In this document: positions 1-64,000 of the stretch, one piece after another
Position numbering within the stretch: the stretch's first letter is position 1
Layout of the letters: each line of letters begins with the position of its first letter
DNA from: Spirochaetia bacterium
GTDB taxonomy: Bacteria > Spirochaetota > Spirochaetia > UBA9216
Length of the DNA: 64,000 nucleotides
Direction: 5' to 3'
Assembly (NCBI GenBank): GCA_965140585.1
Contig: OZ223270.1
Coordinates: 256,001 to 320,000 of the forward strand
The notes under the pieces: model-generated
The model's database searches: none
What the model was told of the DNA's origin: nothing
What the model saw: the letters and a program-made list of their open reading frames with translations, nothing else
Translations under genes and position numbers: made by a program

Positions 1-300
1 TCTCAGCTAGATCCTCTATTTCAGCCAGTTCTTGAGCAAGCCATTGGTTTGCCAATAATCGATATCATATAAGTTGTTCCATATAAGATATAAAAAGTGG
101 ATTTTTCATGGTGATTATGTATTCTCCGAAAGATATCATATAAAGGTCCTAAAAATTAAGGAAAGAGTTTTATCAAACTTTGACAAAACACCATTGCCGA
201 ACTAAGGAATATCAAGGATTGATAAGGACTATAATTTATATTATTCTTTATATAGTAAGTATTTGTAGAAATACCAAGAAATTGTAGAGTATATATCAAT

Positions 301-347
301 ACTGCCTCCTAAGCAGTAGGTCATGCGTTCGAATCGCGTCGGAAATA
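301..347 (+). pseudogene. 3' portion of tRNA-Arg(CCT), probable att site remnant
   Basis: Anticodon arm ACTGC-CTCCTAA-GCAGT, variable loop AGGTC, T-arm ATGCG-TTCGAAT-CGCGT, then CGGAAAT-A. No D-arm or 5' acceptor strand upstream. Confidence 0.85.
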
Positions 348-396
348 AAAAAATAGCTGATCGAGTATATCTCGGTCAGTTATTTTTTTATTTCCG
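340..396. terminator. Bidirectional intrinsic terminator-like hairpin
   Basis: 26-nt arms (340-365 / 371-396) with two G-U pairs, TATAT loop, and A7/T7 tracts. Confidence 0.75.
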
Positions 397-594
397 TAAG
401 CGAGTCGATGGAGTTTTATGGCTGCATTTCAGGACAAAGGCAAACTTAATAAAATAGAGATCCACAGGAGATACAATAATAGCAGTACAGTAACAAAACC
501 ACGCTCCAGCCATATGTGGAAGAAACTGAAACACCATACCTTATTGGGTTTAAAGATTACCCCTCCGAAGATAATCACATGTTAAATTAAATAC

Positions 595-623
595 ATGACA
601 AAAGTAAACGTTTTCTATATACT
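595..623 (+). promoter_or_regulatory. sigma70-like promoter of lacI-1 with overlapping LacI-type operator
   Basis: ATGACA-17bp-TATACT. AGTAAACGTTTTCTATA (603-619) is identical to 5654-5670. Confidence 0.7.
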
Positions 624-632
624 TCTATAGAA

Positions 633-1658
633 ATGAATAAAAGAATTTCGATTGCTGATGTTGCAGAACTTGCAGGAGTATCAATAGCTACGGTTTCGCG
701 TGTAATAAACGATACAGGTTATCCAGTATCAAAGGTAAGCAGAGATAAAATACTTACAGCAGTTGAACAGCTGAATTACACCCCCAGCTTCGCAGCACAA
801 AGACTTCGCCGTGATTTTAATCCAGTCATAGGTCTAATTGTCAGGGATATTGCAAACAGTTTTTTTGGTGAAATAGCAAAAGGTGCAACTGAACGGGCAA
901 TGGAGATGGGATATTTATCTTTTGTATGTAATACAGGAAGAGATGCTGCAAATGAAATGGATTTTCATGAGCTTCTGTGGAAAAATCGTGTCAGGGGAAT
1001 CCTTCTCATTGGCGGAGGTCTTGATACTCCGGATTATCAGAATATAATAAAAAAGCAGCTTGATCGCTGTAAACGATTCGGGCTTCGTATTGTAGCAAAT
1101 GCGCCGCAGGGTTTAGAACTTCCTATGGTCACAACAGATCTTGAGAAGATTAGTTATGATCTTACAAATCATCTTCTTGGAATAGGTCATAGATCAATCG
1201 CTTTAATAACCGGCGAGCAGGGGGTTGTAACAAGTAAACTGCATTTCTCAGGTTATTCCCGTGCTATGACAGAAAAGAATATTACTGTTAGAAATGAGCT
1301 AATCAGGCTAGAAGCATTCACTGAAAAATGCGGATATAAAAGTTGCAAAGAAATTATAAAACAGACCCCCAGACCGACAGCAATCTGCTGCGGTTGCGAT
1401 CCGATAGCTGTAGGTGTCCTGCATGCACTTCATGAAGAAAACCTCCGAGTACCGGATGATGTATCATTAATCTCGATTGGAGATACACCAATGGCCGCCC
1501 ACCTGCAACCCGCACTTTCTAGTATTCGTGTTCCAAGATATGAAATGGGGGCAAGAGCTGTCGAACTTATTCTTTCAGACAGCTATACAACTGATTATAT
1601 TGAATATTTACCAACAGAATTTATAGAAAGAAACTCTGTTATTCCAATTAATCAATAA
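633..1658 (+). CDS. LacI family transcriptional regulator
   Basis: N-terminal IADVAELAGVSIATVSRVIN HTH plus periplasmic-binding-like C-terminal domain. Confidence 0.95.
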   Translation: MNKRISIADVAELAGVSIATVSRVINDTGYPVSKVSRDKILTAVEQLNYTPSFAAQRLRRDFNPVIGLIVRDIANSFFGEIAKGATERAMEMGYLSFVCNTGRDAANEMDFHELLWKNRVRGILLIGGGLDTPDYQNIIKKQLDRCKRFGLRIVANAPQGLELPMVTTDLEKISYDLTNHLLGIGHRSIALITGEQGVVTSKLHFSGYSRAMTEKNITVRNELIRLEAFTEKCGYKSCKEIIKQTPRPTAICCGCDPIAVGVLHALHEENLRVPDDVSLISIGDTPMAAHLQPALSSIRVPRYEMGARAVELILSDSYTTDYIEYLPTEFIERNSVIPINQ

Positions 1659-1715
1659 AAATGCGGCTTGCAGACAAAAACCCCAAACCGCATCAATATT
1701 AATACCTGAAACATT

Positions 1716-3572
1716 TTATACTTTATTCTTCACTTTGATCTGCTCAATAATTTTTCTAAGAATAAAAAGAACAACAATAAGTCCAAGTGCCAAGATATCT
1801 GTTTGCACTCCAGGGTTCAGGAAAAGCAGAGCCGCACCAAACAGTACTATTCTAAAAACAGGATTCCAGTATCCAAGGAAATATCCTTCAATAGTTGCAA
1901 CCAGACAGCAAACCCCAAAAATCGCAGTTATAATAGCAATAATAATAGCGTCAGGAGCTCCTACCATTAATAGCTCAGGTGAAAAGACAAAGATAAATGG
2001 AATAATATATCCGGGTAATCCATAAAGAAATCCCCGAATTGCAACAGAGTTTGGATTAGTCTGTGCAATGCCTGCGGCAGTATAGGATGTTATAGCAACA
2101 GGGGGAGTTAGGCCAGCGACTGCTGCAAACATAAAAATAAACATATGCGCAGAGAGAGGCTGTGCACCCATCTCAACCAATGGAGATACCAACGTAGCCG
2201 AAAGAATAATATATACAGCAGTTATGGGCATTCCTGTACCGAGTATGATTGCAGCCACCATAGTTAAAAGCAAACCAAGCATAAGGTTGCCGTTTGAAAA
2301 ACTTATCAACCCACTGGCTATCTTAGTACCAAGTCCGGTAACACCAATAACCCCAACTATTATTCCGGCTCCCGCACAGGCTGCAGCGATGGGAACAGTC
2401 TGCTTTGACCCCTGAAAAAACGCTTCCAGCACAGACTTACCCCATTTTTTCGGGTTCTTAATGGAGATAAAAGCAATCAACATTGCCAGGACAGTTGCCC
2501 AGAAGGCAACTTTGAGTGGACTCCACCCGACAATTATCATTACAATAAGAAAGACCAGCGGTAAACCGTGATAACCTCGCTTTAATAATGCGTCTTTAAT
2601 TTCAGGAAGTTCGTCTGAAGGGAGTCCATGTAAATTTGCTTTTACAGCTCTTACATCAGTAATTAGAAATAATGACACATAATATAAAACTGCAGGGATT
2701 AGGGCTGCTTTAGCAACAGTCAGATATGAAACATTCAGGTATTCAGCCATTATAAAGGCTCCTGCCCCCATTACCGGCGGTAGGAACATTCCACCGGTAG
2801 AAGCTACAGCCTCTACTGCTCCTGCAACCTCAGGTTTAAAGCCGATACGTTTCATAAGAGGTATAGTAAAAGTACCTGTTGTAACAACATTTGCAACCGG
2901 GGCCCCCGAGACGGTTCCCATAAGCGCACTTGCAACAACCGAGGTTTTAGCAGGACCTCCCCGGTATCGGCCGGTTAGGGCATAAGCCAAATCAACGAAC
3001 CATTCACCGCCACCTAAAGCACTAAGCATTGATCCGAATATAACAAAAGCGATGATGAAGGTTGAAGAAATACCCAGCGCCACACCGAATATACCTTCAG
3101 TAGTTAAGTACAGAAAGTTCACAAGACGTGAAAGCTTTACTCCTGAATGGCCGAGGAACCCGGGGAAAATTGGTCCGAATATTGCGTAAAAAAGAAAAAA
3201 GCTCGCGGTAATAGTTAAACCCCATCCAACAGTGAATTTTATTGCAATAATAAGGATTATTATTGCGGTAATTCCCATAACCATATCAAATGTCGACAGA
3301 CCGCCTACACCGAAAATTCGCTGACGCCAGGTCAAAAGAACATATATACAGGTTGCAGCTGCTGTAACAGCAAAAAGTATTTTTCCAATATTAAAAACTT
3401 TATATTTTGATTCAAGCATTAAGTAGGCGGCTGTTGACATAAAAAGCCAGTGTAAAGCCCGCTGTGTTAGAGTACTAAAGCTGCCGAAACCACCGGTGAA
3501 AAAGAAAATTACTGAACTGATTATGAGCAGCCATTTTACCAGGATGTGTAACCACGAAACCTTTTTTTCCAT
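1716..3572 (-). CDS. TRAP transporter fused 4TM/12TM permease (TAXI type)
   Basis: Highly hydrophobic; GGPAK, ANVVTTGTFTIP, EAVASTGG, PPVMGAGAF and TPPVA motifs. Confidence 0.92.
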   Translation of the reverse strand: MEKKVSWLHILVKWLLIISSVIFFFTGGFGSFSTLTQRALHWLFMSTAAYLMLESKYKVFNIGKILFAVTAAATCIYVLLTWRQRIFGVGGLSTFDMVMGITAIIILIIAIKFTVGWGLTITASFFLFYAIFGPIFPGFLGHSGVKLSRLVNFLYLTTEGIFGVALGISSTFIIAFVIFGSMLSALGGGEWFVDLAYALTGRYRGGPAKTSVVASALMGTVSGAPVANVVTTGTFTIPLMKRIGFKPEVAGAVEAVASTGGMFLPPVMGAGAFIMAEYLNVSYLTVAKAALIPAVLYYVSLFLITDVRAVKANLHGLPSDELPEIKDALLKRGYHGLPLVFLIVMIIVGWSPLKVAFWATVLAMLIAFISIKNPKKWGKSVLEAFFQGSKQTVPIAAACAGAGIIVGVIGVTGLGTKIASGLISFSNGNLMLGLLLTMVAAIILGTGMPITAVYIILSATLVSPLVEMGAQPLSAHMFIFMFAAVAGLTPPVAITSYTAAGIAQTNPNSVAIRGFLYGLPGYIIPFIFVFSPELLMVGAPDAIIIAIITAIFGVCCLVATIEGYFLGYWNPVFRIVLFGAALLFLNPGVQTDILALGLIVVLFILRKIIEQIKVKNKV

Positions 3573-3577
3573 ATTAA

Positions 3578-4561
3578 TTAATTCTCCAAAAGGTTATGCT
3601 CTTTGTAATATCGCTCAGCTCCCGGGTGAAGAGGGATGGGCATTTCAGAAGCCATTTCAGCAGCAAAGACTTTGGCTGCAGGATGAGATGATTTTATTTT
3701 CTCAATATCCGAAAATAAAGCTTCAAGGATTTTGTACACTACTTCATCAGGCATATCTATATCCACTACAACCATATTAGTGCTTTTAAGCGTTTTAATA
3801 TCAGTCGGAGTCCCATAAACAGAAGAAGATAGGGTATAGGAACTATAGTATGGGTAATTTTGATGAACTTCCGCTATCACATCATCAGGAACTGATAGCA
3901 TTCTGAATTCCTTTCCTGTTTCTATCAGCTGCCTCAACGCCGGGCTAGGAATTGCAGACTGAATAATTATTGCATCAAGATTACCGTCTGCCATTGTTGT
4001 TGCACTTTCCGCATAAGAAAGAAAAGTAGCCTTTACATCATCAAAAGAAAATCCGGCTGCATTAAATGCATATTGAGAAATCTCCACTCCAAGACCTCCC
4101 TGAGGCCCAAGTGAAATTCTTTTTCCCTTCAAATCAGGAAAATCAATAATATCGGAATCAGCCATCACAGCAACCTGAAAAACCCCCAGTGTTAAATTAC
4201 TGAATAGTCCTCTCACTTTATCATGCTTTTCACTAAATGGTGGCTGCCCAACAAGCCCCTTATAGGCTGAAGCTGTTGAAGTTATTGCTAATTTTACACT
4301 TTCTTCCTGTATCAGCCTGATATTATCTACCGCACCTCCAGTTACCTGTGCCGTAGCTTGGATTCCAAGTTTATCGGTAAGAATTTCAGCCATTGCTATT
4401 CCGATAGGATAATACGCTCCTCCGGTACCGGCAGTACCAATCTCTATGAATCTTGGAAGTGAAGATTCACCTTCAGCACTTTCTGACTGACCAGTTGAGA
4501 ATGCAAGTGATGCAATAAAAGTCAGTAATAAAACTAATAAAAATACTCTCCGTCCTTTCAT
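3578..4561 (-). CDS. TAXI family TRAP solute-binding protein
   Basis: Signal peptide; IGTAGTGGAYYPIG, TGGAVDN and PIPLHPGAERYY motifs. Confidence 0.93.
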   Translation of the reverse strand: MKGRRVFLLVLLLTFIASLAFSTGQSESAEGESSLPRFIEIGTAGTGGAYYPIGIAMAEILTDKLGIQATAQVTGGAVDNIRLIQEESVKLAITSTASAYKGLVGQPPFSEKHDKVRGLFSNLTLGVFQVAVMADSDIIDFPDLKGKRISLGPQGGLGVEISQYAFNAAGFSFDDVKATFLSYAESATTMADGNLDAIIIQSAIPSPALRQLIETGKEFRMLSVPDDVIAEVHQNYPYYSSYTLSSSVYGTPTDIKTLKSTNMVVVDIDMPDEVVYKILEALFSDIEKIKSSHPAAKVFAAEMASEMPIPLHPGAERYYKEHNLLEN

Positions 4562-4584
4562 ATATACTCCTTCATATCTGTACT

Positions 4585-4612
4585 TGTTGAAACCGGCGCC
4601 CCGGTTTCAACA
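4585..4612. other. Intercistronic hairpin
   Basis: Perfect 12-bp stem TGTTGAAACCGG-CGCC-CCGGTTTCAACA between the DHDPS-family and TAXI genes. Confidence 0.6.
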
Positions 4613-4663
4613 CTAATTTTAATAATTCGTCAATTTTTTAAAAGAATAACCATTAATCAATTT

Positions 4664-5599
4664 TCATCCGACTTTTTCAAGACCGGCAGCTTTCACAGCT
4701 TCTCTAATTTCAATTTCAGCGCCCGGGTCAAGCGGAAGCAAGGGAGTTCGAACGGTTGCATGATCGAGAATGCCTCTTTCAACAAGAGCATGTTTTAATG
4801 CTACAGTACCTTCCATGTGTGAACCTCTGTGGTAAATAGTTTTTGTCACAGGCATAAGCTGATCATGTATTTTTCTTGCTTTTGAGTAATCCTTAGCCTT
4901 ACCAGCCTTAATCATCTCAACCAGTAATTCAGGAGCTACATTACCATACCCGACAAGAAACCCGTCTACATCAAAGACAGTTGATAATAGATATTCATCA
5001 TGGCAGCTTAAAATTTGAAGCTCAGGCCGTTCTTTCCTGATAATAGGAATTTCAGTATCCCATCTTCTCATATTTCTTACACCATTTTTCATTGCAAACA
5101 CACCTGGAAGGGCAGCAATATCAAGCATTGTCTGCAAATCGTACGTACATTTAGTAACATCCGGATACTGGAAAAGAATTAAGGGTAGTCCGCTTTTTTC
5201 GTAAACAGTTTTATATTTATCCTGAGGGGCCCCTTTTTGATATCCGAACCTTAACCAGCCATGTGAAGGATACAGTAAACCAGCTGAAGCACCGGCTTTT
5301 ACAGCGCGTTTAGCTTCCTCAGAGGCTACACCAGTGCCTTCCATTGTGATACCAGCGATAATTGGAATACTTCCGTTTACTGAATCAACAAAAGCTTCAA
5401 TAACTTTTGTCTGTTCATCGGGAGAAAGAAAGGTGCCTTCTCCTGCATGTCCAAGTACAGTAAGGCTTTTCACACCATCAATTCCGGCTAACCATCCGCC
5501 TAATTTTTTAATTGCGGCATAGTCTACTTCCCCATCAAGAGTAAAAGGTGTTACCGGAGCAGGGTTTAATCCTCTTAGATCGATATCAATCTTTTGCAT
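4664..5599 (-). CDS. Dihydrodipicolinate synthase/N-acetylneuraminate lyase family protein
   Basis: PVTPF, GHAGE, Schiff-base Lys in AMKNG (K171), VRTPL. Confidence 0.9.
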   Translation of the reverse strand: MQKIDIDLRGLNPAPVTPFTLDGEVDYAAIKKLGGWLAGIDGVKSLTVLGHAGEGTFLSPDEQTKVIEAFVDSVNGSIPIIAGITMEGTGVASEEAKRAVKAGASAGLLYPSHGWLRFGYQKGAPQDKYKTVYEKSGLPLILFQYPDVTKCTYDLQTMLDIAALPGVFAMKNGVRNMRRWDTEIPIIRKERPELQILSCHDEYLLSTVFDVDGFLVGYGNVAPELLVEMIKAGKAKDYSKARKIHDQLMPVTKTIYHRGSHMEGTVALKHALVERGILDHATVRTPLLPLDPGAEIEIREAVKAAGLEKVG

Positions 5600-5618
5600 A
5601 GAATCTCCTTGTTTATAG

Positions 5619-5678
5619 TAATTATTATAGAAAACGTTTTCTATAATAATTATAGTAAACGTTTTCTATAATTGTCAA
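5619..5678 (-). promoter_or_regulatory. sigma70 promoter with two tandem LacI-type operators
   Basis: TTGACA(5678-5673)-18bp-TATAAT(5654-5649). Perfect 34-bp palindrome at 5619-5652 and a 26-bp one-mismatch palindrome at 5648-5673, both centred on AAACGTTT. Confidence 0.85.
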
Positions 5679-5906
5679 GAAAAAGATCTAAAATTATATG
5701 ACAAGCAAAGGTAGAACCTCTTTGTTGTAAAAACCTAAAACTTCTAAAAAGCATTTCCAATATAGGTTGACATCAACATTCAGCCATATTGACGTTGAGA
5801 AGAAAATCTGCTGATTATTAGTTGTTTATAGAACCATGGATTTACCATACGAGGAGTTTATGTTTTCAATGAATATCTGTGCTATGCATCGGATGATAAA
5901 AATGTA

Positions 5907-6272
5907 ATGTCACTGAGTGACTATGTCTCAAGTGTGAGTCCTGATTATAAAGAACCTGATGATTCTCCCGACGTTAACCTGCCCCCTTTAGCCGAGGGTG
6001 AAATGTATATCGGTTTTAGTACCTGGGAAGAAGGTGTTTTAATTAACGAAGACACCGAAGAAGAGGAAGAAGTTGAGCTTATAGAATGTTCTCTCCTCCT
6101 TATAGATAAATTTAAAATCACAATGGAAAACGATCAAAAGGAATTTGATGAGATTGTTGCTGTTGTTATAGATGATGTAATCTATCAGGTCTATTTTGAC
6201 TCTTCCAATACAAAGAAATCTGAGTTCTTTACTGTTAAAAAAGACGGTCTAATTGAAAAGCTGAATATATAG
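5907..6272 (+). CDS. Acidic hypothetical protein, possibly a 5'-truncated remnant
   Basis: 121-aa D/E-rich ORF; the frame stays open upstream to about 5832 without a start codon. Confidence 0.5.
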   Translation: MSLSDYVSSVSPDYKEPDDSPDVNLPPLAEGEMYIGFSTWEEGVLINEDTEEEEEVELIECSLLLIDKFKITMENDQKEFDEIVAVVIDDVIYQVYFDSSNTKKSEFFTVKKDGLIEKLNI

Positions 6273-6434
6273 CAGTTATAATTACAGTAATAAACAAGAA
6301 TGATTGAGCAACTTAATAATTGACTGACACCGGAATGTAGATTGTATTTATTTATAATACTGAAGATACAGACTATATAACTATGGTAGGGGAAGCTGAT
6401 ACAATACGTTAGTGAAGAAAGTACCTTAACAATC

Positions 6435-7315
6435 GGTAGTGTCAAATAAACTGTGTTTTTTCCTGAAATAACTTATACTATTTCAGGAGAAGCATATGAT
6501 TTTAGATCAGAGCGAATTACAAAAACTTATCAAAAAAAGGGGAATTAAGACAACTGAAGATCTTAACTCCTTCATGAACGAATTTACCAAAGAAGTTGTC
6601 GAATCCCTTTACGAGGGAGAAATAACCGACCATCTTGGACATGAAAAGAATCAAAGAAAGACTGAAGGCTCAGAAAATGTCCGAAACGGTTACAGTTCCA
6701 AAATTGTAAAATCCAAACATGGTGAAATAAAACTTGAAGTGCCCCGGGATCGTGAAGAAGTTATGCCCCCCAGATTGTCAAAAAGCGTCAGAATGATATC
6801 ACCGGGATGGAAGAAAAAGTCATCTCCATGTTTGGCCTCGGATTATCAACAAGAGATATTCAAAGCCATATTCAGGAGATTTACGGTTACTCCATGTCTC
6901 CGGAAACAATATCAACAATAACAGATTCAGTAATTAAACGGGCTAAAGACTGGCAAAGCCGCCCACTTAATCAGGTATATCCAATAGTATTTCTCGATGC
7001 TTTGGTTGTAAAAATGCGGATTGAGCGCACAGTTAAGAATGTGGTTATGTACGGCATTATTGGAATCGATCTTGAAGGCCAGAAAGAATGCCTGGGTTTA
7101 TAACTTTCAAAAGAACCGGAATATCTGATGCTATCGGAAGTGCTTTTCCCAGAGCCGAAATCCAGAAGTGTGTTGTACATCAAATCCGTAATTCACTGAA
7201 GCATGTTCCATGGAAGGAACGTAAACAAGTTGCAGCAGATCTCAAGCTGGTATATGATTCAGCTACAGAACAGGAAGCTCTTGATAATCTTGAAGCCTTT
7301 CAGGAAAAGTGGTGA
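6435..7315 (+). mobile_element. IS256 family element remnant (frameshifted, internally deleted, 3'-truncated transposase)
   Basis: Left end GGTAGTGTCAAATAAACTGTGT; RNGY, VPRDR, GLSTRDI, YPIVFLDA and QKCVVHQIRN motifs split over three ORFs. Confidence 0.9.
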
Positions 7316-7354
7316 AGAAGCTGTGCCACAGGCTTTGTTATAGTTCTTTCACTA

Positions 7355-8633
7355 TGATCCTGCCTCCGAAAAACGGACACGTAGTTAAGCAACATTTTCG
7401 TAATAATAATTACATTCCTTCTGTTCCGGTGTCAACCAATCATTTGCAGAATGCTTCCTAAGCCGGTTGTAATAGATCTCGATATACCAGAAAAATTCTT
7501 TTTCCAATTCTCCAAATGTTCGATATTTTCGATGACGAGTCAATCGAGTTTTCAGTGTGTGGAAAAAAAGATTCTGCTACGGCATTATCCCAGCAATTCC
7601 CTTTTCGACACATGCTCTGTGTGGCTTCCGCTGATTTCAAAACAGACCGGAATTGCTCCGAGGCATACTGAATACCCCGATCACTGTTAACCATAAAACC
7701 TTTAGGAGAACCATAGTTATAAATATATTTCTCAAGAGCTTTGCAGGTTGAATCTGCTGTCAGGCTTTCACTGAGATCCCAGCCTACAACTTTCCGGGAA
7801 TAAAGATCAATAAATAGCGACAAGTATACCCAATGTGATGCCACCTGAATATATGTAATATCGCCAACAAGAACTTCACCAGGTTTCTCCTGAGTAAAAT
7901 TCCTATCTAGAAGGTTTCCTGCAATCCATTTATCATGTTCAGAATCAGTTGTCACAACAAACTTTTTCTGAACCTTACACCGGAGCCCCATTTCTTTCAT
8001 AAGAGCCGCAACACGACTCCTGTGAACTGTTTTATACTTAGGGTTATCATGTAAATCTCGGGTTATTACCTCGCTTCCAGCCATATGACGGAGCTTCGGG
8101 TGAAAAAGATGCGATATTTTGAGCATCAATTGCTCTTTCGCTTTCTGTCTTGTAGATTTGTCCCGTTTCTGCCAATCGTAGTAACCGCTCACGGAGACAT
8201 TCAGATTCTTGCACATTTTCACCACCGGAACATTCAGAGCAGTGATTTTCAATGAAGCAGTATTTCATTCCGGTGTTTTGCTGAAAATGGCCAGTGCTTT
8301 TTTTAATATTGCTCGATCCATTTCAACATCTGCGAGCTTTTTCTCCAACTTACGGATTCTTTTCTGTTCAGGAGTTAAAGCTTCTACTCCGTTTCCTGGA
8401 AAAGCAAGCTCTCCACCTTTTTCCATCTGCTTTCGCTATCTGCCTATCAGTGCCTGACCTATACCAAGAGACTGCTCCACACTATGAGCAGTGCGTCCTG
8501 TTTCATTTGCCAGAGCAATTGCATTTCTTTTAAATTCCGCGTAGTATCGACGTCTGTTCCCATTACTCATGTCAAACCTCATTCTATTTGAATTTTGGCT
8601 TAACTACCACTCCGTTAAATCAAGGCTGGTTCA
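7355..8633 (-). mobile_element. IS3 family insertion sequence, inactivated
   Basis: TG...CA ends with 36-bp imperfect IRs (7355-7390 / 8598-8633, 25/36 match). orfA from 8570 has an in-frame TAG and an A7G run. orfB has GDITY, SDRGIQYAS and GNCWDNAVAESFF with frameshifts. Confidence 0.92.
7458..8268 (-). pseudogene. IS3 family transposase OrfB (frameshifted)
   Basis: Integrase-core DDE motifs; N-terminus MKYCFIENH lies in a different frame from the body. Confidence 0.85.
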
Positions 8634-8794
8634 ATATTTAAAATAAAAACCGACACAAGGATAAAAATAACCCCTGCTACGTGTTCAGGTTATAGACGCC
8701 TGACTAATCGGAAAATGGATGCCGAATTTAAAATATTGCTTTAAATTATTGCTTTCACAATATTGATTCCATATAATTATGTCGGGGAGTTGAT

Positions 8795-10264
8795 ATGTAT
8801 CTTAAACAGACATTAACACGGGTTAAAATTGGCCTCGGCATAACTATATTTCTGCTTCTTTCTGATATCTTTATCCAGAAATTTTTTGAATTTAATAGTT
8901 TTTTGTTTTCTATTCTTACTTCAGCTGTAATAGCGGCCTCCGCCATTCTGACATCAATTTCTGCAATCTCCGGTATTAAAAATTTAAACCACTGGTATGA
9001 GCAGATACTTGATTTCGTTTACCTGCCGATGTCCATTACTGATTTGGATATGAAGTGGACATTTATTAATGCTTCGGTAAAGGATATTATTAATGTCGAC
9101 CGCGGCCAGGTTATGGGTGAACATTGTTCAAAATGGAACGCCGATATCTGCGGTACTGAAAAATGCGGTGTGGCGATGCTTAGAAAGGGAATATCTCAGT
9201 CTTTTTTTACCAATGAAGGAGTGAACAAGAATTTTCAGGTTGATACAACCTATCTCTATGATCGTCGTAATAAAGAGAAAAAGATTGGACATCTGGAATT
9301 AGTGTCGGATGTTACAACTAAAGTTCGCCTTGAATCGGCTGTACAACAGCTTAAATCATCTTCCCAGTCTTTGGTTACAACCATTGAGCAAGAGGCTTCA
9401 ACAACAACTGAGATATCTTCAACTGCAGAGGAATTCTCGAAAAGCCTGATAAGTATTTCCGATAGCACGGAGCGGCAATTCGGTATTATTGAAGAAACTG
9501 TTTCAGGCCTTGAAGAAATGGCAGCCAGTGTAAAGTCGGTTGCTACAAATGCTGCTAAAGCATCAACAACATCCCGTGACAGTGTAGAGGTTGCTATCAC
9601 AGGACAGACTGAAATTAAGCAGACTGTTGAGGGCACAAAAGATATCGCAGACAGTCTGATATCTATTTCAGATGAGATTTCCCGCTTGAATGAAAAAACT
9701 GCAACCGTCGATGAGATTCTGAAGGCAATTAATTCTATTGCAACACAAACAAATTTATTATCAATGAATGCAGCAATTGAGGCCGCCCATGCGGGTGATG
9801 CGGGTAAGGGCTTTAGCGTCGTAGCAACGGAAATACGAAAATTGGCAGAGGATTCGCAATCGTCTTCAAAAGAAATTGAGCGTATTCTAGTGGAGATTAA
9901 ACAGAATATTGAAATGGCGCTTAAACTGTCTATAGGCGGCAGAGAACTGGTAAATAGGAATACCGCCAGTATTGAATCCTCCATGGACGCCCTTAACAGA
10001 ATTGTAAGCGGGGTAGAACTTATAAATAATATGGTTGCCGGTATTGAACTTACTACAAAAGAACAGACAGAAGCTAATTCCGCAATCCTTAATGATGCAA
10101 AAAGTTTAATGGGAATCTCGCAGGAGATCAGGAATGCGGTTAAGGAGCAATCTCTGGGTATAGAGCAAATTACCTCTGCATTACATTTGCTTGCGGATGG
10201 GACAAATCAAACTGTCGAATCAGCCGAAGGGCTTATGAACACGGCGAATGCCCTTTCCCTGTAA
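8795..10264 (+). CDS. Methyl-accepting chemotaxis protein with PAS domain
   Basis: Two N-terminal TM segments, PAS-like region, [35 protein letters not shown] signalling tip. Confidence 0.93.
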   Translation: MYLKQTLTRVKIGLGITIFLLLSDIFIQKFFEFNSFLFSILTSAVIAASAILTSISAISGIKNLNHWYEQILDFVYLPMSITDLDMKWTFINASVKDIINVDRGQVMGEHCSKWNADICGTEKCGVAMLRKGISQSFFTNEGVNKNFQVDTTYLYDRRNKEKKIGHLELVSDVTTKVRLESAVQQLKSSSQSLVTTIEQEASTTTEISSTAEEFSKSLISISDSTERQFGIIEETVSGLEEMAASVKSVATNAAKASTTSRDSVEVAITGQTEIKQTVEGTKDIADSLISISDEISRLNEKTATVDEILKAINSIATQTNLLSMNAAIEAAHAGDAGKGFSVVATEIRKLAEDSQSSSKEIERILVEIKQNIEMALKLSIGGRELVNRNTASIESSMDALNRIVSGVELINNMVAGIELTTKEQTEANSAILNDAKSLMGISQEIRNAVKEQSLGIEQITSALHLLADGTNQTVESAEGLMNTANALSL

Positions 10265-10265
10265 T

Positions 10266-10635
10266 GATGCGGAGGCAATATGTCTTAGTCGAGCAGCAAC
10301 CAGCATAAGAGCAGAATTACCATCTGGGAAATTACCATAACCCGAGTACGTCTTCTGATTTCCCGCATAATTCTTTCAATAGGATTATTCGTTTTAATTC
10401 TTTGCCAGTGTTGTTCCGCCGTGTTTCTATCTTCTCATAAATCTGTTTATTTAAATTACTGACAGTACCTGACGAAACCTTGGTCCCTCAGAGAGCTTCA
10501 GTGATATCTTTAACTCGGCGAACAGAAACTCCGGCCAGATATATCTCAATCAGAGACTCTTCAACCGAAGCTTCACGGCGTTTATATCTTTCAACAATTA
10601 CTGTTTCAAAGGGCAGCTTTCTCAGCTTCAGCATC
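10266..10635 (-). pseudogene. Second IS256 family transposase remnant with large internal deletion
   Basis: FETVIVERYKRREASVEESLIEIYLAGVSVRRV followed by a stop, joined to C-terminal WQRIKTNNPIERIMREIRRRTRV. Confidence 0.85.
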
Positions 10636-10979
10636 TCAAATATCGAGCCGGAGATTTTTCTGGATGACATTCTCTCCTATAATAAAAGAAGTTTTTCAGA
10701 TTCAATCACCTACAAGTTCTATAAAGATGAGCATAAAGATCAGATGGAAACCTATAATTTCCGGAGTTTTTAAGAGGACATTAATTTTCCGGCGCAATCG
10801 AATTTTATTCAGGCAATTTTAAACGGGAATGACCTGATACCTAATCTTACGGCAGGTATATCATCTTGATGATATCAGTGACGCAGAAGATTATCAGCTT
10901 GAATCCCAAATTGAAGCAAATCTTGAAATGAAACTTTCACTTTAAAAATAACAGTGCATATTCCAGTATCTATTTTAAT

Positions 10980-11240
10980 TTATTGATTTATAGCCTTTCC
11001 GTTTTTCCACCAGTTGTCCTGTTTTTTTGCAGTTGCAAGATCTATATAGAGATCTTCAACCTTTTTTCTTGCCCATGGAGTTTTTCGCAAAAATTTCAAA
11101 CTTGATTTAACAGAAGGTTCGTAATTGAAACAGTTTACCCGGATGTGACTTCCAAGCTTTTCCCATCCGAAATAGGATACCAGCCTGTTAAGCATTATTT
11201 CGAGCGTAATCCCGTGCATCGGGTCGTTTGATTCTTCCAC
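10980..11240 (-). CDS. VF530/DUF2132 family small DNA-binding protein
   Basis: DPMHGITLE...GWEKL...CF...[21 protein letters not shown]. Confidence 0.88.
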
Positions 11241-11281
11241 AGTGAATAGTAACGTTTTTTTGTATATAAGTACAATATAAA

Positions 11282-12268
11282 CTACTGAAGAATTGTGTCT
11301 ATAAACTGCTCCAGGCTAAGCCCCTTGAAGTATCGATCTATATCAACACCTCTCAAGGCCTGCTCCAGCGACTCCTTATTATTGTTGACACCGACAATCT
11401 TATTAACAAGCATTGTGCTGTCATCAAGACTGAAATAATCGCCCCTGCTGGTAAAATTTTTTATGACACCCTTCTCTACTTCCATAAAAAGCTGTATCTT
11501 TCCGCAACCTTCAATCCGTCGCTCCTTGCGTATACTGTATGTGGGTGAACGCCCATAATTCCAGTCCCAGGTATCATACTTTTTCCGGAGCTGTTTTACC
11601 GATTCTTTATCAGCTTCGGTCATATTATAGGTTTCCATATTATTTTCTTTAATCATAAACTGCCGAAGAATATTCCAGAATTCACCTGTGGTCATTTCAT
11701 TATTAAGATGTTCCTTTATATTTGTCACTCGACTCCGAACTGATTTAATACCCTTTGACTCAACCTTGTCGGCAGAAACATTCAGCGCCTTCGTAAGCAT
11801 CTCAAGATTTGAGTCAAACATCAGCGTACCATGATGCATTACCCGCTTTTTGCGAAGGTACTGTGCATTACCGGAAAACTTTCTTCCGTCAATCACAATA
11901 TCATTCCTGCCGCTTATCTCTGCATTTACACCTATTGAGTTAAGAGCTTTAACCACGGGAATACAGAACGAAGCCAGATCTATCCCGCCCAGCGCTTTGG
12001 CATCTGTGACGAATGTAAAGTTAAGGTTGCCCAGATCATGATATACCGCCCCGCCGCCGGAGAGTCTCCGTGCCACATTGATTTTATGTTCCTCAACGAA
12101 GGGCAGATTGATTTCTTCTATTGTATTCTGATGCTTGCCGATAATTATTGAATTATCGTTCTGCCATAGCATGAAATACTCGTTTTCTTTGGGAAGTTCG
12201 TTGAAAACATACTCCTCCAAAGCAAGATTATAATATGGATCTGTCTGATCACTTTCAAGGTATAACAT
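11282..12268 (-). CDS. lplA: Lipoate-protein ligase A
   Basis: [46 protein letters not shown]; start refined to MLYLES. Confidence 0.93.
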
Positions 12269-13250
12269 TGCCATGAGATATATTAGCACAAGAATCCGGA
12301 TTATTCACCGGAAACTTTGGGCGTCTGCCGTTTAAAACATTCCAGAGATCCTGAGCGGCAAACAGTTCCATTCGATCTATCGACTCTACCGTTGTTGGAG
12401 CGCAGTGTGGAGATACAATCACATTTTTCCTTTTTAAAAGAGGATTTGCAGGATCCGTCGGCTCCTGCTCAAAAACATCCAATCCTGCACCTGCAATCAT
12501 CTTCTCATCCAGTGCCTTCAGAAGCGCTCCCTCATCCACCAGCCCGCCGCGTGCGGCATTTATGAAATAAGAACCATGCTTCATCTTTCGAAACTGTTCA
12601 AGTCCAATCGAATGGAAAGTTGAATCAGTCAAAGGCTGATGTATAGTAATAAAATCAGCTCTTTCTAATAAATCATTAATTCCATCCAGAAGACAGACAC
12701 CTTCCGGAATAAGTTCAGGCCTGATGTAGGGATCATATGCCAATACCTGCATATCAAAACCCTTCATAGCCTTCTGAGCAACGATTCTTCCGATATGACC
12801 ACATCCAATTATCCCGAGAACTTTATTCCGGAGTTCAATATTTCTTTTTACTTTTCTAATTTCAAAATTCCCGTCAGCTGCAGCCTCCGCCATTATATTA
12901 GCGTTTTTTGCGCATGCAAGTATAAGATACATAGTATGCTCAGCTACGGCATTTGAGTTAGCAGCACCGGAATTTGTTACATAAATTCCCTTTTTTGCAG
13001 CATAATCAATATCAATGTTTTCATACCCTGCACTGAAATTGCTTATAACTTTTAACCTGTCGGATTTATCCAATACCTCACTGCCGAAAAAAAGCCCATT
13101 CAGCCCCCCGGACAAGACAGCATCAAAATCTCCAATCCGAGCCAGGAATTTATCTTCCGAAGGTTCTATTACAACTTCACACCCTTTATTTTTTAAAAAT
13201 TTGACTCCAGAACCGGATAGAACAGTAGGTATAAGAATTTTATAACTCAT
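12255..13250 (-). CDS. D-isomer-specific 2-hydroxyacid dehydrogenase (SerA-like, no ACT domain)
   Basis: GCGHIG Rossmann motif, INAARG, LDVFEQEP, SPH; start refined to MSYKIL. Confidence 0.9.
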   Translation of the reverse strand: MSYKILIPTVLSGSGVKFLKNKGCEVVIEPSEDKFLARIGDFDAVLSGGLNGLFFGSEVLDKSDRLKVISNFSAGYENIDIDYAAKKGIYVTNSGAANSNAVAEHTMYLILACAKNANIMAEAAADGNFEIRKVKRNIELRNKVLGIIGCGHIGRIVAQKAMKGFDMQVLAYDPYIRPELIPEGVCLLDGINDLLERADFITIHQPLTDSTFHSIGLEQFRKMKHGSYFINAARGGLVDEGALLKALDEKMIAGAGLDVFEQEPTDPANPLLKRKNVIVSPHCAPTTVESIDRMELFAAQDLWNVLNGRRPKFPVNNPDSCANISHGNVIP

Positions 13251-13365
13251 TTCATCATTGTCCCTTAAAATCTGAATCAATCACGCCAAGCAACTGATAT
13301 TGCCCTGTAACATTTTCAAGATTCCATGAAAGGTAAACCCCCTCATGGAATCTTTTAATACTAAT

Positions 13366-14136
13366 TTAGTGCAGATGAATCTCACAATTCATTTCTTCTG
13401 CCATTTCACCCCAGTGCTTCATTCGTCTTTCAAGTTCTTTTTTACTTTCTTCATCTTCTCTGAAAGCTATAGCCGTCCAGGGCATTTCATCAAGAGCAGT
13501 TACAACTTCATCAATTTTATTGAAGGGGATTGAAATCATTCTTAATCCAGGGGCAAAGGCCTTCCTTCGTTTAAGACCGTGATAGTAACCGGTCGTTATA
13601 TGATTGACCTTTCCGGAGATATAAGGATAGGCATACATCCAACTGCAGCTCAAAACCGGCGTGGATTTTGATTCCCACAGGTCACCTGAAATATATGATG
13701 TAGCACGCATAATTATCTCAGCCTTCTCCAGTTCAGCAAATACCACAATTAAATCAGGATCAAAATCACAAAGACTAACCGGTGAAAAAACAACATAGTT
13801 CACAGTATTGGGTTCAATGACAGGAAGCTGCATATATAGTTTTCTGTTCGGAGCAGGAGTCCTGTACATTTCAAAATCAAATCCCGCCTGGCCTGAGGCG
13901 GTGATGGGAGGTTTAGGGATCATCCCCAATGAAATCTGGCCGTAGCAGGAATCATTTTCTTTAGTAATATAGAACTGCTCACCCGAATCCTGACACTCTT
14001 TTACAAACTGACAAAACGCCAGTTTCTTATCAGTCTGTTTTACTTTCTCAGGTTTTACCGGTAGATACTTTATTGCTACAGCCGGAATATTTAATTCAAG
14101 CTTTTTAAAGAGTTCTTTCGCTTTATCGCTTAACAT
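13366..14136 (-). CDS. DUF169 domain protein
   Basis: PAVAIK, FCQ, SC, DPDLIVV and SCSW Cys pattern typical of DUF169. Confidence 0.75.
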   Translation of the reverse strand: MLSDKAKELFKKLELNIPAVAIKYLPVKPEKVKQTDKKLAFCQFVKECQDSGEQFYITKENDSCYGQISLGMIPKPPITASGQAGFDFEMYRTPAPNRKLYMQLPVIEPNTVNYVVFSPVSLCDFDPDLIVVFAELEKAEIIMRATSYISGDLWESKSTPVLSCSWMYAYPYISGKVNHITTGYYHGLKRRKAFAPGLRMISIPFNKIDEVVTALDEMPWTAIAFREDEESKKELERRMKHWGEMAEEMNCEIHLH

Positions 14137-14270
14137 ATATCGTCCTTTTACTTAAAACAAATTTCGGGCTTTTTCCAGAAATGAGTTTAAGATTTAAATT
14201 TTAGTTTAGAAGCTCAGGTCAGATGCTGATGTTTTCCTATATTAGCTTCACCAGCAGTTGACCTGACAGT

Positions 14271-15548
14271 TTATTTCAATACGGCAACCAGGAATTCAGA
14301 CATCCAGGGTGAAAATCCCACGACAATCAGCGCTGCAATCATTGCAAAAACAAATGGAAGAGAGGCTTTTATAATTTTATCGGATGACAACCCGGTCATA
14401 GTCTGGGCAACAAATATATTTGCACAAACCGGCGGCGTAACAAACGCAATTGAAAGAGCCAGAATCATTATCACGCCAAAATGAAGGGTGCTGATTCCAA
14501 CCGAGTTTGCAACAGCAAGAAGTACAGGTGAGAAAATTACTATCGCAGGTGTAGTTTGAACGAACATACCGATTAAAAATAGAATTCCAAAAATAAACAG
14601 AAGTATAATTCCTGGGCTTGTGGAAATTCCCAGGAAGAAGTCGGTAATAGTCTTTGTAACACCCAGATACGCGAAGACTGTACCCAGCGCAGCGGCAGGT
14701 GCTACAGTCAACATCATACCTCCATTAAAGGTTGTAGTATCCTTGAACATTTTCCATAATCCTGCAAACGTAACTTCCTTATAGACAAAAACACCAACAA
14801 TGATCCCGTATACTGTAGCAACAACAGCCGCTTCGGTCGCAGTAAAAATTCCTGCATATATACCGCCAAGAATGATAATAGGCATAAGCAGTGCGAGCTT
14901 TGCGCTCCATATAGCTTTTGCAGCCTTCTTGACCGAAACCTTATGTTTTCCTTTTAGCCCATGCTTCCTGGCATATACATAATTAACAATCATCAGCATA
15001 AGACCAACAACAACAGCCGGAACAATTCCAGCAATAAAGAGATCTCCTATAGATTCATTGTTTGTTATTCCATATATAACCATTGGATAACTTGGGGGAA
15101 CAATTATTCCCAACCCACCGGCTACAGCACATAAACCGGTTGCATAGTGCTTATCATATCCCGCTCTAACCATTTCAGGAATCATAATAATTCCAATTGC
15201 GGCTACTGTTGCGACAGCGGATCCTGATACAGCACCGAAAAACATACAGGAAAGTATTGCAACCATTCCGAGGCTGCCTGTTACATTTCCAATTAAAGAA
15301 TTAGCGACATTTACAAGACGTTTTGAAATACCGCCTATATCCATAATGTTTCCGCATATCATAAAAAATGGAAGAGCAATCATAGTAAATGAGGCTGTAC
15401 CGTTATAAAGAGTCTGCGCTATGAACTCCGGTGAAGTAATGGGATTCATAAGGAGTAAAACAAATGTGGGCAATATCAGGCTTATACCGATAGGTACCCC
15501 TATTGCGAACAACACAAACATTAAAATAAACATAATAGCAACTGACAT
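14271..15548 (-). CDS. dctM: TRAP transporter large permease DctM
   Basis: ALPFF, GAVSGSAVAT, GIIVPPS, FTATEAA, TPPV. Confidence 0.93.
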   Translation of the reverse strand: MSVAIMFILMFVLFAIGVPIGISLILPTFVLLLMNPITSPEFIAQTLYNGTASFTMIALPFFMICGNIMDIGGISKRLVNVANSLIGNVTGSLGMVAILSCMFFGAVSGSAVATVAAIGIIMIPEMVRAGYDKHYATGLCAVAGGLGIIVPPSYPMVIYGITNNESIGDLFIAGIVPAVVVGLMLMIVNYVYARKHGLKGKHKVSVKKAAKAIWSAKLALLMPIIILGGIYAGIFTATEAAVVATVYGIIVGVFVYKEVTFAGLWKMFKDTTTFNGGMMLTVAPAAALGTVFAYLGVTKTITDFFLGISTSPGIILLFIFGILFLIGMFVQTTPAIVIFSPVLLAVANSVGISTLHFGVIMILALSIAFVTPPVCANIFVAQTMTGLSSDKIIKASLPFVFAMIAALIVVGFSPWMSEFLVAVLK

Positions 15549-16102
15549 TAGTTCGCACCTCCCTGCTCTTTTTCCAGCTCGTCAAAATTTATTGCAGGTA
15601 CAGATGCCCCTATATTTTTTTCCTGCTCATGAACCAATCTATAGATATCGTATATAAGTTTCAGGCTTGAAATTGTCAGCATCAAGGGGATAAAGCCATA
15701 ACTAAGCCGTTTTGGAAAATCCAAAATAGGAGATGAAGCGTTTCCGAGTCCTTCAATGATATTCAAAAATGGAAACACTATATAAGTATTAAACCCAATA
15801 AATATAACATCACTGATAATTAAAAGTATCTTTTTTACTTTAAACGGAACCGCATTCAATAATGCATCTATTCGTAAATGTTTTCGGTATGTAACTGCAC
15901 TGGAAATTCCAAGATAAGTCATCCATAAAAACAATATTATTCCGAGTTCTTCGGTCCAGGTAATTGAATGCTTAAAGAGATACCTGCTGATAACCTGTAC
16001 AGTCAATAAAAGCATAATAAAAATAAATAATCCTGCACCGAGATATTTATCAATATTAGCTATATATTTTAACCAGTTATGGTTAGATTGTTTTTCCTTC
16101 AT
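15548..16102 (-). CDS. dctQ: TRAP transporter small permease DctQ
   Basis: QVISRY, WTEEL, HLRID; four TM segments; start refined to MKEKQS. Confidence 0.9.
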   Translation of the reverse strand: MKEKQSNHNWLKYIANIDKYLGAGLFIFIMLLLTVQVISRYLFKHSITWTEELGIILFLWMTYLGISSAVTYRKHLRIDALLNAVPFKVKKILLIISDVIFIGFNTYIVFPFLNIIEGLGNASSPILDFPKRLSYGFIPLMLTISSLKLIYDIYRLVHEQEKNIGASVPAINFDELEKEQGGAN

Positions 16103-16125
16103 TGTAATAATCCTTAAATGATTAC

Positions 16126-16165
16126 AAAAAGTGCGCAGCACTTAATAATACTGCACACTCTTTTT
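16126..16165 (-). terminator. Hairpin with U-tract after dctP (partial terminator or mRNA stabiliser)
   Basis: Minus strand GTGTGCAG...CTGCGCAC-TTTTT. Confidence 0.5.
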
Positions 16166-16197
16166 AATTAAATATAGTCAATATATCTTATCTTATT

Positions 16198-17274
16198 TTA
16201 TTTTTCAGCGGCTTCAACAGTTTCCAATAATGCTTTATACCTGGCTTCACCCATCAGCTTTTCTGCATCGGTCCAGGCTTTAGATGCTGCTGCTCTAAAT
16301 GCCTTACTTTCACTTGCAGTCGGTTCATATATTTCGACTCCGGTAGCCCTAAGTAAATCAGCATACTCTGATTCTGTATTTGCTGCTGCCAGGCGACTGG
16401 CATTTGTACAGGCAATATTTGCAGCTTCAACAGCGGCTTTCTGGTTATCAGACAGCCCATCATAAACCTTTTTATTCATGAACATAAATGTAGAAGTAAA
16501 TGTATGCTTTGTCAGTGTTGCATAAGACTGGACCTCATACAGCTTGTTACTGTAAATCGTAGACAGGGGATTTTCCTGTGCATCAACCAGGTGCTGCTGA
16601 AGAGCACTGTATAATTCAGAAAATGGAGTGGGTGTTACAGTTGCACCAAGTGCTTCCATTGCAGCTATCTGCAGTTTATCATTCATAGTCCTGATCTTCA
16701 GGCCTTTCATATCCGCAGGACTTTTAATCGGTTTTTTTGAATTAGTTACATGCCTCCATCCAATATCCATATAAGCTAATGCTTTTATGGAAGGAACATC
16801 TGCCTCAAGTTTATTCATCATCTCTTTACCTATCTCGCCATCCATAACTGCGTGAACACTGTCAAAGCCTGAATACAGATAAGGGACGTTCAGTTCAGCA
16901 AAAGCATCTGTATATTCTGCCCAGTTTCCAGTAGCAAAATGTGAAACTTCAAATCCGCCAGTTTGAATACCGTTCACTGTTTCATCTGCTTTTTTGGCGA
17001 GCTGGGCATCAGTAAACATAGTAATTTCGATTGTTCCGTTCGATTTTTCCTGAACTGTATTTACCCAGGAATTCAATCCTCTTGCCATCGCAGTATTATC
17101 CGCATCAAGTTCTTTTTTGGTAACAATAGTAGACAGTCTAAGTTTGACCACCTTCTCTGTATTATCCTGTGCCTGAGAATCGGCCACATCATCTTTTTTC
17201 GCACATCCTGATAGAAAAACGAGTAATAAAACCGCGATTAAACTTAATGCAGTAAATTTTTTGTTGAATTTCAT
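16198..17274 (-). CDS. dctP: TRAP solute-binding protein DctP (lipoprotein)
   Basis: Lipobox LSGC; GLKIRT carboxylate-binding Arg; ELYSALQ; DAQENP. Confidence 0.93.
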   Translation of the reverse strand: MKFNKKFTALSLIAVLLLVFLSGCAKKDDVADSQAQDNTEKVVKLRLSTIVTKKELDADNTAMARGLNSWVNTVQEKSNGTIEITMFTDAQLAKKADETVNGIQTGGFEVSHFATGNWAEYTDAFAELNVPYLYSGFDSVHAVMDGEIGKEMMNKLEADVPSIKALAYMDIGWRHVTNSKKPIKSPADMKGLKIRTMNDKLQIAAMEALGATVTPTPFSELYSALQQHLVDAQENPLSTIYSNKLYEVQSYATLTKHTFTSTFMFMNKKVYDGLSDNQKAAVEAANIACTNASRLAAANTESEYADLLRATGVEIYEPTASESKAFRAAASKAWTDAEKLMGEARYKALLETVEAAEK

Positions 17275-17338
17275 TAACCTCTCCTAAATTTTTGCAGCTC
17301 CATAGTCATCAAGGCCTATCCTCTCAACTACAGATGTC

Positions 17339-17354
17339 TACTTGTATAACAACC
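17339..17354. promoter_or_regulatory. FadR/GntR-type operator, copy 1
   Basis: TACTTGTATAACAACC, identical to 18347-18362; a variant occurs at 17484-17496. Confidence 0.7.
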
Positions 17355-17540
17355 TAACCATCTAACACATAATAGCATACTTTTTTTATAAGTCAAATTT
17401 TTTCACAAACATTTTTATCTGCATAAAAGGAGCCCGGATAAAAAAACACTTTAACTTGCAATTTAAAGTGAATTCTGCAAAGATACTTGTATTACAGTCT
17501 GATAGATTAACATATCAACAGAACTGAAGGAGCTAGTTCA

Positions 17541-18248
17541 TTGGCTAAAATTGTAAAATCTAACTTAATTGATAAAATATTTGATTACATAACTGAACAA
17601 ATTCTATCAGGAAACTGGAAAGCCAATACGAAAATTCCCTCTGAAACCGAATTAGCTGAAACATTGGGTGTCAGCCGAATGTCTTTAAGAATGGCAATTC
17701 AAAAATCTAATGTGCTTGGATTAACCGAAACAATGGTCGGGGAAGGCACTTTTGTAAGAGATTTTAATATGCGAAGCTATTTCAGCGAACTTTATAATTC
17801 TAAAATTTTAACAAAAGACTATAATGTAATAAATGACTTCCGTATGATTCTCCAGATAGGAAGTATACGTCTCGCATTTGAAAAAGATTCCTACGGTAAA
17901 GGAGTTGAGGAACTCGAGAAAATTTACTCAGAAATGGAAACTGCAGCTGCAGATGATGATGTGGAAAAATTTAATTCTCTGGATGCTCAATTCCACCAGA
18001 CAGTTTGCGAGCTTTCCGATAATCTTCTTATGACAATGCTGTATGATGCTATTCACCACAGTTTCAATGAAGCTATGGCCCAGAACCTGCAGCGTTCTGT
18101 AAAAGATTCCGGTTCTTATGAGAACGTCCTGAGGTTTCATAAAACAATGCTGGACGGTATCAAAGAAAAAGATATTCAAAAATGTATCGAAATGGAAATG
18201 GAATCAAGAGTTCGTTCATATCGTTATTATAAAAAGATTTCCGAATAG
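17541..18248 (+). CDS. GntR/FadR family transcriptional regulator
   Basis: IPSETELAETLGVSR wHTH, GEGTFV, FCD domain (DAQFH...N...H). Confidence 0.93.
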   Translation: MAKIVKSNLIDKIFDYITEQILSGNWKANTKIPSETELAETLGVSRMSLRMAIQKSNVLGLTETMVGEGTFVRDFNMRSYFSELYNSKILTKDYNVINDFRMILQIGSIRLAFEKDSYGKGVEELEKIYSEMETAAADDDVEKFNSLDAQFHQTVCELSDNLLMTMLYDAIHHSFNEAMAQNLQRSVKDSGSYENVLRFHKTMLDGIKEKDIQKCIEMEMESRVRSYRYYKKISE

Positions 18249-18318
18249 GATCTCCAGGTTATATTCACTATTTTTAAAATAATCTACCTCCAAAGCAAGT
18301 TTCTAAATTAAATTTATG

Positions 18319-18362
18319 TTGACAGGAATAAAATCGAGTATTAGTATACTTGTATAACAACC
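18319..18362 (+). promoter_or_regulatory. sigma70 promoter with overlapping FadR-type operator
   Basis: TTGACA(18319)-17bp-TAGTAT; TACTTGTATAACAACC at 18347-18362. Confidence 0.7.
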
Positions 18363-18431
18363 ATACAACTAACTGTTTTTAACAGACCATAACCATCTGG
18401 AAAAATTTCAAGGTTAAGGGACAAGATTTAA

Positions 18432-19622
18432 ATGAAAATTACAAGTATCGATGTATTCGAATTAAATCCCAATGTAATGGGAGGCGTTATCTGTGTAAGA
18501 ATTAACACAGATAAAGGAATCTCAGGCTTTGGAGAAGTAGGCTTATCATACGGAAAAGCACATTATGCCGGTGTTGGGATTGCGAGAGACTTTGGTGCTC
18601 TGCTCATCGGTATGGATCCAGAAAAGATTGAAGCTATCTGGGAACACATATTCCGAACAACATTCTGGGGAATGGGCGGTGGTACCGTAATTAACGCAGG
18701 TATCAGCGCTATCGACACAGCACTCTGGGATATTAAGGGTAAAGCCCTGGGTGTTCCAGTCTATGAACTTCTGGGTGGAAAAACAAACGATAAGATTCGA
18801 ACCTATGCAAGCCAGCTGCAGTTTGACTGGGATGAGGAACACCGCTTCCTTACAGAACCTGAGCAGTATGCTGAAGCTACCCGAAAGGCGATGGCAGAAG
18901 GTTATACAGCTATTAAGGTGGATCCCATAGGTGTTACAGCTGATGGGAAATGGGCCCGGGAAGCTACGAACCCGGACTGGAAGATGAGGGGAAAACTCTC
19001 CCATGAAATGATCCAGACCGCATACAACAGAACTGCAGCCATGAGGGAAGCAGGCGGACCTGATTTAGATATAATTATTGAGCTGCATTCATTTACTGAC
19101 ACAATAACAGCAATTCAGCTTGGACAGGCGCTTGAAGATCTTAATATTTATTATTATGAAGAACCTGTGCATCCGTTGAATGCAATCTCAATGCTTGAAA
19201 TTCATAATAATGTGAATATTCCGATAGCAAGCGGTGAAAGAATCTACACTCGCTGGGGATTCAGGGATTTCCTCGAAAAAAGAGCTATTCAGGTTATTCA
19301 GCCTGATCTCTGTATTACCGGTGGAATTACAGAGACTAAAAAAATCTGTGACATGGCTAACATATACGATTGCGGTGTACAGCTTCATATCTGCGGAGGG
19401 CCGATAGCTACTGCAGCATCTCTTCAGGTAGAAGCTGTTATTCCTAACTTCCTGATTCATGAGCTGCATGAAGGAGCCTTAAAGAAGGGAATGAGAGAGC
19501 TTTGCGTTCATGACTATATGCCTGAAAGCGGATATTACGAAGTTCCTGATCTCCCCGGAATCGGGCAGGAACTCACAGAAAAGGCAATGTCTGAAGCCAT
19601 CAATGTTTATACTATTAAATAG
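18432..19622 (+). CDS. Mandelate racemase/enolase superfamily acid-sugar dehydratase-like enzyme
   Basis: SAIDTALWDIKGK, KVD, IELH, EEP, SGER, QPD and HICG motifs. Confidence 0.9.
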   Translation: MKITSIDVFELNPNVMGGVICVRINTDKGISGFGEVGLSYGKAHYAGVGIARDFGALLIGMDPEKIEAIWEHIFRTTFWGMGGGTVINAGISAIDTALWDIKGKALGVPVYELLGGKTNDKIRTYASQLQFDWDEEHRFLTEPEQYAEATRKAMAEGYTAIKVDPIGVTADGKWAREATNPDWKMRGKLSHEMIQTAYNRTAAMREAGGPDLDIIIELHSFTDTITAIQLGQALEDLNIYYYEEPVHPLNAISMLEIHNNVNIPIASGERIYTRWGFRDFLEKRAIQVIQPDLCITGGITETKKICDMANIYDCGVQLHICGGPIATAASLQVEAVIPNFLIHELHEGALKKGMRELCVHDYMPESGYYEVPDLPGIGQELTEKAMSEAINVYTIK

Positions 19623-19662
19623 AAGAAATTAAAGTAAAAAAGTACACCCTAAATATTTCGAT

Positions 19663-19697
19663 AAGAGAGGAGAGCTGCTGGTCAGTTCTCCTTTCTT
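19663..19697. terminator. Intrinsic terminator between convergent genes
   Basis: AAGAGAGGAGAGCTG-CTGGT-CAGTTCTCCTTTCTT. Confidence 0.7.
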
Positions 19698-19741
19698 TAA
19701 TATTTAATTATCAATTGACATATCAGCCAGAAGAATACAAC

Positions 19742-20533
19742 TCAAATAAACCACTTAAAAATATTATAGATGCAGATACAGATGATGATACCCATTACGA
19801 TACAGAAGAGCTTGTCTACATCCTTATATGTCATTTTTCCAAGCAGCTTTGAGCCCATCACCCCTCCGCTTACACCGCCGACAATCATAAGAACAAGTGT
19901 AAGTCCACTGAACGGCGGAACATTACCCCCTGATACTGTAAAGATTAAATTTGCGAACTGTGAGAAAAATATTATATACAATGAGGTAAGCGCAGCTCTT
20001 TTAGAATCCATTGCAAAGAAAAAATAAAGAACCGCAAGATTAATAGGCCCCCCGCCGATTCCCAGAAAGCTGGCAACACATCCAAGTGTTATTCCGGTAA
20101 AAAGACAGAAAGCATTGTTTTTTATATGCAGCGGTTTGACTTTATCTTTGTTAAGAGTAAACACAAAGACCCCGGCTGTCATCATAAGCAGAAGAGAAGA
20201 CTGGATTACACCAAGAACAAGTTCATTACTGTAGGCGGCTTTTATTAGATCAAACAGAAACTTTCCTGCAAGCCCCCCGACTACGCCGCCTGCTGCCATC
20301 TGAGTTCCAATTCTCTTATCGAGGTGAATATCGGATTTTCTGTTTCGTATAAGAGAAGAGGCAGTCATAGATAAAACAGTACTGCCGGACAGAAATCCTA
20401 CTGAAGCAACGCTCATAGGGCTAAACAGATCGAGCAGCGGCTTGATTATCACGCCACCGCCTATACCGCTTATCGCGCCGACAATTGAAGCTATTATACT
20501 TATAAAAAAGTAAATTAATACAATAATACTCAT
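19742..20533 (-). CDS. TSUP (TauE/SafE) family membrane transporter
   Basis: Duplicated GIGGG motifs (GIGGGVIIKP, GIGGGPIN), about eight TM segments; start refined to MSIIVL. Confidence 0.88.
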   Translation of the reverse strand: MSIIVLIYFFISIIASIVGAISGIGGGVIIKPLLDLFSPMSVASVGFLSGSTVLSMTASSLIRNRKSDIHLDKRIGTQMAAGGVVGGLAGKFLFDLIKAAYSNELVLGVIQSSLLLMMTAGVFVFTLNKDKVKPLHIKNNAFCLFTGITLGCVASFLGIGGGPINLAVLYFFFAMDSKRAALTSLYIIFFSQFANLIFTVSGGNVPPFSGLTLVLMIVGGVSGGVMGSKLLGKMTYKDVDKLFCIVMGIIICICIYNIFKWFI

Positions 20534-20844
20534 CTTTGAATTCCGTTGACAGTTTAGATTATTATTGAAGTTTTTCAAAGACTGTCTTCAGAAAGTATTT
20601 CAATCTCTCCATTATAAAGCGTAGAATCAAAATAACCGAAATTACAGCATCGGAATAGGCGTCACAGCATTCAAACACAAGATAATCATAAACTTCAAAG
20701 GAGGCACAATTAAATTAGCAGGAAAAATGGTTTAAATATTTAGGAAGGTTTTAAAAAATTATAATGAGAGGCCTTTAATTGATTTATTTAATCTATATCA
20801 ATGTGCTGTATATAGTTACCGGTAACCGACAGCAAATACGGGCA

Positions 20845-21264
20845 TCAGTCAATTTCATAAAACTTAATCACCAGACCTTCGTCACCCCTGACGCCTTCTC
20901 CGCGGAATTTATTACTATGCAGATAGGGGGCAAGGGTCTTGCTGTCGGTATAAAATGTAGGGATAGTTTTAAAGGGTTTAGGCGCATCAAGATTGAAAAA
21001 GGCATTATTCTCGATATAGATTTTACAGGCAGCTCCTGTATTGTCAGTTCCTTCAGCCATATAACGGGCGGACATATGCTTTACACCGTTCACATCGACA
21101 AGCTGTGTATCAACTCCGCCTGGAAGCAGGTCACCGTTGAAGATTTCACTCTTAACTGACCCGGTAAAAGGAATCATAATGATCGATCCTGCGGGGCCGT
21201 CCAGCTGACTTCTTTCTTCCTGATTGATTTCAACAAAGACTTCCATCATAAGCTTATCGGCCAT
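20845..21264 (-). CDS. DUF3237-like beta-barrel protein
   Basis: MIPFTG, GGVDTQ, SARY, IYIEN motifs. Confidence 0.7.
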   Translation of the reverse strand: MADKLMMEVFVEINQEERSQLDGPAGSIIMIPFTGSVKSEIFNGDLLPGGVDTQLVDVNGVKHMSARYMAEGTDNTGAACKIYIENNAFFNLDAPKPFKTIPTFYTDSKTLAPYLHSNKFRGEGVRGDEGLVIKFYEID

Positions 21265-21325
21265 ATATCACTCCATTTAATTTCCTGTATTTAGAAACAG
21301 AGTCTAACCGCAAATCTTTAGAACT

Positions 21326-22168
21326 TCAATAGTGTACATGATTAACCTTCACATCCCGTATATTGAAGCAGGCGTAGCAGTACTCCAAACCATCCCTTAG
21401 CCATATAGCCTCTCCAAAAGATGTAATCTTTAAACCGTTGTTTTCTTTGTATTCAATTAAAGGGGTAGCCCATCGAAGCATCTCGTATGTGCCGTCTTCA
21501 TTCAGAAAGTACCGATCTTCGGATATGAAATTTACCATCTGTCCTGATTCATTGAAGTAGAGAGTGGCTGTTACACTTATTCCTTCATTTGTAAATGTAC
21601 CCTCTGCGGTAAGCTTGTCTATCTCACGCCAGCTTATCCTTGAATCTATAAGTGAAGAAGGAACAAGAACACACATATCATTGAAGACTGTTACGGTCTC
21701 ACCCTTGTTCATCTCCGGCGCTCTGGCATCTGCTACCTTAAAAAGATCGAGAATTTTAACTACCATAGTAGCCTTTGCTGTTTCATAATGATGAAGGCCG
21801 AATATTTTAAGTCCCATAAATTTCATCTTCATAAAAAACAATCTTGCCGGACTTTCTATAAAACTGCTCTGCTGAACCGGAGCCCAGCCCCTATCAGGAC
21901 TCATCTTAAAATCTCCGTCTATCTCCGCTGTAAAAAACTTCACCTTCTCTGTTCCGACGGATCCTGTATACTCAAGGTATTTTCTGACAGGTTCAGGAAG
22001 AGGGGCAAGATCCTCAGATGTAATCAGTTCGGATTCAGAGGCAGGCAAAGATTCAGTAAGACGTTTCCCCTGATTTTTAAAGTTCCTGTAAGTCGATTTT
22101 AAATTTACTATTTTATTTTCCTTTGTGATAAAATCTCCGATACTAATAACAAACACATTAAAACGCAT
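21326..22168 (-). CDS. DUF6544-like hypothetical protein
   Basis: LPEPVRKYL, RLFFM, ETVT-FND, SEDR and GEAIW motifs; start uncertain. Confidence 0.65.
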   Translation of the reverse strand: MRFNVFVISIGDFITKENKIVNLKSTYRNFKNQGKRLTESLPASESELITSEDLAPLPEPVRKYLEYTGSVGTEKVKFFTAEIDGDFKMSPDRGWAPVQQSSFIESPARLFFMKMKFMGLKIFGLHHYETAKATMVVKILDLFKVADARAPEMNKGETVTVFNDMCVLVPSSLIDSRISWREIDKLTAEGTFTNEGISVTATLYFNESGQMVNFISEDRYFLNEDGTYEMLRWATPLIEYKENNGLKITSFGEAIWLRDGLEYCYACFNIRDVKVNHVHY

Positions 22169-22213
22169 AAGTTGTTACCGCTTTATTCTAATATTAAAAG
22201 TAAGGTCAGTCAT

Positions 22214-23809
22214 ATGAAAAAAATAATAATTCTAATGTTCTTCGCGTTAAGCTTATCAATTTTATCCTGCCGCAGCATCCCGGAAAAAGTAGATATTTTA
22301 GATACAGACGATTCTGCATATCAGACCGGTACAGAATTAGAAGCCTCAGAAAAAATGAAGTATTGGAACAGTCCGAAAAAAGGAGCAAACTACTTCCCCT
22401 TGAACTATAATTCTGAATATTTCAAAGCTGCTGCAGACGCAGGAATTCAATACATCAGGTTAGGACCAAATCTTCTTCCGGCAGCGGAAAAGGATTTCCT
22501 GATTGGAGATCTGGATAACTATCAAACAATAAACAGGGCTGATCTTGAAGTACTTCTTGATATTCTTGATGATGCCGAAAAAAGCGGGATTGCTGTAATA
22601 CTTACCATGTTCGAACTGCCCGGTCACAAATACGGAAATCCCAACGAAGAGGAAACAGACTGCCGCCTGTGGAATGATCAGGAATACTGGGTGCAGTCAT
22701 TTCAATTCTGGAGGGATCTGGCCGCAGCAGTTAACGACCATCCGGCGGTTGCAGCCTACAATCCTATAAATGAGCCGGTTGCCGCATATGCTTTCGGGTT
22801 TGATGAATCTGATTCGTCATTCAGGAGATGGCTGAAAGCTACTGAAGGCACCACCGCCGATCTAAACCTCTTCAACAAAATGATGGTGAGAGCAATCCGT
22901 AAAGAAGACACCAACACTCCGATAGTACTCGACGGGTATTTGTGGGCTGATCCCAAAGGAATGCCGTATACCGAGCCGGTGGACGATCCGTACATCCTGT
23001 ATTCATTTCACAACCCGGTGCCGTGGAACTTCTCATCACTAAGCGAAAATATGGGGCGTTACAGTTATCCTGATGCGATGCCGGCATACTGGAATGGGCC
23101 GCAGGAAGTCTGGGATATTAACCGGCTGGCAGAACTTCTCAAACCGGTTGAAGAATTCGCAGCAGAAAACGGTATCCCGTCAAACCGTATTATCGCTGCC
23201 GAGTTCTGGTGCAATCGGAGAATCGCCGGATGTGATGAGTATCTGAATGATTTAATTCACCTATACAACCGCCGTGAATGGCATTGGAGCTTCTGGTCGT
23301 ACCGCTGCGGCGGAACATTTACGGCTTATGAATATGAACTTGGAGATGCACCCGATTCCGGTGAGTTTATAGTAAAGACAAAAAAAGAAATCCAGAAAGC
23401 TGAAGATCTGTATAATTATACCGACAACAGAAGCTGGCGGGTACTCAGCGCCGCTCTGAATAACACTGAGCCTGATTTTTCAGGTCTTGAGCCAAAGCCG
23501 GTATCTACAGCTGAACTTGCAGGGCTTATATCAAATCTCGGCGATGAGGAGTGGATTATCCGGGACAAGGCTGCTTTACGCCTAGCTGAATCCGGAACCT
23601 GCGCTGCAGAGGCAGTACCGGATCTTATCAGGCTTCTTAATGATGAAGAGTGGATAGTCAGGCGTTCCACCATTTACGCACTTTCTAAAATTGTGCAGGT
23701 CGATGATGAGAAAGTTTGGAATAAAGTAGATAAACTGAAAAATGATGAGGAAGAGGCTGTCAGGATTCAGGCTGCTCTTGCTCTCGGCCCGTGGAAAAAT
23801 GGATTATAA
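22214..23809 (+). CDS. GH5 glycoside hydrolase lipoprotein with C-terminal HEAT repeats
   Basis: Lipobox ILSC; NPINEP acid/base, YSFH, AAEF nucleophile, WSFW; three D-E-E-x-x-x-R HEAT/PBS-like repeats. Confidence 0.82.
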   Translation: MKKIIILMFFALSLSILSCRSIPEKVDILDTDDSAYQTGTELEASEKMKYWNSPKKGANYFPLNYNSEYFKAAADAGIQYIRLGPNLLPAAEKDFLIGDLDNYQTINRADLEVLLDILDDAEKSGIAVILTMFELPGHKYGNPNEEETDCRLWNDQEYWVQSFQFWRDLAAAVNDHPAVAAYNPINEPVAAYAFGFDESDSSFRRWLKATEGTTADLNLFNKMMVRAIRKEDTNTPIVLDGYLWADPKGMPYTEPVDDPYILYSFHNPVPWNFSSLSENMGRYSYPDAMPAYWNGPQEVWDINRLAELLKPVEEFAAENGIPSNRIIAAEFWCNRRIAGCDEYLNDLIHLYNRREWHWSFWSYRCGGTFTAYEYELGDAPDSGEFIVKTKKEIQKAEDLYNYTDNRSWRVLSAALNNTEPDFSGLEPKPVSTAELAGLISNLGDEEWIIRDKAALRLAESGTCAAEAVPDLIRLLNDEEWIVRRSTIYALSKIVQVDDEKVWNKVDKLKNDEEEAVRIQAALALGPWKNGL

Positions 23810-25138
23810 TATCCTTCCCGAACCGAAAACATCCCGGCACCAGAAGCCGCTGTCCTTGACTGTCCGCTTCTGCGTTTTCATGTCGACATGTACAACACCG
23901 TACTTAAGGCTGTAACCCGAACTCCATTCAAAATTATCAAGAAGCGACCAGACAAAAAAACCTTTCAGCGGAACACCGTTCTGCTGCGCTTTATGAGCGA
24001 TATTGAAATGCTCCCTTAGAAAGTTAACCCGGCTTTCATCATGAACCCGCCCATCAGCCGGTGACGGATCATCAAAGGCCGCTCCATTCTCTGTAATATA
24101 AACAGCCTTCGGACTGTAAGCTGACTGAATATTCATAAGTGTATCGTAGAGGCCCTGAGGATAAACCTCCCTGTCGGCGCTGTGACTCACAGCCTGCATC
24201 GGAACACTTTCAGTTTCCAGCAGGCCGCCTTCAGGGCTGTGTTTCACTACAAGAGCGTTGTAGTAATTAACGCCGATAAAATCCAGGGGTACTGCTATAG
24301 CCTTGATATCCGCATCGCTCACAGCCGGCATTGAACTTTCATAAAACTCAAGCATATCATTCGGATAGCCTTTACCAAAAATAGGATCAAAGAACCAGCG
24401 GTTGAAGTAGCCGTCAAATCGAGCCGCCGCAGCATTATCCTCATCAGAATCAGAAGCCGGATACACCGGAAGGTAATTCGGCCCGATCCCGTATTCAACG
24501 TTATCAGCATTGCCTCGAATCGGTGCAGCGGCAAGCCCGTGCGACAGCAGCAGATGGTGTGAAGCTGTCAGAGTATCCTTAAGATCTCCGTATCCGGGGG
24601 CAAACTCACCGTGATGCATCCCGAGAAAGGTCACGCACCATGGCTCATTATGGCTTATCCATTTTTTTACACGGTCTCCCAGTTTTCTGCTGACTGCATC
24701 AGCATATTCAGCAAAGAGAAAGACTGTATCCCGGTTAACCCAGCCCCCTTTATCCTGCAGGCTCTGAGGGAGGTCCCAGTGATAGAGTTTTGCAAATGGT
24801 TCAATCCCGGACTCAAGAAGTTCATCCACAAGGCGACTGTAAAAATCAATGCCTTCAGGGTTGAGAACTCCACCCTTCATGACCCTGGGCCATGCAATTG
24901 AAAAAAGGTAGGCGCCGGCATTCAGGGATTTCATAAGTTTTACATCTTCCCTGTACAGGTGATAATGATCACAGGCCGTTGCACCTGAGGAGCCGTCTTT
25001 TATCTTTCCCGGAATTTCACAGAAAGTATCCCAGATTGACGGCTCTCTCCCGCCTTCTTTTACAGCCCCTTCAATCTGGTATGAAGAGGTCCCGAATCCA
25101 AAAATAAACTCTTTCGGAAAATCAAATTTCATTTTCAT
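23804..25138 (-). CDS. GH1 beta-glucosidase
   Basis: TSSYQIEGA, YHWDLP, HNEP, ITENG, WSLLDNFEW. Confidence 0.95.
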   Translation of the reverse strand: MKMKFDFPKEFIFGFGTSSYQIEGAVKEGGREPSIWDTFCEIPGKIKDGSSGATACDHYHLYREDVKLMKSLNAGAYLFSIAWPRVMKGGVLNPEGIDFYSRLVDELLESGIEPFAKLYHWDLPQSLQDKGGWVNRDTVFLFAEYADAVSRKLGDRVKKWISHNEPWCVTFLGMHHGEFAPGYGDLKDTLTASHHLLLSHGLAAAPIRGNADNVEYGIGPNYLPVYPASDSDEDNAAAARFDGYFNRWFFDPIFGKGYPNDMLEFYESSMPAVSDADIKAIAVPLDFIGVNYYNALVVKHSPEGGLLETESVPMQAVSHSADREVYPQGLYDTLMNIQSAYSPKAVYITENGAAFDDPSPADGRVHDESRVNFLREHFNIAHKAQQNGVPLKGFFVWSLLDNFEWSSGYSLKYGVVHVDMKTQKRTVKDSGFWCRDVFGSGRIL

Positions 25139-25149
25139 TCCTTAATCAA

Positions 25150-25998
25150 TCAGCCTTTAACACTGCCCAGGGTAACACCCTTGATAATATGTTTTGACAG
25201 AAGCAGGTATACAATCATCAGCGGAACAATAGCGACAAAGATAAGCATATAGACCTTGCCCAGATCAAACTTCATGTAGTCGGCACTCCTCAGCTGGGCA
25301 ATTAGAATAGGAACCGTCTTCTTAGCCTTGGAGTTAATTATCAGCGCCGGCATGAAATAATTATTCCAGGATGTAACAAAGGAGAAGATAGCCTGTACTG
25401 CCATTGCCGGCTTTAAAATGGGCAGAACAATTGTGTTGAATGTTCTTATCTCGTTTGATCCGTCCACCCTTGCAGCTTCAACTATCTCGAAGGGCAGAGA
25501 TGCTTCCATGTACTGAAGCATGAAGAAGAAAACTATAGGAGAGGCTACGGAAGGTACTATAAGCGGAATAAAACTATCCATCAGTCCCATTTTCATAACC
25601 AGCTGAATGAAGCCTGCGGCGGAAACCTGAGGAGGAACCATCATCACAAGCATAATAAATCTGAATGCAAACTCCCGCCCCTTAAACCGGTACATGTGAA
25701 TAGCATAAGCTGTCATTGCCGAAAAATAAGCGGTAAACAGTGCAGTAACAGTCGAAATAAAAACCGAATTCCCAAGGGCCTGTACTATCGGAATGTTCTC
25801 ATCGGTAAAGAGACTCTTCCAGTTCAGAAAAAATGAGTTCCCCGGAAGAATAGAAAAACCTTTAATTATCTGACCGTGAAGTCTGGTTGAATTTATGATC
25901 AGAATTATAAACGGGAAAAGAGATATCGCAGCAAGTAGAATCAGACCTGCGTAGCATAATCCGCGCTGCAGCTTTATTGTATTCAGTTCATTTCTCAT
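25150..25998 (-). CDS. Carbohydrate ABC transporter permease
   Basis: EAARVDG EAA loop, WNNY, GSVKG C-terminus. Confidence 0.93.
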   Translation of the reverse strand: MRNELNTIKLQRGLCYAGLILLAAISLFPFIILIINSTRLHGQIIKGFSILPGNSFFLNWKSLFTDENIPIVQALGNSVFISTVTALFTAYFSAMTAYAIHMYRFKGREFAFRFIMLVMMVPPQVSAAGFIQLVMKMGLMDSFIPLIVPSVASPIVFFFMLQYMEASLPFEIVEAARVDGSNEIRTFNTIVLPILKPAMAVQAIFSFVTSWNNYFMPALIINSKAKKTVPILIAQLRSADYMKFDLGKVYMLIFVAIVPLMIVYLLLSKHIIKGVTLGSVKG

Positions 25999-26951
25999 TT
26001 CAGCTGTCCTCTCTTTCCGTTTCCGTAATAGCTTTTCATAGTGATGTTGTAAACGACAAAACTGAGTACTGCAGTTACGATAAAAATCAGTGTGGATACT
26101 GCGCCTCCCAGTCCGAAGTTCCTGCTGAAGAGGTGTTTATTCAGATACATAATTAAAGTCATTGTAGTACGGTTAGGAAGTCCGTCTCCTTTGGTTAAAA
26201 CCTGTGGAACGTCGAACATCTGGATACCGCCGATTAAACTTGTAATCATCACATAGGCAAGTATGGGTAGAAGCAGAGGCATAATTATCCGGAAAAAAAT
26301 CTGCAGCGAATTCGCACCGTCCATCCTTGCGGCTTCAAACAGGCTTTCATCTATGCCCATAATTCCGGCCATCAGAAGAATTGTCGTGTTGCCGTACCAC
26401 ATGAGAAAATTCATTAGAGCAACAAGTCCGCGAGCAGTCGTTTTAATTGCAAGAAACCTTATCGGTGTTTCGGATATTCCCAGGCTCTGAAGAATACTGT
26501 TTACCGGACCTGCATCAGAAAATAGTGTAAAAAACAGCATTGAAAATGCCGCAGCCATGATCAAGTTAGGCAAATAGACAACCGTCTTAAAAAACGGCTG
26601 GGCCTTAAGTTTCAGCTTGCTGCTCGTAAACCAGACTGAAAGAACAAGTGAAATTACAATCTGCGGAACAAAACCCATCAGCCACATAACAATTGTATTC
26701 CAGGCATATTTGGGAACATCGGAATTAAGAAGTATTTCCGCATAGTTTTTAAGACCTACAAAATTCGGGCCTACCTGAAGAAGTCCGATTCTGTAATTCT
26801 CAAAAAGACTGTTATAAAAAGTTGATATCAGCGGTATAAGAGTAAATGTAATGTAGATCAGAAAAAACGGAGCAAGAAAAATATATCCCCACCGCGAATA
26901 GCTGATACTCTTTTTGCCCGGTGCAGCACTATTACGCATAAAGATCCTCAT
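25995..26951 (-). CDS. Carbohydrate ABC transporter permease
   Basis: FVGLKNY, EAARMDGA, QMFD. Confidence 0.93.
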   Translation of the reverse strand: MRIFMRNSAAPGKKSISYSRWGYIFLAPFFLIYITFTLIPLISTFYNSLFENYRIGLLQVGPNFVGLKNYAEILLNSDVPKYAWNTIVMWLMGFVPQIVISLVLSVWFTSSKLKLKAQPFFKTVVYLPNLIMAAAFSMLFFTLFSDAGPVNSILQSLGISETPIRFLAIKTTARGLVALMNFLMWYGNTTILLMAGIMGIDESLFEAARMDGANSLQIFFRIIMPLLLPILAYVMITSLIGGIQMFDVPQVLTKGDGLPNRTTMTLIMYLNKHLFSRNFGLGGAVSTLIFIVTAVLSFVVYNITMKSYYGNGKRGQLK

Positions 26952-26962
26952 TGTAGTTTATA

Positions 26963-27024
26963 AGCGGACAGGGAATATCCCCTGTCCGCTGTTTGAGAAT
27001 ATGAACCGGCTCAGCCTGAGCCGG
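26963..27024. other. Two intercistronic hairpins downstream of the SBP gene
   Basis: AGCGGACAGGG...CCCTGTCCGCT (26963-26990) and CCGGCTCAG-C-CTGAGCCGG (27006-27024); a typical position for SBP mRNA stabilisers. Confidence 0.6.
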
Positions 27025-27035
27025 CCAACTTCTCA

Positions 27036-28370
27036 TTATTTGGATAAGTTAGGATACAGTTCGGTAACAGCTGTGTAAAAGTTGTTCCAGGCCTGTTCCT
27101 CTGAAATTGTTCCGTTGAAGTAGTCACTGAAAGCATTCTGAAGCTTTTCTGTCATTCCCTGATCATAGGGGCTCATATTGCTTCTGTCTATACTTTTTGC
27201 AGAGTCAAGAAGAACTGATATGTGGTTCTGTCCAGCAAGGAATTTGTTGCTGTATTCGCTCTTTGCCATGTTACCCATAGCTTCTTCGTTATTGGTGAAG
27301 TCACCGTATTCCATTGCGATTGATTTTAGAGTTTCTTCATCACAGGTGAGTGTGTACATTACGCTGCGGATAAGATCGATATTGTCGCTTCCGGCTGCGC
27401 CGCAGATCCATGTTCCTCCCCAGCTGAATCCCTGAGGCCCCTTAACCAGAGCCCAATCCCCGTAACTTCCGTTTCCAACAGCCTTGGCACCGTTTGGATC
27501 TTCAAGAGTAGCAGGAGCAAGACAGAAATCCTGGAACCAGCTCGGTCCGAAGTATCCGAAAACCTTACCTGACAGAGTTGCACCCTGAAAGCTTTCTGCA
27601 GACCAGAGGTTTGCCTTGTTGTTGTAGCCGTTCTCTGAGTAGAGTTTAGTCTGAGCAATCCATCTTTTAATGGAAGGATCTATGTTTATCTTGTTGCCGT
27701 CTACCCATGCACTGCCCATATTATCAGAGAAAACACGGAAAGCATCATCATAACCGCTGAGCATGAAGTATCCCTTGGCCTTTGCATCTGCAGCAACCTT
27801 GTCGAATTTATCCCAGCTTGAAAGAGCAGCCTGAACATCTTCAGGTTTGTCAGAACCGATTACAGCCTTTGCAATAGATCTTCTATAGATAAAACCGCCC
27901 GGACAGGCCTGCCATGAAACGCCCTTAAGAACACCGTTTTTATCTGTCATGATATCTTTAGTGTACTTATACTGTTTTGACACATCAGCCTGAGTAAGTC
28001 CGACTTCATTTATGACATCGAGCGTGTAGGGAGTATCAACATATTTAAGAGCATAGTCAGCTTCAACAAGAAAGATATCAACTTTCTCATCATCAGCGAT
28101 ATTTTCCTGCTGAAGAAGTGCTTCATCAAGTTTGTTCTGGTAAGCATTTCCTTCATTAGGAGTAATTACCCAGTTGACTGTTACACCTTCGGGGATTAAT
28201 CCCTTTTCTTCAAAATACGCCTTGAAACGAGTCTGAAATTCCTCATTCCAGCAGTAGATGTTGAGAACCTTGCCCTGTTCTTTGGCAGTCTCCTTTTCTG
28301 CAGTTCCTCCGGCAAAAAGGCCTGTTACTGTAAGAAGCAGGCATACCGAAACGATTAGCATTCTTTTCAT
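27036..28370 (-). CDS. Carbohydrate ABC transporter solute-binding protein (cellobiose/cellodextrin likely)
   Basis: Signal peptide FAGG..E, WGGTW motif, operon with GH94/GH1. Confidence 0.88.
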   Translation of the reverse strand: MKRMLIVSVCLLLTVTGLFAGGTAEKETAKEQGKVLNIYCWNEEFQTRFKAYFEEKGLIPEGVTVNWVITPNEGNAYQNKLDEALLQQENIADDEKVDIFLVEADYALKYVDTPYTLDVINEVGLTQADVSKQYKYTKDIMTDKNGVLKGVSWQACPGGFIYRRSIAKAVIGSDKPEDVQAALSSWDKFDKVAADAKAKGYFMLSGYDDAFRVFSDNMGSAWVDGNKINIDPSIKRWIAQTKLYSENGYNNKANLWSAESFQGATLSGKVFGYFGPSWFQDFCLAPATLEDPNGAKAVGNGSYGDWALVKGPQGFSWGGTWICGAAGSDNIDLIRSVMYTLTCDEETLKSIAMEYGDFTNNEEAMGNMAKSEYSNKFLAGQNHISVLLDSAKSIDRSNMSPYDQGMTEKLQNAFSDYFNGTISEEQAWNNFYTAVTELYPNLSK

Positions 28371-28405
28371 ACAAATCCTCCAAATTTATTTTTATATGAA
28401 ACCTT

Positions 28406-29419
28406 TCACTTCAGGTTTAAATCACATACTGATGCCCCGGGAATAAGTTCGCCGGGTACTGAAATAACTTCCGGACTGAAGCTGTCGGAGCTCTCAATAT
28501 TACGAATCAGCTGATAAGCCATCTGCTTTCCAAGCATCTCACCATTCTGTCTGTATGTCGTCAGCGGCGGATGAAGAAGCCTTGAAAGCAGTATTCCGTC
28601 ATAGCCTGCAACCGAAATATCCCTTCCTATTTCAAGCTGCATCTCCTGAATCACCTTGATGCCTCCAAGAATTGCAAAGTCATCCGGATACAAAATACAG
28701 GTCGGCGGTTCTTTCATGGCAAGAAGCGATCTGGTGGCTTCTTCGCTCTGCCCCGGTTCGTGATACATTCCTTCCAGAAGAAAATCCGCCGGAACTGAGA
28801 TTCCGTTTTCACCGCAGACTTCCAGAAACGATTCAAGGCGCTGACTGGTTACATCAGTGTCCTCTCCGTAGATAAAGGCAATTCTCCTGTGACCAAGGCT
28901 GACCACATGCTCGGTAAGCTTCCTCATACCTTTAGCATTGTCACTCACAACCGCAGTATGACCATCTACAACATGGTCAAGGGTTGTAACCGGGATACCG
29001 CTTGTAAGCAGCTGGATGATATCAGGCTTAGAATAATCAACTACAACCATGGCAATACCGTCGCATCCGCGGTATCTTGTATGCTTGAAATAATTATCCT
29101 GGCCGCCCAGATTGTTGCTGATAAAGGTTATGTCATAACCCCTTGATTCCGCCTCAACCTTGAGACTGTCGAATATGGTGGCAAAGTATCCGTGCTGGAG
29201 CCCGCTATTTGTTTTATCTTCGAAAATTACGCCGATATTGTATGTCCTGCTTGTTTTGAGCGCACGTGCAGCTGAGTTGGGCTGATACCCAAGCTCTTCG
29301 GCCGCTGCCCTTACCCTCTTCGCGGTCTGTTCTCCTATTTCCCGGCTGCCGTTTAGCACCTTGCTTACAGTGGACAGTGAAACATTGCATTTTTCAGCTA
29401 CATCCTTCAATTTAGCCAT
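28406..29419 (-). CDS. LacI family transcriptional regulator
   Basis: LKDVAEKCNVSLSTVSKVLN HTH, YQPNSAARAL hinge. Confidence 0.95.
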   Translation of the reverse strand: MAKLKDVAEKCNVSLSTVSKVLNGSREIGEQTAKRVRAAAEELGYQPNSAARALKTSRTYNIGVIFEDKTNSGLQHGYFATIFDSLKVEAESRGYDITFISNNLGGQDNYFKHTRYRGCDGIAMVVVDYSKPDIIQLLTSGIPVTTLDHVVDGHTAVVSDNAKGMRKLTEHVVSLGHRRIAFIYGEDTDVTSQRLESFLEVCGENGISVPADFLLEGMYHEPGQSEEATRSLLAMKEPPTCILYPDDFAILGGIKVIQEMQLEIGRDISVAGYDGILLSRLLHPPLTTYRQNGEMLGKQMAYQLIRNIESSDSFSPEVISVPGELIPGASVCDLNLK

Positions 29420-29428
29420 TTATGCTCC

Positions 29429-29464
29429 TTTCTGATTTACTACAACGTTGTAGTAAATCAGAAA
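29429..29464. promoter_or_regulatory. 36-bp perfect palindrome, LacI-type operator
   Basis: TTTCTGATTTACTACAAC|GTTGTAGTAAATCAGAAA immediately upstream of lacI-2. Confidence 0.75.
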
Positions 29465-29491
29465 AATAAAACCAATCCAAGCCCCGCATTC

Positions 29492-31894
29492 TCATAAAAG
29501 AACAGCCTCCACTTCAGCGCTTCTGCTCATGCCTCTAAGTAGATCTTCTGTTATAACATTCCCCGGACATACCAGACCATTTATCCTGAACTCGCGGACG
29601 CCACCGCAGCAGGATTCAGGATTTGAAATTTTTATGCTGAGATCAATTCCGCGAAACTTCCGTTTCACTGTGAACCCATCCCAGGAGGCGGGGATACAGG
29701 GGTCTATTTTCAGGCCTTCAAACACCGGCCGTATTCCAAGAATGTACTCTGTTGCGGCCCTGTATGCCCATGCGGCAGTTCCTGTAAGCCAGGAGTTCCG
29801 CCCAAGACCGAAGCATGGATGTTCGTCACTCAGAATATTCTGGGCATAGCAGTAGGGTTCGCATTCATAAGTATCAATAATTTCATTTTTAGCCGCAGGA
29901 TTAATTGCGCAGTAATAGTCAAAAGCTCTCTCTCCGTTACCAAGCATTGATTCGGCTATCATAACCCATGGGTTTGCGTGAAGAAATATTCCCGCATTCT
30001 CCTTTGCTCCCGGCGGATATGTTGTGACACCGCCCTTTTCGGGATCATAGCCTTCATATCCAGGACTCATCAGTTTGATTCCCGCTTCAGTCGCAAGCCG
30101 CCGGTTTACAGAATCAAGAGCCCTGACAGCCCTGTCCCTCGGGGCAAAGCCGCTTAATACCGCCCAGCTCTGTGCATTAGCAAAGATTGATGCATACCTG
30201 TCTTCAGGTGCACCGAGAGCCTTCCCCCTGTGATCGAAATAGCGGACATACCAGTCGCCGACCCAGGCTTCGGCATTAAAGATATCTTTCATTTTCACAT
30301 AATCCGCCTGAAGCCTTTCAACCAAAGCTGAATCCAGACCGCAGTATTCCAGAAGCTGAATCATTTCGCTTAAAGCAAAGCCGTAAAGACATGCTATGAA
30401 AGAAGATTCTGCTCCGGCAGGGAGATTAACAGTATCATTCCAGTCTGCAAAACCCAGAAGAGGAAGCCCGTGAGCTCCGGTGTTCTCTCCGGTAAATTTC
30501 AACGCCCGCAGCAAATGCTCAAGCACCGATGCAGATTCATCTGAATCATAAAATCTGATTTCTTTATCAAGGAAGGAAGTGTCACCGGTTTCTTTTATAA
30601 GCGAACATACAGCATATACAGCCCATAGGTGATCATCGCCGTAATACTGAGGCCGGTCGGGCATTTCTTCAGTTTCCCCCGGATGAGCTTCCCCCGAAAG
30701 AGGATTGTACTGATGCATTGCTGAACCGTTGGTTTTCTGGGTTTTAAGGATTTCCAGAAGGTAGTCAGCAGCCTCGGCCGGTTTCTGCGATATGATTCCG
30801 CATACATCCTGACAGGCATCCCTGAAACCTATTCCCCGTGCCCCGTATCCGGTCTGATAAATCGAAAGATATCGCGCCCAGTTCTTGGTTATGTAGCACT
30901 GCCTGGGATTATGAATATTCACCATGCTGTTCATATCATCAGCAGGAGTTTTGGCCTGAAAATAAGAAAGATGCTCATCCCAGAAATTCTTAATATTGCT
31001 GAAAGCTGAATTAACAACATCTTCAGAGCTGAACCTCTCAACAGCAGACACAGCACCGGCTTCCGAATCCGCCTGCCCGAGCATGGTAAAGAAGCGCTCA
31101 GTTTTTCCCGGAGCTATCTCAAGAGGAATCATAAGTACGGCTATATTATCACCGCGCTTCGCCTCTGTTCCCGGCAGTTCAGCTGCACTCAGGGCTGCAG
31201 GAGATTTCCACGAGCCGTATTCATTTGAACCAATAAAAACCCTCCGATCTGTTTCGAAGGATGAAGCAGCCCTGCTGGAACTGAAATAATTAAGCATTGT
31301 GTCGCGGTTCATATAGGCGGACTGAAGCAGAACAGTACTGCCAGAACTGCTTTTTACGGCACGGCTCTGCATGGTCTGGGGAACCCAGTCAGCGTTTGTA
31401 AGCTGCTTTAGCGCATCGAAGTGAGAATATTCTACAGCCGGAATGAAATCCAGCTTCAGCGTTTTATCGGACTTATTATGAATCCTGACATCCCTGATTT
31501 CAAGTTTTTCATCAACCGGGACAAAGATACAAATCTCTGATTCAAACTCTCCGGAATCAGTCTTTAAGATCAGGTACTGTGTTCCGATACGGCATTCATA
31601 ACTAATAATCCCTTCAGGAGAGGGCAGATAAAACGGGCTCAGAAGCCTGTAACCCGAAGCATCCTTAATCCGAATATATGCAGTAGTTCCGCGCATCTCG
31701 CCGGCAACCAGGAATGAGAGGTAACGTGTTATCCGGTTCAGAGCCGGGTCACCGCAGCAGAGCAGGGCTCCGCCTGTATGGTCGACAAAACCGCCGAAGG
31801 CAATTGTGCCGATATAGTTTATCCATTTAACAGGTGTGAGAGGATTGGTAATAACGTATTCCTTTGAATCATCATCAAAGTAGCCGTATGTCAC
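29492..31894 (-). CDS. GH94 glycoside phosphorylase (cellodextrin phosphorylase-like)
   Basis: WINY, GFRD, ADWND catalytic Asp, KENAGIFLH, NSWLTGTA. Confidence 0.88.
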   Translation of the reverse strand: MTYGYFDDDSKEYVITNPLTPVKWINYIGTIAFGGFVDHTGGALLCCGDPALNRITRYLSFLVAGEMRGTTAYIRIKDASGYRLLSPFYLPSPEGIISYECRIGTQYLILKTDSGEFESEICIFVPVDEKLEIRDVRIHNKSDKTLKLDFIPAVEYSHFDALKQLTNADWVPQTMQSRAVKSSSGSTVLLQSAYMNRDTMLNYFSSSRAASSFETDRRVFIGSNEYGSWKSPAALSAAELPGTEAKRGDNIAVLMIPLEIAPGKTERFFTMLGQADSEAGAVSAVERFSSEDVVNSAFSNIKNFWDEHLSYFQAKTPADDMNSMVNIHNPRQCYITKNWARYLSIYQTGYGARGIGFRDACQDVCGIISQKPAEAADYLLEILKTQKTNGSAMHQYNPLSGEAHPGETEEMPDRPQYYGDDHLWAVYAVCSLIKETGDTSFLDKEIRFYDSDESASVLEHLLRALKFTGENTGAHGLPLLGFADWNDTVNLPAGAESSFIACLYGFALSEMIQLLEYCGLDSALVERLQADYVKMKDIFNAEAWVGDWYVRYFDHRGKALGAPEDRYASIFANAQSWAVLSGFAPRDRAVRALDSVNRRLATEAGIKLMSPGYEGYDPEKGGVTTYPPGAKENAGIFLHANPWVMIAESMLGNGERAFDYYCAINPAAKNEIIDTYECEPYCYAQNILSDEHPCFGLGRNSWLTGTAAWAYRAATEYILGIRPVFEGLKIDPCIPASWDGFTVKRKFRGIDLSIKISNPESCCGGVREFRINGLVCPGNVITEDLLRGMSRSAEVEAVLL

Positions 31895-34323
31895 AGAAGC
31901 ACCTCTACATAATGTTCTGAATTATCAGAGAAGTAAGGAACGAACTTGCCCTCCACAGACATTCCGTCTACCTTCACCGAAGGAGCTTCACCGGCAGACG
32001 ATGCCCGTTTAACTTCAATACGGTAAAGGCTGCCTCTGCAGGTTCTTTCAACTGTAAATCCGCTCCAGTCTTCAGGAATTACCGGGTCTACAACCAGATG
32101 ATCAAAATCAGGTCTGATCCCCAGCACATACTGTGTGAAAGCAAAGAAGCTCCAGGATGCCGTACCGGTAAGCCATGAGTTCTTGGCTTCACCCTGAATA
32201 AAACCATCGCGGCCGGATATCATCTGCGAATATACATAGGGCTCTGTCTTATGCCTTTCCATAAGCGCATCATCATATCCCGGGCATATAGTCCGGTGAT
32301 ATTCCATAGCCTGAGCTCCGCGGCCCGCCATGGTCTCGGCAATTATTACCCAGGGATTATTGTGGCAGAAGATTGAACCGTTTTCCTTGTAGCCTTCCGG
32401 ATAACTCGATATTTCTCCCAGCTCAATATGGTAGCCGGTGTAGGGCGGCGAAAGGATCTGGATGCCGTAGGGTGAGTACAGATGCTTTTTAACTGAATCA
32501 AGAGCCTTAAGAGGTAATCCCTCATCCTTTCCAATCTCAGCCATCCCGCACATTCCCTGCGGTTCAATATAGATACTGCCTTCCGGGCATTCACGGCTGC
32601 CTACCCTGCTTCCATTGTGATCATATGCCCTGACAAACCACTCGCCGTCCCAGCCCTCGGCTTTTACAGCAGCTTCCATAGAGCTGATAGCCCCGTCCAT
32701 TTCCTCTGCGTCCTTATCAAGCCCGAGCTTACGGCAGAGGGCTGAGAAAGCACGGCCGGAGTATATAAACAGGCCGGCGATAAAAACAGATTCAGCTTTT
32801 CCCCCTTCGGCATGTCCGCAGGTCTGAAAAGATTCGTCAGGGTTATCCGAAAATGCATTGAGGTTCAGACAGTCGTTCCAGTCGCCCCGCCCGATAAGCG
32901 GAAGCCCGTGCGGACCGAGGTTTGAAAGCGTGAACCTGAATGAGCTTCTTATATGATCAAGCAGACTGCCGGTTTCTCCGTCACGATCCGCCCATTTGAC
33001 CTGTTCATCAAGAATGGAATAATCTCCGGTTTCCCTTACGTAGGTTGCCACTCCCATCGGCAGCCATAGCGGATCATCATTGAAATCTCCGCCGATATCA
33101 CTGTTGCCGGTCTTGGTCAAAGGCTGATACTGGTGATACGAGCTGCCGTCTGCAAACTGAAGGGACGCACCATCCAGTATTCTGGTTCTGACCCTCTGCG
33201 GCACAAGATGGTTGCAGGAAAGGGTATCCTGAAATGTATCCCTGAAACCGATGCCCCGGCTTATTCCTGATTCAAAAAGAGAGGCGCTTCGGGCAAGGTT
33301 GAACGTAACCATGCACTGGTACTGGTTCCAGGTGTTTATAATGCGGTCAATTTTGTTGTCAGGGGTTGAAATCTGAAATGCTGAAAGATAATCAGTCCAG
33401 TATTCCGCAAGATCTGCCAGGCCTGCAGCAATCTTTTCAGCCGAATCATACTTGCTAATCATTTCCAATGCTTCATCTTTTCGAAGCTTTCCCTTATCAT
33501 CCCATTTCTGATCACGGGGATTTTCGGCATAGCCGAGAACAAAGACAGCGGTTCTGCTTTCTCCGGGAGCAAGAGTCATTTTAAGATGGTGCGAGGCCTG
33601 CGGATGCCATCCGTGACAGACTGAATTTCCCGCTTTACCTGCTTCTACCGCCTGCGGCATAGCCAGCCCACGGTTTCGGCCCAGGAATGAGTCCCGATCG
33701 GTATCAAAGCCGGTGTAATCATCTGATACACAGCTGAAAAATGAATAATGGTTTCTTCTTTCCCGGTATTCGGTGCGATGATAAATAACCTGATTTTCAA
33801 TTTCCACTTCTCCGGTGCTGAAGTTGCGCTGAAAGTTGGTCATATCATCAAGAGCATTCCAGAGGCAGAACTCCACAAAAGAAAAGACATCTACAGTCTT
33901 TTGAGAACTGCTCTTATTACTCACTTTCAGGCGGATTACTTCACCCTTATATCCGCGGGGAATGAAATGCAGCTGTGAAACTTCAAGTCCGTTTTTAGCT
34001 CCGGTGATTTCGGTATAGCCCATTCCATGCCTGCATGAATAACTGTCAAGTTCTGCACATACCGGTTTGAATGAAGGACTCCAGACATCATTTCCATCAT
34101 TTATATAGAAGTAACGGCCGTTGCTGTCCACCGGAACATCATTGTAGCGGTACCTTGTAATACGTCTGAGCTTGGGATCCCGGTAAAAGGCATAACCTCC
34201 GGCTGTGTTGCTTATAATGGAAAAGAACTCATCGGTTCCAAGGTAGTTTATCCATGGATATGGTGTATCGGGTGTATTAATAAGGAATTCCCGTGCTTTT
34301 TCATCGAACTGTCCGAAACTCAC
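31891..34323 (-). CDS. GH94 cellobiose phosphorylase
   Basis: PYPWINYLG, DDMTNFQRN, GFRD, HQYQPLT, DWNDCLNL, KENGSIFCH, NSWLTGTA. Confidence 0.9.
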   Translation of the reverse strand: MSFGQFDEKAREFLINTPDTPYPWINYLGTDEFFSIISNTAGGYAFYRDPKLRRITRYRYNDVPVDSNGRYFYINDGNDVWSPSFKPVCAELDSYSCRHGMGYTEITGAKNGLEVSQLHFIPRGYKGEVIRLKVSNKSSSQKTVDVFSFVEFCLWNALDDMTNFQRNFSTGEVEIENQVIYHRTEYRERRNHYSFFSCVSDDYTGFDTDRDSFLGRNRGLAMPQAVEAGKAGNSVCHGWHPQASHHLKMTLAPGESRTAVFVLGYAENPRDQKWDDKGKLRKDEALEMISKYDSAEKIAAGLADLAEYWTDYLSAFQISTPDNKIDRIINTWNQYQCMVTFNLARSASLFESGISRGIGFRDTFQDTLSCNHLVPQRVRTRILDGASLQFADGSSYHQYQPLTKTGNSDIGGDFNDDPLWLPMGVATYVRETGDYSILDEQVKWADRDGETGSLLDHIRSSFRFTLSNLGPHGLPLIGRGDWNDCLNLNAFSDNPDESFQTCGHAEGGKAESVFIAGLFIYSGRAFSALCRKLGLDKDAEEMDGAISSMEAAVKAEGWDGEWFVRAYDHNGSRVGSRECPEGSIYIEPQGMCGMAEIGKDEGLPLKALDSVKKHLYSPYGIQILSPPYTGYHIELGEISSYPEGYKENGSIFCHNNPWVIIAETMAGRGAQAMEYHRTICPGYDDALMERHKTEPYVYSQMISGRDGFIQGEAKNSWLTGTASWSFFAFTQYVLGIRPDFDHLVVDPVIPEDWSGFTVERTCRGSLYRIEVKRASSAGEAPSVKVDGMSVEGKFVPYFSDNSEHYVEVLL

Positions 34324-35513
34324 TATACTGCTTCTCCTCTGGCGTCAACGATAGACTCTATGCTGCTTATAATATTCTGCCTGGTGCTCTGATTCTGGTC
34401 CGGAGAGATTGTCTGGGGCGGAATTGAAAAGAGATGCTCCAGAATGAGACCTGAAGCTCCATAGGCAACAGAAAACTCTTTTTTGGAAAACTCCGAAATG
34501 CTGCACTCCGGCTGTTCACTGTACATCCAGTTATCTTTTATGGCTGCTTTCATAACAGGAATAATCTCATCCTGAAAATCAGTCTCTGTTCCTCCAAAGA
34601 AAAGATGATCCATATTGAATGTATTAACAAGAAGTGCCGCATTTTTCGAAAGCTCGCTTATAAACTTCATAAAGACCGATTTATCATTCATGACATTTAC
34701 GGTCTCATCCTTTGTAAGTGAGAACTGATTAAGACTTCCCGGTGCAGTGAATATACTTTTGAACTCACCGGCTGTGTGGTCCGACCCGCTGTAGACCTTC
34801 CGATCTATCGCTATTCCAAGACCGACAGCAATACCGCCCTTTCCTGTATTCAGAATCTCATCCTTTCTGAACTCAATAAGAAGAACAAGGTAATTCCTCA
34901 GTTTTTCATCACGGTTAAGGGCCAGCTCTCCCCAGGCACAGCAGTTGGCATCATTCTCAATAAAGACAGGGATGCTGAAACTGTGCTTTTCAAATTCCTC
35001 ATAAACATTAAAATCTGAAGTTATATCAAGCGGTATTGATCTTCTGATGATCCCGTTAACAGAATCAATAATACCGGAAATACCTATACCAACAGAAATA
35101 ATCGGAGCTTCAATCTCCTTCTGAATTGAATTAGTGATCTCAATAATTTTAGACGCAAGGTTTTCACTTGTAAAAACCTCGTTTCTTATTTCTGAACGAA
35201 TCAGTTCACCTTCAAGATTTGTTACAGCAAGCTTGTATGATGAATAAGGCTGAATTTCCACACCCAGAATTACGCCGAAGTTCTTGTTAATTGCAAGATG
35301 CACCGGCTTACGTCCGCCTGTTGCTCCTGCCTTGCCTTCTGCTATGGTTTCAATAATTCCTGATTCAAGCAGTTTTGAAACAATCAGGGTAACAGTTGAT
35401 TTATCGATTTCAAGAAGTCTTGAAAGCTCAATCCTGCTTATACCCTTGTTCTGCCATACTGCCCGGAGAATCTTCGGGATATTTAATGAATTTGTGTCAG
35501 TAAAAAATGCCAA
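34323..35513 (-). CDS. ROK family transcriptional regulator
   Basis: ISRIELSRLLEIDKSTVT HTH, GGRKP, ENDAN, AGE. Confidence 0.9.
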   Translation of the reverse strand: MAFFTDTNSLNIPKILRAVWQNKGISRIELSRLLEIDKSTVTLIVSKLLESGIIETIAEGKAGATGGRKPVHLAINKNFGVILGVEIQPYSSYKLAVTNLEGELIRSEIRNEVFTSENLASKIIEITNSIQKEIEAPIISVGIGISGIIDSVNGIIRRSIPLDITSDFNVYEEFEKHSFSIPVFIENDANCCAWGELALNRDEKLRNYLVLLIEFRKDEILNTGKGGIAVGLGIAIDRKVYSGSDHTAGEFKSIFTAPGSLNQFSLTKDETVNVMNDKSVFMKFISELSKNAALLVNTFNMDHLFFGGTETDFQDEIIPVMKAAIKDNWMYSEQPECSISEFSKKEFSVAYGASGLILEHLFSIPPQTISPDQNQSTRQNIISSIESIVDARGEAV

Positions 35514-35528
35514 AATAACCTCATTTGA

Positions 35529-35581
35529 TTGGTTGAATAAATCAACTAACCTAAGTCTAACATAGATCTGCGAACTGTCAA
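35529..35581 (-). promoter_or_regulatory. Promoter of the ROK-GH94 operon with a ROK-like inverted repeat
   Basis: TTGACA-16bp-TAGACT with extended TG; TTGGTTGA-ATAAA-TCAACTAA dyad at 35529-35549. Confidence 0.55.
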
Positions 35582-35625
35582 TAAAAAATCAGCACTAAAA
35601 ACGGGAAATTTACTGAAAATAAAAT

Positions 35626-35656
35626 TTGACCTTCCCATTTTGGCAAGGTTTATAAT
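35626..35656 (+). promoter_or_regulatory. MerR-type promoter (19-bp spacer with dyad) of the GRE gene
   Basis: TTGACC-ttcccattttggcaaggtt-TATAAT; dyad ACCTTCCCA-ttt-TGGCAAGGT. Confidence 0.85.
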
Positions 35657-35685
35657 TTTTTTGTAACCCAAATGGAGGAAAATAT

Positions 35686-38076
35686 ATGATTACTGCAAGA
35701 GTCCAGAGAATGATGGACCGGCTGGAGGTAGAGAAATATCCGATACTAGCCGAAAAGGCCAGGCTTACAATTGAAGCATGGAACAGTCACGAAGGTCTTC
35801 CTTCCGTCCTGCAGCGTGCTTATGCTACCGCACACTACCTTGATAACCGCACCATTTATATAGATGACGATGAGCTTATTGCCGGAAATGTATCCAGCAA
35901 ACCGATGGGAATGGAAGCGGCAACATGGGGGCCCTTCTGGGAGGATAAGGATCTCGAAACAATGGACAGCGTTTTTGAGATCAGTGATGAGGATCGTAAA
36001 ACACTTAGAGGCCTTGATTCTTTCTGGGAAGGCAAGGGCCGTCAGATTTATGAATGGCAGGGACGTTACTATGACGATCACCACTTATGGCCTTTTATAA
36101 GATCAGGAATCCTCTGCCCGCCCTGGACAGATAAAACCAAGGGACGCGGTTCAGGAGGCGCAGGCTTCGGATGGGGTCTGGGAATCGGACTCTCATTCTT
36201 TGTTCCTGACTATGAAAAAATTGTAAAAGAAGGAATAAGCAAAACCCTGCATGATGCTGAGCAGGAACTTTTAACTCTCAGATACCATGACCAGGATTCA
36301 ATCGACAAGGCGGACTACCTTAAGGCGGTAATTATTGCGCTCAGTTCCATGGTAAGAATGTACCACCGCTACGGAGACGCCTGTCAGAAGAAGGCGGATG
36401 AAACTGCTGATGAAACACGAAAGAAGGAATTTCTGCGAATGGCCGACACCTGTCACTGGATAGCCGATAATCCTTCCCGCAATTTCCGTGACGCCCTTCA
36501 GAATTTCTATTTTTACTGGATGATGATTGCCCACGGAGTTACTCCGGGCGGCCGCTTTGACCAGTACATGTACCCATTCTATAAAAAAGACATTGAATCC
36601 GGTGAAATTACCGAGGATGAGGTAATAGAACTTCTGGGAATGCTTCGAATCAAGATAATGCAGTTCAACTTTATAAGCGGCGGAGCACTTCAGCGCGATA
36701 AATGGGCAGGAATGGCCAGATGGCACAACTTTGTCATCGGCGGTGTTGATAAAGACGGAAACGACGCAACAAACGAACTGTCCTACCATGTTCTTCAGGC
36801 TGCATTCGACGTAAGAGTTCCGCAGTACACAATTACTATCAGGGTAAACAAGAACACTCCCGACGCACTTATGAAAAAGGGAGCAGAACTGGTAAGAACG
36901 GGAATAGGAATGCCGGCCTTTATATCCGACGACAGCTATATCTCCGGTCTTGTTGACCAGGGAGTCCCGCTTGAAGAGGCTCGCGGCTATGCCCTTGCCG
37001 GCTGTCTGGATCTAAACATCCCCGGAAAATCCAGAATAAACGCCCTGGGTATGTTCATAGTTCCAAAGGTTCTGGATATAACAATGCATAACGGGTTACT
37101 TACTTCAACCGGAGAGCAGATCGGTCCTAAAACCGGAGAAATGAAAGACTTTAAAACCTTTGATGAGTTCTACACTGCCTTCAAGACCCAGCTTTTTCAC
37201 TTTATGGGTATGTACAATGAGGAACATAATATTCTTATCCATGTAACCCACCATACTCAGCCTGATGTAGTGCATTCAGCCTTCACCTATGAGGGTATAA
37301 CTTCCGGAAAGGACATGAATCAGCGGAAGATGTTCTACGAGAATGCATCAATGTTCAATCCTGTAGGCATGATTAACGTCGTAAATTCAATGGCAGCTGT
37401 TAAGAAACTTGTTTTTGATGAAAAGAAATTTTCAATGGTAGAACTCTATTCTGCTATTGAGGCTGACTGGCTCGGATATGAAAATATTCAGGATCTCTGC
37501 CTGAATGCTCCAAAATACGGAAACAACGACTCTTTCGTTGATGAAATTGCCAAAGATCTCTTCGGATACTGGATATCATCAACTTCAAAATTCAGATCCG
37601 TTTACGGTGAACAGCCCAGACCGACCGGAATATCAATTACCGCGCACGCACCGGGCGGTTCATACACCTGCGCAACTCCTGACGGCCGAAAATCTGGTGA
37701 AACCCTCTGTGACGGGGTAGTCTCTCCAGCCCAGGGAAGTGATGTTCATGGTCCAACAGCCTCTCTGCAGAGCGCAATGCAGATCGATCAGACTCCGTTC
37801 AATGCCATGCTGCTGAATATGAAAATTGATCCTAGCGCACTTAAAAGTGATTCTGATCTTATGAAGCTTTCCGCGCTTATCAAAACCTACATGTTCAACG
37901 GCGGAAAACATATTCAGTTCAACGTTGTAGACAATAAAACACTTAGAACTGCACAGATAACACCTGAAAAATACAGGGATCTGATTGTAAGGGTTGCAGG
38001 ATACAGCACCTATTTCACAATTCTCACACCTGCTGTGCAGGAAGAAATCATTAAGCGGACGGAAAATAAGCTATAG
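35686..38076 (+). CDS. Glycyl radical enzyme (PFL2-like superfamily), function unknown
   Basis: GRFDQY, Cys loop AGCLD (C440), PKYGN, ATPDGR, HIQFN, RVAGYS (G772); RBS GGAGG. Confidence 0.95.
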   Translation: MITARVQRMMDRLEVEKYPILAEKARLTIEAWNSHEGLPSVLQRAYATAHYLDNRTIYIDDDELIAGNVSSKPMGMEAATWGPFWEDKDLETMDSVFEISDEDRKTLRGLDSFWEGKGRQIYEWQGRYYDDHHLWPFIRSGILCPPWTDKTKGRGSGGAGFGWGLGIGLSFFVPDYEKIVKEGISKTLHDAEQELLTLRYHDQDSIDKADYLKAVIIALSSMVRMYHRYGDACQKKADETADETRKKEFLRMADTCHWIADNPSRNFRDALQNFYFYWMMIAHGVTPGGRFDQYMYPFYKKDIESGEITEDEVIELLGMLRIKIMQFNFISGGALQRDKWAGMARWHNFVIGGVDKDGNDATNELSYHVLQAAFDVRVPQYTITIRVNKNTPDALMKKGAELVRTGIGMPAFISDDSYISGLVDQGVPLEEARGYALAGCLDLNIPGKSRINALGMFIVPKVLDITMHNGLLTSTGEQIGPKTGEMKDFKTFDEFYTAFKTQLFHFMGMYNEEHNILIHVTHHTQPDVVHSAFTYEGITSGKDMNQRKMFYENASMFNPVGMINVVNSMAAVKKLVFDEKKFSMVELYSAIEADWLGYENIQDLCLNAPKYGNNDSFVDEIAKDLFGYWISSTSKFRSVYGEQPRPTGISITAHAPGGSYTCATPDGRKSGETLCDGVVSPAQGSDVHGPTASLQSAMQIDQTPFNAMLLNMKIDPSALKSDSDLMKLSALIKTYMFNGGKHIQFNVVDNKTLRTAQITPEKYRDLIVRVAGYSTYFTILTPAVQEEIIKRTENKL

Positions 38077-38130
38077 AGATTCGATAATCCTTCTAAATAT
38101 CGATTATTTAAAAACGTTACAACCAGCCAT

Positions 38131-38166
38131 GGGGTCATCCAATTTTTATTGGATGACCTCCTTTTT
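38131..38166 (+). terminator. Intrinsic terminator after the GRE gene
   Basis: GGTCATCCAAT...ATTGGATGACC stem followed by CTTTTT. Confidence 0.75.
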
Positions 38167-38212
38167 AAAAACTGCGATAAACACTGATTTTGATCAATGA
38201 AATTAATTTTTC

Positions 38213-38243
38213 TTGACCTTCCCAATATGGTAAGGCTTAAAAT
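38213..38243 (+). promoter_or_regulatory. MerR-type promoter (19-bp spacer with dyad) of tctBAC
   Basis: TTGACC-ttcccaatatggtaaggct-TAAAAT; near copy of 35626-35656. Confidence 0.85.
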
Positions 38244-38339
38244 TTCGAGAAATTCACAAAAGAATTGGTTGATTATCGGTTGGCGGCACTGACATGCATT
38301 GCGCAGCTAAAAACTGAGAAAATAATAAGGAGAAGGGTT

Positions 38340-38813
38340 TTGACCTCGAAATTTATCCACAAGGACAGAGTTCTCGGACTCATAATGCTGGCTGTAACGG
38401 CGTTCTTCGTATTTCACACCTTAAGACTGCCTGAATCTTACGTTCAGGGTGATCCCGGCCCACGAGTATTCCCCTACATAGGTTGTTTTCTTCTGGGAAT
38501 AATCGGAATTTCCTATCTGTTCAAGAAAAATCCGGACACAAAAACCGTTATGGACAGGGAAGAGCTGAAACGTCTTGTGCTTCTGTTTTCCCTGTATGTA
38601 CTGTTCTTTGTACTGCTCTGGCTTTTCGGCTACCTTGTTGCGATTCCTGCGGCGACATTCCTTATTTCAATGCTGTTCTCAAGGGAAGCAAGTATTAAAA
38701 CCAGAAGCGTAATTATTTATACCGCACTGGTTACGCTAGGAATCTACATCGCATACGTTGTAGCTCTCGGCTCTTCTCTTCCGAAGGGCATATTCTGGAA
38801 CCTTTTCAGGTAG
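38340..38813 (+). CDS. tctB: Tripartite tricarboxylate transporter small subunit TctB
   Basis: GPRVFP, FGY and LPKG motifs; TTG start at 38340 after AGGAG. Confidence 0.85.
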   Translation: MTSKFIHKDRVLGLIMLAVTAFFVFHTLRLPESYVQGDPGPRVFPYIGCFLLGIIGISYLFKKNPDTKTVMDREELKRLVLLFSLYVLFFVLLWLFGYLVAIPAATFLISMLFSREASIKTRSVIIYTALVTLGIYIAYVVALGSSLPKGIFWNLFR

Positions 38814-38831
38814 AAAAGGAAGGTAGACAAA

Positions 38832-40331
38832 ATGATACTTGAAACATTACAGGCAATCGCCACACCTGCGGGATTAATTTATATATTCGGAGGAGCCGTT
38901 CTGGGAATGCTTCTCGGTGCAATCCCCGGACTCAGCGGAGGAACAATAACAATCCTGCTGCTTCCGATATCCTACAAAATGAATCCGGCCCTTGCTTTGG
39001 GTCTGTTTACTTCAATTTACATTGGAAGTACATCCGGAGGCTGTATCGGATCTATTCTGCTTGGAATCCCGGGTACTAACTCATCTATAGTCACTACATT
39101 TGACGGTTATCCGCTAACAAAAAAGGGAGAGCCGGTACGTGCACTCAGTGCCGCTGTAAGCTCAAACTTCATAGCAATGATTCCATCACTTATCATAGCC
39201 ATAATAGCAGCGCCCCTGCTTGCAAAACTTGCTGTAAAACTCGGCCCCTGGGAATATTTTGCACTATGTCTCTGTGCAATTGCAATGGTTGTAGGCCTTT
39301 CAAAAGAGAATGCCTCAAAGGGATTACTTGCTGTAGGACTTGCAATTATAGCTGCATCAGTTGGAATGGCTCCAATTTCCTCTACTCAGCGTTTCACATT
39401 CGGAAACCTCTACCTCTTTGACGGCTTCAGCATTGTAAACATTATGATGGGAATGTTCGCCGCAAAGATTATTCTTCAGGAGTTTGCAAGCGGAAAAAAA
39501 GCCAAGGAAGCATCAAACATAAAAGTCAGCGGATTTAAACTGCCTGTGAGAGACCTGCTTAATAATGTGGGCAACATCATCAGATCCTTTTTCACCGGTC
39601 TTATTATAGGCTTCCTGCCGGGGCTAGGAGGAAAGACTTCTACATTCCTTGCCTATTCAACTGAAAGAAACCTGTCAAAGAACAAGGAAAACTGGGGCAA
39701 AGGAGAAATAGGCGGAGTTATCGCTCCAGAGGTTGCAAACAATGCCGGAATAGGCGGAGAGCTTATTCCGCTGATAGCCCTTGGCATACCGGGAAGCACA
39801 CCAATGACCTTATTCCTTGCTGCACTTACAATTCACGGTATCAATCCGGGACCTCTTTTAATTAGAAATAATCCTGAAATCGTTTATATGATCTACATCG
39901 CAGCTATCATAGCCGCAGTGCTCATCCTGATTGTTGAAATAGTAGGCATGCCCATTTTCCCGAGAATGCTAAAGGCTCCTTATCACTATCTGTACCCATT
40001 AATTATCATAATCTCACTGCTTGGAGCCTTTCTCTGCGGAAACAGCCTCTATGGTCTTTTCATAACCCTTGTTGCATGTCTGATGGGATTGGCAATGGAT
40101 TATTTCGGTATTCCTATTGTGCCATTTATCATGACCTTTATACTCAGTCCGCTTCTTGAGAAAAACTTAAGAATGGCGCTGAATTATTCAGACACCGGAT
40201 TCCTGTCATTTTTGACAAGACCTGTAAGTGCAATCCTTCTGGTTATTGCAGCAGCAGTTCTAATCTGGAATCTTATCGGCCACCACATAAAACCGAAAAA
40301 GACAAAGGAAACTGCAGGCACAGCTCTGTAG
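38832..40331 (+). CDS. tctA: Tripartite tricarboxylate transporter large subunit TctA
   Basis: GAIPGL, GIPGT, FDGYP, RFTFG, GFLPGLG, APEVANNA, LGIPGS. Confidence 0.93.
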   Translation: MILETLQAIATPAGLIYIFGGAVLGMLLGAIPGLSGGTITILLLPISYKMNPALALGLFTSIYIGSTSGGCIGSILLGIPGTNSSIVTTFDGYPLTKKGEPVRALSAAVSSNFIAMIPSLIIAIIAAPLLAKLAVKLGPWEYFALCLCAIAMVVGLSKENASKGLLAVGLAIIAASVGMAPISSTQRFTFGNLYLFDGFSIVNIMMGMFAAKIILQEFASGKKAKEASNIKVSGFKLPVRDLLNNVGNIIRSFFTGLIIGFLPGLGGKTSTFLAYSTERNLSKNKENWGKGEIGGVIAPEVANNAGIGGELIPLIALGIPGSTPMTLFLAALTIHGINPGPLLIRNNPEIVYMIYIAAIIAAVLILIVEIVGMPIFPRMLKAPYHYLYPLIIIISLLGAFLCGNSLYGLFITLVACLMGLAMDYFGIPIVPFIMTFILSPLLEKNLRMALNYSDTGFLSFLTRPVSAILLVIAAAVLIWNLIGHHIKPKKTKETAGTAL

Positions 40332-40395
40332 AAATAATGTAAACGGTACCCGGAGAGCATATCCCGGGTATTAAAATATAAATGAGGAGAAAAGA

Positions 40396-41418
40396 ATGAA
40401 AAAGATGAGGAAAGTTTTACTGCTGCTGATCGCGGTAATGCTGGTATTCGGACTGCAGCTGGCTACTGCATCAGGACAGGAAGAAGCAGGTGCTGAAGGA
40501 AGCAGCGCTGTTGATTCATGGCCTACAAAGGATGTAAATGTTTACATTCCAAACCCTCCAGGATCACCACTTGATCTTTCAGTAAGAATAATGCTCGAGT
40601 ACCTTAGTGAAAAAACAGGCGGAACCTTTATTCCCCTGAACGAAACAACAGGAGTGGGAACACTTGCTCTGCAGAAACTTTCTGCAGCCAAACCCGATGG
40701 TAGCACAATTATGTTCACAGGTTCCGGAAGCAATATCCAGTACCACACCGGACAGAACACCATCAATCCCCTTGATGAAAGTAAGGTTACAATTATCTCT
40801 TCATCAGCAGGACTTAAAATTGACTTCGATTCAGTTCTAGTCACAGTTCCAGAAAGCCCCTATCAGACCTGGGAAGAGTTCCTTGCATATGTAAGAGCAA
40901 ACCCCGGAAAAGTTAACTATGGGACAAGCACAGGATCAACTGTAGAAGTAAAAGCGAAACTGATTCTTGATCAGTTCGACCTGACCGATAAAGTTAAACT
41001 TGTCTACGCACCAAGCACAGAGATTCCAATCGGAATGCTTGGAGGTTCAATCGATGTGGCAATGGTATCAGGCTTCAGCGGGCTTCAGTATCTTGAAGAA
41101 GGCTCATTCATTCCAATGATGCACACTATTGATGAGTATAATGGAAACAACCCTGTTTTCCTTGGTGTTCCGACCTACACAGATCTCGGATGTCCGGAAC
41201 TTTATTCTGCATTCCCGATGTATGTTATCGGCCCCGGAAACATGGATCCGCTGCTGGTTATGAAGATCAATTCTACAATGGCAGGCGCTGCTGACGATCC
41301 CGATTACGTTGCACGCTGGGACAAGATGCACAGTATCTACGTCCCCAAGAGCCCCGAAACTATCAGGGCCGAAGTTATGGTAATGGACAAAAACATAGAA
41401 AGAGTTTTCAAAAAATAA
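40396..41418 (+). CDS. tctC: Tripartite tricarboxylate transporter solute receptor TctC (Bug family)
   Basis: WPTKDV, AKPDGSTI, SPYQTWEEF, ANPGKVNYG, VPT motifs; signal peptide. Confidence 0.88.
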   Translation: MKKMRKVLLLLIAVMLVFGLQLATASGQEEAGAEGSSAVDSWPTKDVNVYIPNPPGSPLDLSVRIMLEYLSEKTGGTFIPLNETTGVGTLALQKLSAAKPDGSTIMFTGSGSNIQYHTGQNTINPLDESKVTIISSSAGLKIDFDSVLVTVPESPYQTWEEFLAYVRANPGKVNYGTSTGSTVEVKAKLILDQFDLTDKVKLVYAPSTEIPIGMLGGSIDVAMVSGFSGLQYLEEGSFIPMMHTIDEYNGNNPVFLGVPTYTDLGCPELYSAFPMYVIGPGNMDPLLVMKINSTMAGAADDPDYVARWDKMHSIYVPKSPETIRAEVMVMDKNIERVFKK

Positions 41419-41428
41419 AACTTATTCA

Positions 41429-41455
41429 TGCGGGAGGTGGTTCCTGCCTCCCGCA
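41429..41455. other. GC-rich hairpin after tctC, no U-tract
   Basis: TGCGGGAGG...CCTCCCGCA. Confidence 0.55.
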
Positions 41456-41471
41456 GATCCTTGAGAAATTT

Positions 41472-42302
41472 ATGAACAAAAACTGGGGCTCCGATAATTT
41501 ACTGATAGGCCAGATGGCCAGAATGCATAATATCTCACCGAAAATGCTGCGCTATTGGGACAGGATTGATGTGCTAAAACCCGCAGTAACCAATGAAATT
41601 AACGGCTACAGGTATTATACCACCAGACAGTTCCATACACTTAATTTCATAGTCTATATGCGCTCAATGGGTCTTTCATACAAGGAAATTAAAAATTACC
41701 TTAAAAACGACCATCACAACAGCCTGATTGAACTTCTTGATTCACAGATTGATATTAGCGAAAAACGAATACTGGAACTTCAGACTACACAGACAATGCT
41801 CAAGGGACTGAAATCAGAGATTGAGAATGCTCTGGATGTGAAGCAGGATGAGGCGGTCAGACTTGAACGGAGAAAGGCCAGACAGATTATTCGGATGAAG
41901 GGTGAAATCAAAACCAGGGTCGAGTTTGAAAAACTGGTATACAGTCTTCGAAATAAAATTGAGAACAAACCTCATATTCTGATGCCGAAGGTTGGATTGT
42001 TCCTTGATCGGGAAGAATTTAAAAATGGAAATTTTGACGTATTCAGCGGAATCTACATTCTTAAAGAAAACTACAACACCTCCCCCGGGCTTATTGCAAG
42101 CCTGCCGGCCGGAGACTACGCATCAATCACTTTCTGGGGACGGACTGAAGAATCTGAAAATCAGTTTGCCAAACTGGTTGATTTTCTGGATCGGAACAAT
42201 CTTCAGATGAAGGATGATGTTATACGCTGTGTAGTTGCTCCCGGTATGCATGAGGACGAGCGTGGTCATCTGGCTCAGATTGCTGTCAGAGTTTCTGACT
42301 GA
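41472..42302 (+). CDS. MerR family regulator with GyrI-like ligand-binding domain (BmrR/BltR-like)
   Basis: IGQMA...LRYWD...NGYRYY...MGLSYKEI, coiled coil, LPAGDYA. Confidence 0.92.
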   Translation: MNKNWGSDNLLIGQMARMHNISPKMLRYWDRIDVLKPAVTNEINGYRYYTTRQFHTLNFIVYMRSMGLSYKEIKNYLKNDHHNSLIELLDSQIDISEKRILELQTTQTMLKGLKSEIENALDVKQDEAVRLERRKARQIIRMKGEIKTRVEFEKLVYSLRNKIENKPHILMPKVGLFLDREEFKNGNFDVFSGIYILKENYNTSPGLIASLPAGDYASITFWGRTEESENQFAKLVDFLDRNNLQMKDDVIRCVVAPGMHEDERGHLAQIAVRVSD

Positions 42303-42304
42303 AA

Positions 42305-43030
42305 CTATTCCCAGGGCGTTTTAGTTTTTCGTCTTACAACAATCTCATCTATAACAGCATTACCCTTCATTTTCAGCAGAAAGCCTACTGATGCCGCAAT
42401 ATCTTCAGGCTGAATCATTTCCGATGTGTCAATATCAGGCCTGACAGTTCTTACCATATCGGTATCAACCCCGCCCGGCAGCACTGCATGAACACGGATA
42501 TTGGTTTTAGATAAATCACGGGCTGTTGATTTTGTCAGGCCGTAGAGAGCATGCTTTGATGCTGAATATAAAACCTGATTCTCATAACCCTTCTGTGAAA
42601 CAATTGAACAGATATTTATTATAAAACCGGGGTCTGCCTTCTTCAGATAAGGGATTGCTTCCTGAATCAGAAAAAAGGGAATTTTTGCATTTATATTCAT
42701 CACACGATCCCATTCCTCTGAAGAATATCCGCCGACAGGCTTTGCCATTGTAATTCCAGCATTATTTACAAGCAGATCCAGCCTGCCGAACTGTTCAACA
42801 GAAGCTCTTACTATATCAGCACAGTCAGAAACCTCAGCAAGCTCAGCCTCCCGTATAAAGACATCCGCTTTATCTTCTGAAGAAAGTGATTCAAAAACCT
42901 TAGCCTTGGTTTCTTCAAGCCTGGCTGCATTTCTTCCTGTAAGAAAGAGACTGTATCCCTGGGAAGCTGCTTCTACTGCTATAGCCCTTCCTATACCGCC
43001 CGAAGCCCCGGTAATAAGTGCAGCCTTCAT
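42305..43030 (-). CDS. Short-chain dehydrogenase/reductase
   Basis: TGASGGIG, NNAG, YSASK. Confidence 0.93.
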   Translation of the reverse strand: MKAALITGASGGIGRAIAVEAASQGYSLFLTGRNAARLEETKAKVFESLSSEDKADVFIREAELAEVSDCADIVRASVEQFGRLDLLVNNAGITMAKPVGGYSSEEWDRVMNINAKIPFFLIQEAIPYLKKADPGFIINICSIVSQKGYENQVLYSASKHALYGLTKSTARDLSKTNIRVHAVLPGGVDTDMVRTVRPDIDTSEMIQPEDIAASVGFLLKMKGNAVIDEIVVRRKTKTPWE

Positions 43031-43491
43031 TTCTTAAGTACATCCATAGCCTTCGAAACAGTATCTCCAGGCTTAACCTTATACCAGGCTTCTAAAATTT
43101 TACCATCGGGATCAACAAGAAAGGAAGATCTGATGATACCGAAATACTTTTTACCATACATACTCTTCTCTCCCCAGACATTGAATGCCTCTGCAACTGT
43201 ATGCTCTTCATCAGCGAGAAGAGGAAATCCAAGTTCGTATTTTTCATCAAATTTTTTCTGTTTCACAGGCGCATCCGGACTTATACCGACGGCTTTACAG
43301 CTTAGTTTTGAAAAGTCATCACGGGCCTCACTGACGGCACAGCTCTGGGTTGTACAGCCGGAAGTCATGGCTTTCGGATAAAAGTACACAAGCAGGTAAC
43401 TTCCTTTAAAATCTTTAAGTTCAACTGTATTTCCGTCCTGATCAGAAAGTGAAAAATCGGGGCACTTATCCCCTGCTTTAAGTTTATCCAT
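43027..43491 (-). CDS. bcp: Peroxiredoxin BCP/PrxQ
   Basis: YFYPKAMTSGCTTQSC, GISPD, KSMYGK, RSSF. Confidence 0.93.
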   Translation of the reverse strand: MDKLKAGDKCPDFSLSDQDGNTVELKDFKGSYLLVYFYPKAMTSGCTTQSCAVSEARDDFSKLSCKAVGISPDAPVKQKKFDEKYELGFPLLADEEHTVAEAFNVWGEKSMYGKKYFGIIRSSFLVDPDGKILEAWYKVKPGDTVSKAMDVLKK

Positions 43492-43492
43492 T

Positions 43493-44671
43493 TTATTCTC
43501 CTGATATTCTTTTAAATTCCTGTTTTATATAAACACCTATCTCCGAACCGGTGCAGATAAAAACAGCAAATTCCCGGCCGGCATCATTCGTGATATTTTC
43601 CTGATACCGGATCTGTGAATGAAGCCACAGAAAATCAGCCAGCTCTGCAGCCTTCTCAGACCTCAAAATAACAGACAAATCCATTCCGGTTTCATCTGCA
43701 AAATCACGAGCCATAGCTTCAACTGCGTACGACCTCGGCCAGGCTGTCAGTTCATCTCGCACCAGAGTAACATCTGCCGGTATCAGCTCTGCATCAACAC
43801 CGAAAAAGAAATCTGAATCACCCTCCCAGACACCATACGCACCTGAAGGTTCAATATATTCAGATTCTGCCCCGATGCCGGTTTCTGACCCACCTGAACC
43901 TTCTCCGGCATTCTGTATAAACCCGAAGTAGATTACCAGCCCGGCCGCTATAACAAAGGTAATAATAAAATTGACCCGCATCAACTTTCTTATTCCTGAT
44001 GAAGGCTGGATATTCTTAATGTTCTCACGAACCTCTTTAGGGAATACAGTTTCGGCTATGCTTTCAGAGGATCTAATCTCTATCCCCTTACTCTCAAGTT
44101 TTTCTGTAAATGCGGCAGGGGCTTCAGGTGTGATAATATAATAGCCGTTTACAGCATTCAGAATAACAGCGTCTGAGCCAGCATTAACGCCGTAGCTGCG
44201 GATATCAATCGGACCGCCCCGCCGAATCTCACTCATAATCGGGGCTACCGACATAAAACCGGTTACCTCTCCATATGATTTTGATGCTTTAATCCATTTA
44301 AAAAACTCAAGCCCCTTCTCCGCCTCAACCACAGGCCTGTAGAGATTCTCCAGAAACCCCCTCAGCTCTTCCCTGCTGACTGCAGACACCCACTTGATAT
44401 CAGCAAACTCAAGTTCCCGCTTCGTCATTCGGGTTTTAAGAATCAGGCTGTATTCTCCGACTCCGTATTTCCGGCTTCCCGGCAGATGCTGAAGCCCGAA
44501 AGCAAGCAGCAGAAGTAAACCGAACGCACTAACCGCAATACCTTCCACAGTATGTGATGTCAAAATCGCCATTACCCCCATCAGGGGAAAAAGCAGAATG
44601 CCCAGAAACATCGGCAGCAGCCTGGCTATCCGGTAACGGGCGGGAAAGTAATCGAAGCTATATTGTTCCAT
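43493..44671 (-). CDS. Hypothetical membrane protein (bacterial PH-like domain)
   Basis: Two N-terminal TM segments, YYIITPE..AF PH-like end, third TM, acidic C-terminal domain. Confidence 0.6.
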   Translation of the reverse strand: MEQYSFDYFPARYRIARLLPMFLGILLFPLMGVMAILTSHTVEGIAVSAFGLLLLLAFGLQHLPGSRKYGVGEYSLILKTRMTKRELEFADIKWVSAVSREELRGFLENLYRPVVEAEKGLEFFKWIKASKSYGEVTGFMSVAPIMSEIRRGGPIDIRSYGVNAGSDAVILNAVNGYYIITPEAPAAFTEKLESKGIEIRSSESIAETVFPKEVRENIKNIQPSSGIRKLMRVNFIITFVIAAGLVIYFGFIQNAGEGSGGSETGIGAESEYIEPSGAYGVWEGDSDFFFGVDAELIPADVTLVRDELTAWPRSYAVEAMARDFADETGMDLSVILRSEKAAELADFLWLHSQIRYQENITNDAGREFAVFICTGSEIGVYIKQEFKRISGE

Positions 44672-44756
44672 ATCTAAAATATTAGATATCCGTACTGCAA
44701 AAATAAATAGCTGCAGAACTTCTTTTTACTGTTTTATTTTCTTATATCCCGAAAAA

Positions 44757-46370
44757 TTACAGCTTCTCAAGCTCGGAATTCAGCTGTTTCATCTGCTCAA
44801 TATTCTGCTTTCCAATCTCTTCAAGTCCGGCAGCCTCGCTTACTATTTTTTTTCCAATCTCTGTGAGAACGGCTATATGCTCCTTGGTTTCACCGCAGGA
44901 ATCAGAGATATTCTTAACCGACTTATCACTTAGTACAATATCCTGCTCCATACTGTCCAGAGCCTTCAGCACATCCTCATTTGACTGTAGCAGATGTTTT
45001 ACAGATGTTGTTATTATTGTAGTTCCGGAGGAAAGCTCCTTCATGCTTCCGACAATCTCTCTCAGAGAGTCGCCGACATTCATTACCTCATCAATAATTT
45101 TATTAAACACCAGTTTAAGTTCATTTATTGACTGGTTTGATTCTTCAAAATACCTGTTGTTGTTTTCCAGACTCTTCTTAACAGCATCCGAGTTCTGACC
45201 GGTTTCCTCGGACAGTTTTCTTATTTCCTCGGCAACAACAGCAAAACCGCGGCCGGCATCACCTGCATGAGCCGCTTCAATGGCAGCATTCATGGCAAGA
45301 AGGTTCGTCCTGCTGGAAATTGATTCAATTACTTCGATTATTTCTAGAATTTCCTTTGATGATTCGGACAGCTTTTTAATGGAATCAATTGACTCATCCA
45401 GCCTTTCGCCGCCCTCTATTGAAGAATCTTTAAGCTCCGCGAGGATTTGAAGCCGCTGCTCTGCTGCACTGCTGATAAATGAAATTTGATCTACAATCTG
45501 ATTTGCAGAGCTGCTTGAATCGGAAACAGCCCTGGTCTGAATATCCATTCGTTCCCGAACCTGTTTCTCTGAAACTGAAATCTTCCTGTTTGACTGCCCG
45601 GTTTCCACAGTCGAAGAAAAAAGCACTTCTGAGGTTCTTGTCAAATCCTGAATATCAGAAGAAAGTTCCTCAGTTACCTTACTTGTATTTTCAGCCGCAA
45701 GAAGAAGCCTTTCTCCGATATTGAATGTAGACTTCATAGAGCCTACTATCCGGTTAAGCTGTGTATACCCTTTGGCAGTATTGTCACGCTCTTTTTCTAT
45801 GAGGGATATCGACTTCAGCTGCATTCTAAATACCATAGTGGCAAAAAGAGCTGCTACAAAAAGAAAGGCAACAGCTATTACAAAGGAACCGTAGTCCGCT
45901 TCAGTCCCCTGATTTCTCAGCATAGGCATCATCATAGTAAAAAAGAAAAAAACCTCTCCTACAAGGCCTATTCCGGCTATAGTTATCATCTGCCACAGGT
46001 GATAGGACATTAAAGGAGCTACACAGATGATGGATATTGTATAGGTTGAAAACACATATAAATCATCCAGTTCAGTATGCTCCTGCATCATAAAAAGACC
46101 GAAGGCAGCCAATATAAAAAGAAACACACTAACAGTACTACTGATTTTATAAAAACCTTTGAATATCAAAAGTATATTTACACCAAGTAAAAGGGTAACA
46201 AAGAACTCACCTCCGGCAATTTTATAATCACCGGACACCACCCTGATAACTGAAAAGAGAAGGAAAAATATACCAAGTATAAAGTTTATCCGGTACAGAG
46301 TTACTACTTTTTCCTGAAAATTTTCACTCTCATTCTTATAAATCGATTTTAACCTGACTGAAACATTCAT
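44757..46370 (-). CDS. Methyl-accepting chemotaxis protein (multi-TM sensor)
   Basis: About six TM segments; [32 protein letters not shown]; start refined to MNVSVR. Confidence 0.93.
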
Positions 46371-46504
46371 AAATTTCTCCCCCAGAAAAATTATAGGATA
46401 TCTGAAAGAGAATATAAACACAAAATTAATTTTTATGCCTAAATAAATTTATAAAAACAGATTAAAAGATTGACAATTTTCATGGTTAAAGAGATCCTAA
46501 GAGA

Positions 46505-47791
46505 ATGAAAAAATCATTACTCCTGACTAAGATTTTAACCCTTATTTTAGTAATTACACTTAATATTTTCCTATTACAATATATCAGGAATAATCTAAAC
46601 CTCACCGTCAGTGACATTAATAATGAGTCACTAATACACATCTCCGATCAACTGAACTCTCAGATCGGGTTCATGCATAATCTTACTTCCGCTGTATTTG
46701 AAACAGCGGTTATACCGGCAGTATCAGGAATTCCAGCCGGTTCCGAAAGCCGACTGAACAGTGAATGTGAGCGGATTTTCAGCAGCCTGAATGAGTATAT
46801 GATTTCAGGGATAAAGATCAGTTATGGAAACTCCAGCCTGCATTTCGGAGAAACTCCTTCATCCGGCAGCAGTCTGCTTATAGCAGACAGTTTTTCAGCC
46901 CGGGGAGCCTCAGCAGATATAACTGCAGAGTTTTATTATCCTCTGGAAAATCTGCTTACAGATATTTCCGGTGTTACAGGCATCACAGTTTTAAAAAACA
47001 CTTCGGATTCCGGGCTTCCTGATGAGCTGACTGAATTTACCAGTGAGATAATACAGTCGGCGGAGAGCGGCAGTCCTGCTGCCATGAGCACAAACGAAAC
47101 CGAAGGCCTGGTTATATTACCTCTTGAAAAATATTCAGGAGTCAGGGACTCGGTTCTCATAGCTGAAATCAGTAATCCATCACTGGCTCTGCTGTATCAC
47201 AACAGTAAAATAATACTGATACTACTTATAGTAATATTTATTACTATAACTGCATTTATCATGTTTATACATATAAAACAAAGAATCGTAAAAGATCTCA
47301 TTGCTCACGATCCGCTTACCGGAGCCTTTTCAAGAATGCAGATATTCAACCTTCTTAAGGGGGAATATATCCGTTCAAAAAGATACGGAACACCAGTATC
47401 GATAATTCTATTTGATATAGATCATTTTAAACAGTTAAACGACAAATACCACAAGACTACAGGAGATTCCATTCTGCAGATTTTCAGTAAAACAATAATG
47501 AAAGATCTCAGAACAACAGATCATTTCGGAAGAATCGGCGGAGACCAGTTTATGCTATTACTGCCGGAGACAGACAGGGACGGAGCATACCAGCTGGGGA
47601 AGCTCACTCTTGAACGCATTCACCAGACAAGTTTTCCTGAAATAGGGAAACTGAGCTGTAGTATGGGAATCGGCGAAATCAGCGAATCCGACTCCAGCCT
47701 TGATGCTTTTATAGACAGAATAGAATCCGGTCTCTATCTGTCAAAACAGACAAGAAGAGACCAGATTACTGTAGTAGCCTCAATTTCTTAA
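46505..47791 (+). CDS. Membrane GGDEF-domain protein (GGDQF)
   Basis: HDPLTG, DIDHFK..ND, RTTD I-site, GGDQF. Confidence 0.88.
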   Translation: MKKSLLLTKILTLILVITLNIFLLQYIRNNLNLTVSDINNESLIHISDQLNSQIGFMHNLTSAVFETAVIPAVSGIPAGSESRLNSECERIFSSLNEYMISGIKISYGNSSLHFGETPSSGSSLLIADSFSARGASADITAEFYYPLENLLTDISGVTGITVLKNTSDSGLPDELTEFTSEIIQSAESGSPAAMSTNETEGLVILPLEKYSGVRDSVLIAEISNPSLALLYHNSKIILILLIVIFITITAFIMFIHIKQRIVKDLIAHDPLTGAFSRMQIFNLLKGEYIRSKRYGTPVSIILFDIDHFKQLNDKYHKTTGDSILQIFSKTIMKDLRTTDHFGRIGGDQFMLLLPETDRDGAYQLGKLTLERIHQTSFPEIGKLSCSMGIGEISESDSSLDAFIDRIESGLYLSKQTRRDQITVVASIS

Positions 47792-47796
47792 AACAG

Positions 47797-49065
47797 CTAG
47801 AAACCTGCCTTAAGGCTTTCCTGATCAATAATAGTTTTATATTCAGATTCCATTTCCATCATGCCGGCAGGAAAACCGTAGCCTTCCATTCTTTCCATGA
47901 ATGGTTCTGATGGAAAACATTCCGGACCCTTAACACCGCTGCCGGTCCAGAGCCCTTTAGCAACAAGCTCCATCATTATTACAGGGTTGAATGCGGTCTG
48001 GGCAACAACGGCCTGGCTGCCGTACTTGTCCATACAATCCTTGTTATCCACAAGCTGATAAATATAAACGCTTCGTTCTTTGCCGTCTTTAAGGCCCTTT
48101 ACCCATAATCCGGCGGAAAGCTGGCCTTTCATCCGATCACCGATAGTTGCAGGGTCCGGAGCACAGGCGGCTACTACATCACGTGGAGAGACCTCAACAC
48201 CTTTGACCATCACCTTTTCGGTTTTATCAAGGCCAAGCGCTTCTAGAGTCTTAAGAACACGCCTCATGTCACGATCTACTCCGAATTTGAATGTCGCACG
48301 CTTAAGGCCCTTATTTGCAAAGGTTCTAGGGAGCATCAGAACTTCTTCATGCTCAACATTGATAACCTCCTGTTCACCAACAGGCTCTGGAAATCTGAAA
48401 ATTTCAGGCTCTGAAAAAGACTCAGTAACAAACCAGCCCTTATCCTTTTCCCATATAACGGGAGGATTGAGACATTCTTCTATAGTAGTCCATATTGAAA
48501 AACCAAATGCGACATCCAAACCTTCAACTTCAAGGTTATCAGCATCCCTTACATTCAGTTCATGTATTTCATCAAAAAGATATTTATCAGCATAATTTGC
48601 AAAAACATTCACCATTCCCGGTTCAACACCCGATCCGCAGATAGCCAGACAGCCCTTTTTAACCCAGTTATCATTCTCAGCATATTGAAGGTCTCCCAGC
48701 TTTAGAGCTGCTTTTCCATAAGGATCTTCCTTATCCCTCTCGGAAAGACTCATAGCCATATCCATATAGGTACAGCCTGATTCATAGGCTGCGTTGAATA
48801 TCGGCATATTGAAAACCGGATCACAGGCATTCATAATAAAATCAACCTTATGTTTTTCAGCCAGTGCCTTAATCTTTTCTTTATCAGAAGCATCAATCTG
48901 CTCAGCAACAAATCTTTTGTCCATAGACGCAACATCCGCCGCTCTCTGTTCGTTATAGTCGCTTATTACCATAAGCTCCATCCATTCCGCCTGTGCGTCA
49001 TTCTTGGAAATAATTGAAGCAATTGCACTTCCTACTCCGCCTGCACCAACAAGTAATACTCTCAT
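47797..49065 (-). CDS. Saccharopine dehydrogenase/carboxy(nor)spermidine synthase family oxidoreductase
   Basis: GAGGVG, YMDMA, GVEPG, FSIWTTIEEC, HEEV, PDPA. Confidence 0.85.
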   Translation of the reverse strand: MRVLLVGAGGVGSAIASIISKNDAQAEWMELMVISDYNEQRAADVASMDKRFVAEQIDASDKEKIKALAEKHKVDFIMNACDPVFNMPIFNAAYESGCTYMDMAMSLSERDKEDPYGKAALKLGDLQYAENDNWVKKGCLAICGSGVEPGMVNVFANYADKYLFDEIHELNVRDADNLEVEGLDVAFGFSIWTTIEECLNPPVIWEKDKGWFVTESFSEPEIFRFPEPVGEQEVINVEHEEVLMLPRTFANKGLKRATFKFGVDRDMRRVLKTLEALGLDKTEKVMVKGVEVSPRDVVAACAPDPATIGDRMKGQLSAGLWVKGLKDGKERSVYIYQLVDNKDCMDKYGSQAVVAQTAFNPVIMMELVAKGLWTGSGVKGPECFPSEPFMERMEGYGFPAGMMEMESEYKTIIDQESLKAGF

Positions 49066-49118
49066 TATCTACCCCTTTTGTTTGTTTGCTTGTGCAAACA
49101 ATATATAAGTTAAAAAAA

Positions 49119-49715
49119 CTAACTCAACTGCTTAATGCAGTAGTCTGTGAACATTTCCTTCAATACCGAGGCAGCAGCATCAAGTTCCTGCTTGTCTCTG
49201 GTAACGGTATTATAATAACTGAGGCCTTCCATTATCGCGATAAGGGCGCTTGCCAGTTCATCAAACTTACCGGAATTACTACCACCGAAAACAGCCTGCA
49301 TCTCGGCAACGACTGCTTCTTTATCCCTTTTATACAGATCAGTAAAGATTTCTTTCACATGATCGTTTCTAAGGCTCAGATTAAAGACATCAAACCAGAC
49401 ACGGTCATCTACAATCTGTCTTGAGTATTCCCAGAAACGGGCATCGAGAACTGCTGAAAATCTTTTTTCCGGAGACTCAAAGCGGCTGAAATCAAGCATA
49501 AGAAATTCATCATAAGCTTCGACCATGTAATCGGCAAGAGAACATATAATTTCTTCTTTGGAATCAAAATAATGTGTCAGAAGACTTGTAGCTACGCCCA
49601 TGCTCTCCGCAATCTTGGCAAGAGTTGTATTCTCAAGACCTTCCCGTTTTACAACTTCATAGGCGTGCTCGAGGATTTCAGGCTTTCTTTGTTCGGCTTT
49701 GCTTTTTCTACCCAT
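49119..49715 (-). CDS. TetR family regulator (BetI-like)
   Basis: TTLAKIAESMGVATSLLTHYFDSKEE HTH; start refined to MGRKS. Confidence 0.9.
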   Translation of the reverse strand: MGRKSKAEQRKPEILEHAYEVVKREGLENTTLAKIAESMGVATSLLTHYFDSKEEIICSLADYMVEAYDEFLMLDFSRFESPEKRFSAVLDARFWEYSRQIVDDRVWFDVFNLSLRNDHVKEIFTDLYKRDKEAVVAEMQAVFGGSNSGKFDELASALIAIMEGLSYYNTVTRDKQELDAAASVLKEMFTDYCIKQLS

Positions 49716-49730
49716 AATATTTTCAGTAAT

Positions 49731-49781
49731 AAATTGAATGACCGTACAATTTATAATAAGCCTGCAGTATAAAGTTGTCAA
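49731..49781 (-). promoter_or_regulatory. tetR promoter and putative operator
   Basis: TTGACA-17bp-TATTAT; dyad AAATTGAATGACCGTACAATTT at 49731-49752. Confidence 0.6.
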
Positions 49782-49839
49782 GCTACCCGAATATAATTAC
49801 AATTAAATTATAAAAAAACAACCCTTATGGAGGAAATCA

Positions 49840-50079
49840 ATGGATTTTAAAACGGAACTGCAGAATAAATTTATCTGTTCAAAATGCAGAAGTACCGGTG
49901 GAGCTGTAAAAAGAGTCAGCATGAGCGGCGCAGGGCTTTCCAGACTTGTCAATCTGCAGCACAACACGTTCATCGCTGTTTCCTGCATTAGATGCGGATA
50001 CACGGAATTCTATAATCCAGAGGTCTATGAGGGCAAGAATAATGCAATGAATATTCTGGATTTACTGTTCGGAGTATAA
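49840..50079 (+). CDS. Zinc-ribbon domain protein (DUF2082-like)
   Basis: CSKC...CIRCGYTEFY...ILDLLFG; RBS GGAGG. Confidence 0.85.
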   Translation: MDFKTELQNKFICSKCRSTGGAVKRVSMSGAGLSRLVNLQHNTFIAVSCIRCGYTEFYNPEVYEGKNNAMNILDLLFGV

Positions 50080-50105
50080 GATAATGTTAAAGGAAGAAAA
50101 CAGAC

Positions 50106-50639
50106 ATGGCATATTATAAAAAAGTTAAGGGAGAACGATGCTACCTCTCACCCATCGATTCTGAAGATTATAAACTATATACGGCATGGTTAAACGATCC
50201 GGAAGTTACCGAAAACCTTACTCTTTCAGACAAGGTAATTACAGAATCCGGAGAAAGGTTAATGCTTGAAACCCTGTCAAAAGAACATTCATATACGATT
50301 GTTCTTAATGAAGGAGATGCACCGATTGGCGTATGCGGATTTCATATACTTGATCAGAGAAACAGAACATGTGAAATCGGTATTTTTATAGGTGAAAAAC
50401 AGCACTGGGGTAAGGGATACGGAACCGAAGCCATACGCCTGCTTATGGGATATGGAATAGACTATCTGAATCTTCACAGCTTTTTGATCTCTGTTTATTC
50501 GTTCAATAAGCGTGGATATAAATGCTATACCGGACTTGGCTTTAAGGAAATCGGTACGAGACGAAAATGTATCCGTCAAAAAGGTGAATACCATGATATG
50601 ATTTACCTTGACATGCTTGCAGAGGAGTTTGAACGCTGA
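50106..50639 (+). CDS. GNAT N-acetyltransferase (RimJ/RimL/SpeG-like)
   Basis: IGIFIG...WGKGYGTEA...N...Y..LGF. Confidence 0.9.
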   Translation: MAYYKKVKGERCYLSPIDSEDYKLYTAWLNDPEVTENLTLSDKVITESGERLMLETLSKEHSYTIVLNEGDAPIGVCGFHILDQRNRTCEIGIFIGEKQHWGKGYGTEAIRLLMGYGIDYLNLHSFLISVYSFNKRGYKCYTGLGFKEIGTRRKCIRQKGEYHDMIYLDMLAEEFER

Positions 50640-50642
50640 AAA

Positions 50643-51572
50643 ATGAAAGATAACAGTCCTGAAATTATCTGCTGCGGACATGCAGCTTACGACCTCAACT
50701 TTATGATTCCTTCATTTCCGGTAGAAGATCAGAAATACCGGATAGACACACTGGTTGAGACTGGAGGCGGCCCGGCGGCAAATGCAGCCTGCCTTATTGC
50801 TAAATGGGGACTTTCATCCGCCTTCGCCGGACTGGTAGGCAAGGATATCTATGGTGATAAAATTCTTATCGAGCTGAAGGACTGGAGTGTAGATACCTCT
50901 CTGGTTGAGCAGCGGGATAATAGCAACACGCCGCTTTCCGCGATTGTGGTCAACACAAGTACAGGAACAAGGACACTTCTAAACCGCCGGGACGAATCAG
51001 AACAGGCTGAGGTTTCAGAACAGCTCATTAAAAAACTATCAGAAATGAACCCGTCAATCCTTCTTTTTGACGGCCATGCGCTTAACCTGAGCCTGAAACT
51101 TATCGAAATGTTTCCGAGGGCGGTTAAGATTATGGATGCAGGAACCCTGCGTAATTCAACTGATACCCTCAGCCGGCTCTCCGACTACATCATCTGCAGT
51201 ACGGCCTATGCCTGCGAACTTGCCGGACTGGAAAATCTTAATACACATATCCTGCAGAAAAAGGCAGTCGATGTTCTTACCGAACGTTATAACGGTTTAA
51301 GTATAATTACCATGGGGAAAAGGGGTTTATGCTACCGGAAAAACAGTGCCGCCATAACCATGCCGTCCTACAGTGTAAAAGCTGTTGATACCACCGGGGC
51401 TGGGGATGTTTTTCATGGAGCCTTTGCTTACGGTATAGCGGAGGGGTTGAATCTACAGAAAAACCTCAGCTTTTCATCGGCCGCCGCGGCTCTTTCAACA
51501 ACAAAACCCGGCGGCAGAACCTCAATACCGGAACTCGAGGAGACTCTTCACCTTTGCAGTTTATCATTCTGA
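50643..51572 (+). CDS. PfkB family carbohydrate kinase
   Basis: GGGPAANAA, DTTGAGDVFHGAF. Confidence 0.92.
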   Translation: MKDNSPEIICCGHAAYDLNFMIPSFPVEDQKYRIDTLVETGGGPAANAACLIAKWGLSSAFAGLVGKDIYGDKILIELKDWSVDTSLVEQRDNSNTPLSAIVVNTSTGTRTLLNRRDESEQAEVSEQLIKKLSEMNPSILLFDGHALNLSLKLIEMFPRAVKIMDAGTLRNSTDTLSRLSDYIICSTAYACELAGLENLNTHILQKKAVDVLTERYNGLSIITMGKRGLCYRKNSAAITMPSYSVKAVDTTGAGDVFHGAFAYGIAEGLNLQKNLSFSSAAAALSTTKPGGRTSIPELEETLHLCSLSF

Positions 51573-53579
51573 AAAGCTGAACCCCCAGCAGAATTCAGAA
51601 GCAGAGAAATCCCATCCGGCAAAGAGATTCAGGGGTACAGGTTTAAGTCCAATCAAAGACACATCCGAATGCAGAAAAAATCCCGTGCCGAAACCCGGTT
51701 CATCGGTGTAAGCAAAGACTCCGTAGGCACCGGCTTTTATATTCTGAAATATTACTATTTCAGAGAAAGCCGGCTCAAACATATATGGGTTAAACAAAAG
51801 CCTGATTTCATTGAAAACAAGCCGGGGATATCCAGCTGTCGTATCCTGATCAGCAGGATACGGGGTATAATGAGCGGCAGCAAGCTTGAGAGAATCTCTT
51901 TTAAACAGGGGAACAGTTCCGGAACTAAAAGGATAACGAGCCAGAGCCCGGTCCTCCAGGAGCAGAAGGTTTCCTGTACCGGGAACTGCAGCAGTCAGTG
52001 AAATTTCCGCAAGTCCGAACAGACTTTGAAAATCCCAGCCCTGAAGCCCTGCGGCAGCATAAATGCTTAAAGGTTTTTCAGAGTCTGCGTTTGGAAAGAG
52101 TGCTGCTTCTACAGTTCCAGTGTAGAGGCTGTCTGATAAAGTCCAGGAACTGTCAGTAGTAATTTCCGCCTTGATATTCAAGTCAGTTCTAAACTTTTCA
52201 GACGCAAAAGGGACCAGCTGCAGCTGTCCGTAATAATAGCCGGCATTAAAGAGCTCTTCGATTCCGGTGATATTTCCAAAATCCTCTGTAAGAGAGAACC
52301 CAGCGCCGGCGCGAAGTTTTAGAAAATAAAAGGGGTCATAATTTAACCCGGTAAAGAGCAATGGATGAATATCACCTTCACTCAACGACGAAACTTCCGC
52401 AGCGGCACCTGCCTCCATTCCGAAACTTCCCGCTTTAAAATCTGCACCCAGACCGGCATTATACCCGCTGTCCAGATAGAAATCATCTTCAACGCCTTCA
52501 GGAAACATAGCAGTAAAAACAAGGTTAAGCTCAGAAGGCTCCACGGGAATACTTTCAAGATATCTGTATTCACGGTTGGCGTTGTCCATAACCATCCTGT
52601 AGGACTCCCGGTATTCGCCTAAAGTCTCAGAGACTCCGCCGTTGCCGAACCTGGTCAGAACAGAACTCAGCATATCTGTCGATCTGTACCCGGCATCACT
52701 TATTTCATTGATAAGATTGAAAGACATGAAAGAGTAATGCTCCACATCACACCTTATAAGAACTGGATCAAACTGTTTAAGCTGTGAAATCCCTGTCCGG
52801 CTTTTACCGACATCCATGGCGATATTAAGAATAGTAAGCGGACTTTTCAAATCAAGTTTAGGATTATCATAGAAGGCCGTAGCGGCAATTATCCGGTCTG
52901 AATATTTATAGGCGACATCCAGCGGAACCAGATTGGAAATACCGCCGTCAATTAAAGTAAAATCATACATTTCAACCGGATTAAAATAAACCGGAAGAGC
53001 ATAGGAGGCTTCCATTACAGTCAGCAGCTTTCCTTCTGCTATACGGATCTGCCGCTTTGATCTAATATCTTCACAGACTACCATTATCGGAACCGGAAGC
53101 TCGGACAGATCAGGGTTTCCAAGGTATGATCTTATTAGTCCGCTGAACAGACTTACATCCATTACACCGCCGTCAAGCGGCATTACAATATTAAACAGCT
53201 CTCCAATATTTGTAGTATTAACAGCCTCCTGAATCATATCAGGAGACATTCCGGCGGCATACATCAGCCCGACTATAGCACCCATCGAATTGGCCACGAT
53301 AAAATCGGGAACGATTTCTAGTTCCTCCAGCCGTTTAAGAACACCGATATGCGCAAATGCCCTGGCAGATCCGCCGCTTAAAACAAGCCCGATAGGCTCA
53401 CGGGTTCCTCCTGTTTTTTCATTAATCCGCTGAATAAATTTTTCTTCTCCAAGAAAAACAGGAAGATCCGAAGACATAATGCGATCCGGAACATCCTCAG
53501 CGAACAGCCTCAAGAGACTGAAAAACAATGTAAAAACCAATAATATTTTTCTGTATACAGAATTGCTGTGCTGGTACAT
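51564..53579 (-). CDS. Patatin-like phospholipase with large C-terminal domain
   Basis: Signal peptide; LSGGSARAFAHIG, ANSMG, DGG. Confidence 0.85.
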   Translation of the reverse strand: MYQHSNSVYRKILLVFTLFFSLLRLFAEDVPDRIMSSDLPVFLGEEKFIQRINEKTGGTREPIGLVLSGGSARAFAHIGVLKRLEELEIVPDFIVANSMGAIVGLMYAAGMSPDMIQEAVNTTNIGELFNIVMPLDGGVMDVSLFSGLIRSYLGNPDLSELPVPIMVVCEDIRSKRQIRIAEGKLLTVMEASYALPVYFNPVEMYDFTLIDGGISNLVPLDVAYKYSDRIIAATAFYDNPKLDLKSPLTILNIAMDVGKSRTGISQLKQFDPVLIRCDVEHYSFMSFNLINEISDAGYRSTDMLSSVLTRFGNGGVSETLGEYRESYRMVMDNANREYRYLESIPVEPSELNLVFTAMFPEGVEDDFYLDSGYNAGLGADFKAGSFGMEAGAAAEVSSLSEGDIHPLLFTGLNYDPFYFLKLRAGAGFSLTEDFGNITGIEELFNAGYYYGQLQLVPFASEKFRTDLNIKAEITTDSSWTLSDSLYTGTVEAALFPNADSEKPLSIYAAAGLQGWDFQSLFGLAEISLTAAVPGTGNLLLLEDRALARYPFSSGTVPLFKRDSLKLAAAHYTPYPADQDTTAGYPRLVFNEIRLLFNPYMFEPAFSEIVIFQNIKAGAYGVFAYTDEPGFGTGFFLHSDVSLIGLKPVPLNLFAGWDFSASEFCWGFSFSE

Positions 53580-53674
53580 AACTATTTTATTTGCCGCTCT
53601 TTTTCAAAACCTTTATATTGATTATATATGCTTATAACACAACAGTAAAATAAAAATGTTACTGGAGGATTAAC

Positions 53675-54253
53675 ATGGTAAAAGGCAGCGAAAAAAGAAC
53701 TAATAACAATAATGCAGATATGATATTTGTAGATCGATGGTCACCCAGAGCCATGTCAGGTGAACCCTTATCAGAAGAGGACGCGCGAAAGCTGTTTGAG
53801 GCAGCAAGATGGGCACCCTCGTCAATGAATAACCAGCCATGGCGATTCATATATTCCATAAATGGCGATGAAAACTGGGATACTTTTTTCAATCTCCTTA
53901 ACGCGGGCAACCAGAAATGGGCAGGAAAAGCAGGAATGCTTATGGTTGTAGTATCAAAAAACACTTTTGATACCGGGAAGGAATCAGTAACCCACAGCTA
54001 CGACACAGGAGCAGCCTGGGTAAGTCTTGCACTTCAGGGCTCCTTAATGGGACTGGTAGTGCACGGAATGCAGGGCTTTGATTATGAGGCAGCAAGGGAC
54101 AAGCTTGGAATACCGGAAGGGTATACAGTTGAAGCTATGGCTGCAGCAGGAAAACCGGGCGAGATTTCAGAGCTTCCGGAGAATCTTCAGCAGAGGGAAA
54201 GCCCCAATGACCGGAAACCGATCGAGGAAACAATCAGAAGAGGGCACTTCTAA
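53675..54253 (+). CDS. Nitroreductase family protein
   Basis: RWSPR, AARWAPSSMNNQPW, HGMQGFD. Confidence 0.92.
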   Translation: MVKGSEKRTNNNNADMIFVDRWSPRAMSGEPLSEEDARKLFEAARWAPSSMNNQPWRFIYSINGDENWDTFFNLLNAGNQKWAGKAGMLMVVVSKNTFDTGKESVTHSYDTGAAWVSLALQGSLMGLVVHGMQGFDYEAARDKLGIPEGYTVEAMAAAGKPGEISELPENLQQRESPNDRKPIEETIRRGHF

Positions 54254-54379
54254 AACAACGCTTAATTAATACCGGGGTTAATACAAAACTAACAATTCCC
54301 GTATATGATACTTTGAAATATTGATAAAGCATATTAAACTAGTATTATTCATGTTCAAATGCTTATCAGGAGTGTCAAA

Positions 54380-55441
54380 ATGTCAAAGACAAAGGGAATG
54401 AAAATAGGAATACTTACCGCCGGAGGAGATTGTCCCGGACTTAATGCCGCAATCAGAGGCGTCGGAAAGACTGCCATTCTGAAATACGGTATGGAAGTCT
54501 ACGGATTTTCCTCCGGATACCTCGGTCTTGTGAATAACGAGTACAAACAGCTCTCAGAAAGAGACCTTTCAGGCATCCTGACAGTCGGGGGAACAATCCT
54601 CGGCACCTCAAGAGAAAAACCATTCAAACATTCAGAATATGATCAGTATGTAGTAAGCAAACCCGACCAGATAAAGGAAAACTATGCAGCGCTTGGCCTT
54701 GACTGTGTGGTTTGCATCGGCGGAAACGGAACTATGAAAACTGCAGGAAAGCTTCAGGATGAGGGGCTGAATGTAATCGGAATACCGAAAACAATCGACA
54801 ACGATGTCTGGGGAACCGACAGAACATTCGGGTTCGATTCTGCCGTTACTATAGCTACAGATGCCATTGACCGCATTCACACAACGGCAAACTCACATAA
54901 ACGAATCATGGTAGTTGAAGTTATGGGTCATCATACCGGCTGGCTGACACTTTTTTCAGGGGTTGCAGGCGGAGGAGATATCATCCTTATTCCGGAAATA
55001 CCCTATGAACGAAAAATACTGAAAAAATATATAATGAAAAGAGCCGAATCAGGAAAACCCTACTCAATCGTAGTTGTTGCAGAAGGTATCAGGGTTCCGC
55101 CCAAGAAGAACGGGCAGCCGAGTGTGAAAAGCGCCGGAAGGTATATTTCAGAAATTATCCAGAAAGATACCGGCATTGAAACCAGGGACACCATACTCGG
55201 CTACATACAGCGCGGAGGCTCACCCTCCGCCACTGACCGTGTCCTGGCAACCGAGCTCGGGGCCTTTGCCGCAAAAATGATTTCAGAGCAAAAGTTCGGA
55301 CACATGGCGGCAATTCAGGACAGAACACTCACCTCAATACCTCTGAGCGATGTGGCGGGAAAACTGAAACTTGTACCGCCTGACTATCCGCTCATTCAGT
55401 ACGCAAGAAATCTGGACACCTGCTTCGGCGACGGCAAATAA
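54380..55441 (+). CDS. pfkA: 6-phosphofructokinase
   Basis: GGDCPGLN, GGTILGTSR, GGNGT, PKTIDND, EVMGH, GYIQRGG. Confidence 0.93.
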   Translation: MSKTKGMKIGILTAGGDCPGLNAAIRGVGKTAILKYGMEVYGFSSGYLGLVNNEYKQLSERDLSGILTVGGTILGTSREKPFKHSEYDQYVVSKPDQIKENYAALGLDCVVCIGGNGTMKTAGKLQDEGLNVIGIPKTIDNDVWGTDRTFGFDSAVTIATDAIDRIHTTANSHKRIMVVEVMGHHTGWLTLFSGVAGGGDIILIPEIPYERKILKKYIMKRAESGKPYSIVVVAEGIRVPPKKNGQPSVKSAGRYISEIIQKDTGIETRDTILGYIQRGGSPSATDRVLATELGAFAAKMISEQKFGHMAAIQDRTLTSIPLSDVAGKLKLVPPDYPLIQYARNLDTCFGDGK

Positions 55442-55453
55442 AAAAGGACTCAC

Positions 55454-57517
55454 ATGGCGGAAGATATTTATAAATTCATCAATAAAGAAGTAAGCTGGCT
55501 CTCGTTCAACGAAAGAGTTCTGCAGGAGGCTGAAGATAAAAGAAACCTCCTGGGAGAACGTTTAAAATTCCTTGGTATTTTTTCATCAAACCAGGATGAG
55601 TTTTTCAGAGTCCGTGTTGCAATGCTTAAAAAGTTCTGCCTTATGAACAGAAAAAGCCGTAAATACCTGCCCGAAGATCCTGAAGAGGCAATGAATCAGG
55701 TAAGGGTGATAGTTCACAGGCAGCGTCAGCGTTCAGAGAAAATTTATAAAGATATAATGAATGAACTTGAAAAAGAGAAGGTCTTTATAAAGTCTCACAA
55801 TGAACTCAATAAAAAGCAGCAGCGTTTTGTCTTTGATTATTTTACCGTCCATGTAAGACCGCAGATTTTTCCGATGATTATCGACAGCCGGTACGAAATC
55901 CCCTATTTGCAGGACGACTCGCTCTATCTTGCAGTTGAGCTGCGGAACAATACCACTCACAGGATTCGCTACAGTATTATTGAAATTCCGACAAAATCGC
56001 TTCCCCGATTTATAAAACTGCCCCATTCCGGCGATGAAACCCATATCATCCTTATTGATGAAATTGTACGCTTCGGCCTGCCCGGAGTTTATTCCAGCCA
56101 TCAGTTTACAAGTTTTCATTCCTATAACTTCAAGGTAACCAGAGACGCTGAACTGGAAATAGATGAGGATGATATCTCGGTAAGTTATCTTAACAAGATT
56201 TCAGAAAGCCTTAAAAAACGAGGCGAAGGTGATATCATCAGGCTCGTTTATGATGAAAAAATGCCGAAGGCAATGCTTGATTTCTTCAGAAAAAAGAACA
56301 AAATGCATCCTCTCGACACGCTCTCTGCAGGAGGTCGCTATCACAGGCTGAAAGATATGCTGAGTCTTCCGGGTGTTGCCGGACTGGAAACAACCAAGCC
56401 TAATCCTCCGATAAGGCACGCTGAAATAGACCAGAGCAAGATTTCCTTTGCATCAATTAAAAAACACGATGTTCTGCTGTTTTTCCCCTATCACACATTC
56501 AGCAGTATGATCGACTTTATAAGGGATGCATCCATCGACGCCTCAGTTGAAAGCATCAAAGTCACTCTCTACAGGGTCGCAAAATTTTCAAGTATCGCGA
56601 ACGCCCTGATCAATGCCCGTCGAAACCGTAAGGATGTAACAGTACTTCTTGAACTTCAGGCACGCTTTGATGAGGAAAACAACATCTACTGGGCAAACAG
56701 GCTCAAAGATGAGGGTGTAAAAATCCTCTTTGGTATTTCCGGTCTCAAAGTTCATTCGAAGCTATGTCTGGTCACAAGAAAAGAAAGAGGAAAGCTTGTA
56801 AAATACTGCAGTATCGGAACCGGAAATCTTAACGAAGAAACCGCCAAAATGTATACAGACTGTACCCTGCTGACAGCAAATCCTGAAATAACCATGGAGG
56901 TTGAGGTTCTGTTCAACTTTCTGGAACGAAACTTTCACTACAACCTGTCATTTGAACACCTGCTTGTTTCCCCAGTTAATTTTCGTCAGAAACTCAATGA
57001 ACTAATTGATTTTGAGATTGAAGAAGCAAAGGCCGGCAGGCCTGCATGGATCAACATCAAGATCAACAACCTGGCGGATAAGGAGATTGGTACAAAGCTT
57101 TACGATGCCAGTATGGCCGGGGTAAAAATCAGACTGATCTGCAGAAGCCGTTTTACGATAATCCCCGGTGTTCCGGGTCTAAGTGAAAATATTCAGGCAA
57201 TAAGCATCATAGACAAATATCTTGAACATGCCCGTTTTTTTATCTTCTGCCATGGAGGTGAAGATCTGACCTATCTTGGTTCAGCAGACTGGCAGACAAG
57301 AAATATTGATCGACGGGTAGAGGTAACAACACCAGTCAGCAGGGAAAGACATAAAAAAAGGTTAAGGGATATTTTTGAAATTCAATGGAATGATAACTGC
57401 AAGGCACGGATTCTTGATCAGGAAATGTCAAACCGTTTTGTTGAAAAAAAAGATAACGAAACTCTTAACCGATCCCAGGATTCTGTATACCAATATCTGG
57501 TTGACGAGAACCACTAA
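55454..57517 (+). CDS. ppk1: Polyphosphate kinase 1
   Basis: SWLSFNERVLQEA, DEFFRVRVA, ELQARFDEENN, KVHSK, LEHAR. Confidence 0.96.
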   Translation: MAEDIYKFINKEVSWLSFNERVLQEAEDKRNLLGERLKFLGIFSSNQDEFFRVRVAMLKKFCLMNRKSRKYLPEDPEEAMNQVRVIVHRQRQRSEKIYKDIMNELEKEKVFIKSHNELNKKQQRFVFDYFTVHVRPQIFPMIIDSRYEIPYLQDDSLYLAVELRNNTTHRIRYSIIEIPTKSLPRFIKLPHSGDETHIILIDEIVRFGLPGVYSSHQFTSFHSYNFKVTRDAELEIDEDDISVSYLNKISESLKKRGEGDIIRLVYDEKMPKAMLDFFRKKNKMHPLDTLSAGGRYHRLKDMLSLPGVAGLETTKPNPPIRHAEIDQSKISFASIKKHDVLLFFPYHTFSSMIDFIRDASIDASVESIKVTLYRVAKFSSIANALINARRNRKDVTVLLELQARFDEENNIYWANRLKDEGVKILFGISGLKVHSKLCLVTRKERGKLVKYCSIGTGNLNEETAKMYTDCTLLTANPEITMEVEVLFNFLERNFHYNLSFEHLLVSPVNFRQKLNELIDFEIEEAKAGRPAWINIKINNLADKEIGTKLYDASMAGVKIRLICRSRFTIIPGVPGLSENIQAISIIDKYLEHARFFIFCHGGEDLTYLGSADWQTRNIDRRVEVTTPVSRERHKKRLRDIFEIQWNDNCKARILDQEMSNRFVEKKDNETLNRSQDSVYQYLVDENH

Positions 57518-57543
57518 TTAAACCTCAGCGGAGTTGATTCAAA

Positions 57544-57942
57544 TCAGCCCCGCTGCGCCAGAAAGTTATCCACAGCTTTTCCCCAGGGCAGAAACTTAAG
57601 CCTTCTTAAAGCCCTGTCCGATTTCAGAAATCGACGCTTACGGTATTTTCGTTCAGGCCATCTCTTACGTATGCTTGTTACCTTGAAGGGATAAAGTTTA
57701 TATACAACAGTGTCTTTCCCCTTCTCCACAGGGATTTTTATCGCTTTCCCTTTGATTGAACCTATAAGACCGGCTTCTTCAAAAGCTTCAAGGGCCGCAA
57801 CCTCACGATCTGTACGGTCTGCTTCAGGCTGCCCCTTGGGAAGTATCCATCTCCCGGGATTAGATCTGGAGGTAATTATCACAAAACGGTAAGTATTATT
57901 TCTTTTTATGTAAGGGATAACCCCTATCTGCTTATATTCCAA
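57544..57942 (-). CDS. Nudix hydrolase (DIPP/Ddp1-like)
   Basis: ITSR...WILPKG...AALEAFEEAG, WPE..R.R. Confidence 0.88.
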   Translation of the reverse strand: MEYKQIGVIPYIKRNNTYRFVIITSRSNPGRWILPKGQPEADRTDREVAALEAFEEAGLIGSIKGKAIKIPVEKGKDTVVYKLYPFKVTSIRKRWPERKYRKRRFLKSDRALRRLKFLPWGKAVDNFLAQRG

Positions 57943-57943
57943 T

Positions 57944-58966
57944 TCAAACAGACTCCACCAGATTTCCGGAACTCAGATCAAGAATCCTCCATCCAAGTGC
58001 GTTTATCAGCTCATTGTCATTGGAAACAATTATAATTGTAGGAACCTCAAGCATCAGCAAATCTCTCAATATTTTTATAAAGCCTTCCCGTGATGCCGCA
58101 TCAAGGGAGGCTGTCGGCTCATCCATAAGAAAAACACCGGGGGCCTGAGAAATGCACCCGGCAAGGGAAACCCTCAGTTTTTCACCGGCCGATAGTTCAT
58201 TAAAAGAACTATTCTGAAGGTGAAAACAGCCGGTTCGCTTCATTGCAAGCTCTATTTTATATGCCTGCTCAGAGGCCGTTTCAACAGAGTCCGGAAGCTT
58301 CTTTCTTACAACGTCCGCTGCAGAAACCGGGGTCTGTATTGATCTGTCGGCAGATTCCAGGAAAGCGATATTTTCGGCAGCGGCGTTGACCGCTACGCCC
58401 TTCGCATCAACCAGAGAAACAGAACCTGCTACAGGTTTCAGTATTCCCGCAATTGCTTTAAGCAGAGTTGTTTTCCCGCTGCCCTGGGCTCCCCGGATTA
58501 CAAGCTGATCACCGGCATCCAGCATAAAAGACAGATTGCTGAAAACTGGAGTATTCCCGTATCCTGCTTCGAGACGGTTCAGCCTGAGACCAATCCCCTT
58601 TGAAAAGCCAGCACGTTTCCTGAGGAACATACATGCATCTGCAGCAGACATTTCATCAGTAATTAAATCTTCAGTCCTGCATTCAATTTTCTCAACAAGC
58701 TCATCATAGCGGCATTCAACCCCGTTCTGCTCAAAAACCTTCAGACCAAGTTCACTTATCAGATGAATATATACTTTTTTTATCCCCATCCCTGCGGTTA
58801 AAGAAGCAGCAGCCCTTCCGGCAATTTTGTCTTCAACTGAGACATCTGCGGGGTCAATCCCACCGGCTCTTAAATGTTCTTCGAGTTCAAAAAGCGGATA
58901 CAGCCATTTACCATCGCTTTCAAAAATAATTTCATTATCCAGAAATGCTCTAAGGGAGTAAGACAT
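57944..58966 (-). CDS. DUF1893 domain fused to ABC ATPase domain
   Basis: N-terminal DKIAGRAAA...ISE...C..E; Walker A GAQGSGKT, LSAGE, FLMDEP. Confidence 0.75.
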   Translation of the reverse strand: MSYSLRAFLDNEIIFESDGKWLYPLFELEEHLRAGGIDPADVSVEDKIAGRAAASLTAGMGIKKVYIHLISELGLKVFEQNGVECRYDELVEKIECRTEDLITDEMSAADACMFLRKRAGFSKGIGLRLNRLEAGYGNTPVFSNLSFMLDAGDQLVIRGAQGSGKTTLLKAIAGILKPVAGSVSLVDAKGVAVNAAAENIAFLESADRSIQTPVSAADVVRKKLPDSVETASEQAYKIELAMKRTGCFHLQNSSFNELSAGEKLRVSLAGCISQAPGVFLMDEPTASLDAASREGFIKILRDLLMLEVPTIIIVSNDNELINALGWRILDLSSGNLVESV

Positions 58967-58971
58967 ATTAC

Positions 58972-59520
58972 CTATATTCCTTTGATATAAAACCTGTTGA
59001 TGATTTCATCGTCTTCAGCCTGTCCAACCATCTTCTCAAGTTCGCAGAAGAAATTTGACTCACGATCAAGACGTTTTCTGAAATCTTCAGTTATTTCAAC
59101 CGGTTCTGATTCAAGCTCATCCTTCCAGCCGGGACAGCCGGAGACCGGAGCAAGTGCAGACCATTTTTCAGTATCCATGCGACAGTCATATTCCCTGCAG
59201 TGGGGAGCCAGCATGCATACCAGCGGTTTATGATTCGGATGCAGGCTGCAAAGCCCATAAAATCTGCCGTTATCATCCAGTCTATTTTCAATGAAGGGGC
59301 AGAATTTCAGCTTTCCGCCTTTGAATCTTATCCGCGGAAGCGGTGCATTATTCCGCTCATTATCAATTATAACAAAACCACGGCTGAAAAGATCAGCAGT
59401 ACTGTTAAATTTGAGATAATTTGCCATCAGAGCCAGATCTTCTGGATTGAGGAAAACCTTCATCAGGCCGCTGCAGCATTCACCGCAGCATTTACAGTCG
59501 AATTTAAGCGGATCGGCCAA
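58972..59520 (-). CDS. YkgJ family cysteine-cluster (CxxCxxCC) protein
   Basis: FDCKCCGECC...CPF...CSLH...KPLVC...P...CPG. Confidence 0.88.
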   Translation of the reverse strand: MADPLKFDCKCCGECCSGLMKVFLNPEDLALMANYLKFNSTADLFSRGFVIIDNERNNAPLPRIRFKGGKLKFCPFIENRLDDNGRFYGLCSLHPNHKPLVCMLAPHCREYDCRMDTEKWSALAPVSGCPGWKDELESEPVEITEDFRKRLDRESNFFCELEKMVGQAEDDEIINRFYIKGI

Positions 59521-59522
59521 GC

Positions 59523-60200
59523 TTAAAAGGCTCCGTATTCTTCAAGATTTTCAATTTCCAGGGCAACCGACATTCGGCACTTGTAGCTGCCTGAATCAAT
59601 TGTAATATAGGGAACTGAATTAATTCTGACCCTGCCGCTGACAGATCTCGGTTTATTGTAGATCCGCGGCTGAAGATAGTCACGCAATGCCTGTTTTACT
59701 GAATTATTGATGGCATCAATTTTACCATCGTAGCCTTTAACAAATCGGCCCTCCCCGATTGATGAAACCCTCGACAGGGTTCCACTGTCCCAGCTTATAT
59801 ACCACGGCAGCTGATATTCATGCAGATCGTAGGATAATTCAACTATATAAAGGTCTCCTTCCTTCCTGCTGGATTTCACCTTCAAAGCCTCATCGCCCCA
59901 TGGAATTGAATGAACCGGAGAGAGTTCAAATTCCTCTTTAATGCTTCTTATGGAATCGTAGGGAACGTACCTGAAGCTGAACCCGTAAATCATTCCGGAA
60001 TAGACATATACAGCCTCATCAAGGATCTGTCTAAGGTACTCTTCATCCGAGGTTTTATCCTCTTTAAACGGATCGGTATTTTCGAGCACAGTAAAAAAAC
60101 TGCCTGTAAACCTTATCTGATCATACTCAGGATCAGCCTCTCCAAATAGAGCTCCGGAGAAAATCAGCAGTATTGAAAGGATAAAAAGGATTCTCTTCAA
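59523..60200 (-). CDS. Exported hypothetical protein
   Basis: Signal peptide, 225 aa, tightly linked downstream of the rhomboid gene. Confidence 0.7.
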   Translation of the reverse strand: MKRILFILSILLIFSGALFGEADPEYDQIRFTGSFFTVLENTDPFKEDKTSDEEYLRQILDEAVYVYSGMIYGFSFRYVPYDSIRSIKEEFELSPVHSIPWGDEALKVKSSRKEGDLYIVELSYDLHEYQLPWYISWDSGTLSRVSSIGEGRFVKGYDGKIDAINNSVKQALRDYLQPRIYNKPRSVSGRVRINSVPYITIDSGSYKCRMSVALEIENLEEYGAF

Positions 60201-60206
60201 ATTCTC

Positions 60207-60845
60207 CTACCAGCGGCTTCCGCCTCTTCCCCTGAGGGCATCTATAGGATTTGTTCCCTCTCTGACAATAAAATAAAGAAATGCAAAACCAAAGCCGGCA
60301 AGATGAGTGAGGTGAGCAACCCCCGTCCTGAATCCTGCAAACTGGTAGAAAATAGAAATACCTGCAAATAAAAGGACCAGAGTTCTGGCTTTCAGCGGAA
60401 TAATTCCGAATACATATATCAGTGAATCAGGATAGTAAACTGCATATGCAAAGGTAACAGCATATACTGCTCCTGAGGCTCCAAGCAGAACGACATTCAT
60501 CCCGGTAAGAAAGTAGACAATAAAGGAAAAGACACCGGCAAGAGCCCCTGTCAGAAGGTAGAAAAGCAGGAATTCGCGGCTTCCCATCCGACGTTCAACG
60601 GCCTGTCCGAAGAAAAAGAGGGCCAGCATATTGAATGCTATATGGCTTATTCCGGAGTGGACAAACATGTAGGTAACAAACTGCCAGACAAAGCCGTGAA
60701 GAACCAGTGAGGGAACCATGGCCAGATAGTAAAAACTGCTGGATGCAATCATTGTAAGCATAAAAACTGCAAGATTTATCCCGATAATTATAAAAGATAC
60801 ATTTGAATAGGTGTATCGAAAAGGTTTCCTGAGAATGTTGTTCAT
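60207..60845 (-). CDS. Rhomboid family intramembrane serine protease
   Basis: WQFVTYMFVH, HIAFNM, GASGA, AHLTHLAG. Confidence 0.93.
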   Translation of the reverse strand: MNNILRKPFRYTYSNVSFIIIGINLAVFMLTMIASSSFYYLAMVPSLVLHGFVWQFVTYMFVHSGISHIAFNMLALFFFGQAVERRMGSREFLLFYLLTGALAGVFSFIVYFLTGMNVVLLGASGAVYAVTFAYAVYYPDSLIYVFGIIPLKARTLVLLFAGISIFYQFAGFRTGVAHLTHLAGFGFAFLYFIVREGTNPIDALRGRGGSRW

Positions 60846-60937
60846 GCTCTATAAAGTAAAACTTTTACGAGCCGCGGTCAAGAAATCTATTAATATTAAG
60901 ATCATTGAATATTCACATGGGAAGTGTTATTATTTAA

Positions 60938-62533
60938 TTGGTGAGAAAGCTTTTATTTGTTTTTACAGGCTTAATTATTCTCTTTTCCTGCAGTGATAAT
61001 CCAGGTGATTTTTCCTTTGACGGCGACTACACCTCTGTAAAAGAAACGTACACCGATGCCGACGGGATTGCTGAATGGATAGTAAATGAAGCCGAAAATA
61101 ATAAAGATATCACAGAACTGAGATCAATCGGGACTTCCGCAGCCGGAAGGGACATCTACGCGATAGAGATTTCCGATAATCCGGGAGAAGCAGAGACTGA
61201 ACCGGCAATCCTCATCAATGCCGGAATTCACGGAAACGAACAGATTTCTTCAGCTGTAGCAATGCAGATGATCGACTACCTGATTACAGCCTACAGATAC
61301 TATACAGACCCTGATTCTTTTGAGGACTATGAAGGCGATCTTCCCACCGAAGAGGAAACACTTCTTGTTGCCGATCTGGTTGAAAACTACAAGCTGCATT
61401 TCATTCCAGCAGTTAATCCGGACGGTCTGGATGCCGGCTCAAGATATAATGACAACTACGTGGATATCAACCGTAATTTCGACTATACCTGGGATGAATC
61501 AGAATGGAATAACGGCGATGAAGCCTTTGATCAGTCTGAAAGTCAGGCACTCCGTGATGACTATATCAAATACGGCTATGTCCTCTCAATCAACATGCAT
61601 ACAGCCGCATCTGGAACATATGATACAGAAAGCGGTCCCGGCATTTACGGAGCCTGGGACGCCATATCATCTGAGTTCGCGAAGGACGATGGACTTGATG
61701 AAGACAGCGACGGCGATGAATCCGACTACAAGGAAACATACCTTCCGAATTATGAGATAATACAGGAACTTGGAAACAGCTACGCTTCAGAGGTAACCGA
61801 ATCATCAAGCTATCTTTTTGAGAATTTCGGATTTAATATCGGCGCGGACTGGTATGTAATGTACGGCTCAATGGCCGACTGGGCGCTTGGAGAGAGGGGT
61901 TCTGTTTCATTTACAGTTGAACTTCTTGAAGGACAGCGATCAACAGAAGAAGATTACTACCTTGCAGAAGAGGCCTGGAAAGCACATAAAAACGCATTGC
62001 TCAAGCTTGCAAAGGCCGGGTCGAGATCCATTAAAGGCCGGATTTTTGATGACTCTACTGACTTTGTCATTGAAAACGCAAGGGTAAGCCTTGAATACAC
62101 CGGAAGCACATCAAGGGCTATTTCATTCACACCGGTTCCCTACAGAAACCTTGCAGGATATACCGGTGAAGAAGGTACTTTCGGCCTCCTGACCCCTGCC
62201 GGAATTTATAACCTGACTGTAACAGCAGACGGATTTGAAGATGCGGTGTTCACTGTCTCACTGACACCTGAAGGAAGTACATTATTTATTTCAGAATCCG
62301 GAGGCCGATTCAGTTCACTTTATGATATCCCCGGCTACTATCTGACACCTGCAGACCGGACTCCCGAACTTGAAGAAGCAGAAATAATTTCAGATAATTC
62401 AGAAGATGCTGAATTAATTATTCAGGAAGAGGGTTCCGGGACTCCGAAAAATGAAGGCTTGATTCTTCCGGAATACTACAACGGTATCACATCGGGCGAA
62501 ATTCTCCCCGAAACTGAACAAACTGTCGAATAA
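60938..62533 (+). CDS. M14 zinc carboxypeptidase lipoprotein
   Basis: Lipobox LFSC; HGNE, NPDG, DINRNF, INMH, FTVE; C-terminal regulatory-like beta domain. Confidence 0.88.
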   Translation: MVRKLLFVFTGLIILFSCSDNPGDFSFDGDYTSVKETYTDADGIAEWIVNEAENNKDITELRSIGTSAAGRDIYAIEISDNPGEAETEPAILINAGIHGNEQISSAVAMQMIDYLITAYRYYTDPDSFEDYEGDLPTEEETLLVADLVENYKLHFIPAVNPDGLDAGSRYNDNYVDINRNFDYTWDESEWNNGDEAFDQSESQALRDDYIKYGYVLSINMHTAASGTYDTESGPGIYGAWDAISSEFAKDDGLDEDSDGDESDYKETYLPNYEIIQELGNSYASEVTESSSYLFENFGFNIGADWYVMYGSMADWALGERGSVSFTVELLEGQRSTEEDYYLAEEAWKAHKNALLKLAKAGSRSIKGRIFDDSTDFVIENARVSLEYTGSTSRAISFTPVPYRNLAGYTGEEGTFGLLTPAGIYNLTVTADGFEDAVFTVSLTPEGSTLFISESGGRFSSLYDIPGYYLTPADRTPELEEAEIISDNSEDAELIIQEEGSGTPKNEGLILPEYYNGITSGEILPETEQTVE

Positions 62534-62600
62534 TCCGCAATATTTCATAGACATTAGACTCAATATACACTAATCTTTTTCTCCGGACAGGAGGCTGACT

Positions 62601-63878
62601 TTGGAAAAATTTGATGTAATCATTGTTGGTTCCGGACCGGCCGGACTTGGCGCAGCTTTTCATCTTATCCGAAACAAACCCGATCTAAAAATTCTTATGC
62701 TCGAAAGCGGAAAGGTCTCAAGCGGCGGACTGCGCAACGACTGTAAAATGAATTTCACCTTTCCCATCGGATTCCCGCTTGAAAACTGGAACCGGGAACA
62801 GGCGGACCAATATCTTGAACTGGTGATTAAGGAACTGCAGCCGCAAATTTTTGAAAAGAAAAACCTTTCAACCTACTTTAAAAGAGCTGAAAAGCTTGGA
62901 GTCGAACTGCTCAATATCCGGCAGACCCATCTGGGCACCGACGGCGGGCTGAAACTGATCAAAAAACTGGTTTCAGAACTTGAAGAAGCCGGTGTTACGG
63001 TCCGACTGCAGGAGGAAATGCTCTCTGTCGACTCTGCTTCAAAAACAGTTACTACATCAAAATCTGAATTAGGGTATGAAAAACTGTTTGTGGCACCCGG
63101 ACGAAAGGGTTTCAGATTCCTTCAGACAATAATGGACAGCATTGATGTCGGCTACATCGATCACATCGTAGATATCGGGATCAGAATAGAAACAAGGATA
63201 GAACACTATCCGATAGTGTCGGATTATTACGACCCCAAGTTCATCTTTCCTGATAAGGTACGAACTTTCTGTACAAACAGCGGAGCCGCCCATGTAGTCA
63301 TGGAAAAGTATCAGACTAATAATGGAAAGGAATATTTCAGTGTTAACGGGCATGCCTACTCCGGAGAAAGAGAACCAAACGGCCTGGTTAACTTTGCAAT
63401 GCTTAAAACCGTAAAATTTACCGAACCCCTGGCAAGCGGACAGGAATTTGCGGAAATCCTGGGACTCCAGGCCATGCTGATGGGCGGGGGAAAACCTATA
63501 ATGCAGAGAGTCGGGGACTTCAGACTCGGCAAACGTTCAAAGGCAGGAAGCTTCAACGATGACCTTTATGATTTCAAGCCGACTCTTCCCAACTGTACTC
63601 CAGGAGACATCAGCCTTTCAATGCCTTCCCGAATCCTCAGGGGCATCTGGAAGTCCATGAAATCACTTGATACTATCATCCCCGGAGTTCTGCACCCGGG
63701 AACTATCATGTACTATCCTGAAATTAAACTTTATGCAAACAAGCCGGTTTTTAAAGATAGTCATTTCAAGGTCTACGACAGCATATACCTCGCAGGTGAC
63801 GGTGCCGGAACAAGCAGGGGAATCACTGCAGCCTGGGCAAGCGGCATTCGGGCGGCTGATGGAATTCTTGCAGGCTAA
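62601..63878 (+). CDS. FAD-dependent oxidoreductase (uncharacterised dehydrogenase family)
   Basis: GSGPAG, TFCTN, VNGH, PEIK, GDGAGTSRG. Confidence 0.88.
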   Translation: MEKFDVIIVGSGPAGLGAAFHLIRNKPDLKILMLESGKVSSGGLRNDCKMNFTFPIGFPLENWNREQADQYLELVIKELQPQIFEKKNLSTYFKRAEKLGVELLNIRQTHLGTDGGLKLIKKLVSELEEAGVTVRLQEEMLSVDSASKTVTTSKSELGYEKLFVAPGRKGFRFLQTIMDSIDVGYIDHIVDIGIRIETRIEHYPIVSDYYDPKFIFPDKVRTFCTNSGAAHVVMEKYQTNNGKEYFSVNGHAYSGEREPNGLVNFAMLKTVKFTEPLASGQEFAEILGLQAMLMGGGKPIMQRVGDFRLGKRSKAGSFNDDLYDFKPTLPNCTPGDISLSMPSRILRGIWKSMKSLDTIIPGVLHPGTIMYYPEIKLYANKPVFKDSHFKVYDSIYLAGDGAGTSRGITAAWASGIRAADGILAG

Positions 63879-64000
63879 TTTCATCAATAAACTTGATTTC
63901 AGGTTTCCGAAAGCTTAAGTTTAAGTAGTAGGAACCTCCAGCGCGGGGAGAACACCGAGCAAAACAGATATTCAATATTTGCTGCCCTGAATATCGAGCA

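Follow-up and report, generated by a model that had tools for sequence, protein, structure and literature searches.

Glycyl radical enzyme of an uncharacterised CXD clade encoded with a tripartite tricarboxylate transporter and a MerR-type regulator in a Spirochaetia bacterium

What does a glycyl radical enzyme (GRE) act on, and by which reaction, when its gene lies beside a tripartite tricarboxylate transporter (TTT) and a MerR-type regulator? Such a locus occurs in a Spirochaetia bacterium (GCA_965140585.1; genome 4.85 Mb, 98.5% complete), within the 64,000 nt of contig OZ223270.1 analysed here (256,001 to 320,000, forward strand), referred to below as the window. A sequence-only reading had inferred an inducible anaerobic radical pathway for an organic acid, and this gains support from a GRE that falls in no characterised class and from conservation of both linkage and promoter. 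Here, we report that the locus (Table 1) is probably a small ligand-inducible regulon by which the cell would use an imported di- or tricarboxylic acid anaerobically.

Table 1. Features of the GRE-TTT-merR locus, in window coordinates
Feature	Coordinates	Strand	Details
GRE promoter/operator, MerR-type	35626-35658	+	TTGACC, 19-nt spacer, TATAAT; dyad CCTTCCCATTTTGGCAAGG between hexamers
GRE1	35686-38076	+	796 aa; PFL-like PF02901 505.5 bits, Gly_radical PF01228 102.7 bits
Intrinsic-terminator-like hairpin and T run	38131-38170 (hairpin 38131-38160)	+	13 pairs, 6 G-C
tctBAC-merR promoter/operator, MerR-type	38213-38245	+	TTGACC, 19-nt spacer, TAAAAT; dyad CCTTCCCAATATGGTAAGG
tctB, small TTT membrane subunit	38265-38813	+	Pfam TctB 51.6 bits
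tctA, large TTT membrane subunit	38832-40331	+	Pfam TctA 428.2 bits
tctC, TTT solute-binding protein	40396-41418	+	Pfam TctC 71.5 bits
merR, BmrR-type regulator	41472-42302	+	MerR_1 52.3, MerR 42.7, MerR-DNA-bind 28.4 bits

Open reading frame positions agree with the gene order first read from the letters (GRE, tctB, tctA, tctC, merR, all on the + strand), and Pfam backs every gene; the three TTT genes are contiguous, and their products all score above the Pfam cut-off. The true start of tctB is more likely a TTG at 38340, behind a putative ribosome-binding site (AAGGAGA), than the called start at 38265. The 188-nt gap between GRE and tctB holds a terminator and a promoter only, with no room for an open reading frame, in line with the claimed lack of a small Fe-S subunit gene; microcompartment shell genes, also said to be missing from the locus, are confined to contig C5. 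The terminator-like hairpin divides GRE from the tct promoter and would end the GRE transcript. A convergent SDR oxidoreductase gene, not of the PduP/AdhE type, lies 3 bp past the end of merR (42305-43030, − strand).

The two promoter regions form a repeat pair (85% identity across 33 nt), each with the dyad CCTTCCCA-N3-TGGnAAGG inside the spacer. The pattern TTGACCTTCCCANNNTGGNAAGG has two matches in the window, and none of 100 shuffles reached even one, which bears out the claim of matching MerR promoters before GRE and tctB. The BmrR-type promoter layout (spacer of 19-20 bp, dyad between −35 and −10) is found twice in the window and a third time on contig C6. Genome-wide, the 16-base dyad core has exactly three copies, each before an operon with a CXD GRE, and the 23-nt promoter-operator that precedes the GRE and tct units occurs elsewhere only before an activase-GRE-matC operon. 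Beyond this genome, the GRE promoter is conserved in loci L016 and L017 and the tct promoter in L016, and across G039, G184 and G196 the operator is kept upstream of GRE1 and of the activase. A same-genus genome has both promoters; in a second genus the operator lies before GRE1 as well as the activase, and in a second family before the activase.

That activase is also the key to an apparent gap in the window. Besides the window locus, the genome has three further CXD-GRE modules, and its GRE paralogues adjoin MatC, TTT plus PrpD, and TRAP plus DHDPS-like genes. The module on C6 (merR-activase-GRE-matC) has in its promoter the third and only other exact operator copy; its activase (TIGR02494, 356 bits, above cut-off; G000:C6:338523-339392, outside the window) is the only intact one that the genome encodes, a second GRE activase on C1 being split over three frames. 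The claim that the locus has no activase therefore holds for contig C7, which gave no activase match, and fails for the system, since the paralogous operon under the same operator encodes one. We infer that the C6 activase pairs with the window GRE in trans; in G184, a single contig carries merR-merR-activase-GRE2a-GRE1.

The GRE has the barrel and a C-terminal radical domain with RVxG[FYW] (R769-V-A-G772-Y-S), and its catalytic Cys lies on a loop reading G439-C440-L441-D442. All 30 aligned sequences share C440, D442, G772 and the RVAGYS motif, and the enzyme is, judged by these residues, intact. Its scores lie below all nine NCBIfam GRE cut-offs, comprising one subfamily and eight equivalogs (score/cut-off: TIGR01774, 517/678; HpsG, the second-best match, 509/1000; HypD, 484/1100; IAD, 475/1100; CutC, 463/1050; HpfG, 415/1000; PRK09983 formate C-acetyltransferase, 406/1109; HPAD, 390/1150; PFL, 122/994). 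A formate lyase (PFL, TdcE) was rejected on the single Cys of the G-C-L-D loop, which is not two adjacent ones, and an X-succinate synthase or HPAD-type decarboxylase on the lack of an adjoining small Fe-S subunit gene; among solved structures, TutD matched with 269 bits and HPAD with 292 bits. The best solved relative is B12-independent glycerol dehydratase (PDB 1R8W, 451 bits), which is alike in fold, length, Cys loop position and radical motif (residues 17-794 aligned; C440 aligned with Cys433) but has GCVE where the window GRE has GCLD. The pocket also differs, as His164, Ser282 and Asp447 of glycerol dehydratase, which we take to bind glycerol, align with Phe, Gly and Ala.

A 2026 review (PMC13450708), which names Glu435 and His164 of glycerol dehydratase, describes CXE as kept by all eliminases and isomerases, with the equivalent Glu hydrogen-bonded to a substrate hydroxyl. 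The window GRE departs from this (C440-L-D442), with an acidic residue still at Cys+2 that leaves room for an eliminase-like mechanism. CxD was found in all 120 closest GRE homologues, and 20 of the 150 nearest 50%-identity clusters have it. The GRE joins no characterised class by either cut-offs or motif (CLD, not CXE), and these place it in an uncharacterised CXD clade.

The arrangement as a whole had been thought absent from characterised GRE clusters; this stands for the GRE, which is outside the known classes, but not for MerR activation. A MerR-activated GRE cluster is already known: in the choline utilisation (cut) cluster of Desulfovibrio alaskensis G20, the GRE CutC is under a substrate-dependent MerR-like activator (Dde_3291), and a palindrome, CnTTCCCCnnnnGGGGAAnG, whose half-site resembles CCTTCCCA of the window, lies between the −35 and −10 boxes (PMC4045070). 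CutC, however, is a CXE C-N eliminase for the cation choline, and its microcompartment locus also encodes an activase and aldehyde-processing enzymes, whereas the window combines a CXD GRE with an anion importer, without a microcompartment and with its activase elsewhere.

The window MerR aligns with BmrR over its full length (residues 11-256 with 7-257) and has an N-terminal helix-turn-helix and a dimerisation helix (coiled coil). Its GyrI-like domain, part of the sequence-only reading, scored 23.5 bits, just below the 26-bit cut-off, and is recognised instead by the whole-protein alignment with BmrR. The top NCBIfam match is a choline-cluster MerR-like regulator model (55 bits, N-terminal part only, cut-off 450), and the protein is 34% identical, over the full length, to its MerR paralogue encoded in the C6 activase-GRE operon. 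BmrR of Bacillus subtilis shares the overall architecture and a target promoter with a 19-bp spacer and a dyad between hexamers, but its ligands are lipophilic cations and its target is an efflux pump. Here the regulated genes encode a catabolic radical enzyme and the importer of an anion, and an acid is thus the presumed effector. As merR closes the tct operon, autoregulation is probable.

The nearest solved proteins to TctC are TTT receptors for terephthalate (an aromatic dicarboxylate; top match), glutamate, adipate and aspartate, all weak matches (≤78 bits) and all carboxylate binders, and TctC is likely the primary substrate receptor. Window TctA is 55-62% identical to the TctA adjoining GRE1 in four Bacillota loci. 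GRE1-linked TctC is only 29-36% identical between Spirochaetota and Bacillota, so the transported acid may differ between lineages.

Linkage to such carriers extends across the clade. A TTT, MatC/CitMHS or TRAP carrier lies within 5 kb of 28 of the 45 sampled clade genes flanked by 5 kb or more, versus 0 of 43 other GRE loci. Because the carrier panel was drawn from neighbours of the clade, this control says only that GREs in general do not have these three families beside them. The CXD clade is tied to organic-acid carriers; the 17 genes with no carrier within 5 kb count against the carboxylate reading. The 26 GRE1 genome loci have as neighbours a PucR-type regulator (12), activase (10), LysR (7), MatC/CitMHS carrier (7), MmgE/PrpD (7) and TctBAC (5), and 11 of them carry tandem GRE paralogues. 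Recurring partners of the clade are regulators of the PucR, LysR or MerR type and proteins resembling MmgE/PrpD and PGA_cap. The PrpD-like partner has iminodisuccinate (IDS) epimerase as its best solved match, the PGA_cap-like partner has the MslH epimerase as its sole NCBIfam match, and a DHDPS-family protein accompanies one GRE paralogue; no PrpD, PGA_cap or DHDPS gene was found in the window. Synteny of the window locus is kept in G039, and TTT genes adjoin GRE1 in a sister Oscillospiraceae group (Bacillota). Clostridia from rumen, gut and digesters have GRE1 orthologues, and two of these bacteria are cultured Clostridium isolates. Linkage and promoter thus proved to be conserved, with the operator in further genera, TTT beside GRE1 in Oscillospiraceae and carriers clade-wide.

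We propose that TctC would capture the acid outside the cell and TctAB would carry it in. The BmrR-type MerR may then bind the acid, or a close derivative, via its GyrI-like domain and activate two promoters whose 19-bp spacers are over-long: that of GRE, transcribed by itself, and that of tctBAC-merR, the latter giving a positive feedback loop. The GRE would receive its glycyl radical from the C6 activase, encoded under the same operator, and would convert the acid by thiyl-radical chemistry at Cys440, with Asp442 replacing the usual Glu.

For the reaction itself, our tentative choice, held at somewhat less than even odds, is 1,2-elimination or isomerisation of a chiral hydroxy- (or amino-) di- or tricarboxylate to a 2-oxo acid that would enter central metabolism; our best-guess substrates are tartrate isomers, acids like hydroxycitrate or isocitrate, and sugar diacids. 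We rank elimination on a chiral hydroxy-acid above decarboxylation because the acidic residue at Cys+2 is retained, because the PrpD-like and PGA_cap-like partners have epimerase relatives, because a DHDPS-family protein accompanies one paralogue and because the tandem paralogues recall stereoisomer-specific pairs. Against it, 2,3-dihydroxy acids are already dehydrated by polar enzymes. In YbiW/PflD and HpyG/HpzG, paralogous GREs encoded together each take one epimer of a small polar substrate (PMC13450708), and similar pairing may explain the tandem CXD paralogues and their epimerase-like partners. The enzymes of these pairs have CXE, unlike the CXD clade of the window, and their substrates are sugar phosphates or hydroxyprolines; sections 5.6-5.7 of the review describe no carboxylate-carrier linkage for them. 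We give an even chance to the wider proposal that the CXD clade is a new GRE class for aliphatic di- and tricarboxylic acids, with stereoisomer-specific paralogues and epimerase-like helpers. We know of no GRE for such acids.

Within the same regulon, the GRE could instead be a radical decarboxylase of the imported di- or tricarboxylate (Kolbe-type or by H-atom transfer), like the arylacetate decarboxylases, a reading that ranks second and that we consider rather unlikely. Candidate substrates are allylic or alpha-carboxy acids (itaconate, aconitate, glutaconate, malonate, oxalate) or a carboxylated arylacetate, and the gain would be proton consumption and/or an unsaturated acid as electron sink. 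With just a carrier, one enzyme and a regulator, the minimal module, present in the window and twice in L097, recalls classical decarboxylation-driven systems; binding-protein-dependent TTT and TRAP systems, however, are uptake systems, not precursor/product exchangers. The mid-region of the GRE is best matched by the arylacetate decarboxylase 7E7L, likewise described as lacking the CXE glutamate (PMC13450708), but its lead over glycerol dehydratase is about 5 bits (135 versus 130). This match and the terephthalate-binding relative of TctC fit a decarboxylase equally well. The PrpD-like partners are related to cis-aconitate decarboxylase, and an enoate-reductase-like and a fumarate-reductase-like flavoprotein lie near the L102 and L091 loci, respectively, though each in one locus only. 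Achiral candidate substrates would also leave the epimerase-related partners and tandem paralogues unaccounted for.

It is very unlikely that GRE and transporter are mere neighbours, with MerR running a stress- or efflux-like response and the GRE taking an internal metabolite. Drug efflux is the classical target of BmrR-type regulators, and 12 of the 22 GRE1 orthologue loci with enough flank have no carrier within 5 kb; against this stand the promoter-operator common to both units, the synteny in G039, the recurrence of TTT adjacency in the sister Bacillota group and the carrier linkage of the clade.

Sulfonate GREs (IslA/IseG, HpsG, HpfG) resemble the window in joining an anaerobic GRE to a TRAP/TTT-type importer of small organic anions, with few further enzymes, and in Bilophila and Taurinivorans such transporters are reportedly discussed alongside sulfonate GRE pathways. 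Those enzymes, C-S lyases included, keep CXE and have an Arg/Gln/Arg sulfonate clamp (PMC13450708), and they feed sulfite respiration, whereas the window GRE has CLD and scores about half the sulfonate-GRE NCBIfam cut-offs or lower. A C-S lyase or dehydratase for a TTT-imported organosulfonate, as in isethionate, DHPS and sulfoacetate metabolism, is hardly credible here: HpsG is the second-best NCBIfam match, but at half its cut-off, no NIR_SIR sulfite reductase domain was found in the 98.5%-complete genome, and the usual partners in the clade are MatC/CitMHS carriers and PrpD-like proteins.

Past GRE classes, once deciphered, revealed key anaerobic reactions behind trimethylamine, p-cresol, skatole, H2S precursors and hydroxyproline use. 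The CXD clade is sizeable, has a different catalytic acid and shows a consistent link to carboxylate import, and the locus probably marks a new anaerobic route for organic-acid breakdown. The window is a handy entry point: TctC and the effector domain of MerR are two independent putative ligand binders, and the two promoters would make clean reporters. If the clade is a new class, each carrier-sensor-enzyme module would give bacteria of gut, rumen and sediment a complete anaerobic pathway for an acid derived from plants or the host; in a bolder version, the type of reaction would itself be new to the enzyme family, for instance the radical decarboxylation of an acid that is not aromatic. Should a dietary or host acid be the substrate, an oxygen-independent route would be added to organic-acid turnover in anoxic habitats.

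ORF calls and Pfam matches on the genome analysed (4.85 Mb, 98.5% complete; window, G000:C7:256001-320000) bore out the gene set of the sequence-only reading, a glycyl radical enzyme (GRE) followed by tctB, tctA, tctC and merR, all on the plus strand. The GRE (GRE1, 796 amino acids) matched PFL-like (505.5 bits) and Gly_radical (102.7 bits), and tctB, tctA and tctC, encoding a tripartite tricarboxylate transporter (TTT), each exceeded the Pfam cut-off. The MerR protein (276 amino acids) had an HTH, a dimerisation helix and a GyrI-like C-terminus (Pfam), with a BmrR alignment spanning the whole protein. The closest named record to GRE1 was a Spirochaetia MAG locus (L016, from same-genus genome G039; 99% identical). 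TctA and MerR were 95% and 97% identical to their L016 counterparts and TctC 71% (window 40396-41418 versus L016 12701-13714), while nucleotide identity across the locus fell from 91% to 84%; the low TctC identity reflects either fast evolution or replacement through recombination. Immediately 5′ of the GRE promoter, in divergent orientation, lay two GH94 genes and a ROK gene. A thiol peroxidase beside an oxygen-sensitive enzyme locus may be a coincidence. Microcompartment shell genes occurred at a single place in the genome (G000:C5:8707-11034; four BMC-domain matches), distant from all GRE genes found.

Features of the window locus and of the paralogous modules in the same genome (coordinates without a contig are window positions)
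Feature	Coordinates	Strand	Basis or remark
Two GH94 phosphorylases in tandem (800 and 810 aa; cellobiose/chitobiose-phosphorylase type), with a ROK regulator (winged-helix N-terminus)	29492-35513	-	Pfam
GRE1 promoter (TTGACC, 19 nt, TATAAT)	35626-35658	+	MerR-type, sequence read
Five-gene locus (GRE1, tctB, tctA, tctC, merR)	35686-42302	+	ORF calls and Pfam
Terminator-like hairpin (13 pairs and T run)	38131-38160	+	Between GRE1 and tct promoter
tctBAC-merR promoter (TTGACC, 19 nt, TAAAAT)	38213-38245	+	MerR-type, sequence read
SDR oxidoreductase and Bcp-type thiol peroxidase (peroxiredoxin; 175.5 bits, cut-off 140)	42305-43491	-	Convergent with merR
merR-activase-GRE-matC (GRE 44% identical to GRE1)	C6	-	Contains intact activase
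PucR gene divergent from tctB-tctA-tctC-prpD-like-PGA_cap-like-GRE (44%)	C9		Module ii
araC-GRE (52%) divergent from DHDPS-family gene and TRAP dctPQM	C9; GRE at 321440-323333 (L049 7410-9756)		Module iii

GRE1 scored far under all NCBIfam GRE cut-offs (score/cut-off: CutC, 463/1050; HypD, 484/1100; HpsG, 509/1000; IAD, 475/1100; HPAD, 390/1150; PFL, 122/994). Its best solved relative in a PDB sequence search was glycerol dehydratase 1R8W (451 bits), and the remaining solved GRE classes scored close behind, so no class stood out. Where 1R8W has a GCVE Cys loop, GRE1 has G439-C440-L441-D442, and His164, Ser282 and Asp447 of the dehydratase, which we take to be its glycerol-binding residues, align to Phe, Gly and Ala. 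Across the aligned solved GREs, the loop was C-V-E in all eliminases, C-V-L in arylacetate decarboxylase 7E7L and C-x-D in none. A review covering every characterised GRE (Imrich et al., June 2026; PMC13450708) reports CXE as kept in all eliminases and isomerases; the available part of its text names no di- or tricarboxylate substrate and lacks the terms CXD, orphan and uncharacterized. Membership in a characterised class, which would have refuted the earlier proposal, was ruled out by the NCBIfam scores, the PDB alignments and that part of the review; the enzyme has a CLD loop in place of CXE.

C-x-D was found in all 120 of the closest database homologues of GRE1 (57 to 100% identity). The best 150 representatives of 50%-identity clusters comprised 20 CxD, 71 CxE and 59 other sequences, with the CxD representatives crowded among the nearest of those 150 (37 to 54% identity to GRE1). 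Thirty aligned members of this large CXD clade shared invariant C440, D442, N444, W346, N348, S650, I651, P656, G657 and G658, together with a Gly-rich stretch (G155, G157, G162, G164 and G166) and the radical motif.

Neighbours were counted at 26 genome loci found with GRE1, with genes called approximately from codon usage and a single member of each cluster scanned against Pfam. Recurring families were a PucR-type regulator (12/26), activase (10), LysR (7), a MatC/CitMHS dicarboxylate/citrate carrier (7), MmgE/PrpD (7) and TctBAC (5); a second or third GRE paralogue (41 to 46% identical to GRE1) was present in 11. Loci L030 and L035, from cultured Clostridium isolates, pair a GRE1 orthologue with an activase. 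Non-recurring neighbours (TetR, GNAT, PTS EIIBC, GH1 glycosidase, integrase, hybrid-cluster protein, MATE, metallo-beta-lactamase-fold proteins and D-Ala-D-Ala ligase) were set aside. A widened set added the genome's own paralogues, loci of four relatives and twelve metagenome contigs, counting only genes flanked by 5 kb or more. A TTT, MatC or TRAP gene lay within 5 kb of 28 of 45 CXD-clade genes (21 of 33 loci) versus 0 of 43 non-clade GRE loci in the same metagenome scan. Since the panel of carriers was itself taken from neighbours of the clade, and some of the loci are related, the linkage is a strong tendency and not a clean statistic. Activase adjacency ran in the opposite direction (17/45 clade genes versus 36/43 non-clade loci). 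A PGA_cap/CapA-family protein adjoined CXD GREs at four unrelated loci (L092, L096, L102 and G000:C9, the last at L048 8244-9404).

Both window promoters carry the dyad CCTTCCCA-N3-TGGnAAGG between their hexamers at the same spacing, and the 23-nt promoter pattern matched twice in the window and in 0 of 100 shuffles, confirming the matching MerR promoters proposed upstream of the GRE and tctB. The hairpin and T run after GRE1 make it monocistronic, and tctBAC-merR is probably a second, autoregulated transcript unit. Rfam gave no match within the 64-kb window, so a riboswitch does not account for the regulation. Genome-wide, the exact dyad core had three copies only, the two window sites and one at C6:339460, directly upstream of the C6 activase (TTGACC, 19 nt, TACCAT). 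The window and C6 MerR proteins were 34% identical over their full length, with KMLRYWD common to both DNA-binding regions. The operator recurred before the activase and before GRE1 in G184 (different genus, same family; merR-merR-activase-GRE2a-GRE1) and upstream of a merR-adjacent activase-GRE-matC in G196 (different family), and a half-site was kept upstream of an AraC-linked GRE paralogue in G039; linkage and promoter are thus conserved, and a lack of such conservation would have counted against the earlier proposal. Two more TTGACC-19 nt promoters (G000:C4:313303 and G000:C2:265793, both minus strand) with a related dyad, ACCTTACCA-N3-GGGTAAGG, precede similar genes whose products begin MSTLTPKENYIRVL and MTLKENYLTAL; other MerR paralogues may control these as regulons of their own.

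The genome holds four CXD modules: the window locus, one on C6 and two on C9. Stop codons split the 52% C9 paralogue into at least three ORFs here; it is intact in G039 (L082). The sole intact GRE activase was that of C6 (356 bits). A second, adjoining a CXE-type GRE (C1:750360-752324), was split across three reading frames (G000:C1:752986-753720) and is likely a pseudogene; the five intact GRE genes are thus left with a single intact activase. The activase reported as missing was indeed absent beside GRE1 but present in the genome, on C6, behind an exact operator copy. Its absence from the window locus would be explained by a regulon shared with the C6 operon, whose activase would activate GRE1 in trans.

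TTT, MatC and TRAP are carrier families known for carboxylates. Recurrence of all three, solved relatives of TctC that bind terephthalate, glutamate, adipate or aspartate (matches of at most 78 bits), PrpD-like partners and the lack of a sulfite reductase domain in a domain search of the 98.5%-complete genome argue for a putative di- or tricarboxylic acid substrate and against a sulfonate, diol or amine. For the reaction, we tentatively favour an elimination or isomerisation on a chiral hydroxy-acid. An acidic residue is kept at Cys+2, and each of the two recurrent helper families is related to epimerases: the best solved match of the PrpD-like protein was IDS epimerase (133 bits, above cis-aconitate decarboxylase), and the sole NCBIfam match of the PGA_cap-like protein was lasso-peptide Trp epimerase MslH (97 bits versus a 700-bit cut-off). 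One paralogue has a DHDPS-family (pyruvate-aldolase/KdgD-like) gene beside it, and the tandem paralogues recall, by analogy, the epimer-specific pairs among characterised GREs (PMC13450708, in its available part). The main rival, a radical decarboxylase, would fit the minimal carrier-plus-enzyme module, the marginally best mid-region match of GRE1 (arylacetate decarboxylase 7E7L) and enoate-reductase-like neighbours at a single locus; we consider it less likely. Action on an organosulfonate is weakened by the same missing sulfite reductase domain. Retro-fumarate-addition on tricarballylate was dropped by thermodynamic reasoning, without computation. Na+-decarboxylase beta subunits were present in the genome and are specific to no reading.

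A sample of 301 genomes from the class had GRE1 orthologues (at least 83% identity) only in G000, G039 and G184, and CXD paralogues (43 to 52%) in G039, G013, G184 and G196. A quick maximum-likelihood tree, rooted at the midpoint and with SH-aLRT as its sole support measure (long-branch warning on two CXE outgroups), placed the three spirochaete GRE1 sequences in one starred group nested among Bacillota sequences, sister (98) to an Oscillospiraceae/Clostridiales group in which TTT adjoins GRE1 at four loci (L018, L019, L022 and L025). MatC- and PrpD-linked GRE1 genes fell in other sub-groups. The gene has probably passed between Bacillota and this spirochaete family, in one direction or the other.

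For sulfonates, GREs linked to an importer are already known. The open-access article text searched held no description of an enzyme like GRE1; its GRE and TTT co-mentions concerned sulfonates or were incidental, with nothing relevant among the papers listed on GREs with MerR, PrpD, itaconate, tartrate or aconitate, or among the GRE papers listed from 2024 onward. Similarity-network tables in the supplements of PMC13450708 or of an aminoacyl-radical study (PMC11528403) could already mark the cluster. The arrangement had been proposed as unprecedented; the available part of a published account of the cut cluster already describes a MerR-like, substrate-dependent activator (Dde_3291) of a GRE cluster and a palindrome similar to the window dyad (PMC4045070). 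New here are an uncharacterised CXD enzyme clade, its consistent association with carboxylate carriers, and a compact sensor-importer-enzyme regulon in which one activase, presumably acting in trans, is common to paralogous operons.
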